Assembly: GCF_009914755.1 (NCBI RefSeq)
Contig: NC_060948.1
Strand: one strand, 5' to 3'
Length of the DNA stretch: 64,000 bases
From: the human T2T-CHM13v2.0 reference genome, Homo sapiens
Shown piece after piece: positions 1-64,000 of the stretch (its first letter is position 1; each line of letters opens with the position of its first letter). The translations under genes were made by a program, and so were the position numbers. The notes beneath the pieces were generated by a model. The model worked only from the letters and a program-made list of their open reading frames with translations. It searched no databases and was not told the DNA's origin.

Positions 1-809
1 TTTAGCTTAACAAGCACAACATGTTTAAGAAAGAAAATATAAAATTGCCTTCATCTGCTCCCAAGCTATTTGTGAACAATCTAGAAGATATTTAAATATA
101 AAGCAGTATTGAAAGAACTGTTTTTCTTAAAAAAGAGTAACACACATCAGCTTCAGAAAATGTGTTTTTCCATAGCACAATGTGAGAAATAGGCAAATTT
201 GAGGATAGTAAAAAAGAAAAACACTTTCTTCCTTATTCTGAGTATGTCTTTTATGCCAAAGGGAATCTTCGTTATCTAGGGGACTATTGATGGATTCACT
301 TAAAGGACAACCCTTCATCGGCTAACTTAATTCAACAAATGCTCTCCGAGTTAAGATGTGGAATTACATCGTGTCACTCCAAAACATTTATTTACTTTTG
401 ATAAAAGCAGATCTAGTCATCACTGTCTTCTAATTTTTGACTATGAAATTGTAAAATTCTCCATAAGAGCAATCCTTCATTTTACTATATTTCTCCTTGC
501 ATATTTTTATATAATCAAGATTATTGTGAGGATGAATCCTCCTCATGACTAATGGTGGAGACTTAAAGGGGAAAAAAAATTAAAACTTGGCTGGTAGATT
601 CAAGTGTTCATGTAAGTGACCAGATGAGGAAGTTTTGGGGTCATGTTGTCTGAGTTCTGCATCTGTGAGAGATGGTAAGGCCAATTATAGCAGATCCCAG
701 ATGCTATAGGCTCTATGTAGTTGCAAACGTTGCTTGCAGTACAAAAGTACCTCAAACCTTCTTTGGGACGAGGGTGAAAGATACTCCTTAAGCTTCTTCC
801 CTTTTTAAA

Positions 810-1065
810 CCAAAAAATATCTGAGTCATGTCTCAATCAGTTTACACGTTTATTTTGCCAAGGTTGAGGACCATTTTCCATGACACAGCCTCAAGAGGTC
901 CTGAGAACATGTGCCCAAGGTGGCTGGGTTACAGCTTGCTTTTGTACATTTTAGGAAGATAGAAGTTACAGGCAAAGACATAAATCAATACATGGAAGGT
1001 GGACATTGGTTCAGCCTGGAAAGGTAGCATATCTCAAATTCAGGGCTTCCAGGTCACAGGTGGAT
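810..1065 (-). mobile_element. MER4-family ERV1 LTR fragment
   Basis: Contains TTTATTTTGCCAAGGTTGAGG...GACACAGCCTCAAGAGGTCCTGAGAACATGTGCCCAAGGTGG...CATTGGTTCAGCCTGGAAAGG, which matches my recall of the reverse strand of MER4-group LTRs. It ends abruptly at an Alu. Confidence 0.7.
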
Positions 1066-1339
1066 TCTCATTCTGTCTCCCAGGCTGGAGTGCAGTGGCA
1101 CAATCTCAGTTCACTGCCACCTCTGCCTCCTGGGCTCAAGAATCCTCCCACCTCAACCTCCTAAGTAGCTGGGACTAAAGGTGTGCCATCATGCCAGGCT
1201 AATTTTTGTATTTTTTTGTGGAAATGGGGTTTCATCATATTGCCCAGACTGTTCTCAAACTCCTGGGCTCAAGTAATCCTCCACCTGCATCAGCCTTCCA
1301 AAGCGTTAAGATTACAGGCGGGAGCCAATGTACCCAGCC
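1066..1339 (-). mobile_element. AluJ, poly-A tail missing
   Basis: CCCAGGCTGGAGTGCAGTGG...TCCTGGGCTCAAG (J-type) in both arms. Confidence 0.9.
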
Positions 1340-1344
1340 ATACA

Positions 1345-2200
1345 TTATAATTTTTTAACATTTCCAGTGCTCTTCACTCATTTCTAAAGATCTATGTGTC
1401 TATCTGGCATACTTTTTCCAACCAAAAACACCTTCATTTGCCATTTTTCTTACTGTAAAGTTTTGGCAAAAACAAACTCTCTTAGCTTTTTTTCTCTGAA
1501 TTTAATTTTTGTAGATTTTTTTTTCCTTTCAGTCTTTTAGAGTTATTTCACTATCTACTGTCCTTCATAGTTTCTTATGAGAAAGTAGCTATTAATCAAA
1601 TATTTGTTCCTTCATATGTATGGCCTTTCTTTCTTTCTTTCTTTTCTTTCTTTCTTTCTTTCTTTTTCTTTCTTTTCTTTCTCTTGTTTGTTTACATTTT
1701 AAATTTAGATTTGCTTATCTTTGGCTTTAAACAGTTGGACTATGATATACCTTGGCATGGATTTCTTTGTTTTATTTTTCTTGGTGTTTGCTGAGCCTCT
1801 TGGATTTCTAAAACTTATGTGTTATATCATATTTTAAGAAAATCCACCCTTATTTCTTTAAATATTGTTTCTTTTTCCCATTTTCTCTCTCTATTCATGG
1901 AACTCTAAGTGCATGTATTCTAGACTGATATTATCTAACAGGTCTCTGAGTTTATGCTCACTTATTTCCTCTTTTTTTTTTCTTTATGTGTAACAACATC
2001 TTGTTATCTACCCTCAAGTTCTCTTCATCTTGTCTTCCTTTCTTTCTTATTTTCATTATTTTGTTAAGGCTTTTTTTTTTCCTTTTGAGAATATTTTCTA
2101 TTTTCTTGCCTGTTTGTTGGATAATGCTGGATTGTATGATGAACATTAAAAATATGTGGGCATTTGATATTTTATTATCTTTAAATAATGTCGGTTATAT
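1345..2200 (-). mobile_element. Old L1M fragment (ORF1 region)
   Basis: T-rich sequence with L1M ORF1 antisense motifs (GTTTCTTATGAGAAAGTAGCT, TTGGACTATGATATACCTTGGCATGG, TTTGCTGAGCCTCTTGGAT). Confidence 0.6.
1625..1684. repeat. (CTTT)n low-complexity microsatellite
   Basis: Read directly from the sequence. Confidence 0.9.
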
Positions 2201-2361
2201 TGTTTGGACAGGAAAGGGGCAGCTCAAATCTCAGTTCAGATTCTTTCTCTTTAGCTGACCTCTTTTGTCTGCATCACACATACATAGGTCATAGATTAGT
2301 CATAAATATGGGTAGAAAGAATTATGGACCCCATTTTTGGCTCTTTCCCTTCTAGAATTTC

Positions 2362-2636
2362 TTTTTTTTTTTTTTTTTAGTGGAGTTTCACTCTTGTTGC
2401 CCAGGCTGGAGTGTAGTGGTGTGATCTAGGCAGGTTCAAGTGATTCTCCTGCCTGACTCCAGAGTAGCTGGGATTACAGGCACCTGCCACCACGCCTGGC
2501 TGATTTTTATATTTTTAGTAGAGACGGGGTTTCACCATGTTGGCCAGGCTGGTCTCGAACTCCTGACCTCAGGTGATCCGCCTGCCTTGGCCTCCCAAAG
2601 TCCTGAGATTACAGGCGTGAGCCACCGCACCTGGCC
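2362..2636 (-). mobile_element. AluS (Sq/Sx-like) with a small internal deletion
   Basis: Poly-T, CTCTTGTTGCCCAGGCTGG, CTCAGGTGATCCGCC. About 20 bp (CTCACTGCAACCTCC...) are missing near 2430. Confidence 0.92.
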
Positions 2637-3781
2637 TCACCATTGTCTTGTCTCTGTAGTTTCTTCACCTCCAGTTTTCTTGTTCCATAGACCAGAAAGA
2701 CATTTATTCACTGGTGTCCTACACAGACCTACAACCCATGACAGCTCTGTCTGTCCTCAGGCTAGAAGACAAAAAATGAGAATTCACTTCATAAAATTTT
2801 TCTTTTCAAAGCATAGACTCCCAACCAGGTTGACCTCCTCCTGCTCACTTTTCAAGGAATTTTTGGTAACTCTTCTGTGTATTGTGTCCAAAGTTTATAA
2901 GTACTATCAATAAGAGGACCAATCTCATAAGAACTTAATGTATTATTACCAGAAGATAATGACATATTTATTTTGTAATTTCTCTTTTAATATAACACTA
3001 AAAATGATGTGAATCTCTCTCTCAATTGATAATGACCCATTTCTCCACATCTCACTATGATATGGCTTTCCTTGATCACATGACATTCATTGATTTCGTC
3101 ATTAGTCTAATAAGTGAGAACTGCAAGAAGATAGATTTTAACTAAATATATTTTATACCTACAAAAGATTCTATACTCTCAAAATATAAAATGAACTGCC
3201 TTGGAAGGCATTATGTTTATTCATATCTGTATTATTCAAAAACATTTACTGAGTGTGTATTATGAGGATGACACAGTGTTTAAGCAGAAATTAACCTTAA
3301 AATGTGAAAATATACATAGGATACGTTTGATTATCAACAATATAATCTAACAAGGCACTCTATTATCTATAAGCAATCCTGAAAATTTGTAAATGAAAGA
3401 AAAATCAAGTTAAAACTCCACAGTTCTCCAAGATTTTTCATTCATTATAAGTAATCTTGGCCAAACATTGAGGTGCTAGTCCTTTACAACACTTATAAAA
3501 ATCAACCTCATTCATGGATTTTGTGAAGTTTGTTGAAATACTGTAATAGTGAGAGATTGGTTTACATCTAGGGTGATATTTGCTGGGTCTGGAAAGTTAA
3601 AGTGAGAATGATCTGATTGGTTAATTTCTATGACATGGATCTAAACTAAAATAAGATGCATACTTAATGATAGAAACTTATGATATAATGCCCTTATCTA
3701 AACATTATGTGCCAAGTGCCTTTAACATTCTGTGATATTTTAATTTTGTATAATTTGTATGAAAAATATGTTGGACATAAG

Positions 3782-3788
<7 letters not shown>

Positions 3789-3820
<32 letters not shown>

Positions 3821-3847
3821 AATACACACACACACATATATGTATAT
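3789..3847. repeat. Compound (TA)n/(CA)n microsatellite
   Basis: Read directly from the sequence. Confidence 0.95.
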
Positions 3848-4743
3848 GTTTGCTTATGTTATTTGTTAATGAGTGCTTTTACCTACACATAATAGAGAAT
3901 GCACTACCTCAGTGTTTTCTATGTTTTATAAATCATATTCAATTATAAGAAGAATGGTTTTAGTAAAAAAATCAACATAACGATTTAGGTTCTATGATTA
4001 AAATGTGATCAAGTTAGCAATTAGTCCTTAAATATAAGCTAACATACACAAAAATAAAACAAATAATAGACTTTAGAATATTTTTGTTACAATGTTCTTA
4101 ACATGCTTAGTATAAACATTTTAAAAAATGAAGAATATGATGTAAAATGTAAATATATATTTCCCTTATTCTAAATTGCACTTCCTAGATGAAACCACTA
4201 CTAGCAATATTGTTGTATATTATTATGGACTCTTTTGATATATAAAGTCATATTTGTTTTAAAGAAAAATAATTCAGTTTATAGTTTTTAATTAGTTATT
4301 AATTCAGTAATATTTATCTAGTCTGTTTTAATATCAATTTATTTATTTTAATTGTGGCATGGTATTTTTTTCTTTTTACTTCTAATTTTTTCCCTTTTAG
4401 AGCAATGTTTAGTAAATATAACTGCATATTTACCTTTGCATATTTATGCATTTCTGTAGAAATGCTACAGCAAAGTATAAATGTTTTAAACATTTTGATA
4501 CATAGTGCCAAGTTTTACTTCCAAATATTCTATTAAATTACTTCCCCACAAAGTGTGCATGCTAAATACATTAACTCACAGAATTTTAGAAACATAAGCT
4601 ATTATCAGTTCATTTAAAATCTCCTAACTTATAGATGAAATGATATCTTAGATGAGATTGGGTGCATTTGATTTGGGGTGATAAGGCCATAGACCAAACT
4701 TGTTATTTCATTGTAATTTTGTGTCCGTGTGTGTATGTGTTCA

Positions 4744-7120
4744 TTTTTATTTATTTTTTTATTTCAATAGTTTTTGGGGCACAGATGTTGTTTGCTTACA
4801 TAGATAAGTTCCTTAGTGGTGATTTCTGAGAGTTTGATGCACCCATCATCTAAGCAGTGTACACTGTACCTAATATGTAGTCTTTTATCCCTCGCCCGCT
4901 CCTACCCTTGCCCCCAAGTACCAAAAGTTCATAATATCATTCTAATGCCCTTGCATCCTCATAGCTTAGCCCCCACTTGTGACTGAAATCACAGGATATT
5001 TGTTTTTCCATTCCTGAGTTATTACACTTAGAATAGTGGTCTCCAACTCCATCCAGGTTGCTGTGAATGCCATTATTTCATTTATTTTTATGGCAAAGTA
5101 GTATTCCATGTTGCATATGTATACCACATTTCCTTTATCCACTTGCTAGTTGATGGGCATTTAGGCTGATTCCATATTTTTGCAATTGCAAATTGTGCTG
5201 CTATAAACATGTGGATACAAGTGTCTTTTTCATATAATCACTTTTTTTCTTCTGGGTAGATACACAGTAGTGGGGTTGCTGGATCAAATGGCAGTTCTAC
5301 TTTTAGTTCTTTAAGGAATCCCCATACTGTTTGCTGTAGTGGCGGTACTAGTTTACATTCCCACCAGTATTGTAAAAGTATTCCCTTTTAATCACATCCA
5401 TGCCAACAGCTATTATTTTTTTATTTTTAAATTATGGCCATTATTGCAGGTGTAAGGTGATATCTTATGGTGCTTTTGATTTGCATTTACTGATCATTAG
5501 TGATGTTCAGCAATTTTTATATGTTTGTTGGCCATTTGTATGTCTTCTTTTGAGAAATCCCTATTCATGCTCTTTGCCCAATTTTGAAGGGGCTATTTGT
5601 TTTTTTCTTGATGATTTGTTTGAGTTCCTTGTAGATTCTGGATATTAGTACTTCGTTGCATAATTTGTGAATATACTCCCCCCCTCTGTGGGATGTTTGT
5701 ATACTCTGCTGATCATTTATTTTGCTGTACATAAGCTTTTTAGTTTAATCAATTCTCATCTATTTATCTTTGCTTTTGTTGCATTTGCTTTTGGGTTCTT
5801 CGTCATAAATTCTTTTCATAAGCCAACATCTAGAAGAGTTTTTCTGATGTTGTCCTCTAGAACTTTTATGGCTTCAGGTCTTAGATTTAAGTCTTTGATC
5901 CATCTCTAGTTGATTTTTGCATAAGGTGAGAGAGGAGGATCCAGTTTCATTCTTCTACATGTGGTTTGACAATTATCCCAGCACCATTTGTTGAATAGGG
6001 TGCCCTTTCCCCACTTTACGTTTTTGTTTGCTTTGTCAAAGATCAGTTGGCTATTAGTATTTGGCTTTATTTCTGGGTTCCCTATTCTGTTTTAATTGTC
6101 TATGTGCCTGTTTTTATACCAGTACCTTGCTGTTTTGGTAACTATAGCCTTATAGTATAGTTTGAAGTCACATAATGTCATGCCTCCAGATTTGTTCTTT
6201 TTACTTAGTCTTGCTGTTGTCATACAGGCTTTTTTTGTTCCATATTAACTTTAGGATTTTTTTTTTTAGTTCTGTGAAGAATGCTGGTGGTATTTTGATG
6301 GGAACTGCATTGAATTTGGGGATTACTTTTGGCAGTATGTTTATTTTCACAATATTGATTGTACCCATCCATGAGTGTGGGATGTGTTTCTATTTGTTTG
6401 TGTTGTCTATGATTTCTTTCAGCAGTGCTTTGTAGTTTTCCTCGTAGAGGTCTTTCCCGCCTGGGTTAGGTATATTTCTAAGTATTTATTTATTTTTTTT
6501 AGCTGTCATAAAAGTGATTGAGTTCTTGATTTGATTCTCAGTGTGGTCACTGTTGGTGTATAGCAGTGCTACTGATTTGTGTACATTTATATTGTATCCT
6601 TGGCCCAGGCTACATACTTCCCTGCTGATAAAGCAAGCAAGTTTCTAGGCCTCACCCCTTCCAGCCTGCCCACATTTTCAGCCACAGCTCCTGCACTCCT
6701 TTCGGTAGCAGTTCTTGTTCACCCCTTGGATTCTGCTCAAAAGAGTTTGCACCTTGTTGAATTTATTACAAAATTTAGTTGGAAACTTCTTTCACCCTGT
6801 AACCATTTCCAAATTCCATCGGCTGCCTTCCCCAAAGATACTTGTGAGATATAGTCAGAGATGGCTTCCCTGGGCTCAAGCTGGAAATGGGAGTGCCTAC
6901 AGGGCTCTTCTTGCTGTTGCTTCTACTTTCATATTTCACACTAAATCCATTTCGGCTTTAGGTAAGGTTAAATCCTCCTGTAATCTGGATTTTCAGGTTC
7001 CCAGTGGGGATGTGTTTTGGAGGTAGGTTTTCCCCCTTTTATAGTTTGGGAACTCAAAGTTTTTTGCCTGTCTCACAGAATTTTCAGCAGTGTGCCACTT
7101 CTTTCAAAGGATCTGTGAAT
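4744..7120 (-). mobile_element. L1PB-type element: 3'UTR plus ORF2 C-terminal part (4744-6600) joined directly to 5'UTR sequence (6601-7120)
   Basis: L1PB-type 3' end (TTTCAATAGTTTTTGGGG...GATAAGTTCCTTAGTGGTGATTTCTGAG) and continuous ORF2 antisense sequence up to GTATCCT at 6600. L1PB 5'UTR-like motifs follow (GGTAAGGTTAAATCC, TTCAAAGGATCTGTGAAT). Confidence 0.82.
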
Positions 7121-7235
7121 GCATTGTATGTTTTTAAGCATTCAATATATTATGAATATTTTATATTAATTGAGTAGCTGTATTTCTTCTGTGAATTGCA
7201 TGTTTATATCTTTTTCCCATTTCCAGATTTTTGGT

Positions 7236-7552
7236 TTTTATTTTTTTCTCTTTTTTTTGAGACAGGGTCTTGCTCTGTCACCTAGGCTGGAGTGGAGTGG
7301 TGAGGTCATAGCTCATAGCTCACTGCAGCCTCAACCTCCTTAGCTGAAGCAATCCTCCCACCTCGGCTTCCCAAGCAGCTGGGACTACGGCAAGTGCCAC
7401 TTCACCTGGATAATTTTATTTATTTATTTATTGTTGAGACATGGTCTCACTAAGTTGCCCAGGCTGGTCTTGAACTTCTGGGCTCAAGCAATCCTCCCGC
7501 CTTCGGCCTCCCAAAGTGTTAGAATTACAGGCATGAGCCACGACACCTGGCC
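7236..7552 (-). mobile_element. AluJ
   Basis: GAGACAGGGTCTTGCTCTGTC, ATAGCTCACTGCAGCCTC, CTGGGCTCAAGCAATCC. Small TAGCTCA duplication. Confidence 0.92.
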
Positions 7553-7870
7553 TATTATTAATTTTTATAGATTTATGTAAGCAAGGATGTTACCCATTTC
7601 TCTATTATTTACATGATATTATCTATTTTTGAATTTATGTTTTTATTTTTTGTTTACTTTCCGTACATTTTAAGCTTTAGTAATCATCCAATCTATCAAT
7701 TTTTTAAAAATAATTTCTGAGTGCTGTATCATGGTGAGAAAGGTATTCTCCAAACTATCATTATTGGAAAAAAATTGACCATATTTTCTGCAATTGCTTT
7801 TATGACATCAGTTTTATATTTATATGGTTAATCTATATCAATTAAGTTTTGTTTAATTGTGGTGAGTAAG

Positions 7871-8340
7871 TATAGTGGGCAGTATGGCTCCTCCTAAGAT
7901 GCCCATGCCACAATCCCTGGAACCTATTATTATGTTAGGTTATATGGCAGAAAGGATTTTGCAGATGTAATTAACGTTACAAACCTTAGGATAGGAAAAG
8001 TGTCTGGATCATTAGATAGGGCCAATCTACCATCCAGGAGGTAGGGATGGCCCCCATCAGGCAGCCAGCAAGAAAATTCTACCTCAGTCCTAAAGGGGCA
8101 AGAAACTATATTCTGCCACTTATCTGAATGTGCTTGGAAGCAGATAATTCCCAGGGACTCCCAGTAAGATCCCAGCAGGCTAACACCTTGATTTCTCTGT
8201 TGTAAGACCCAAAGCTGTTAACCTAGCTGAGCCTGCCAGATTTCTGATCTATAGAAATAAAGAAATGTGAGATAAAACATAGATGTTGTTTTGAGCTACT
8301 AAATTTGTAGTGATTTCTTATGGCAACAATGAAAATTAAG
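7871..8340 (+). mobile_element. MaLR LTR (MLT1D/E-like)
   Basis: ATCCCTGGAACC...TATGTTA...ATGGCAGAAAGGATTTTGCAGATGTAATTAA and the 3' end CTACTAAATTTGTAGTGATTT...GGCAACAA. Confidence 0.75.
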
Positions 8341-11300
8341 ATGATATGTTTAATTTTTTTCTTATCCATATAGGGAAAAAAAAATCCCAAAACTGCATTA
8401 ATTAGGGTTTCCCTGTTTTATTTTAAATATGATGTATTACACTTTTTGATGGAAAAGAAAACTTCAGCCAAAGCCATCTTGGAGTAAGATGTGAAGTTAA
8501 GTTCTGAGCCCACATACTGAATATAATTATGAAATGATAGTAAAGGAATTGTGACTGGAAAGTAATGTCTATATAATATTCATACATCTTTTTGTTCTTT
8601 TGTCATCAGTGCATATAAAATCCTTCACACCTGATGCCGCAGATGCTTAATAGGCAAGCAACTCTCCCCAACTGAAGCGATGCTGTACAAAACAGAAGGG
8701 CTAACACAAATCAGGGTTTGAAGTGTATTGAAGTAAAATCTATTCTCCAATTAACAAGCAATGTTGCGTTTAAATACATAAATGAATTATAAAATTATAA
8801 AATTTTGACAAACATTCTGAGAAGGATGTATTTGTAGACACTTGGGAAATCATCATGCCATTTTTAGGCTGAAGAAAATGACTGATTTATGTGTATTGTA
8901 TAACCATTATTTTTTGTATAAAACAAAATAATCTAGAAATAATTTTTGCTCAAATAGAAACAATAATGATGTCACTAATAAAATGTTCGTAAGTTGTGTC
9001 TTAGAAACCAAATATTTCAATCTTTGATACACATTAAGCAAATGATTTCTTTAAACCATAGAGTCATTGAAAATTTAATGAGTGTCATGAAATTCCAACC
9101 TTACACATGTCAAATAGTTTTGTGGAATAAGAAGTAGAAATGAGTAATTAAATACATGCATATAAACTAGGTCACCCTCTCATAAGACCTGATCTTTATA
9201 GGCTGACAATTGTATATAAGAATATGAATATACTGGTAGAATTCTGATTCAAGTTTTAACTAACTTCTGTGTATCTCATACACTCTTTCCAGTTTAAAGC
9301 ATTCATGTCCTATTAATTCAGGTACATTGCCTCTTCAGAGTGCTCAAATAGACTTTGCTGAATAAATACTTATTATAAAGAAAAGCTTTTCAACCCACCC
9401 ACTTATTGTCATAAAGGCAGAAATAGTTATTTAACTGGATTTGCCTTTTTTAACCAATTATGTTTTGTAAAAGTTATGAACATATACCGTAATTTTACTT
9501 TTATTATTTGTTTGCCAATGCCATTGTAGTTGAACATCTTTCTTGTCTCCTTCAAAAGTGAGATGTGAAATTTCTCTCAACTTGAGATTAAAGGCATCAA
9601 AGTAACCTGATGTTTAAAGATTTCTTTCTTTGGATTTGAACAAAGTCTGTTCTATTCCTTAAAAAAGAATTCTCAATGATGCCAAACCTTTTTCTGTATT
9701 CAAACTTGTGCTGAGGATGACATTGGTTCTGTGAAATAAATTCCCAGCTTTCATATATGACAGCTAGTTTAATGCAGAGCAAAACAACTACCATCATTCA
9801 CATTTTGTTCCTAAGTGTAGTGGTAAAAATGTTCAGTGACAAAACCATATTAGAGAAATATACAATTTTATTGATGGATATTACAGAGGATATTAAAGAA
9901 ATATATGCATCTATTTCTCACCTAAAATTAGACCTTTTTTAAAAAACTTACTTTGTTGCATTTTACCTAATTCTCATATACTCTTATTAATAGCTCAGAC
10001 ACTTTTCATGCATAAAAAAATCCATTTAATTTCTAAATGAAGGGAAGAACAGTTAAAAGAGTAGTCAAACATGGCAGGATATTGTTAAAAAGCTATCATA
10101 TTTTCAGATACATCTGCCACTGTCGAGGGAGCAATGTCCTGCAAGATAAGCAAATTACTAAAGGTATGTGATAACCAGCAAAAAGAGACATTTAAAATGA
10201 AATTTTTAATTAGTTTTATAGACAGAGCTAAGTCACTTTCTCTTATATGAAGTAGATTTTAAAACATAATTATCCATGAAAATATGATTATTTAAAAATA
10301 TTTTATGCACTTTCTTAATCATCTCCAAATATTTTATTATTTTTCCATGAATATTCTATGAAGTACTAAAGAATATTGCAATGTAGAGATCTTTCAAAAT
10401 TCTGAGGCTCACAAATATATTGTAATGCATAAGATTTAACTGAGAGAAAGCAGAAGCAAAATTATAATATTTGTATAGTTAACACAATATTTCAAAATAT
10501 ATTAATTATATTTTAAGTTATATAAATGGAAAAAGGAATATTTTTTTATTTGAACATCTTAAGAGCTGCTTAAAATTATTCCCTCAAAAGCATAGATTTA
10601 AACATTTTATTCTGCCACTGATTAATCTTTAATGATATCTCAGTTATGACCAACAGTAACAGAAGAGCTATTTTAACAGATTCTACAGTAAACTCGGCAA
10701 TGCTTGTAGGCTGGAAGTATGCAGCTCAGCCTTCATGGCTTATAGACTATTGCATTGTGGCTGCAGCAAAATTAGTATCTGCTTCCTAATGTGCCTACCT
10801 CTGTTGTTTAGACAACACTGATGAATTTGCTTCATCTGCAGAGCCTAAAAAGATAATTAAGTCTTTTATGTCCCTAGTGTCTCAGTGAAGTAATTCTGTC
10901 AGTATAGGATTATACTTCTTTTTACTGTTACAGAATTGCATGTTTACACTTAATCTTAAACGACAGGCTGAGCAGAAAGTTAGAAAACAGAGGAAGGTTG
11001 GTGAGATTGTGTACAATTGCTGGAATTCATTAGACATCGAGGCTTCATAATTTATATTTTGCTGTAAATTATGAATTTGTACATTTGTCTCATCATGTTA
11101 TAAGTCAAGATTGGACTCAAAACAGAATCACGGGAAAGAAAAATGTCTAAGTATCAAAAATATAACCTATCAGTGTTAGGGCATTATTACTAACTGCAGT
11201 GAAACATATGGTTTTTATAAGATAACTGTGTTAAACATGCTATGTGCAACTTAAGTCTTTAACAAGGTCTCCTTATCTTTTACTCCACCTATCCTGTATT

Positions 11301-12104
11301 CTCTCTTGGAGCTCTGATGAATGAAAAAGAGATTTATTAATATATACATTAACATTAATGCACAGCTAACTCAGTCATTAGTGTCATAGCTCAGGTTTTT
11401 GAAGAATTCAAGTGTAGCATCTTATCATGTTACCCAAATGAAGAGTAGAACAGAGCTATGCCAGCAGCAATTCTGATTATTTGGCTGTAAGAGTAGTTTT
11501 GTCACACATCTTTTGAAAGGTACTTAAAATGGTAAACCAACCTTTTCATCAATATCAAGCTTTCATGGATAGCATATTGTTTTGTAAGTTACCTTTTCCT
11601 GGTTTGATAATTAGAAAATGCTATTGAAGGTATACTTTTCCTTAGAATAATCACATTTGGCATAGATTATCTTCCTGTCATTTCTTGAAAAGATTGACAT
11701 GCCCTAATTTTACAAATAAAATTGTTTCATGTGTAATTCCAAAAGCTTTTACAATATAGCATAATTAAATAATAATTAGCTTATTGGTAATATGATCCTG
11801 ATAAAAATATTTACATCAGTATAAAATGTGTAGACCTTGCAATAGAACTAAGACTTAGAAAATGTATTTTAAATTGGTGCTTATCTTTGTGCTTATTGAA
11901 ACACTTATAAACTGATATGCAGTTAGCACCTGATAGTCTTCTACAGCAAATTTAAATTTTACATTTTCACAGATATAAACTGATTAGAAGGAATGTTAAG
12001 CTAGATCTGAATTTCTGTAAAGCAAGATAAGTATATATGGATATGTGTGTATAAATATTATATCTCTATAGGATTTATTATATTTGTAAATGTATCTCTT
12101 TGTC

Positions 12105-12400
12105 AGTAAATTGAGGATATTAAGTACCTACTATATGCTAAGCACTGTTCTGATACAAAGGACATATTAGGATCAAAGATGCAAATTCCCCAGCCTCATG
12201 GAGCTTAAATTTTAGTGGCAAAGTCAGAAAATAACCAAACAAATAATAGTATCATATCAGGTAGTGATAAGTCATATAAAACAATTAAATAAAAGGAATA
12301 AGTAAAGAATAAAAATGGCCATATTGTAGATAGGAAGTCTGTAGAAGGCTTCTATGAAGAGGTAATATTTGTATAGAGACTTCAGTAAAGTGAGGAAATT
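12105..12400 (-). mobile_element. L2 3' fragment
   Basis: TTAAGTACCTACTATATGCTAAGCACTGTTCT...GCCTCATGGAGCTTA...GAAGGCTTCTATGAAGAGGTAATATTTG. Confidence 0.7.
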
Positions 12401-12788
12401 ATACATAAGATAAAACAAATAAGAAACCAACCTACCACAGGGTTAGCCTGCACAATTCATGTTAATCTGCTTTGTCCATGATGGTTGATATGTATATAAG
12501 TGATGTCAAATATTTTATTCCCTTAGGAGGTTTAACTATTGTCTCTGCAATCTTGTTTGTGTATTCAAATTGTTGTAGGTTCTTTGTAATGATTAACAGA
12601 AGTCAAAAGAGAAGAAAAAGAAAACAAAACACAACCTAACATGTAATTAAATACTGTTTTCATTTAAATGCTTTTTATTTATCCTATATCAGATTATGGA
12701 AGCTTAAAGGAACCTTCAGGAATTTAGAGATTATTCTCTAGTCCACTCCCCCTCCTTTCATAGATGGTAGCTCAGGTAAATATGCGTG

Positions 12789-12802
12789 GTGTGTGTGTGT
12801 GT

Positions 12803-12833
<31 letters not shown>
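12789..12833. repeat. (GT)n microsatellite, one interruption
   Basis: Read directly from the sequence. Confidence 0.95.
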
Positions 12834-13134
12834 CTTGCCCATGTTTGAAAAAGAATACTACTTATTCTGGTCAATCTTTCCTTTTGATACTGCACATCAT
12901 GAAATTTATCTTAGTTTGCAGAATTGCTCTGAAATATAATTCAGTTTCTGTTTGTGGTTCTACAACGTTCCCACACTAATTAAAGAATAATCTCTTTTAG
13001 CAAAAGCCCAAACCTCCTTACTGTGATGAGTGCTTATTGGAAGCAGCATGTTATCTTTCACTCGGATAAATTGAATCCTTTGTCTAAATGGTAGATATCC
13101 ATGTTATAAGATCAGAAGTCGGCTTTCAAAGGGA

Positions 13135-13246
13135 TTTTTAATATATTTTTAATTGTTGTGGGTACACATCAGGGATATATATTTATGGGGTACATGAGAT
13201 GTTTTGATAGAAGCATGCAATGTGAAATAAGCATATCGTGGAGAAT
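13135..13246 (-). mobile_element. L1MA 3'-end fragment
   Basis: GTGGGTACAC...TATTTATGGGGTACATGAGATGTTTTGATA...CATGCAATGTGAAATAAGCA. Confidence 0.75.
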
Positions 13247-13360
13247 TTTGTTTCTTCTTATTTTCCTAGGAATATATTCTTCCTTGAGAGATGTCTCAGT
13301 TTTCCTAGTTATAAAGAGTTATTTTGTAAAAGGTTCCTATAGCATTACCATGTGACCTCA

Positions 13361-14006
13361 TATGATAAGCAAAATTTCTAAAATGATCTCCCAGGGATGT
13401 CTCACCTTAATCCTCAGAACCTGACACAATGATGAGATGTGACTCTTTTGAAAATGTTATATTACATGGCATAGTGGATCCTAAAAAGAGAGCACTTATC
13501 CTAAATAATTTGGTTTGCCCCATGGAATCACATGAACCCTTAAAAGAAGACAGCTTTGTCAGGCTGGTGGCAGAAAAAAAGAAAACCAGAAAGATTTAAA
13601 GTTGTAATGAGATTCAGCACACGATTTCCAGTTTGAGGAAGGAGGTGGCCACATGAGAAGAAATGTGAGCAATCTTAAGAAGCTAAGAGAGCTCCCTGGC
13701 TGGCTGCCAGCAAGAAAAAAGGGCGTCCGTCATATGACCACAAGACACTGAATTTTGCCAACAACTAGAATGAATTTGGAAGTGGTTTTCCCCCAGAGCC
13801 TCCATATAAGAGCCCTTATGTAATTTTACTTTGATTTCCACCCCTTGAAATGTACACCTTAATTTCAACCATGTAATACTTTCAGCACAGAAGTAAGCTG
13901 TGCTGTACTAGACTTAGGACCTAGAGAACTGTGAGCTAATAAATATGTATTGTTTTTAGCTACTAAATTTGTAGTAATTTGTTACACAGGAAATGAAAAC
14001 AAATAT
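13361..14006 (+). mobile_element. MaLR LTR (MLT1E-like)
   Basis: GCTGGCTGCCAGCAAGAAAA...ACTGAATTTTGCCAACAAC...GAACTGTGAGCTAATAAAT...TTTGTAGTAATTTGTTACACAG. Confidence 0.75.
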
Positions 14007-14596
14007 ATTTTTCAAAGCGTAGTTGCCTTGCACCAAAATCAATATATATTCTAGAAGAAAATCAAAACAAATATTTGTGGAGGAAACACTGTGTACTAGA
14101 TGCTCTCAAGTAGAGATTTCAAATTTCCATACATAACCATATTATTTTGGTTTAGTTATGTTCAGACGGTGAGAAGCATTAATAATGCTGTAGCTGATAG
14201 AACTGTAGCCATTAATAATGGCTGTAGCTGATAGAACTATTGGGGTTGCAGTCAGAATCATTTTTAGAAGTTATCCATTTGAAATGTACAATAATCTCTT
14301 TGGTGATACTTCTGTTTTTTAAATGTTAGCAGTTACTTTGGTTTGCTTTGCTTCTGCTAACCACTTACAATTGCTATTAGGTTAACTACTTAACTTATTG
14401 TGAAAAAGAATGGCTTCTTTTAAAGTATTTATAAAGGTGGAATGCACCTAGAAACATAACTTTACCCTTGGACAATATACAGCTATTTCTAAAAATATTG
14501 GGTGAGAGGTATCTTCTGGGGTTATAGACTTCTTGCATCAACTATTTAGAGGGACTGAGTTAGATAACTTATGTTTATGAAGGTTCATTTATAATA

Positions 14597-14875
14597 TTAT
14601 TTAAATAGTTTTTGGGAAACAGGTAGTGTTTGGTTACATGGATAAGTTTTTAGTGGTGATTTCTGTGATTTTGGTGCACCCATCACCCAAGCAGTGTACA
14701 CTGAACCCAATGTGTACCCTTTTATCTCTCACCCCCTCCCACCTTCCCCCTTGAGTCCACAGAGTCCATTACATCATTCTTATTCATTTGCATCCTCATA
14801 GCATAGCTCCCACTTCTAAGTGAGAACATCCTGTGTTTGGTTTATAATTATTGTGTTGCTTCAATTAGAATAATG
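14597..14875 (-). mobile_element. L1PB-type 3'UTR fragment
   Basis: Closely resembles 4744-5040 (GGTTACATGGATAAGTT...GGTGCACCCATCACCCAAGCAGTGTACAC). Confidence 0.8.
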
Positions 14876-15204
14876 AATAGAATAGAATAGAATAGAAGAT
14901 GGATCGGGAAATCCATCTGGTCTTGAGCTTTTTTGGTTGGTAGATTATTTATTACTGCCTCAATTTCAGAACTTGTTATTAGTGTATTCAGGGATTCAGC
15001 TTCTTCCTGGTTCAGTCTTCGGAGGTGTATGTGTCCAGGAATATATCCATTTATTCTAGATTTTCTAGTTTATTTCCATAGAAACGTTTATAGTATTCAC
15101 TAATGTTTGTTTCTATTTCTCTGGGGTCACTGGTGCTATCCCCTTTATCATTTTTTTATTGTGTCTATTGATTCTTCTTTTTCTTATTAGTTTAGCTAGT
15201 GGTC

Positions 15205-16171
15205 TGTGGGGAAAAGCAAGAGAGATCAGATTGTTACTGTGTCTGTGTAGAAAGAAGTAGACATAGGAGACTCCATTTTGTTCTGTACTAAGAAAAATTC
15301 TTCTGCCTTGAGATTCTGTTAATCTATAACCTTACCCCCAACCCCGTGCTCTCTGAAACATGTGCTGTGTCAACTCAGAGTTAAATGGATTAAGGGCGGT
15401 GCAAGATGTGCTTTGTTAAACAGATGCTTGAAGGCAGCATGCTCCTTAAGAGTCATCACCACTCCCTAATCTCAAGTACCCAGGACACAAAAACTGCGGA
15501 AGGCTGCAGGGACCTCTGCCTAGGAAAGCCAGGTATTGTCCAAGGTTTCTCCCCATGTGATAGTCTGAAATATGGCCTCGTGGGAAGGGAAAGACCTGAC
15601 CATCCCCCAGCCCGACACCCGTAAAGGGTCTGTGCTGAGGAGGATTAGTATAAGAGGAAGGCATGCCTCTTGCAGTTGAGACAAGAGGAAGGCATCTGTC
15701 TCCTGCCCGTCCCTGGGCAATGGAATGTCTCAGTATAAAACCCGATTGTATGTTCCATCTACTCAGATAGGGAAAAACTGCCTTAGGGCTGGAGGTGGGA
15801 CCTGCGGGCAGCAATACTGCTTTGTAAAGCATTAAGATGTTTATGTGTATGCATATCTAAAAGCACAGCACTTAATCCTTTACCTTGTCTATGATGCAAA
15901 GACCTTTGTTCACGTGTTTGTCTGCTGACCCTCTCCCCACAATTGTCTTGTGACCCTGACATATCCCCCTCTTTGAGAAACACCCACGAATGATGAATAA
16001 ATACTAAGGGAACTCAAAGGCTGGGGGGATCCTCCATATGCTGAATGCTGGTTCCCCAGGTCCCCTTATTTCTTTCTCTATACTTTGTCTCTGTGTCTTT
16101 TTCTTTTCCAAGTCTCTCGTTCCACCTTACGAGAAACACCCACAGGTGTGGAGGGGCAACCCACCCCTACA
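15205..16171 (+). mobile_element. HERV-K (HML-2) solo LTR, LTR5_Hs-type, 967 bp
   Basis: Starts TGTGGGGAAAAGCAAGAGAGATCAG and ends CAACCCACCCCTACA. Perfect 6-bp TSD GTGGTC at 15199-15204 and 16172-16177. Confidence 0.96.
15734..16001 (+). promoter_or_regulatory. LTR5 TATA-like box (15734), octamer-like ATGCAAA (15894) and polyadenylation signal AATAAA (15996)
   Basis: Motifs are seen at the expected positions in an HML-2 LTR. Activity is not shown. Confidence 0.6.
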
Positions 16172-19100
16172 GTGGTCTACCTATTTTATTATTTTTTTCA
16201 AAAACTGTCTCCTGGATTTATTGATTTTTTGAAGTATTTTTCATATCTCTATCTCCTTCACTTCTGCTTTGATCTTGGTTATTTCTTGTCTTCTAGCTTT
16301 TGAGTTTGTTTGCTCTTGGTTCTCTAATTCTTTTAGTCATGATGTTAGGATGTCGATTTGAGATCTTTCTAGCTTTTTGATGTGGCATTTAGTGCTATAA
16401 ATTTCCCTCTTAACACTGCTTTAGCTATGTCCCAGAGATTCTAGTATGGTGTCTCTTTGTTCTCATTTGTTTCAAGAAACTTCTTGATTTTTTTCCCTTA
16501 ATTTTGTTGTTTACCCAGGAGTCATTCAGAAGTAGGTTGTTCAATTTCTATGTAGTTGTGTGGTTTTGTATGAGTTTCTTAATCCTGAGTTTTAATTTGA
16601 TTGCGCTGTGGTTTGGGAGACTGTTTGTTATGATTTCAGTTCTTTTGCTCTTCCTAAGGAGTGTTTTACTTCTGATTATGTGGTCAATTTTGGAATAAGT
16701 GTCATAGGAGAATATAAATGCTGTTGATTTGGGGTTGAGATTTCTGTAGATGTCTATTAAGTCCACTTGATCCAGAGCTGATTTCAAGTCCTGAATATCG
16801 TTGTTAATCGTCTAATATTGGCAGTAGGGTGTTGAAGTCTCTCACTATTATTGTGTGGGAGTCTAAGCCTCATTGTAGGTCTGCAGGAACTTGTTTTATG
16901 AATCTGGGTGTTCCTGTATTGGGTGCATATTTATTTAGGATAGTTAGCTCTTCTTCTTAAATTGATGCTTTACCATTATGTGATGGACCTTCTTTGTCTT
17001 TTTTGATCTTTGTTGGTTTAAAGCCTATTTTGTCAGAAACTATGATTGCAACCCTTGCTTTTCCTTGTTTTTCATTTGCTTGGTAAAATTTCCTCCACCA
17101 TTTTATTTTGAATCGGTGTGTGTCTTTTCATGTGAGATGGGTCTCTTGAATACAATACATCAAAGGATCTTGACTCTATCCAGTCTGCCATTCTGTGTTT
17201 TTTAATTGGGGCATTTAGTCCATTTACATTGAAGGCTAAATTTGTATGTGTGAATGTGATCCTGTCTTCGTAATGTTAGCTGGTTATTTTGCAGACTTGT
17301 TGATGTAGTTGTTTAGTAGTGTCATTGATCTGTGTACTTCATTGTGTTTTTGTAGTGGCTGGTAACAGTTTTTCTTTTCCATATTTAGTGCTTCCTTCAG
17401 GAGCGTTTGCAAAGCAAGCCTGGTGGTGCTGAATTCTGTCACCATTTGATTGTCTGAAAAAGATTTAATTTCTCCTTTGCTTATGAAGGTTAGTTTGGCC
17501 AGTGAAATTACAGGTTGTAAATTATTCCTTTTAAGAATGTTGAATATTGCCTCCCAATCTCTTCTGGTTAGTAAGGTATCTGCTGAGAGGTCCACTGTTA
17601 GAATGATGGGCTTCCATTTATAGGTGACCTGCCCTTTCTCTCTGGCTGCAGTTAACATTTTTTCCCTCATTTTGACCTTGGAGAATCTGAAGATTATGTG
17701 TCTTGGGGTTGATATTCTCATAGAATAGCTTATTGGGGTTCTCTGGATTTACTGAATTTGAATGTTGGCCTCTCATGCTAGGTTGGGAAAGTTCGCCTGG
17801 ATGATATCCTAAAGTGTGTTTTCCAACTTGGCTTTGTTCTCCCTGTCTCTTTCAGTATCCCATAAATTGGAGGTTCAATCTTTTTACATAATCCCATAGT
17901 TCTCAGAGGTTTTGTTCATTCTTTTTAATTCTTTTTTTTCCTAATCTTTTCTGTCTGACTCATTTCAGCAAGACAGTCTTCAGGCTCTGATATCCTTTCT
18001 TCTGCTTGGTCTATTTGACTATTGATACTTGTGTTTTTATTGTGAAGTTCTCAGGTTCTGTCTTTCAGCTGTACCAGGTTATTTATAATCCTCTCTAAAC
18101 TGGTTACTCTAGTTAACACCTCCTGTAATGTTTTATCAGGATTCTTATCTTCTTTGCGATGAGTTAGAATACATTCCTTTAGCTCAACAAATTTTGTTCT
18201 TATCCATCTTCTGGAGCCTACTTCTGTCACTATATCCATCTCAGCTTCAGCCCATTTCTGTGCCCTTGCTGGAGAAGTGTTGTGATCATTTGGAGGAGAA
18301 GAGGTTGTCCGGCTTTTTGAGTTTTCAGCATTTTTGCATTGATTATTTTTCATCTACATGGGTTTATCTATCTTTAATCTCTGAGGATGCTGAACTTTGG
18401 ATAGAGTTTTTGTGGGGACTTGTTGTTGTTGTTGTTGTTGCTTCCTATTTGTTTTTCTTTTAGCAGTCAGGCCCCTCTACATAGGGCTTCTGTGTCTTGC
18501 TGGGAGTCCACTTCTTACCCTATATGTCTGGGTCCCTCCTGGAGGTACTATCGGTGGAGGCTGCAGAACAGCAAGGGTGGCAGCCTTCTTCTTCCTGTGG
18601 GAGTTCTGTCCCAGAGAGGCACTGACCTGATGTTAGCTGGAACACTCCTGTATGAGGTGTCTGGAGCTCCTGTTGAAAGGTCTCTCACCCAGTCAGAAGG
18701 AGTGGGATTAGGGACCCACTTAAGCAGTCTGGCTGCCTCTTGTCAGTGCAGGTGTGCTGCCCTGGGGAGGATTCCTATTGACTGGGTGTCCCTGATTCTC
18801 CAGAGCCAGCAGCCAGAAAAGATTAAGACAGCTGATCCACAATACCACAGCAGCCCCTCCTAATAGGGGCTGATATCTCAGGGATATCAGAGTTCTGTCC
18901 ATAAATCCCTGGGTGGGAATGCTGAAATTCCCACAGGGAGGACTCTCTGCATGAGAAGGAGTGGATCCAGGTCTCACTTAAAGAAGCAGTCTGGCTACTA
19001 ACTTCCCCAGCCACTGTACTGCACTGTAGAGTATTGCTCCCAAGCCAGAAAACCCAATTTCACTGGCATACAGCAGGGGAAAATGGCTGACTGCAGCCAC

Positions 19101-19710
19101 AGTGATGGTGGCCGCCCCTTTCCTGCCAGAACTTAGTCTGCTTAGGCAGCCTTCAGCCTGCTGCGCTGACCAGTGTGGATGTCAAGCCAGTGATTTTAGC
19201 TTGTGGGGTTCTGTAAGCATGAGGCAGCTTGGCTCCCTGGCTTCAGTCCCCTTCCCTTGGGAGTGAACAAATTTTCTTCCTCATCGGAGTTCCTGGAACC
19301 AGGGTGTGCAAAAAATTCCTGTGTCTCAGTGCCTGTTCAAGTGGTTACCCACCTGAGCAACCCTCATGAGTCTGCACAGCTCTGTGCTTCAGACCACAGG
19401 CCTGGTGGCATGAGCTTATGTGGGGACCTCCTGGTCCACAGCTTCCGAAGACCCATGGGAAAAGCATGGTTTTTAGGAAGAGGTAGCACAGTCCTTCACC
19501 ACTTCCCTTGGCTCAGGGGAGGAAGCACCCTTTGTCATGTGCAGCTCCCAGGTGGGCCCTCACTCCACCTAACTTTTCCTCACTCTCAGTGGGTTGCGCC
19601 AACTGCCTCATCAGTCACAATGAAAGAATCTTGGTACCTCAATTGAAGATGCAGAATTTATCCATGGTTTTCATCCTTTTCGTGAAAGCTGCAATGCAGA
19701 GTTGTTTCTT

Positions 19711-22700
19711 TCTTTTTATTGTTATTATTATACTTTAAGTTCTGGGGTACATGTGTGGAGCGTGCAGTTTTGTTACATAGGTATACATGTGCCATGATGG
19801 TTTGCTGCACCCATCAACCTGTCACTTACATTAGGTATATCTCCTAATGCTATCCCTCCCCTAGTCCCCCACCCATCGACAGGCCCCAGTGTGGGATGTT
19901 CCCCTCCTTAGATTGCAAAATTTTTTTCCCATTCTGTAGGCTGCCTGTTGACTCTGATGATAGTTTCTTTTGCTATGCAGAAGCTCTTTAGTTTAATTAG
20001 ATCCTATTTGTCAATTTTGGCTTTTGTTGCCATTGCTTTTGGTGTTTTAGACATGAAGTCTTTACCCATTCTTATGTCCTGAATGTTATTGCCCAGGTTT
20101 TCTTCTAGGATTTTTATGGTTTTAGTATTTATATTTAAGTCTTTGCTCCATCTTGAGTTAATTTTTGTATAAGATATAAGGAAGGGGTCCAGTTTCAGCT
20201 TTCTGCATATGGCTAGTCAGTTTTCCCAACACCATTTATTAAACAGGGAATCTTTTTCCCATTGTTTGTTTGTGTCAGGTTTGTTGAAGATCAAATGGTT
20301 GTAGATGTGTGGTGTTATTTCTGAGGCCTATGTTCTGTTCCATTTGTCTGTATATTTCTTTTGTACCACTACTATGCTGTTTTCATTACTGTAACCTTGT
20401 AGTACAGTTTGAAGTCAGATAGTGTGATGCCTCCAGCTTTGTTCTTTTTGCTTAGGGTTGACTTGGATATGCAGGCTCTTTTTTTGGTTCCATATGAAGT
20501 TTAAAGTAGTTTTTTCCAATTCTGTGAAGAAAGTCAGTGTTATCTTGATGGGTAGAGCATTGATTCTATAAATTACTTTAGGCAGTATGCCCATTTTCAC
20601 TATATTGATTCTTCCTTTTCATGAGAATGGAATGTTCTTCCATTTATTTGTGTCCTCTCTTCTTTCCTTGAGCAGTGGTTTGTAGTTCTCCTTGAAGAGG
20701 TTCTTCACATCCCTTGTAAGCTGTATTCCTAGGTATTTTTTTCTCTTAGTAGCAATTGTGAATGGGAGTTAACTCATGATTTGGCTCTCTGCCTGTTATT
20801 GATGTATAAGAATGCTTGTAATTTTTGCAAATTGATTTTGTATCATGAGAGTTTGCTGAAGTTTCTTATCAGCTAATGGAGATTTTGGGCTGAGATGATG
20901 GGGTTTTCTAAACATACAATCATGTCATCTGCAAACTGAGACAATTTGACTTCCTCTCTTCCTATTTGAATATGCTTAATTTCTTTCTCTTGCCTGGTTG
21001 CCCTAGCCAGAACTTCCAATATTATGTTGAATAAGAGTGGTGAGAGAAGGCAGCCTTGTCTTGTGCTGGGTTTCAAAGGGAATGCTTCCAATTTTTGTCC
21101 ATTCAGTATGATATTGGCTGTGGGTTTGTCATAAATAGCTCTTATTATTTTGAAATATGTTCCATCAACACCTAGTTTATTGAGCATTTTTAGTATGAAG
21201 GGCTGTTGAATTTTGTCAAATGCCTTTTTTGTGTCTATTGAGATAATCATGTGGTTTTTGTCACTGGTTTTGCTTACCCGATGGATTACTTTTATTGATT
21301 TGTGTATGTTGAACCAGTCTTGCATCCCAGGGATGAAGCTGACTTGATTGTGGTGCATAAGCTTTTTGATGTTCTGCTGTAGTCAGTTTGCCAGTATTTT
21401 ATTGAGGATATTCACTTCAATGCTCATCAGGGATATTGGCCTAAAATTCCATTTTTCTTGTGTCTCTGCCAGGTTTTGGTATCAGGATGATGCTGGCCTC
21501 ATGAAATGAGTTAGGGAGGCTTCCCTCTTTTTCTATTGTTTGGATTAGTTTCAGAAGGAATGGTACCAGCTCCTTTTTTTTTACCTCTGGTAGAATTTGG
21601 CTGTGAATCCGTCTGCTCCTGGACTTTTTTAGTTGGTAGGCTTTAATTACTGAGTCAATTTCATAACTTGTTAATGGTCTTTTCAGGGATTCAAATTCTT
21701 CCTGGTTTAGACTTGGGAGAGTGTACATGTCCAGAAATTTATTCATTTCTTCTAGGTTTTCTAGTTTATTTGAGTAAAGGTGTTTATAGTATTCTCTGAT
21801 GGTAGTTTGTATTTCCAGGGCTCAGTGATGATATTTCCTATATCATTTTTTATTGAGTCTATTTAATTTTTCTCTTTTCTTCTGTATTAGTCTGGCAAGT
21901 GATCTATCTATTTTGTTAATTTTTTTTTCAAAAAAACATCTCCTGGATTCATTGATTTTTTGAAGGGTTTTTTGTGTTTCTATCTCCTTCAGTTCAGCTC
22001 TGATCTTAGTTATTTCTTGTCTTCTGCTAGCTTTTGAATTTGTTTGCTCTTCTCTAGTTCTTTTAATTTTGATGTTTGGGTGTCAATTTGCTTTCTCTTG
22101 TGGGCATTTAGTGCTGTAAATTTCCCTCTACACACTGCTTTAATTGTGTCCCAGAGATTCTGTTATGTTGTGTCTTTGTTCTCATTTGCTTCAAAGAACA
22201 TGTTTATTTCTGCCTTCATTTCATTGTTTACCCAGTAGTCATTCACCAGCAGGTTGTTCAGCTTCCAAGCAGTTGTAAAGTTTTGCGTGAGTTTCTTAAT
22301 CTTGAGTTCTAATTTGATTGCACTGTGGTCTGAGATACAGTTTGTTACAGTTTCAGTTCTTTTGCATTTGCTGAGGATTTCACTTCTTTTGCATTTGCTG
22401 ACCAATTATGTGGTCAATTTTAGAGTAAGTGTGATGAGGTCCTGAAAAAAGTTTATATTTTGTAGATTTGGGGTGGAGAGTTCTGTAGATGTGTATCAGG
22501 TCTGTTTGGTCCAGGACTGAGTTCAAGTCCTGAATATCCTTGTTAATTTTCTGTCTCATTGATCTGCCTAACATTGACAGTGCGTTGTTAAAGTCTCCCA
22601 CTATTATTGTGTGGGAGTCTAAGTCTCTTTGTAGGTCTCTAAGAACTCACTTTATAAATCTGAGTGTGTCTGTATTGGGTGCATATATATTTAGGATAGT

Positions 22701-25406
22701 TAGCTCTTCTGTTGCATTGATTGCTTTACTATGATGTAATGCCCTTCTTTGTCTCTTTTGATCTTTTTTGGTTTAAAGTCTGTTTTATCAGAGATTAGCA
22801 TTGCAACTCCCACTTTTTTTCCTTTTCATTTGCTTGGTGAATATTCCTCCATCCCTTTATTTTGAGCCTGTGTGTGTTTCTGCATGTGAGATGGGTCTCC
22901 TGAATACAGCACACCAATGGGTCTTGACTCTTTATCCAATTTGCCAGTCTGTGTCTTTTAATTGGGGGCATTTAGCCCATTTATGTTTAGGGTTAATATT
23001 GTTATGTGTGAATTTGATCCTGTCATTATAGTATTAGCTGGTTATTTTGCCCATTAGTTGATGAAGTTTTTCCCTAGCATTGATGATCTTACAGTTTGGC
23101 ATGTTTCTGCAGTGGCTGGTACTGGTTGTTGCATTCCATATTTAGTGCCTCCTTTAGCAGCTCTTGTAAGCCAGGTCTAGTGGTGACAAAATCCCTCAGC
23201 ATTTGCTTTTCTGTAAAGGATTTTATTTCTCCCTCACTTATGAAGCTTAGTTTTGCTGGATATGAAATTCTGCTTTGAAAATTATTTTCTTTAAGAATAT
23301 TGAATATTGGCCCCCACTCTCTTCTGGCTTGTAAAGTTTCTGCAGAGAAATCCACTGTTAGTCTGATGGGCTTCCCTTTGTGGGTTACCCGACCTTTCTC
23401 TCTGGCTCCTTTAGCATTTTTTTCTTCATTTCAACCTTGGTGAATCTGAAGATTATGTATCTTGGGGTTGCTCTTCTTGAGGAATATCTTTGTGGTGTTC
23501 TCTGTACTTCCTGAATTTGAATGTTGGCCTGTCTTGCTAGGTTGGGGAAGTTCTGGGTAATATCCAGAAGAGTGTTTTCCAACTTGGTTCCATTCTCCCC
23601 ATCACTCTCAGGTATAGCAATCAAATGTAGGTTTGGTCTTTTCCCATAGTCCGGTATTTCTTGGAGGCTTTGTTTCTTCCTTTTTATTCTTTTTCCTGTA
23701 ATCTTTTCTTCTCACTTTATTTCATTAAGTTGATCTTCAATCACTGATATCTTTTATTCCACCCGATCAATTTGGCTATTGATACTTGTGTATGCTTCAT
23801 GAAGTTCTCATGCTGTGTTTTTCTGCTCCATCAGGTCATTTGTGTTTTTCTCTAAAGTGATTATTCTAGTTAGCAATTCGTCTAATCTTTTTTCAATGTT
23901 CTTACCTTCCTCGCGTTGGGTTAGAATATGCTCCTTTAGCTCAGAGTTTATTACCCATCTTCTGAAACCTACTTCTGTCAATTCAACAAACTCATTCTCC
24001 ATCCAGTTTTGTTCCCTTGCTGGTGAGGAGTTGTGATCCTTTGCAGGAGAAGAGGCATTCTAGTCTTTTGAATTTTCAGCCTTTTTGCACTGGTTTCTCC
24101 CCTTGTTTGTGGATTTATCTACCTTTTTGTCTTTGATGTTGGTGACCTTAGGATGGGGTCTTCTGGTGGACATGCTATTCTTTTCTGTTTGTTAGTTTTC
24201 ATTCTAACAGTCAGGCCCCTCTACTTCAGGTCTGCTGGAGTTTCCTGGAGGTCCACTCCCTACCCTGTTTGCTGGGTATCACCAGCAGAGGCTGTACAAT
24301 AGCAAAGATTGCTGCCTGTTCTTTCCTCTGGAAGCTTTGCTTCAGAGGGGCACCTGCCAGATGCCAGCCAGAGCTCTCCTGTTTGAGATGTCTGTTAGCC
24401 CCTACTGGGAGGTGTCTCCCAGTCAGAATACATGGGGGTCTAGGACCCACATGAGGAGGCATTCTGACTCTTAGCAGAGCTTGAATGCTTTGCTGGGAGG
24501 TCGGCTGCTCTTTTTAGAGTCATTGGCCAGGGACATTTAAGTCTGATGAAACTGCACCCACAGTTGCCCCAGGTGCTCTGTCCCAGGGAGATGGGGGTTT
24601 TATCTATATGCCCTTGACTGGGGCTGCTGCCTTTTTTTCAGAGATGCCCTTCCCCAAGAGGATAAATTTGGCAGTCTGGCCACAGCAGCCTTGGTGAGCT
24701 GCAGTGGGATCTACCCAGTTTGAACTTCCTGGCTGCTTTGTTTACACTGTGAGGTGTAAACACCTACTCAAGCCTCAGCAATGATGGATGCCCCTCCTCC
24801 CACCAAGCTCCAGTGTCCCATGTTGATCTCAGACTGCTGCTGTCCTGGCAGCAAGAATTACAAACCAGTGGATCTTAGTTTGCTGGGCTCTGTGGGAGTG
24901 GGACCCGCTGAGCCAGACCACTTGGCTGCCTGGCTTCAGCCCCCCTTTCCAGGGGAGTGAACAGTTCTGTCTCACTGGTGTTCCAGGCACCACTGGCGTA
25001 TGGACAAACAAAAACAACAAAAAAGGCTCCTGCAGCTAGTTCTGTGTCTGCCCAATGGGCAGTTTTGTGCTTGAAACCAAGCACCCTGGTGGGGTAGGCA
25101 TCAGAGGGAATCTCCTAGTTTACAGGTTGCAAAGACTGTGAGGCAAGTGCAGTATCTGGGCTGGAGTGTGAATGCTTCCTCAGGCTCAGACTCTCATGGC
25201 TTACCTTGGGTAGGGGGGAAAATTCCCTGATCCCTTGCACTCCCTGGGCAATGTGAAGCCCCACCTGGCTTCAGCCCACACTCCGTGGGCCATACCCACT
25301 GTCCAACCAGTCCCAGTGAGATGAACTGTGTACCTCAGTTGGAAATGCAGAAATCACCTGCCTTTGAGCAGAGCTGTTTCTCTTCAGCCATCTTGGCTTC
25401 TCTCCC
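19711..25406 (-). mobile_element. Near full-length L1PA (PA7/PA8-like) with a deletion of about 0.7 kb near the 3' end
   Basis: 3' end TATACTTTAAGTTCTGGGGTACATGTG. RT fragment 20873-21358 (SQFADDMIV), ORF1 fragments 23089-24002 and 5' end CAGCCATCTTGGC. Sequence jumps at about 19908. Confidence 0.92.
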
Positions 25407-27029
25407 AGTATGGCCTTTTCTACTAGAATCTTATTTTCTACCTCTTCACTCTACCTGGCCACTATGGCTCTTTCCCATTCTAGTTTAAATTACTTCTATC
25501 AGTGGTTAGTCTATATTTATCTTTTTTCTCTCCAAATTATTTGTTAAAAACTGCCCCCATTTTAGATAAATGTTCCTCCTTTAAATATTCCTTTTGTCAA
25601 TTAAATTCAGTAGTGAATTAAGCACCCACTATTATAATGTTGTATTTTATTTGTATTTGTAAAGTTTTATATTTACACCTCCTTTTAGCATTTTGGCAAT
25701 AATAAAAATAAAAAGCCGGTCATTAACTTTCATAACTTTATCATTTGAAATTTGTCAGGAAGGTAAGAAGGATGTAAAGTATTTAAAACAAACTGCAGTA
25801 TGTATTATCCTTAAGGAAGTAATAGTTTATTTCTAGTATTTTTCTCATGGATGGTGTTTCCTAGGTAACATTGGAACTTTTCTATTTTTGCCTAGATTTC
25901 TTTCCTTATCTCAGGTGGGAAGCACACAGAGTTGGCTGATTACCCAAAGAGAGTTCAGAGTCCTTGATTAGACTCATCCGCTCTTAGGTATGTGGCACTG
26001 AGTTCACTTTCCTGAGTATGTGTGAGACTGATTTTCTTAGAATAGTTTATTCTTTGCTGGAGATAGAACATCTTGCAAAGATCTTGTGTCTCTGTTTTCT
26101 CTAGACATTCCCTCTCTGGTGTGCAGACCCACATTCAGGAAACCAGATTGTAGATGACAAGGTTGAAATTCAGAACAAAAGTCCTAGGGGAAGTATTCAG
26201 GGATGTTTCATCAAGCTCTGGAAGCCTGAAGAGTTACTTTTCTTTAAAGGGCAGATCTGTTTTAAAAAATGAGCTGTGTGACTGAAGAATGACCCTATAA
26301 TGCCTAGCCTCCTGAGTGCCCTGACTTGTTTTTTTAAAATAATCAAAGCGCTCTGGTCTCAGTCAAATTAAAAATGCTTCCTTCTCTCCCTATTTTTCCT
26401 TTCCAAGTTTTTCCTGATTGTTAATTGGCTCCATTTAATTCTTCTGTAGTATCAATTTCTGTAATTGGCCTGTTTAATTTATCAAATAGCGTTTTGTTTT
26501 CTAAGGCTCTGGGTTAAGAAAGTGAATTACAGGAGCAACAGTCTTTTCTTTAAGGGACTCACAGACTAATAGAGGAGGTAGTAATGTAAAATAATAATTA
26601 CCTAATAAAGTGGAAAGTGATGTTTATAATAGAAATATGACATTATGAAAATAAGAATATGGTTGGTCTTACCCATTATGCCTAAGATACCATGTAGTAT
26701 AGGAGGGAAAAACCATTTAATCCTCTCTAAATAAGGCTTCAATCTAAATAAAATGTCTTCACAAATCTAATAACCACACCCTTTCAGTAAAGAAGCCTTT
26801 CTCTATATAGAAACTGATATTTATTACATGAATTATAGCGTAGATGGTATGTGATACTTTCTGTTGTTTTTCACAGAGTCTCCTGGACTTTGTGTTGTTT
26901 TGATTGCTATATATACTTAGTTAACTTTGTTTGAATCACTAGAGATGCTTATGTCAAATGAAATTAAAACCTCCAGATTTCCGTTAATTTATTTCTTTGT
27001 CCACATCTTTAAGCATGTTAGCCAACTAA

Positions 27030-27425
27030 CTACTCTAGCAATCAAAATCTCAGCCACTTAAGAGATGTGTCTTGTTCATGTCAGTTAAGTACAGTTATGG
27101 GAATGGCTTTCAAGACTCTCTGGTTCACACAGTCATTCAGGGTCCCAGGCTTTTCTGTGGTGTGGCTTTTCTGTCTTATGAGGCTTTGCCATCCTCCACT
27201 GGGCCCTTTGCTTTCAGCCTGCAGGCAAGGGAAGAGAGAAGTCATGAAGCATTCTGCCAGAAGCCTACGGGACAAGCCTGGAAGGGGTATATATGGCATC
27301 TGCCCACATTCCACTGTGTAGAACCCACTCACATGGTCCCACCTATCTGCAAAGGAGACTGAGAAGTGTGATATCTCTGGGGGCGAAAGATGAAAAGGAA
27401 GCAGGGGTTTGAAAGACACCTAGCA
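27030..27425 (-). mobile_element. Old MaLR LTR (MLT1K/L-like)
   Basis: CAGTCATTCAGGGTCCCAGGCT and CCCACATTCCACTG...CACATGGTCCCACCT...TGCAAAGGAGACTGAGAAGTGT. Confidence 0.6.
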
Positions 27426-27504
27426 CTGTTGCTGCTCCATTGCTTTGAGTAACAAATGATGACTCACAGAAGGCAGCCTTTAAGTATTGGCGCCACTGAT
27501 GGAG

Positions 27505-27596
27505 TCTCATTGCTGTAAAGAAATACCTAAGACTAGATAATTTATAAAGGAAAGAAGTTTAATGGACTCACAGTTCCACCTGGCTGGGAAGGCCTC
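27505..27596 (-). mobile_element. THE1/MST LTR fragment
   Basis: TAAAGAAATACCTAAGACTAGATAATTTATAAAGGAAAGAAGTTTAATGGACTCACAGTTCCAC. Confidence 0.8.
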
Positions 27597-28521
27597 CGTT
27601 TCACTGTGACAACTGAAAGATGCATGTGGCATGCTTCTCACTGGGGTTGTATCAGCTGAGTAACATACCTTCTGGGATATCAGTAACACTGACTTTCAAA
27701 CTCAAGCGAGTTGGCTGTGAACAGGCTCCTGCAGCTCCCCAGGCTGGCTGGCCTATTGCTCCACTGTAAAAAGCTATGCCCTGCAGAACATGCTGGCACC
27801 TGGCTTTGCAGACAGATATTCAGGAAGATGTAGGCGCCAATAAGGGGAATTGTGTCATGGGAGGTTCATGGTAATGTAGAAAAGTCTCAGTGAGATGCAC
27901 ATGTTTGAGGGCTAAGGGACAGTGCTACACCTTGTCACCACTGAAGCAGTGAGACAGATCTTGGTAGTGTGCCTTTCATGTTTCAGACTGAAGACTCTGA
28001 GACTGTTGGTCTCCTGTAAATGCAGTTTTGCACTACTCAGACCTAGGAGGGTACCTGCATGTGATGCTCATGGTCATTTTTTTCTCCAAAAAACAATTTG
28101 CAAGAATTTGTGGTCATTTGTCTCATAGATTTACTGCCATTCATAAAGCCTGTAAACATCCCTTAAGAAAAGTTTGGAGAGATCTTTGCTCTTGAGATAT
28201 GTTTATGAAGTTGTTTGCTCTCTATATTTGTAACTTTTCTGTGAATGCTAATGGTTAGTTTTGCATTGGAGACAACAAGAAGACTGTAATCATCTTTGTA
28301 TAATTGTATGATTTTTGTTTTTGTTTTCTAGATTTTGAAGAAAATATTTTAATGAAGAAATCATAGATGGTATTTAAAAAGAATTGATGCTGTTTTTGCA
28401 GTGCTTATACTGAGGTTCAGGTGTGATTTTTTTTTATTGTAAATTCCAGAATTGAGATTTAAGAAATGTTTGCTTAATAGGTATATTTTAAATATACATC
28501 TATTGAATATATATTTATGTA

Positions 28522-28770
28522 GCGAGACAGAGACAGGGTCTCACTCTGTCACCTAGACTGGAGTGCAGTGGCAACATCATAGCTCAAAGCAACCTCAACC
28601 TCCTTAGTTCAGGTGATTCTCCCACCTCAGCCTGCTGAGTAGATAGGACCACAAACACACACCAACATGACCATATAATTTTTTGTATTTTTTGTAAAGA
28701 CAGGGTTTTTTAATGTTGCCTAGGCTGGTCTCAAACTACTGGGCTCAAGTGATCCTCTTGCCTCAGTCCC
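28522..28770 (-). mobile_element. AluJ, truncated
   Basis: GAGACAGGGTCTCACTCTGTC...CTGGGCTCAAGTGATCCTC. Confidence 0.88.
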
Positions 28771-28787
28771 AGAGTTCTCTCTCTCTC

Positions 28788-29208
<421 letters not shown>

Positions 29209-29429
29209 TGAATTGCTTTGCTCATTTTTGCTTAGCTGTTTCCTGTGGTGGCTGTCTGCAGTGTTATAGCCTTTTCTATGCTTTGGTACATCCTCATAAT
29301 AGAGCTCCACTTGGTCTTTGTTTGGTACTTCAGAGTCTGGTGCAAGTTGGTGGTCTTGCTTTCAGTGGCCCTGCTTGTTTCCCTTCCTACGACCCAAATT
29401 CCTCCCCCAAAGAGAAGTTGTGACTATGA

Positions 29430-29722
<293 letters not shown>

Positions 29723-29787
29723 AGAGGAAGGAATTCTTGAGAGTGAGTGCCACAGATTTTTTTTTTCTTACAGGGCTTCAGTGAGGT

Positions 29788-30068
29788 TGGCTTCCTGCTT
29801 GCATAGTGCCTATAATCTCAGGACTTTGGGATGCCAAGGCGGGTGGATAACTTGAAGTCAGGAGTTTGAAACCAGCCTGGGCAACTGGGTGAAACCCCAT
29901 CTCTGCTAAAAAATACAAAAATTAGCCAACTGTAATCTTGGTTACTCAGCAGGCTGAGGCACGAGAATCATTTGAACCTGGGAGGCAGAGGTTGTAATGA
30001 GAAGGGATTGTGTCACTGCGCTCCAGCCTGGGTGATGGAATAAGATTCTGTCTCAAAAAATAAAGAAA
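29788..30068 (+). mobile_element. Alu (sense orientation), diverged
   Basis: GCCTATAATCTCAGGACTTTGGGA...TTTGAAACCAGCCTGG...CTGTCTCAAAAAA. Confidence 0.9.
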
Positions 30069-30071
30069 AGT

Positions 30072-30220
30072 TGTATTAATTGACTGTTTATGTTATCAGT
30101 AAAGCTTCTGATTAACAGTAGACTATTAGAATTAAGTTTTGGGGCATCAAATTATATGCAGATTTACACTTTGAGGGGTTGGTGATCCTAATTACAGTGT
30201 TATTCAGAACTCAAATATAA
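30072..30220 (+). mobile_element. Tigger2-family DNA transposon 3' fragment
   Basis: GACTGTTTATGTTATCAGTAAAGCTTCTG...AACAGTAGACTATTAG...TTAAGTTTTGGGG. Confidence 0.7.
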
Positions 30221-30227
30221 ATAAAAG

Positions 30228-30715
30228 AAGATACTTCTGCACTAATGTTCATAGCAGCATTTTTCAAAGTCAGGTGGAAAAACAAAAAGGTCCCTATGAA
30301 CAGATAGACAAAATGTGATAGAGTCAATGAGAAGAATATTATTCAATCATAAAAAAGAATGAAATCCTAATAATGTTACAACATCAATGAACCTTGAAGA
30401 CTTTATGCCAAATGAAATAACCCAAACATAAACCAGGAAAACTTCTGTATGACTCCACATATATCAAGTACCTAGAATAGGCAAGTTTGTAGAAAAATAA
30501 AATGGAAAAGAGCTTAGCACAGTTACAGCTGAAGAGGAATAGGAAGTTACTTTTTAGTGAGTGTAGGGATGATGAAAGAGGAGGATGAAGAAGATGTGGA
30601 TATAGCTGTACTGGTCATACAACATTGGGAATATACCTAATCCTACTGAACTGCACACATGCAAATACTTGAAATAGTAAATTTTTTGCTATATGTATTT
30701 GCCACTATAAAAATT
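30228..30715 (+). mobile_element. L1MB 3' end
   Basis: ATGTTCATAGCAGCATT, AAAAAGAATGAAATCCT, ATGAACCTTGAAGAC, TACTGAACTGCACAC. Confidence 0.75.
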
Positions 30716-32223
30716 TGATGCCAGTCTTGTGAGTTTTGTGTGTGAGTTTCCTCAGTTAGATTTACTTCAGTGAAGATGGTTTATACACAGTGTGTTTTTG
30801 TTACTAGTCTCCAGGAAAAAAAACCCTGCAATTTCTGCTATGTACAATATGTGAAATGCATAAAGTGTTTAATAGGCATATTATTATATTGCTATCTTGC
30901 TTTTTTTTAATTTGAGGTAAAACTTACATAACAAAATTAACCATTAACTCTTTGATAGTGTACACAATTCAGCAGCATCTTTGCATTCTCAGTGTTGTGC
31001 TAATATCACCTATACCGAGTTTAACACATTTTCATTATCCAAAAATTCTGTACCCATAAGCAGTCATTTTCCATTCTTTATGCTCTCAAGTTCTTGGCAA
31101 CCACTAAACTGCTTTCTCTCTGTTAAGGATTTATGTTTAGATATTCCATATAAATGGAATTATATGATATGAGACCTTTTGAGTGTGGTGTCTTTCACAT
31201 TATGTAATGTGTTTATTATGGTTTATAAATATTGTAGTTTGAATTTCTTTCTGTTTTAAAATTTAATTTTTTAAGAGCAGTTTTAGTTTCATAGCAAAAT
31301 CTAAACAAAGTACAGAGATTTCCCATATTCCACCTGCCCCTACACATGCATAGCCTCTCCTATTGTCAACATCCCCCACTGAGGTGGTACATTTGTTATA
31401 TCTGTTGAACCTACATGGACACATCATGATCACTCAAAGCCCGTAGTTTACATTAGTGTTCACTCTTGGACTTACACGTTCTATGCTTTTGGACTAATAT
31501 ATAATGACATGTATCTATTAGTATAGTATTACATAGAGTCCTTCATTGCTTTAAAAACACTCTATGTTCTGCTCATTGATTCATCTCCACAACCCACCTA
31601 ACCCCTGGCAGCCACTAATCTTTTTATTGTCTTCATAGTTTTATCTTTTCCAGAATGTCATACAGTTGGAATCAAAGAGCATGTAAATGTTTTTTGTTGG
31701 CTTCTTTCACATAATAATATGTATTTGGGTTCTTCCATGTCTTTTCATGGTTTGACAGCTTATTTATTTTAGCACTGAATAACATTCCACTGTCTGGATG
31801 TACCACTGTTTGTTTATTTATTTACCTGCTGAATGATGTCTTGGTTGCTTCCACATTTTGATAATTATGAATAAAGCTGGTATGAACGTCTATGTGCTGG
31901 TTTTGTGTGAATGTAAGTTTCCAGCTTCTGTGGATAAATACCAAGAACTACAGTTGCTAGATTGTATAGTAAAAAATCTGTTTAATGTTTTAAGAAATAG
32001 CCAAACTGTCCTCCATAATTTAGCATTCCCGCCAGCAAAAAATGAGTTTTACATCCCTGCCAGCATTTGATGTTCTCAGAGTTCTGAATTTTGGCCATTC
32101 TAATAGGTATGTAGAGATATCTCACTATTTTAGCCTGCATTCTCCTGATGACATATGATATGAAAGACCTTTTTCATATGCTTATTTACCATTTGCATTT
32201 CTTCTTTGCTGATGTATCTGTAA

Positions 32224-32531
<308 letters not shown>

Positions 32532-32536
32532 TACGT

Positions 32537-32678
32537 TTTTTTTTTTTTTTGCTTTGTTGCCCAAGGTGGAGTGCAGTGGCGTAATCTTCACTTATGCAGC
32601 CTCAATCCCCTGTGCACAAGTGATCCTTCCACCTCAGCCTCCCAAGTAGCTGGGACTACAGGCATACACTACCACACC
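32537..32678 (-). mobile_element. Alu right-arm fragment (J-like)
   Basis: TGTTGCCCAAGGTGGAGTGCAGTGG...CCTCAGCCTCCCAAGTAGCTGGGACTACAGG. Confidence 0.8.
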
Positions 32679-32840
32679 GTACTTGTATTTCTTCTTCTGA
32701 TTGTACAATACTTCACTGTATGGATATATCATATTTTGTTTATTCTTTTAAGAGTTGGACATTTGGGTGTTTTTCACATTCTGAAGCAAATATGAACTTT
32801 AATGGATAAGTTTTTTGTTTTAATAACTGTTTTACAGCCA

Positions 32841-33201
<361 letters not shown>

Positions 33202-35518
33202 TTACTACTTCTGGGAGCAGAGTTACATATCCAGGTGTGTGATTGCTTCATAATATGTTGTTTAACTTTCTGAAGCGCTGTCAAAGAGTTTGCCACAGGG
33301 ACTGCACAGTAGTAATGATTGAGGGGTCCAATTCCTCTTCATCTTTGTTAACACTATTACCTAGTCATTGTGAAGTGGTATTACACTGTGGTTTTGATTC
33401 GCTTTTTCATTCTAATTACTACCACCATTAAGCATCTTTTTTATACACTTATCAACTGTTTGTAAATTATTTTTGGAGAAAGGTCTCTTCAAGTCCTTTC
33501 CCCACTTTTAGTTGGTTTGTCTTTTTGTTGTTGAATTGTAAATGGCAATCATGTATTTAATATTAAACCCTCATCAGACATGGGATTTGTAAGTTGTTTT
33601 TCCTTCTGTGAGTTGTACTTTCAGTCTCTTGGTAGTGTCCTTTGATACATGAAAGTTCTAAATTGTGATGTAGTCTAGTTTTTCTATTGTTTTTTTCTTT
33701 TGTTTCTGTGATGTCGGTGTCATGTATAAAAACCTGTTGCCAAATCCAATACCATGAATGTTTACTACTGAAGTTTCTTTTAAGAATTTTGTGCTTTTAG
33801 CGGTCAATGTTGTTGATCTATTTTGATTTAATTTTTGTATATAGGTTGAGATAGAATTCTAACTTTATTCTTTTTTGCATGTGAATTTTTTCAGAACCAT
33901 AAGTTGAAACTCTTCATTCCACGGTTTCAGCTACCTTATGAACATGAATTGGGTAGAAATATATACCTTAATTTTTGAACTCTAACTTCCACTATTAGAT
34001 AGATACTACTCTAGCCTGGTAGCAATTATTGCAATCAAGAAATATGAGTTCTCTTGGATTTCTTTTTCAGTATTTTTTGGGGCTAGTTAGGGTCTGGTGC
34101 CACTTAATTTTGTTGTTTTTATATTTGTCACATGTACTTCATAAATGCTTTCCATTGTTAATCATATGTGACCAATAATATTTGGTTTATTATTAATATA
34201 TAAATAGTACCAGTATGCTTCTATGCTGTATTTTTCTACTACTAAAACATTAGTTATTTCCAAAAAGTGTAAAATGCTTCTTCATTTGATTGAGTTTTTG
34301 TGTTCATTCATAGATAAAGTTTAATCAGGAAATGAGTATATAAAGAAGAGTAAGTCCAAAGAGGTAAATGAGGAGATATCCTTGTCTAATAAGTGGAATA
34401 GAGTTGGGGAGTAGCAGTGGGTAAGATGCTCCCTCAAGTCTAGAAGTAGCCTTAACAGCCATGGCTTTCTTTTATCAACCTGCCCCTGCTGTGAAGTCTA
34501 CCTGGAGAAGTCAAAGCGCAACTGAACTTAGATGCCAGGGATTTGTTGGAAGGTGGAAACAGTTGTTCTGGTAGCCAGCTGGGTCTTTCCAAGCTCATGG
34601 AATGACTGTGAGAGGCAAATCATCCCAACATGGGTGAGAGGAGAATTAGGGAAGATGGAGGAGTGTATAATAATGGTATCAGATATGCAATAATATCTAA
34701 AGGAGGATGAGATGAATTTAAAAACAAGAACCAACTCCCAGACTTTCATCACAGTGTTCAAAATGAAAGAAAAAGAAAACCTGTCTAGTTTTTATGCAGA
34801 ATTTCTCCCTCGAAATACTGTAATAACTTTTGCAAAAAGGAAAAGGCCTCATTCTGGTTGATTTCAGTGGTTTATTTACTCATGATGTAAAGATTCAAGA
34901 AACTGCCTCTAAAACAGATTTTCTATGACCAGAAGATAATATGCACCATGTGATTCCCTTCCCAGTTTTTTCCCTGAAAAGAAATAGTTATTTTGAAAAT
35001 GTGAGCATTCTTTACTAAGCCTTTGGATTTCTGATCTTTCACAGAAAACTTGTGGTATAAAATAAGATACAATAATTATACAGTACATCAGTGACAAGAT
35101 TCTGTGGAGTAACTGGATGAGATATAAATGCCCAAGAATTATTTTTTCTCCTCACATCTTTCTGTGGCTTTATGCTAGAAGCAGGTACTTTTCTTTTCAT
35201 TAAGTGGGAACAGAATGTGTAGTGTCTTTTCTCTGAGAAGAGAACATAGTCTATAACTAGTTGCCAATCAATTGGGCCTCTTCATATGACTTATTTTATT
35301 TTATTTTATTTTTTATAATACTTTAAGTTATAGGGTACACGTGCACAACGTGCAGGTTTGTTATATATGTATACATGTGCCATGTTGGTGTGCTGCACCC
35401 ATTAATTCATCATTTACATTATGTATATCTCCAAATGTGATCCCTCCAACCTCCCCCAACCCCATGACAGGCCCTGGTGTGTGATGTTTCCCTTCCTGTG
35501 TCCAGGTGTTCTCATTGT

Positions 35519-39345
<3,827 letters not shown>

Positions 39346-39408
39346 TATGATGTTAGTTGGTTATTTTGCTCATCAGGTGATGCAGTTTCTTCCTAGTATC
39401 GATGGTCT

Positions 39409-40421
39409 TTACATTTTGGAATGTTTTTGCAGTGGCTGGTACCAGTTGTTCCTTTCCATGTTTAGTGCTTCCTTCAGGAGCTCTTTTAGGGCAGGCCTTG
39501 TGGTGACAAAATCTCAGCATTTGCTTGTCTGTAAAGGATTTTATTTCTCCTTCATTTACGAAGCTTAGTTTGGCTGGATATGAAATTCTGGGTTGAAAAC
39601 TCTTTCTTTAAGAATGTTGAATATTGGCCCCCACTCTCTTCTGGCTTGTAGAGTTTCTGCCGAGATATCCGCTATTAGTCTGATGGGCTTTCCTTTATGG
39701 GTAACCTGACCTGTCTCTGTGGCTGCCTTTAAGATGTGTTCCTTCATTTCAACTTTGATGAATCTGACAATTATGTGTCTTGGAGTTGCTGTTCTTGAGG
39801 AGTGTCTTTGTGGCATTCTCTGTATTTCCTGAACTTGAATGTTGGCCTGCCTTGCTAGGATGGGGAAGTTCTCCTGGATAATATCCTGCAGAGTGTTTTC
39901 CAACTTGGTTCCATTCTCCCCGTCACTTTCAGGTACACTAATCAGATGTAGATTTGGTCTTTTCACATAGTCCCATATTTCTTAGAGGCTTTGTTTGTTT
40001 CTTTCTACTCTTTTTTCTGTAAACTTCTCTTCTCATGTCATTTCATTCATTTGAACTTCAATCACCGATACCCTTTCTTCCAGTTGATTGACTGGTTACT
40101 GAAGCTTGTGCATTCATCACGTAGTTCTTGTGCCATGGTTTTCAGCTCCATCAGGTCATTTAAGTACTTCTCTACAGTGGTTATTCTAGTTAGCCATTTG
40201 TCTAATCTTTTTTCAAGGTTTTTAGCTTCTTTGCAATGGGTTCGAACTTCCTCCTTTAGCTTGGAGAAGTTTGATTGTCTGAAGCCTTCTACTCTGAACT
40301 CGTCAAAGTCATTCTCCATCCAGCTTTGTTCCATTGCTGTGAGGAGCTGTGTTCCTTTGGAGGGGGAGAGGTGCTCTGATTTTTAGAATTTTCAGCTTTT
40401 CTGCTGTGTTTTTTTCCCCTT
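39409..40421 (-). pseudogene. L1 ORF1 (RNA-binding protein), disrupted
   Basis: KRPNLHLISVPESDGENGTKLENTLQDIIQENFP and TPRHIIVRF. Frameshifted, and the start codon reads AAG. Confidence 0.9.
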
Positions 40422-41194
40422 CTTTGTGGTTTTATCTACCTTTGGTCTTTGATGATGGTGATGTACAGATGGGGTTTTGGTGTGGATGTCCTTTCTGTTT
40501 GTTAGTTTTCCTTCTAACCATCAAGAGCCCCAGCTGCAGGTCTGTTGGAGTTGCTGGAGGTCCATTCCAGGCCCTGTTTACCTAGGTATCAGCAGCGGAG
40601 GCTGCAGAACAGTGAATATTGCTGAACTGCAAATGTTGCTGCCTCATTCTTCCTCTGGAAGCTTCATCTCATAGGGGTACCCAGCCATGTAAGGTGTGAG
40701 TCTGCCCCTACTCGAGGGTGCCTCCCAGTTAGGCTACTCAGGGGTCTCAGGGATCCACTTGAGGTGGCAGTCTGCCCGTTCTCAGATCTCAAACTCCATG
40801 CTGGGAGAACCACTATTCTCTTGAAAACTGTCAGACAGGGATATTAAAGTCTGCAGAGGTTTCTGCTGCCTTTTGTTCAGCTATGCCCTGCCCCCAGAGG
40901 TGGAGTCTACAGAGGCAGGCAGTCCTCCTTGAGCTGCAGTGGGCTCCTCTCAGTTTGAGCTTCCTGGACACTTTGTTTATCTACTCAAGCTTCAGCAATG
41001 GCATGTGTCCCTCCCCCAGCCTTGCTGCTCCCTTACAGTTAGATCTCAGACTGCTGTGCTAGCAATGAGCAAGGCTCCATGGGTGTGGGACCCTCTGAGC
41101 CAGGTGCCGGATGTAATCTCCTGGTGTGCTGTTTGCTAAGACCATTGGAAAAGTGCAGTATTATGGTGGGAGTGACCTGATTTTCCAGGTGCCA

Positions 41195-41464
41195 TTTCTA
41201 CAACTTTTCATTTTGCAAAACTGAAACTGTACAATAAACAGTAACTCTCCATTCTCCATATCATGGCAACTACCATTCTACATTCTGCCTCTCATCATGA
41301 TTACTCTAAGTAGCACATATAAGTGACATTACACAGTATTTTCTTTTTTGTGATTGATTTATTTCACTTAGTGTATTATCTGGGTACAGCATGTATCAGA
41401 ATTTTATTCCTTTTAAAGGATTAATATCATATGGAATTTATATACCACACTTTGTTTATCATGT
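41195..41464 (-). mobile_element. L1MB 3'UTR fragment; target of the MER61 provirus, resumes at 53444-53520
   Basis: CAAAACTGAAACT...GGCAACTACCATTCTAC...TATACCACACTTTGTTTATC, then CATTTGTTGAT...GGCTATTGTGTGAATAATGCTGCTATGA after the provirus. Confidence 0.75.
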
Positions 41465-41802
41465 TTTTAATGGTGGAGGGTGTCCAGGTTCTTGGCATTT
41501 GAACAAAGAATTGGACAAAATGCACAAACAAAGCAAGGAAGGAATGAAGAGATTTATTGAAAAATGGGAGTACACTGCACAGTGTGGGAGCAGGCCTGAG
41601 CATAGGGGCTCAAAGGCCCTGTTAGAGTTTTTGTCAGTTTCAATGCCCTCTACTTGCTGTATACCCTATGTAAATGAAGAGGATGAGAAAATGTTACAGT
41701 CATTTATACTGCGTACGCCCTACAGAAAGGATATTTTCTGTCATAGCTGAAGTGTGAATTGGCCTTGTGTTCCCTGCCTCCAGACTCTATTTTCCTGCCT
41801 CA
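41465..41802 (-). mobile_element. MER61 3' LTR
   Basis: Reverse strand starts TGAGGCAGGAAAATAGAGTCTGGAGGCAGGGAACACAAGGCCAATTCACACTTCAGCTATGACAG. Confidence 0.88.
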
Positions 41803-42873
41803 TCTCCCCTCTGAAGGATGTGATCCCTATAAATATTTATGAGAGCCATAGGGACCATTGCTCTTTTTTCTGTAACTGCTTCATGCTGGCTTTGGGCATA
41901 GTCCCTAACTATTGGGGATCACAGAACTCTCACTCTGCCCTATCAAGTGGAGGCAGGGTAGCTTTTCAATGGCTGGGGTGTTGTCTTCACCTGGCAGTAG
42001 CTGGACCCTTTGTTTCATGATCATCTGAAACTTGATGGTCTCTAGGCAAGAGGAAATAAATTTTGTTAACAGTTTTAACGGGAATTTCAGGGGGTGGATA
42101 CTTATGCTGTCAAGAATGTTTGTTATAGAGACTTGCAGGAGAAAACCAAAACTTGGTTTGTTCTAACATCTATATGTTTCCTTAAAGTCTTAGCATAAAT
42201 GACTCCATTTTGGTTTTGTTTTGTTTGTTAAGGCCTGATGCATGAGCTTAGTCTAAAGCAATAGCCTCCCAGAACTTTGTTTAAAAAATTCCCCCTTTTT
42301 GGTCAGATTCTCAGTTAGGTAAAAGTGTAACCAAAACTTAAGGTCTTAGCACCACTCTGTTACCATCATTTTGGGTTTCCAGTCTCAGAATGTCACTTAT
42401 AGGTTATAGTGTCCTCATGGTTGCAGATTTCTTTCAGCTCTTGTCATTCCAGTTGAAGAGAGACCATCTGACCTTCTAGAGATGGCTGCAGGCAAGCATT
42501 TAAAGCCTTTGAGAGAACACAGCACATCAGGGAGACTATTAGTATGACTATTGGGAGGATAATACCAAGACGTTGGAGTATGCTCTTTACCTAAGGTCCC
42601 CACAAACTAGACCGCTTAAGATAAAATAGATCAAAGAATGAGCTAAATAAAGAATTTATTTGCTTAACTAAGCAGTCTTTTTGTTAATCCCCTACCACTG
42701 AATATCTGTAATCTTCATTTGATGCATTTCTCCATAGGCCACAAGTGCCAGCAGCTGCACAGCTGCCAATTCTATTATTTAGCATAACTTTTATAAGAGA
42801 ATTTAAAGTCTGTTGTGTAGCCACAATCTTTACAGTAGAATGTGTTATAGAGCCTATAATGAGGATACATTTC

Positions 42874-43172
42874 TTTTTTTTTTTTTTTGAGACAGAATCT
42901 CGCTCTGTTGCCCAGGCTGGACTGCAGTGGTGCAATCTCAGCTCACTGCAAGCTCCACCTCCTGGGTTCATAACATTCTCCTGCCTCAGCCTCCTGAGTA
43001 GCTGGGACTACAGGTGCCCGCCACCAAGCCCGGCTAACTTTTTTGTATTTTTTTTTTTAGTAGAGATGGGGTTTCACTGTGTTAGCCAGGATGGTCTCGA
43101 TCCCCTGACCTCATGATCCACCTGCCTTGGACTCCCAAAGTGCTGGGATTACAGGCTTGAGCCACTGTACCC
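42874..43172 (-). mobile_element. AluY-like, inserted in the provirus
   Basis: CAAGCTCCACCTCC, CATTCTCCTGCC, GTGTTAGCCAGGATGGTCTCGATC (Y diagnostics). Confidence 0.9.
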
Positions 43173-44089
43173 CATTGCTTCTTTTATTTTAAATCATGGA
43201 AAAGGACCTAACAAATGTTGCCCTTTTAGAATAGTGAAGGCCTCCTGGTAATGTTCTGATTAACTCATGATGTGGGTTAAGAGGAGTGAGCGAAGTTTTG
43301 TTTTTGATTGATTATGAGACAATACATGTACCATTAAACTTTCTTACCTACATTAGGTCTTCATCTTTTATCTATCGAAGTATAAATTTATTCATGTATA
43401 AGGCTGGATGCAAACTCCTTCACAAGAACACCCCATAAATGCACATAACAGAATGCTTTCTACTTCTATTGTTATGAAATGCAGTAGAGGCATAAGCAAG
43501 AAAAAATATTCAAAGATAAAAGTTTCATGACAGTAAAAGCCTTAATCTGTGAACTTGGGAAAGCTAGGCACATCAATGATGCCATCTTCTTCTTGGGAGA
43601 AATTTCCCTGGTTAGCTTTACCTCAACAGTTCTAATGGGTGCCAAGCTCCAAGAGCATGGAGGGACCCTTCTCAGCTGTCAGATTACAAACCCAAAGTTC
43701 AAGGTCCTGAAGTTTTGTTGTAGAGTGGATGGCAAGGACAGTCTTCCTCTGATATTTTCAGAAGATCCAAACCAAAAAAAGCTTTTTTACCTGGTGAAAA
43801 TATACTGTAGCATAATAATTCATTATTATAACATCAACCCTCTTGCATAGGAAAGCTTTTATACAACCAGAAAAAAATGCACTGAAAATAGCAATTGTAT
43901 GAAATCCTTTTATAAAATGTTTAAATGGCCCACCAGGTTATCAAATGTACCTGAAGCTATAATTGTTTTCCCAGGAATACAGGATCAAGCATTTGTTATA
44001 CATTATTTTGGTAATTTGTAAGTCACTAAACCAATGTACTCAATTTGGATCATTATATCTTTCCCATAATGAGTCATGTAGTGCAGAAC

Positions 44090-44359
44090 TTTTTTTCTTT
44101 TTTTGAGTCTTGCTCTGCCACCCAGGCTGGAGTGCAGTGTTGCGATCTCGGCTCACTGCAACGTCCACCTCCCAGGTCAAGCAATTCTCTGCCTCCTGAG
44201 TAGCTGGAATTACAGGTGTCCACCATAATGTCTGGCTAATTTTTGTATTTTAGTAGAGACAGAGTTTCACCACCTTGGTCTTGAACTTCTGATCTGGTGA
44301 TCTACCGTCCTCAGCCTCTCAAAGTGCTGGGATTACACGTGTGACCACTGCACCCGGCC
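44090..44359 (-). mobile_element. AluS, diverged, inserted in the provirus
   Basis: Alu body flanked by TSD TGCAGAACTTTT (about 44082 and 44363). Confidence 0.9.
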
Positions 44360-46061
44360 CAATGCAGAACTTTTAATAATAAATGCTTTAAGACATCAGG
44401 AAGAACATGGTAGCCATCCTGGTTCTCCATAAGGCCATGCTTAATTAACATTAGACATATACGCTTGAATACCAGTTGTTTTTCCAAATTAGATGCATAG
44501 CACTGACAAGGAATTTTTTTTTATGGTTTACAACAACTTAACATAGTAACCATAATTATAATTGATAGCACATACTTAGACATTAGAATTTTAGAAATCC
44601 CATACAATTTAGGAATATATGTTAGTATTATTCACAAAAATATAACCTAAAGAAGACTGAACATCATTTTGGCAATCCATGTATGTAAACACATCAAATA
44701 ATCTTGTTTATCATTTTTCTGGATGTTTTCAGGGGCCTTCTAATTCATCCAGAAAGCCAGGCATTAGGAAAGACAATTCTGAAAATGAAATTTAATTTTG
44801 AAATTCCATATTACCATAAATTACTTATTTTGCCAAAACAATGACTCAGAAATTTTAAAGAAGCAAAAGCCTTTACTAATCTTGAAAACAGACACACATA
44901 TTCTACTGTTCTTACACACCTTGCATGTAAAACTGTTTCCAGTAGTCTTAATTGTGTGTTATAATGACTAATTTTAACATTAGACCTGATAAGTTATGTT
45001 CTGATAAAGTTTCACTGTTTCCAGCATAGCTAGGGGCATGGCCAACTCCACATGTTCCCAATAAAAAACATCTAGGCTTTGCCTAATGGAAAGCAGGCAA
45101 GTTAAACAATTTTCAAAAGCAAAAGAAGCAGTTTATGACCTCAGCAAACCTAACATTGGAACATAATTTAGACCACATGTTTACATTTTGAAGATATTTG
45201 TATTTTACCAATAATCTTGAAAATCATCTTTATTTCCCAAAGATTGCTAAAGTCACATGAACTAAAAGGCATTATATTTTCTATTTTTCTGACAAAATAT
45301 TTTATTTAAGTTGTTCTTCTCATTAAACCAATAACTTTAAAACTTCACAGAGGAGATTAACCAGTTTGCACAGACAGAAAGAGGCCAGAGACTGGTTGGT
45401 AAGAAATTCTTACACTTTTTCCCACATGTCAGGTTTCTGGGTTCTCTCTCCCTGAGCCCCTCTACTGAACCTGCTGTATGCAAAGAAACACATTGCTATC
45501 AATTAAGAATATTCACCAACAGTTTACAAATGTTGGATAAATTAGGCAGAGAGAGAGAACTATGACTAAAATTCTATTTATGAGAGTATATTAACAGACT
45601 TAATGTATCAGGAAGCCTAAAACCCAAAAAGTTAGTTTAAGGATAGAAAGCTGGCATGCTCCATTAATTCCTGCAGCCTAACAAAGGTAGCTTAGGAATT
45701 CCAGATAAATGGAATGAACAACTAATTTCTAGAAGTAGGAAACAAAATAACTGTTCATAGTACCAAATAAAAGTCTTTCACTAGCATGGTTGTACACGTA
45801 TGGATACACAAGCAAAGCCAGAGGAGAACAAACAGCAAATGAATGAAAACTACAAGCAAAAAACAAATATACCAAAAAAATCCTACATTTTCATACTCAT
45901 TTTACCCTGGAGGTTACAGTGTTATCTAGGGACCCCCCAATACCTGCGTGATGAATATTTTATTCCTGATACACAATTCAATATACTTAATTTCACCGAT
46001 ATCATTATACATCCTATGCAATCAAGAAATCCACTTTCAGCACATGACCAGTAAGTACTCT

Positions 46062-46522
46062 TAAGGGAGGAGACAAGCCCTCATATTGTCTTATGCCCAA
46101 TTTCTGGCTCCAAAGAAAGAAGAAGTAAAAACTAAAAGGCAGAAATGAAATCCAAGGGCAGACAGCCTGGCACTGCACCCTGGGCCTGGTATTTAAAGAT
46201 TGACCCCTGACCTAACTGGTTATGTTATCTATAGATTCCAGACATTGTATGGAAAAGCACTGTGAAAATCCCTGTCCTGTTCTGTTCTGATATGATTACC
46301 AGTGCATGCAGCCCCCAGGCTCGTACCCCCTCTTGCTCAATCAATCACGATCCTCTCACATGGACGCTCTTAGAGTTGTGAGCCCTTAAAAGGGACAGGA
46401 ATTGCTCACTTGGGGAGCTTGGCTCTTGAGACAGGAGTCTTGCCAATACTCCTAGCTGAATAAACCTCTTCCTTCTTTAACTCGGTGTCTGAGGAGTTTT
46501 GTCTGCAGCTTGTCCTGCTACT
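46062..46522 (+). mobile_element. LTR2 (HERV-E family) solo LTR
   Basis: TAAGGGAGGAGAC...CCTCATATTGTCTTATGCCCAATTTC...CTTGTCCTGCTAC. 4-bp TSD CTCT at 46058 and 46523. Confidence 0.88.
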
Positions 46523-46886
46523 CTCTAGCACTATCCATGCAAAATAGTAAAGATAGTGTGAAGCAATGCAGGCATGTATGTGAAATTTGGCTTTACACTA
46601 AATCCAACTTCATGCTTAACTATATTAAAAAAAGAATTGCCAAACTGCTGATGCATTTTTACAATACTTCTTATTTTACTTTAATCAAGACTAAGAGCTT
46701 TAAGTATGAAAATGTTAATTAGTGAAATGTCTCCAATTCTTTATCTTGTGTTAAAGAACATTTTATTATTTAAACTGTTTCCACATCTTTCTCCCCTGCT
46801 TAATGATTTATTACTACATTGTTTTTATAAATAACCTTTTCATATCTGTAATTTGAACTTTTAGATAACCTCTGAATTAGACAAAA

Positions 46887-46889
<3 letters not shown>

Positions 46890-46916
<27 letters not shown>
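46890..46916. repeat. Poly(T) run of about 27 nt
   Basis: Read directly from the sequence. Confidence 0.95.
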
Positions 46917-46917
<1 letters not shown>

Positions 46918-49900
46918 CTAATAACATAACCCTTTCTGGCACAGTTTGTACACAGAATTACATATTAGTTAGAATTTTATACCTAGTAACATAAAAGTTT
47001 AGTGAAACCTTAAAAAGTAAGAAATCCTGAACTATCAGACCTGACATTTATAGATAAGAACAATTCCACACAATGTTAGAAACATGTTCCAGATCACAAC
47101 CGTTTCTTAATTGGAAATGACCCAGATACTAAATGAGCGTCAGAAATAACTTTAAGATTTTAATTTACACAAAAGGTTTACCTAAAACATTTTTCTAATT
47201 CACTGTAATTTTTACTTTTATCAAGGGAGACATGAAACATCAATTAACAAGTGTAAAATGAACATTGGTTTGGTCTGGAAAGGTGGGACAACTCAAGACA
47301 GGGAGGGGACTTGGGGTCTTTTAGATCATAGGCAGGAGAAAAGCGAATGTATTCTTTTGAGTTTCTGGTTGCCTTTCCAAAGGAAACAATCAGATATGCA
47401 TTTATCTCAGTGGGACTTTGAATAGAATGGGAGACAGATTCACCCCTAGCATCTCCCATCTTGAATTAACACTGACATTTAAAAATATCTAGCAAAGACA
47501 AACATAAAATTCAGACAAAATGTATGCTATTTGAAAGACATTTCTATTTTCACTCCACCAATAATTTTAAAGGTAGCTTGTTCAGTAAAATTATACTCAG
47601 GTCAAGTAAACTTGAAAACTGCTTAGACTTATTTACTTAATTTATGAGCGCTCTTTTACTTATAAAGGGGTCCAATAGCTTGGAACCTTCACCATGAGAT
47701 AGCAATATAACCTTGCCAGTTTTACTTTGCTCCAAGAGGTAATCCAAGGAAGGTTCTGAATGAAAATTTTGGGTAAAGGAGTCTCCATAGCAGTTTGATT
47801 TTTAAAGGCTAAACCTCCCCAGACTCCAAGGAGCACTGGGGCCAAAGAGTACCGAGTGTCCTCCTGTGGGGCCCAATCTTAGAGTATCAGATATCTCTGA
47901 CCTTAGGTTGGCAGCAGTGCCACTTTGCCTGCTTTCCCTCCAGAGCCTATTGTGCGCTTTCCTTTGGTACCTAGTTGTAATCCCCAACTTTTAGGATTTT
48001 TATAAATTGATAAGGCCACACTTTCCCATGCTTCCCATTCCATGAACTTTAATGATAGGATCTGGAGATTGCATGGGTTTCCTTTGCTCTTTCTCAGTTG
48101 AATAGGCAAAGGTAAGAATTTAGCATAAGAAAAGAAGATTTAAGTCATCAAAAACATCTGAGAGTTTGCTCCAAGCTACGTGGCATGTGGACGTCAGGGA
48201 CCATGCATGGAGAAGATTCTTAAAAAGTCCTTCCCACTTTGAGGAAGGACTATTTCCCTTTGTTCCTAGGCCTTCAGGCAGTAGCAGGGAGTGACCCCAG
48301 CCAATTGCCCTCACTCTTCAAGGAGCTACTAGGAAAGAGCCACTGAAAGACTGAAAAGGAAAGAGGGGGAAAACAAACAAACAAAAAAGACCCTGGTCCC
48401 TTAAGGAAATCAGCAGTGACAGTCAGGCTTCTCCACATGGAAACCCCTTAGTTTCACTATGTAAAAAGTAAGTAGAGGTTCCTCATGGGTGAAAAATTAA
48501 GACCCACCCAGTGTTACAAATAAATCCAGACTCTCAGCAATGCAAAGAAAAAAAAAAGAAAGAAAGAAACTGGCCAGCAACCTAGCTTAAAGGATCCTCA
48601 CATACTGCGGCAATAACTCTGTGCACAAAGTGAGAAAAAAGAAGCCGCAGGATTAGTCCCAACCACCAAGGAAAAAAAAAAGCTGTGGGACAGTAAAGCA
48701 TTCCTTGGTTAGGAGAGAAAAACTTCAGGTAATGTATTCCTTAGTCAGGTTGTCCTGGAGGTTAAAAAGAAGTGAGAAAATCCCCATAGAGCGAGGGCTG
48801 AACCTCAGAAAGAGATGAGAAATCCCTATGGGTGGTGTGGAACCTCAAAAAGTGGTGAAAAATCCCCCTGGTGGGAGGGTTGAACCTCAGAAAGAGGTGA
48901 GAAATCCCCATGGCAGGGGTTGAACCTCAAACAAACCTCCAGTAGCAAGAAAAATATTCAGAACCCCCCCTTTCCTTTCTTCTCAGGGGAAGAAAGAATA
49001 GCTCCACTCCTGCTGGTCTCTCTCCTAGTGGAAGGCGAAGGAGAGGGAAAAACAGCAGCATAGGTGGCTGGCAGAGACAAAAGAAAGATCAGCAGAAAAG
49101 AAAAAGAAAAACAAAACAAAACAAAAACTAGGAGAGGAAGTCAGAGGAACAAAAAGCAACAACAGCAAGCACAGAGCCAAACAACAGCCAGGCAGACAAT
49201 CCAAGGGTCTGTGTAAAAAAGAGGGTGAGGACCAGCACTGGGAGGAGAGCAGAGGAGGTGAAGGCATAATTCTTGCAATTTGCGGCAGGCATCTGCCAAG
49301 CCTCTGGGTCGGTGACTGCCTGGGGCCCAGACAGCAGCCATGCATATCCCACCCACCCAGCCAGAGAAACTAAGTGTAAAAACAAACGAAGAAAAGTAAA
49401 AAGGGAAATAGGGGGGAAAAAACCCAACAACAACAGGAGAAACAGACGGCCCTGCTCACAGCAGGAGCGGGAGAACTCTGGAAAGGAAAGGGAAACAGGA
49501 TGATAGAGAGAAAGATAGGAAGATAGAGTGCAAATGAGAGAGAGAGAAATAGAGGGAAAGAGTAAGAGAAAAACTGGAAGAGACATAAATCAAAGGAAGA
49601 CACAGAGGGTGAAACAAGAAAAAAGTGTAAAAGGAAGGCAGAAAGTTAAAACATCTTAACGATTGTCTGTAAAAGTCATAAGAAAAACTATAAAAGGGAA
49701 TTTATGCAAAAAATGTATAATTTAAAAGTAATTAGTCCTCCTGAATGTAAAAGTGTTTTAAAAAAACAGTTTATGTACAAGGTATGTAAGAAAAATATAA
49801 TGTACTTTTAATAACAGGATTGTAAGGAGGCATAAGAATATGGATTTTTACCTACATTAAAGGCTAAACATTTTTTTTGTTTGTTTTAAAGGTTTAAGCA

Positions 49901-50499
49901 AGTTTTAAAATGTTAATTGTAAAGAAAATTCTGTGTGTAAACATCCTGGCTAAAGTTAAAGGGGTATCATCCAGTTTATCTGTGAACTGCACATTAAAAT
50001 AAAAGCTCAATAAATTTTTCTTAAAGCACTAACCTGCTCTTTAACAAACATTGTAAGAAGTTAAAAAGAGTCTATAAAATTCTTACCTTATAGTCAGACA
50101 TTAAAATTGAATAAACAATGCCTATAAAATTTTATTAAAATTAAGTTTAACATTAATAGCACATTAATATAAAGGTAAAATTTAACTTATCTGGTATAAA
50201 GTCATACAAAAACATTGTCAAATATAAAATGGTGTTTAGTTTTCTTAGGCCTAAAGGTGGCCAGGTAAGTCACAAGGTCCCTCATCCCCAAGGCTATAGC
50301 ACGTAGGGGTGGTAAAGGCCACAGGAAAGCCAAACATTAAGAAGGGGCAGGGTCGCAGTGTCCCCTGGGTGGTGCTAAGTAGGAATAGCGCAACGGGCAT
50401 CACCATGATGCCTCAAGCCCCAGGATATGCATCAGAAATTATATATTAATTTATCTTCCACTTTCCCTTCCCTCAGAACTAAAAGTTCAGAACAAAAAG

Positions 50500-52330
50500 T
50501 GGCACAGGTACCACCCCTAGAATTTCCAGTACACCAGCACCAGCCTAAAAACCATGTTCTCATCAAAAGATAGAAAGAAAAAAAATGCAAGCTATCCTGG
50601 GAAGAACCCTATTTTATGCTGTTAACCACTAAGACTGCCATCCTCACAGATGAGTAAAAAATGGACCCACCATACAAAAGTCAAAAAAAACTTGCCTCAC
50701 AAAATCATGGGTTACTGTACTAAAATCAAGCCCTACTAAGTTAAAGTTAAAAAAAAAGTTTAATTTTCTTGTATCTTCTATATTGCTTCCTTTCCTTTCA
50801 TTATTGTCTTACAAGCTCCTTGGTTATTAATGTAACTAAGTCTGACTCACCTCAGATCATTGCCTTTAATCTTTGCTCTGTCATACCTTGTGGAAATGTA
50901 AAAGATCAACAACAGCTAGGCTTTTCACACAAATACTTATGTTCCAGCCCTCTAATTGACACAGTTACCCCAAGCACTTGTTGTAATGACCTGCAGCCAA
51001 GATGCTGATTTCCTGCTCCTACAGCCTGGCAACCTTGTAGTGAATGGGACCACATCCCATAAACTACCGAGAAGCAAAGTTAGACTTCCATGAAAAAGGT
51101 TTGTGCAGATCTAAAACCCCTCATCTATTTCACTAAAAGGACTACCCCTTCTAACTGTCGACCTTATCAATGTAACCCTGTCCTTCTCTCTATCACCACC
51201 TCCACCTTAACTAACTCTAGACCTCCCCTTAGTCAATTCTGTTGTATGGGAATTAACATAAATGGAAAAGACCCCCTAGATATTTTTTAAATACCCATTT
51301 TTCTCCCATCTTCCCCTTCTTCAGTAGCCTCAGTTCTAAGTTCCACACCGGTTACTCCTACATCTAATAAAACTAGGATGTTTATTGTAAAAATAAAAAA
51401 TCAAGACAGACCTTAACCATCAAGACAAAATATCAGGATGCAAATGCCTGGCTGAAATGGATTAAATATTCCATTCTCACTTTAAATAAAAGCAATTATT
51501 GTGCTTGTATACACGGTAGGCCAGAGGCCCAGATTGTCCCCTTTCCACTCAGATGGTCTTCTCATCAACCAAATATGGACTGTACGGTGGCTCTTTTTCA
51601 AAATCCCACTGCTTGAAATAATCCGTCATACTGAGCTCTCTCTGCTGTTTCCTGAAATTCAACACCCTATGGGTCAGTCCCTGAGGGCAATCCAGCTTCC
51701 ACCTCTAAATGCCAATTTTGCTTTGTGCCTCACATGGGAGGAGGAAAATTTGGTATTCCTTGAAAGCATAAAAGAATACAAGAAGCACAAGCCCTTCCAA
51801 GAGCTTGCCCATCAGTCCATGCTTAGCCATCCCCAAGCAAATGTATAGTGGTACTGTAAAGGACCTTTACTAAACACTCTGACAAATAATTGAAGCAGTA
51901 CCTATGCTCTAAACGAATTGGCTATCCCCTTCACCCTGGCATTTCATCAGTCTAAAAAGGTAAAAACAAAACACCGCAGGCCAAAACAACTCTGAAGTCT
52001 TTTAATCCTCAGATTTATATAAATGTTATTAAGGTCCTATAAGAAGTGCCAAATAAGTTTAAAACACAAAATCAAATAGCTGTGAAATTTGAATCCATGT
52101 TGTTCTGGCAGGTAACTATAAATTAAAAAAAATTAACTTCAATTCTCACCTTGTTCACTCTTATTATTGGTGTACTTAGTCTTATAAATTGTTATATTAT
52201 TCCCTGACTTCAAAGTTTTATACAAAAACTTGTCTCTGCCACGCTTACAGAGTTAACTCCTAACTCTTCTCCACAGTATTAAAAAAAATTACTTCTCTTA
52301 AAAGAACAAAGAAAACAATTGTCAAAACAT
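50500..52330 (+). pseudogene. Integrase C-terminus and env remnants of the inner provirus
   Basis: Manual translation gives HQHQPKNHVLIKR*, WEEPYFMLLTTKTA, WTHHTKVK, YQDANAWLKWIKY and CACIHGRPEAQIVPFPLRW. Many stops and frameshifts. Confidence 0.8.
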
Positions 52331-52378
52331 ATTAAACAAGTTTAAAGGGAAATCATAAAATAATAAGAGGGGGAATAT

Positions 52379-52893
52379 TGTAAAAAGTAAAGTAGAGTTT
52401 CCTCTTCAAAGACTTTCCTCCCCATCTAATTAGGAATAAATAGTAACTTCTCTTAGAAGCAAAATCTATTCAAAGACCTGTGCTCCTAAATATTTTCTCT
52501 GGCATGCTTATACTGGTCCAAGCAAGCATTAAGTCGTAGCCTGTTCCTCTTCCTTATTTAAATGCATTTTACCTTTCTCAGCATTCCACAAGTTACTTTC
52601 TCCTTCCTTTGTTCTCCTCTACCTTTGCCTCTTTTAAAAAGTTCTAAGTTGCTAGCCAATCAAAACAAATACAAAATTTGACATCCCATTCCAGCCAATG
52701 GAAACCCAACACAGCAGTGAGGTGGACACATCAGGTTATAAATGATTGTCTCCTTTGTTCAGTGTACTCTCATTTCAAAACTACCGGCGAGTGTACTCTT
52801 TCTGCAGGAAGTAAAAATGGCCTTTCTAAATAAATTAAATTTATGTTCAAGTGCTATTTCTTTACAGCACTGGGGAAACAAGCATTTCAAACA
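52379..52893 (+). mobile_element. LTR10C-like 3' LTR
   Basis: TGTAAAAAGTAAAGTAGAG...CTCTTCAAAGACTTTCCTCCCC...AATAAA...CATTTCAAACA with TG...CA termini. Confidence 0.85.
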
Positions 52894-53056
52894 ACTGGCA
52901 TGGCCAGAAACCTGCAGTTGCTTCCATGTTTAGGTGCTGCCAACCAAGGGTCATATCTTGGAAAGGAAAACAGAGAGGGAGACATTCCCCAGTATGGAGC
53001 AGAAAGGAAAAGGAGAAAGGAAAAGACTAAACCCCAAACTTTGGGCTTACCTTTTC

Positions 53057-53074
53057 CTCCTGGCTGGCTCACCA
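53057..53074 (-). other. Primer-binding site complementary to tRNA-Arg(ACG)
   Basis: Plus strand CTCCTGGCTGGCTCACCA versus the recalled tRNA-Arg 3' end CTCCTGGCTGGCTCGCCA (1 mismatch, CpG decay). It lies 5 nt from the LTR. Confidence 0.85.
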
Positions 53075-53079
53075 AAATA

Positions 53080-53443
53080 TGTTAACAGTGGAATCTGTCC
53101 AGGTTCTTGGTATCTTGAAGAAAGAATTAGACAAGATGCACAAAAAAAGCAAGGAAGGAATGAAGGGATTTATTGAAAATGGAAGTATACTCCACAGTGT
53201 GGGAGTAGGCCTGAGCATAGAGGATCAAGGAGCTTGTTACAGAGTTTTTGTGAGTTTATAACACCCTTTACTTGGTGTATACCCTTTACTTGGTGTACAC
53301 CCTATGTAGATGGAGAGGATGAAGTAAAGTTACAAAGTCATTTACTCGGCATACACCCTATGGAGAGGATATTTCCTGTCATAGCTGAAGTGTGAATCGA
53401 CCTTATTATGTTCCCTGCCTCCAGATCCTATTTCCCTGCCTCA
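53080..53443 (-). mobile_element. MER61 5' LTR
   Basis: Homologous to 41465-41802 and adjacent to the PBS. Confidence 0.88.
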
Positions 53444-54039
53444 ATTTCATTTGTTGATTACTGGACTTGCTTCCTCTTTGGCTATTGTGTGAATAATGCT
53501 GCTATGACATGAATGAACAAGTCCTGCACCCTGGTGTGGTGATATGAATGGGGATAAGTAGAGGGTATTCTCAAAAGAGTAGAAAGGGAGGGAGCTTCCA
53601 AGAAAGAACTTGTTTAAAACTTAGCAAAAGTTCTTAAAAATTTTAAAATATTTTGCATATTTAGTTAGAATTTGGGTGAAGAAAATTTTACCAGCAATTT
53701 TCTCCTATAAAGTCTCTTTTATTTTATTTTGGCTGCCAGCACCCTGCATAAATTTCTTAATGTGTCGTCAGTATAAAGGAGCCACTGTAGCCTGGAAAGG
53801 ATATAGCTAGTCATTTTTTACCTCACTTAGAGTGGCACTTTTATTGTTATCTCCAGTAGGTGACTGGTTGCAGTGAAGAAAGGCAGCCACATCTTTCTGT
53901 CATCTTGTTTGTTTCCCTACAGTGTGCTTTATTTAAGGATCTGATTTCAGGACTGTAGTCCTCTTGTCTATGGAGCAGATAGCTCTTCCTCCTCCTTCAG
54001 TTGACATATGGACTACCTTCTGTATTTAGACTAATTGAA

Positions 54040-55140
54040 AGGTCCTGAGAGTATAAAGATGACTGAGGCAGAGCCCCTGCCCTCTACAGTCCATAGTTTA
54101 GGTGGGAAACAGAAAAGATATAAAAACACGTGCCCAGTGTAAGCAGAAAAAGGGGCAGTCCACGTAAGCCGGATAGACGTGTGTGGCTAGACGATCAGAG
54201 AAGGCCTCAGAAAAGAAGTGCCTTTGCAACGTGTCTGGAAAGATGGCAGGCTTTCCTGTGACAGAAGAGGACTGAGTTAGCGTGGCAAAGGCACAGGGGA
54301 GCCAATCAGGCATCTTTGGGGACTTCACAGAAGTTCAGTTTGTAGGGGATGTTTTTGAGGAAAAGGACAGAAAATAGAGATGAAGCTGATGAGTGAGTTT
54401 CGGGACTCCTATATCAGGCTAAGGAGATTGGACTTTGTGCTTTCAAAGAGATTTCTGCTGAAAGCATTGCTGCCCAGTTAGGAAGATCACTTTAGAGAAG
54501 GCACTGAGGATGGGTTTTGGTGGGATGTGACAAGAAGCCCATGAGAATCTGTTTGAAGCAAAGGGACAGATACAGGGGGTGTCACCAGTCATTATGATAT
54601 TCAGGAGCAGGAACCTCCAGTTCTTCATGACCTACTGAATGTTTCAGGAGGGAGAAGAGTGAGATTCTGTGAGGATGAGTCCCAGGTTGCACTCCCAGGC
54701 TGGCTCTGCGTTTAGATCCAGATGATGCGGCTCCCCGTGACGGGAAGACAGGAGAAGCAGGAGTATGCTGTGTTGTGTTTGGTTTTGTTTTGCTTTTGAT
54801 GGGGAAAGGTGGTATGGAGAATGAGGGCTGCTTTTGATGGATGGCTGGGAATGACCTTGGCTCCATTCAGGTGGAGGTGCATCCAGGAGGCAGGCGGGAA
54901 TGAAAGATTGGAGCCAGGGAGACAGGCTGGAGCTGAAAGTAGGCACAGGCTCTTGGAGATCTGGACAGGGAAGAAGTAGGAGTGGACATGAGGGAAGCTA
55001 TGGTGGGAAGAGACAAGGATGCATGGTCTATTCTGGAAGTTGAAAGAGGAAGAGAGGCAACCAGGCCAGGGTGATAGAGTTTGTATCATCCCACGTGGAA
55101 TGAGTCAATGCAAAGAAGGTTTTAAACAGCTATTCAGCAA
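54040..55140 (-). mobile_element. Old L2 fragments
   Basis: CCCTGCCCTC...CATAGTTTAGGTGGG, ATCAGAGAAGGCCTC, GGCTAAGGAGATTGGACTTT, AAGATCACTTT, GGAGCCAGGGAGACAGGCTGGAGCTG. Confidence 0.6.
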
Positions 55141-55459
55141 TTAGAGTGACAGCTGTGAGCTCACTTGGCTCATCTCCTCCAACACTTAAAGTGAAATCCT
55201 TGTTGGTGAAAAAATTGTTTTATATGATCTTCCTCTTTACAATGCACTATTCCATATTTGTAGAGTTTTCTTCTCAACTCAACTATGTATATATAAACAG
55301 AAAATGTTCCACAGTTTTAAAAGTGTACAGACTCTTCCATAATGTGCATCCTGGTAATTAATTAGTTTTCACGTTGATGAGTGATTTCACTGCATGACTG
55401 TTGGTCAACCTAAGGATTTTACTTTAAAGTCATTTATGTTTTCACTTTTTAAATTTTAA

Positions 55460-55662
55460 AGCTTACTGATATTGAGGATCCAAGAGAATGGTGGAGGGAG
55501 AGCAAGAGCACAGGTTGAAGGAATATTTAACTGTAGCCCAGGAGGCTCTCAATGCCAAGAAAGAAATCTACCAGATTAAGCAGCTGCGGTTCTAGCTGGC
55601 CTAGAAGGAATACCAGCAGCTGCACAAAATGTGTGAGGATGACAGCCAGTCATATGTCAGCT
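55460..55662 (+). pseudogene. WWC3: Decayed coding exon of WWC3 (WWC/KIBRA family; end of WW2 into the coiled coil), unprocessed
   Basis: Manual translation gives LTDIEDPREWWR/(1-nt deletion)/[52 protein letters not shown]. Recalled WWC3 is [67 protein letters not shown]. TAG stops lie at 55593 and 55602. A T-rich tract precedes the exon and the donor GTGAGT follows at 55663. Confidence 0.9.
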
Positions 55663-55849
55663 GTGAGTTGATGTGTCTCCTTTGGTTAACATGAATGACT
55701 TTGAAAGCTGTCTGTCTGCTAGGTTATCTGCAAACACTGACCCTTTCTCAGGCAAGATGGCTTCCAAATGTTCTGATCTCATACGGGGTAATCAATATTT
55801 GGCACTGGAATCAGATCAGCATCCTGTAGCCCCTCCTGTGGCAAAGATT

Positions 55850-55985
55850 TTTTCAAGTTGTTACTTTGTGCCCAGGCACTTGGATATGGTGGTAACTAAG
55901 ACAGTAAATGTCCCTGCCCTTACGAAGCTCATGCTTAAGTAGGGAAAACAGAAAATGAACAAACAAATGCAATTTCTGGTACTGT
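55850..55985 (-). mobile_element. L2 3' fragment
   Basis: TACTTTGTGCCCAGGCACT...GTCCCTGCCCTTACGAAGCTCATGCTTAAGTAGGG. Confidence 0.65.
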
Positions 55986-56773
55986 GTGAAACAACCTTAT
56001 GCCTCATGTTTGTCAGTGTTGAAGAGGGCTGTTCTGGGAGAAGCCAAAGCATTTTGCTTTGAACACAGTCAGTCACATGTGAGCCAATTCCTTCCCAGCA
56101 GAGCTGTTGCCCTCTACAGTCTCCCCACAGTTATCCATGGACACAACTGACGTAGGCATCCATGAACTTGGAGAACATGGATGAAGTTGGTACCACTAGA
56201 TTGTATTTTATAAAACCCTAAGTCTATTTAAGACATGTGAGTCTTTCCTGTGATACCACTTATTTTGCCACGTTTTCGGTTTCAGTAAAAAAGATTTAAA
56301 CATTAAGGACATAGTCATAGCTTTATGCTGTGTTGCTAATCACATTGGAATTAAGATCAAAAGGCAATATTCTTTGGTTTTTGTTTGTTTGGATTTAAAC
56401 TGCAGTTATTGGTGAAGGCAAATAAGCCATACATGCTGTGGAGAATAATGGGATATTCCCCCTTAATACAAATTTAAGATGTCTCTGTAGTCATGAGCCT
56501 TAAGAGAATAGAGAGCACTGAAGCATACTGGCATGTCTTATTTTTTTTTTCTCTTACAGGTAAATAACAGTTTTTTAAGCCCTTATTCAGAATGATCATC
56601 TCAGTACAAATTTTTAGAGATTAGTTTCTCATTTCTATAGCTTTCTTTTCTTGCAATAGCTATCTAACTTTCTTATCAGAGTTATGCTGGACTTAAATAA
56701 TGAATTGTCAAGTATTCCCTTTTCTTTTCATTTCTGAAGACTTTGTGTAAGATTACCATTAATGCTTCCTGGG

Positions 56774-57070
56774 TTTTTTGTTTTTTGTTTTTGAGAAGGA
56801 GTCTCACTTTGTCACCAGGCTAGAGTGCAGTGGCTAGATCTTGGATCGCTGCAACCTCTGACTTCCTGGTTCAAGCAATTCTCCTGCCTCTGCCTCCCAA
56901 GTAGCTGGGACTAGAGGCACATGCTACAACGCCCAGCTGATTTTTCTATTTTTAGTAGAGACAGCATTTCACAATATTGACCAGAATGGCCTCCATCTCC
57001 TGACCTCGCGATCCACCCTCTTCAGCCTCCAAAAGTGCTGGGATTACAGGCGTGAGCTACCACACCCAGC
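56774..57070 (-). mobile_element. AluSc-like
   Basis: GTCACCAGGCT, GACCTCGCGATCC. TSD CATTAATGCTT on both sides. Confidence 0.9.
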
Positions 57071-57249
57071 ACATTAATGCTTTCTTAAATATTTGCTACA
57101 ACTTACAGCAAAAGCCATATGGGCCTGAAATTTATAGTTTGTTTAAATATCACCTTTAATAGATGCAGAACTACTCAGATTTTTTCTCTCTTTTTTAGTC
57201 AGTTTTGGTATTTATGTTCTTTAAGGAAGTTGTCTGTTTCATCTAATCC

Positions 57250-57460
57250 AAAAATCTATAGACTTTTCCATAAAAGAATCAGATAGTAAATATTGTAAGA
57301 TTTTTGGACCATATTGTCTTATTTGCAACTATTTAACTTCATTACAGTACAAAAGCAGCTAGAGACAATATATAATAAATGTTGGTGAGGGTGTTCCAAT
57401 AAAATTATAACAACAGGCAACAACAGGATATCAATCTTGGGATATTTGCTGTTCATTGAT
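57250..57460 (+). mobile_element. MER58A-like hAT DNA transposon
   Basis: CAGATAGTAAATATT...GCAACTATTTAACT...AAAAGCAGCTAGAGACAATA...GTGTTCCAATAAAA. Confidence 0.75.
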
Positions 57461-57733
57461 CTAAGATGTCAGTTTTGTAATGCTCTAAGAATTCCCTTAT
57501 CCTTCTAATATCTGTAGACTCTGTAATGGTGTCCTTTCTTTTCTTTCTGATAATGAATAATTGTGTTTTCTATATTTTCTTAGTCAATGCAAAGGTTTAT
57601 CAGTTTTACTTATCCTTCCAATGGTCTTCCTGTTTATTGTACGTAATATTATTATTTTCTATTTTGTATTTTATTGATTTATATTCCTTATTGTTTTTCT
57701 TCCATTTAGTTTGTTGTTCACTTGTTACAGTTT

Positions 57734-58156
57734 TGTAAAGGGGCTGTATATCTAAAGCAGCCCCGAAATGCTGAAGAAGCTGAGAAACCAAAGAAGGATG
57801 CAAACAAATGCACTTTGTGAGTTTTGGATAATTTACTAAGAGAATTTGCAGACGGAAGTGTGGTCTTGGGTGGCCATAAGACAGTTAGATCTCTACACCA
57901 CAACTCCCCAGACCTTAGAATTGTATTCTGGGATAAAACATACGTGCTGTTAAAGAAATGTGTAGGTAGATATGAAAGTCACAGGTTATAATTTCTGCAA
58001 CAAGGATTATTTTGAAGGGAAGGTACAGTGAAAAGGTGTCCCTATAAAAACAGCAATGTATCAGCTAGACATTTTAGAGGTATGCCTGGCTCTGGTTTAG
58101 TCAAGAAGTTACATGGAAGAATAGCATTTAAAATAAAGTCCCTCTTGTTCTCCACA
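57734..58156 (-). mobile_element. Solo LTR, probably LTR47-like
   Basis: TG...CA bounded block of about 420 bp interrupting L1M. The reverse strand starts TGTGGAGAACAAGAGGGACTTTATTTTAAATGCTA. Confidence 0.55.
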
Positions 58157-59744
58157 GGTATTTTCTGTTTTCTAGCTTACTAAGTTAGAAAGTTAAATCA
58201 CTGATTTCAGTCATTTCTTCTTTCTCATAGAACTTTCAAAATAATGCACTAGTCTTTTAAGCACATCTTTAACTACATCTCATGAATTTCAGCATGGTTT
58301 GTTTCCATATTTCTTAGCTTCAGAAGATTTTCTAATCTCCTTTGTAATTTATTTTTTAACCCACAGGTTATTTAGAAGTAAGTTGTTGGGACTTTACAGG
58401 ATTTTTTTTGTTGATTTTTACTTTGATTCCATTATGGAGAAAAAATATAATGTTTAGGAATTTGTTCTTTGGAAATCTTTTGAGATGACTTTTGTGGCCT
58501 AGTATAGGGTCTCTCTTAGTAATCTCATAGGAATGGAAGCCCATAGACATTTTGCTTTGAGCTAATACATAATAAACTACCTTGCAACTGGTTGTAAGAG
58601 CATGTAGTTACTGATTCTAGATTTTCAGGAAGGCTTTCTTTATTTGATTAAAGCTAGGCTGTTTCTTTAAGCTATTTCTTCATAGTTTTTCAGGACAGTT
58701 TTCTTTATTTAATTAAAGCTAGGCTAAACCATACAAAATGATCATTTTATAGGTAAAACATCACAGAATATTGGTAATTTCATATTATTCCACCTAATAG
58801 TATGTTTCCATCCAGTAGCCTTTAATTACATGGTAGGTTTGGTAATGTCTTTGATGAAAATGCTTAAGCAAGTCTTTCCAAGAATGGGGTTGAAGAATAA
58901 TATATCAGAAAAACTTGAGAAGAATTTTATTTCAAGTTTCTTGTCAAGTTTTAGCCATTCACAACAAAAATTTAGTCAACATAAGTTCGTATACTGTACT
59001 GGCAATTACTCTAGCAATTAGGGCTTCAGCTGCAGTGCAGTCTGAGCCCTTCAGTATATAAAACAGGTTTCTACACCTACTCTGAGGGGAAGCAAAGAAG
59101 GAATGCAACATGTGACCTGACATAGTTAGGATTCACTTAGAAATGGGACAATGCTGAGCCTATTGGTTAAGCAAATTTCATACTTGTGGTCACATGGGGC
59201 TGAGACATGTAACAGTTTCAGCTTTTATATTTCCTCTAATGTTTCACTCCCTTGATATTTAGATAAAAAGTGCATTACATTACATTTCTTTCTACACCCC
59301 ATGGAATTTGATTAATGGCTTGGTAAAAATATTAAAATGTTCTCTTTGAGCTGGCATATGTTTCTTTAGTGAGGAAGCTGACAACGACTCTGTGGTGAGA
59401 TTCTGACATGCTCATGATTTTACAATTTCAGACCTGCTAAAAGTGTTTGTGTAAATACAATTTCTGCTTCCACTTGTGTAGCTTGCCTTGAAAGCCAGAT
59501 AGCATCTGCCTCATCTTCAGCACCTTTCATAAACATGCTGAGGATGCTAGCAGATCTTGATGGCATGACTATGCATAGATTCCAGGACTTAATTCAAGTG
59601 GTTCATGAGGTTGCTGCTGTCCCTAGATCAAGACAGTGATCCTGTTTGCTTGAATTGTCAATATCTAACAGGTGTCCTGGATAGTCATACCAGAGGGGCT
59701 GGGCTCATGTCAGGAGCTGCTGATGATAGTATCTTACAAAAGGC

Positions 59745-59896
59745 CAGTTCATAGACATAGAAAATAAAACAGAGATTACTTTAGGCTAGCAGGAGGCAAG
59801 GAATAGGGAGTTATTGTTTAATGGGTGTAGGGTTTCACTTTTCAAGATGAAGTGAGTTCTGGAGATGTATGGTGGTGATTGTTCCACAACAATGTG
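59745..59896 (+). mobile_element. L1MB 3'UTR fragment
   Basis: GGGAGTTATTGTTTAATGGGTGTAGGGTTTC...GTTCTGGAGATG...CACAACAATGTG. Confidence 0.75.
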
Positions 59897-61204
59897 TCTG
59901 AAAAGATTAACTAAAATATTAGACAATGATTTGAAGCTGTTGTAACAAAATTCTTTCTGTCTGTCCAATTTTATTAAGGAAATGAGTGAAACGACACTAA
60001 ATACGTAGAAGAGGTATAGTAATATTGCTTGTCATCTAGGCAACAACTTTCTCGCCATTTTAAGGGAGGTAAATTAAGACAGTGAGTGGGATTGGGATAG
60101 ACTTGTAGCCTCAAAAAGAATTCTGACATGGCTCATGAGGGCCCTCTTTTTGAGGCTACAAGTTAGTTAATCTTTTGGAACATGTTATCTTCTGCTATTT
60201 ATAGCAAAGATCCTAAGTGTAACTATTGTCATTTTCTTCTATATCTGCAAGTTGGTATGTTTACATACAGGTGAAAGAGCCTCTTTTCCATATAGTCTAG
60301 TCATAAGTAAAAGACCTTTTAGGCTTAGGTCTGGAAAACTTTTAAGTCCTAATAGTATGAGATTTTTTTTTTTAAGTTTAATTTTTTTATTTTTTCAAAC
60401 ATCACATTCCTGATAAGGCCAACTTACAAACTAAAACAGTCTTTGTAAATTCTTAAGCAGCTTTTTAAAATGAAGCAAATTGAATGTACAAGTTTAGTAA
60501 GCATTCAAGCACTGTTTATAATCCCCTTAATTATCTACATTCCCTAATGCATGTCAAATTTAAATCATAGTTATAATCAGCTATTTCTAATTAAAAATAC
60601 AAAACAAGTAATTAAATTCTCTAAAATATCAAAGATTCTCTAACATATCATCTTTTGAACATTTCGTATGCTACATATAAGAAACATAAATTATCATCAT
60701 GACTTAAAATATATCTCACATAAACTATCACAGTATTAATACTTTCTATATATGATGTCACTGTCTCTATATTACTTCTACAGCCTGATGGATTTGCAAA
60801 GTCATTTATCCAACTAATGAGTGAAAATCACTATCTTTAGCAGTGCCAAGATCTCCAGATAAAGATTCAAAACCAAGATCCTGCTACAGATCTAGGTTAA
60901 ACCATCTGATCTGAGGGACTGGAATTTGGGATCTGATCTGTGATCCTTTTCCAAGCCAGTAACACCATATCAACAGGGAAACTCAAACGCATGCTTTTTA
61001 GCTGCCATGCAGCTTTATAGTCCTTAAAATATATTCCTTCAGTAATTTTCCTTGTGGAAATTTCACCTTTATGCAAATTTTATTTTCAACTTTTTATTGT
61101 CTGATTTAGATAGATGGAATTCTGCACCCACCACAAGGAATCCAGCTAATTGCCTTCAATTAGAGTTAATTGAATTATGTACTGCTTTGATTGTGATAGC
61201 ATCC

Positions 61205-62932
61205 TTTTATATTTTATTTTATTTTCCTTTTTTTAAAATTATACTTTAACTTCTGGGTTATATGTGCAGAATGTACAGTTTTGTTGCATAGGTATACATG
61301 TGCCATGGTGGTTTGCTGCACCCATCAACCCGCCACCTACATTAGGCATTTCTCGTAATATTATCCCTCTTCTAGACCCCCACCCCCATAGGCCCTAGTG
61401 TGTGATGTTCCCCTCCCTGTGTCCATGTGTTCTTATTGTTCAGCTCCCACTTATGAGTGAGAAGATGTGGTGTTTGGTTTTCCATTCTTGTGATAGTTTG
61501 CTGAGAATGGTGGTTTCCAGCTTTGTCCATGTCCCTGCAAAGGACATGAACTCATCTTTTTTATGGCTGCATAGTATTCCATGGTGTATATGTACCACAT
61601 TTTCTTAATCTAGTCTATCAGTGATGGAAATTTGGGCTGGTTCTAAGTCTTTGCTATTGTGAACAGTGCCGCAATAAACATATGTGTGCATGTGTCTTTA
61701 TAGCAGCATGATTTATAATCCTTTGGGTATATACCCAGTAATGGGATGGCTGGGTCAAATGGTATTTCTAGTTCTAGATAATTGAGGAATTGCCACACTG
61801 TCTTCCACAATGGTTGAATTAATTTACATTCCCACCAACTGTGTAAAAGTGTTCCTATTTCTCCACATCCTCTCCAGCATCTGTTGTTTCCTGACTTTTT
61901 AATGATTGCCATTCTAACAGGCTTGAGATGGTATCTCATTGTGGTTTTGATTTGCATTTCTCTGATGACCAGTGATGATGAGCATTTTTTCATATGTCTG
62001 TTGGCTGCATAAATGTCTTCTTTTGAGAAGTGTCTGTTCATATTCTTTGCCCCATTTTGTGGTAGGGTTGTTTGCTTTTTTCTTTTAAATTTGTTTAAGT
62101 TCTTTGTAGATTCTGTGTATTAGCCCTTTGTCAGATGGATAGATTGCAAAAATTGTCTCTCATTCTGTAGATTGCCTGTTCACTCTGGTGATAGTTTCTT
62201 TTGCTGCACATAAGCTCTTTAGTTTAATTAGATCCCATTTGTCAATTTTCGCTTTTATTGCCATTGCTTTTGGTGTTTTAGACATGAAGTCTTTACCCAC
62301 GCCTATGTCCTGAATGGTATTGCCCAGCTTTTCTTCTAGGGTTTTTATAGTCCTAGGTCTTACATTAAAGTCTTTGATCCATCCTGAGTTGATTTTTGTA
62401 TGAAGCATAAGGAAGGGGGGTCCGGTTTTGGTTTTCTGCATATGACTAGCCAGTTTTCCCAACACCATTTGTTAAATAGAGAATCTTTTCCCCATTGCTT
62501 GTGAGTGTCAGGTTTCTCAAGAATCAGATGGTTGTAGATGTGTGGTGTTATTTTTGAGGCACCCGTTCTGTTCCATTGGTCTATATCTCTGTTTTGGTAC
62601 CAGTACCATGCTGTTTTGGTTACTTTAGCCTTGTAGTAAAGTTTGAAGTCAGGTAGCATGATGCCTCCAGCTTTGTTATTTTTTGCCCAGGATTGTCTTC
62701 ACTATGTGGGCTCTTTTTTGCTTCCATATGAAGTTTAAAGTAGTTTTTTCCAATTCTGTGAAGAAAGTCATTGGTACCTTGATGGGGATAGTATTGAATC
62801 TATAAATTACTTTGGGCCGTAAGACTATTTTCATGATATTGATTCTTCCTCTCTAAGAGCATGGAATGTTTTTCCATTTGTTTTTGTCCTCTTTTATTTT
62901 GTTGAGCAGTGGTTTGTAGTTCTTCTTGAAGA
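61205..62932 (-). mobile_element. L1PA (PA6/PA7-like) 3' portion
   Basis: 3'UTR and ORF2 C-terminal fragments (61643-62041 [18 protein letters not shown]; 62360-62659 [10 protein letters not shown]). Confidence 0.93.

Positions 62933-64000
<1,068 letters not shown>

What the first reader, a model, noticed from the sequence alone, without database searches (positions are those of the whole stretch)
55440..55670. Hidden unprocessed WWC3 exon relic, a candidate decayed Y-linked gametolog
Seen: a 203-nt segment (204 with one deleted base restored, phase 1 at both ends) that translates to a close match of WWC3. It has a frameshift near 55498, TAG stops at 55593 and 55602, ATG>AGG at the MLKEYL methionine, an acceptor that appears mutated (TTTTAA|AG) and an intact GTGAGT donor. 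Similarity stops at the exon edges, so this is a genomic copy and not a retrocopy. Known: WWC3 is a Hippo-pathway scaffold at Xp22 next to SHROOM2, GPR143 and TBL1X, which have Y-linked homologues or pseudogenes. Inference: the window is X-degenerate Y sequence that keeps a WWC3Y remnant. I do not recall a named human pseudogene for it. An old segmental duplication is the alternative.
Basis: partly seen in the sequence, partly recalled or inferred. Interest (0 to 1): 0.85.

Follow-up and report, generated by a model that had tools for sequence, protein, structure and literature searches.

The report
Known dead WWC3 exon on Y
This is a decayed leftover of one exon of the Y-linked partner of the X-linked gene WWC3, a real but ordinary relic of Y-chromosome gene loss that a 2013 survey of Y pseudogenes had already listed.

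Summary
Window 55460-55662 (+) is a 203-nt copy of one internal coding exon of WWC3 (residues about 131-198 of chimpanzee WWC3, tblastn E 2e-22). It has a 1-nt deletion after 55497, TAG stops at 55593 and 55602, Met>Arg (AGG at 55512-55514), AA where the acceptor AG should be (55458-55459) and an intact GTGAGT donor (55663-55668). Similarity ends at the exon edges, and I found no other WWC3 exon in the window.

The interpretation, an unprocessed relic of the lost Y gametolog, is supported. The novelty is not. Supplementary Table 1 of Wilson Sayres & Makova 2013 (PMC3603307) lists WWC3 as "XAR, Stratum 4, pseudogene". It aligns this exon to the X exon at 184/203 (90.6%), with the same two TAG stops. 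Its printed Y string equals the window 203/203. The table also lists two further colinear exon relics 11.3 and 18.9 kb downstream, outside the window.

RefSeq annotates no gene here (hub note). I could not check GENCODE or HGNC, so it may be unnamed, but it is published. My codon count from the printed alignment gives dN/dS near 0.9, which indicates neutral decay. I rate interest as low.

The parts
55460..55662 (+). 203-nt relic of a WWC3 coding exon. This is cds_1 of NM_015691 in the 2013 table and encodes the helix/coiled-coil stretch just after the second WW domain, residues about 131-198 of chimpanzee WWC3 P0064.
   Evidence: tblastn E 2e-22. All named hits among the 120 listed are WWC3. 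Identical 203/203 to the hg18 chrY:6717184-6717386 string printed in the supplement of PMC3603307, and single copy in the window.
55458..55459 (+). Acceptor position reads AA instead of AG. The first two exon bases, AG (X has AA), create an AG two bases further on.
   Evidence: Direct reading. The X exon start is printed. The X intron was not available, so the 'mutated acceptor' is inferred.
55497..55498 (+). 1-nt deletion relative to the X exon, causing a frameshift.
   Evidence: Frame change seen. The gap is printed at this place in the published X-Y alignment.
55512..55514 (+). AGG (Arg) where WWC3 has ATG (Met).
55593..55595 (+). Premature TAG (X: GAG, Glu).
   Evidence: Listed as TAG_153 in the 2013 table.
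55602..55604 (+). Premature TAG (X: CAG, Gln).
   Evidence: Listed as TAG_162 in the 2013 table.
55663..55668 (+). Retained consensus splice donor GTGAGT. Protein similarity ends here.

Best explanation
The segment is a non-functional, unprocessed relic of the Y-linked gametolog of WWC3. WWC3 lies at Xp22.2 in the X-added region. When X-Y recombination stopped over this region ('Stratum 4' in the 2013 table), the Y copy came free of selection. It then decayed by point mutation (many at CpG sites), small indels and deletions. Of the 22 CDS exons of NM_015691, only three are still recognisable on the Y in X order and orientation. One is in this window; the other two lie about 11.3 and 18.9 kb downstream, outside it. 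A fourth listed match in PAR1 looks like chance. Shown here: identity, disabling lesions, retained donor, no neighbouring exons fused to it, and identity to the published Y string. Taken from the paper: X-Y identity, colinear exons and stratum label. Inferred: loss of function soon after recombination stopped, and no present function.
For: Identity:
- tblastn E 2e-22.
- every named hit among the 120 listed is WWC3 or carries WWC3 sequence, at 78-86% identity.
- in a library of 1.84 billion cluster representatives, the top 17 hits score 73-85 bits and four of them (P0003, P0009, P0012, P0029) are WWC3-group hits. Scores then drop to 59 bits or less.
- the only solved relative, KIBRA/WWC1 (6j68), scores 53 bits. 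At 5 of the 7 positions where the chimp WWC3 row and the KIBRA chain differ, the Y copy has the WWC3 residue. One of the other two is His as in KIBRA. The last is a Lys found in neither (my reading).

Unprocessed copy:
- A GTGAGT donor follows the exon and there is no similarity beyond either edge.
- No other WWC3 exon is found in 64 kb.

Gametolog relic:
- (PMC3603307, Supplementary Table 1). cds_1, hg18 chrX:9995326-9995530, matches chrY:6717184-6717386 at 184/203. cds_4 matches chrY:6728453-6728578 at 98/126. cds_6 matches chrY:6736053-6736126 at 57/74. All are + to + and in X order.
- The cds_4-to-cds_6 spacing is 7.6 kb on Y and 7.7 kb on X.
- AMELY exons lie at hg18 chrY:6796773-6800649, 80 kb away, in the same table.

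Neutral decay:
- My codon-by-codon reading of the printed alignment gives 19 substitutions plus one 1-nt deletion. About 5 substitutions are synonymous and about 14 non-synonymous, including the 2 stops. That gives dN/dS near 0.9.
- The same 68 residues are identical in 44 of 117 WWC3 proteins from mammals to reptiles and birds, and nearly so in the rest.
Against: I could not align the introns or flanks to chrX because no human X DNA is reachable with these tools. The homology outside the 203 nt therefore rests on the published exon hits alone. Only 3 of 22 exons are recognisable. Their X-Y divergences are unequal: 9.4% against 22% and 23%, Fisher p 0.00035. A simple single-age neutral relic does not predict that. 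The paper's own pairwise estimate for the gene (XY dN/dS 0.29) is lower than my single-exon figure, but it includes a 64%-identity match in PAR1 that is probably chance. The Y location comes from the hub note, not from a test of mine.
Confidence: 0.92

Rival explanations
1. A later X-to-Y, or other interchromosomal, segmental duplication of part of WWC3 landed near AMELY. On this view it is not a remnant of the original gametolog.
For: Only a few exons are present. Divergence differs between exons. The Y interval between cds_1 and cds_4 is half the X interval, 11.3 against 23.5 kb.
Against: The exons keep X order and orientation over about 19 kb. Neighbouring Xp22.2 genes (AMELX, TBL1X, GPR143) have Y matches in the same Yp block. 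Divergence of 9-23% is as old as, or older than, the stratum itself, so a 'later' copy is not needed. Shortening by deletion is usual on the Y.
Confidence: 0.04
2. A processed pseudogene (retrocopy) of WWC3 mRNA.
For: None found.
Against: The match covers one exon only. A GTGAGT donor follows it. The residues encoded by the neighbouring exons are absent on both sides. The next matching exons lie kilobases away.
Confidence: 0.005
3. The relic has been co-opted, for example as an exon of an unannotated Y-linked non-coding transcript or as a regulatory element.
For: The donor site is intact. The exon is less diverged than the other two relics.
Against: RefSeq annotates no gene or functional element in the window (hub note). 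The coding frame is destroyed. dN/dS near 0.9 by my count shows no constraint on the sequence as protein. No Rfam family matches in the window.
Confidence: 0.03

Closest known systems
The WWC3 entry in Wilson Sayres & Makova 2013 (Mol Biol Evol 30:781; PMC3603307), Supplementary Table 1. I read passages of the main text and parts 1, 5, 87 and 88 of supplementary file 3.
   Same: It is the same object. The same 203 nt appear there (203/203 identical to the window), with the same two TAG stops, classed 'XAR, Stratum 4, pseudogene'.
   Different: Nothing differs except the assembly (hg18 there, T2T-CHM13v2.0 here). The paper gives it no name, mentions it only in the table, and does not discuss splice sites.
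WWC3Y of horse, alpaca/camels, grey wolf and red fox (PMC7830431 and PMC6627929, passages read; PMC6063916 and PMC6850511, search listing only).
   Same: A Y-linked gametolog of X-linked WWC3 that arose where WWC3 lies at or next to the pseudoautosomal boundary.
   Different: In those species WWC3Y is a multi-exon, transcribed or predicted gene (21 exons in alpaca). The human copy is reduced to three decayed exons. Those papers state that WWC3 is X-specific in other species, so they overlook the human relic.
Other human X-degenerate pseudogene remnants of Xp22 genes on the Y, such as the GPR143 and SHROOM2 exon relics in the same table.
   Same: Scattered single exons at 74-88% identity to the X exon, with indels and stops, among 265 such pseudogenes reported.
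   Different: The GPR143 and SHROOM2 relics carry official pseudogene names (recalled, not checked). The WWC3 relic has no RefSeq gene per the hub note.

Membership tests
WWC3 (not WWC1/KIBRA or WWC2) | Best protein matches are WWC3 orthologues. | tested here: met
   all named hits among the 120 listed are WWC3 or carry WWC3 sequence; there is a score gap, 73-85 bits against 59 bits or less, between the WWC3 group and everything else.
WWC3 (not WWC1/KIBRA or WWC2) | Paralogue-specific residues match WWC3. | tested here: met
   Against KIBRA only. The 6j68 alignment set beside the WWC3 alignment shows the WWC3 residue at 5 of 7 distinguishing positions (my reading). No sequence reliably named WWC2 was obtained, so WWC2 is excluded only through the score gap.
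WWC3 (not WWC1/KIBRA or WWC2) | DNA-level match to the X-linked WWC3 exon. | tested here: met
   The published alignment gives 184/203. I recounted 19 substitutions plus 1 gap by eye, and confirmed that the Y row equals the window. I did not run my own alignment to X DNA.
X-degenerate unprocessed pseudogene (gametolog relic) | Exon-intron structure is kept and similarity is limited to exons. | tested here: met
   Donor GTGAGT at 55663-55668. The alignments stop at the exon edges. No adjacent exons are fused to it.
X-degenerate unprocessed pseudogene (gametolog relic) | Disabling mutations are present. | tested here: met
   A 1-nt deletion, two TAG stops and AA at the acceptor.
X-degenerate unprocessed pseudogene (gametolog relic) | Further exons are colinear with the X gene. 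| not testable with these tools
   The two other exons lie at about 66.7 and 74.3 kb in window coordinates, beyond the window end. They are known only from the paper's table.
X-degenerate unprocessed pseudogene (gametolog relic) | Lies in the male-specific Y, with its X homologue in the matching stratum. | not testable with these tools
   The Y position comes from the hub note. The X position and 'Stratum 4' label come from the paper. No read-coverage data and no X sequence are available here.
Processed pseudogene (retrocopy) | Consecutive exons are joined without introns. | tested here: not met
   a single exon only.
X-transposed region sequence (about 99% X-Y identity, Xq21 origin; definition recalled) | Near-identity to the X. 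| tested here: inconclusive
   The published identity to the Xp22 WWC3 exon is 90.6%, far below 99%. Whether Xq21 holds a copy could not be tested.

The most novel reading that the evidence does not exclude
The exon in the window is much less diverged from its X partner than the two other WWC3 exon relics 11 and 19 kb downstream: 9.4% (JC 0.10) against 22-23% (JC 0.26-0.27), Fisher p 0.00035. The older-looking part lies on the proximal, older side of the X. This could mark an unrecognised evolutionary-stratum boundary inside WWC3. That would be about 1 Mb distal of where the 2013 table switches from 'Stratum 4' (MID1) to 'Stratum 3' (HCCS), with no informative Y relic between them. It could instead mark an X-to-Y gene-conversion tract over this exon. 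The evidence is about 400 aligned bases from a published table, so noise or local rate variation remains the likelier reading.
Probability: 0.12. Interest if true: 0.45.

Novelty: already known. Interest (0 to 1): 0.14.

Why it matters
It matters little on its own. The segment is one of 265 X-degenerate pseudogene remnants already catalogued on the human Y. It does have three small uses:
- It shows that RefSeq leaves such single-exon relics unannotated.
- It corrects statements in the alpaca and fox Y-chromosome papers that WWC3 has a Y copy only in horse, camelids and canids. Humans keep a dead one.
- It is a dated marker between AMELY and the distal edge of this X-degenerate block, usable for mapping strata or X-Y gene conversion.

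Tried and rejected
- Other WWC3 exons in the window. tblastn with eight WWC3 or WWC3-CLCN4 proteins found only this exon. A very permissive search (word size 2, E up to 100) with residues 56-131 (the WW domains) and 199-420 gave best E 0.65, all chance-like. Nothing appeared near about 51.7 kb, where the WW2 exon would lie if the X spacing were kept.
- CLCN4 exons. None matched, using the three WWC3-CLCN4 fusion models as queries. This agrees with 'lostY' in the table.
- Pfam on the read-through peptide. No significant family matched, because the WWC Pfam domain lies elsewhere in the protein.
- Pfam on 25 of the 59 open frames of at least 90 aa. Only L1 ORF1 and reverse-transcriptase fragments matched. 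The other 34 frames were not scanned.
- Rfam over the whole window gave no match.
- T2T-Y sequence-class coordinates. The preprint text names the classes but puts the coordinates in a supplementary table that is closed. The journal version is not held.
- Hughes 2012 and Bellott 2014 are not held, so I could not see whether they list WWC3.
- Print searches for a human WWC3 Y copy covered 'WWC3' with 'Y chromosome' and 'pseudogene', 'X-degenerate', 'gametolog', or 'AMELY' and 'human', and also 'WWC3Y'. They returned only non-human Y papers and unrelated ones. The human relic turned up only in the supplement of PMC3603307.

Full report
**What is there**

Window 55460-55662 on the + strand reads as a coding exon that has been broken. 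The frame starting at 55462 gives LTDIEDPREWWR. After 55497 the sense continues in the frame that starts at 55476: [31 protein letters not shown], then a stop, LA, a second stop, and [19 protein letters not shown]. The two stops are TAG at 55593-55595 and 55602-55604. Directly after the segment comes GTGAGT (55663-55668). Directly before it comes a T-rich run ending in AA (55458-55459) where an acceptor AG would be expected.

**Is it more than chance, and what is it**

- tblastn of chimpanzee WWC3 (P0064, 1217 aa) against the 64-kb window gives E 2.1e-22. Residues 145-198 match at 83% identity, with a linked piece for residues about 131-143 in the other frame.
- The read-through peptide (TAG as X) found 249 proteins at E<=0.01 among 5.8 billion. 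Every named entry among the 120 listed is WWC3 or carries WWC3 sequence, at 78-86% identity. This includes three WWC3-CLCN4 fusion models and one seal entry labelled 'WWC2-like' that is 96% identical to chimpanzee WWC3.
- In an exhaustive search of 1.84 billion cluster representatives, the top 17 hits score 73-85 bits and include four WWC3-group hits. Scores then fall to 59 bits or less.
- The only solved relative is KIBRA/WWC1 (6j68), at 53 bits. At 5 of the 7 positions where WWC3 and that KIBRA chain differ, the Y copy carries the WWC3 residue (my reading).
- I obtained no sequence reliably named WWC2, so WWC2 is excluded only by the score gap.

**Genomic copy, not a retrocopy**

The alignments stop at 55661. 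The residues encoded by the neighbouring exons are not found on either side, or anywhere else in the window, even with very permissive settings. The donor site is retained. The exon has intron phase 1 at both ends. The 204-nt X exon is 2 nt completing a Lys codon, 67 codons, and 1 nt opening a Ser codon (my reading).

**It is already in print**

[quoted passage not shown] They accepted relics of even one exon and reported 265 X-degenerate pseudogenes (main-text passages).

Their Supplementary Table 1 (file 3, parts 1, 5, 87 and 88) has this row: WWC3, XAR, 'Stratum 4', 'pseudogene'. It records 4 exons recovered, 478 nt, 13 indels and 3 internal stops (TAG_153, TAG_162, TGA_495).

| Exon | hg18 chrX | hg18 chrY | Identity | Note |
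|---|---|---|---|---|
| cds_1 | 9995326-9995530 | 6717184-6717386 | 184/203 (90.6%) | full coverage; the exon in this window |
| cds_4 | 10018810-10018940 | 6728453-6728578 | 98/126 (77.8%) | colinear, same strand |
| cds_6 | 10026545-10026619 | 6736053-6736126 | 57/74 (77.0%) | colinear, same strand |
| cds_21 | 10069474-10069541 | 2004504-2004578 | 43/67 (64%) | opposite strand; I regard it as chance |

The Y string printed for cds_1, with its one gap removed, occurs once in the window at exactly 55460-55662, 203/203. TAG_153 and TAG_162 are nine bases apart, as are the two stops here.

From the hg18 offsets, cds_4 and cds_6 would lie at about 66.7 and 74.3 kb in window coordinates, just outside the window. 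The same table puts AMELY exons at hg18 chrY:6796773-6800649, 80 kb further on. That agrees with the hub's placement of AMELY about 77 kb beyond the exon.

**How it decayed**

I read the printed X-Y alignment codon by codon (my count). It has 19 substitutions and one 1-nt deletion.

- About five substitutions are synonymous: Lys, Thr, Ala, Ser, Tyr.
- About fourteen change the protein: Q>D, Q>W, R>H, M>R, I>T, Q>L, E>stop, Q>stop, E>K, R>Q, A>V. Three of these take two hits each.
- Several changes fall at CpG sites of the X sequence.

With roughly 48 synonymous and 156 non-synonymous sites, this gives dS about 0.10, dN about 0.09 and dN/dS about 0.9.

The same 68 residues are identical in 44 of 117 WWC3 proteins spanning mammals, birds and reptiles, and differ by one or a few residues in the others. 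Essentially all protein-changing events therefore lie on the Y branch. The inference is that the Y copy lost constraint soon after it stopped recombining with the X.

The paper's gene-wide estimates (Y-branch dN/dS 0.36, pairwise 0.29) are lower. They include the doubtful PAR1 match.

The Y interval between cds_1 and cds_4 is 11.3 kb against 23.5 kb on the X. cds_2 and cds_3 have no Y match. This fits a deletion of about 12 kb. The next interval is 7.6 kb against 7.7 kb.

**Context in the window**

- There is no Rfam match.
- L1 ORF1 and reverse-transcriptase fragments lie on the minus strand at about 17.3-23.4 kb and 35.5-40.0 kb (25 of the 59 long open frames were scanned).
- A short 40/82-nt tandem repeat lies at 48764-48931.
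- GC is 37.7% and CpG observed/expected is 0.13 over the window.
- The WW2-domain exon lies 3.7 kb upstream on the X and would fall near 51.7 kb. It is not detectable.

**Comparison with what is known**

A live WWC3Y is described in horse, alpaca/camels, grey wolf and red fox, where WWC3 lies next to the pseudoautosomal boundary (passages of PMC7830431 and PMC6627929). Those papers say the gene is X-specific elsewhere. The human Y in fact keeps a dead remnant.

Five full-text searches found no main-text mention of a human WWC3 Y copy. It appears only in the 2013 supplement. RefSeq has no gene in the window (hub note). I could not check GENCODE, HGNC, Hughes 2012 or Bellott 2014.

**What stays open**

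No human X DNA can be reached with these tools. The intron alignment, the divergence profile and the X acceptor sequence are therefore untested.

The exon here is significantly less diverged than the two downstream relics: 9.4% against 22-23%, Fisher p 0.00035. Exon identities of neighbouring genes in the same table range from 74% to 88% for GPR143 and SHROOM2, and 93-100% for AMELY. Heterogeneity is therefore common, and the authors themselves report no sharp stratum boundaries. A conversion tract or a boundary inside WWC3 is possible but weakly supported.

From memory only, the edge between the second X-transposed block and this X-degenerate block should fall near 15 kb of the window. I could not test that.

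**Verdict**

The novelty is refuted by prior publication. This is an ordinary X-degenerate pseudogene remnant, unannotated in RefSeq.

Noticed in passing
window 55460-55662, and about 66.7 kb and 74.3 kb (outside the window): The published X-Y identities of the three colinear WWC3 exon relics are unequal: 90.6% against 77.8% and 77.0%, Fisher p 0.00035. The cause could be a gene-conversion tract, a stratum boundary inside WWC3, or noise.
   Followed up: partly
window about 49000-55459: The WWC3 exon for the second WW domain lies 3.7 kb upstream on the X and would fall near 51.7 kb. No trace of it, or of the WW1 exon, was found. It is either deleted or decayed beyond recognition.
   Followed up: partly
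window 17284-23427 and 35519-39978, minus strand: L1 ORF1 (Transposase_22, dsRBD) and reverse-transcriptase fragments, broken into several frames.
   Followed up: partly
window 48764-48931: A tandem repeat of a 40-nt unit (about 4 copies, or 82 nt x 2), 75-83% matches. Family not identified.
   Followed up: no
window 54580-55110: A locally GC-richer patch (44.5% in 54-56 kb against 37.7% for the window) with all three minus-strand frames open for 94-130 codons. Two of those frames had no Pfam match. It may be an old interspersed repeat.
   Followed up: partly
window about 15000: From memory only, the boundary between the second X-transposed block and the AMELY-bearing X-degenerate block should lie near here.
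   Followed up: no
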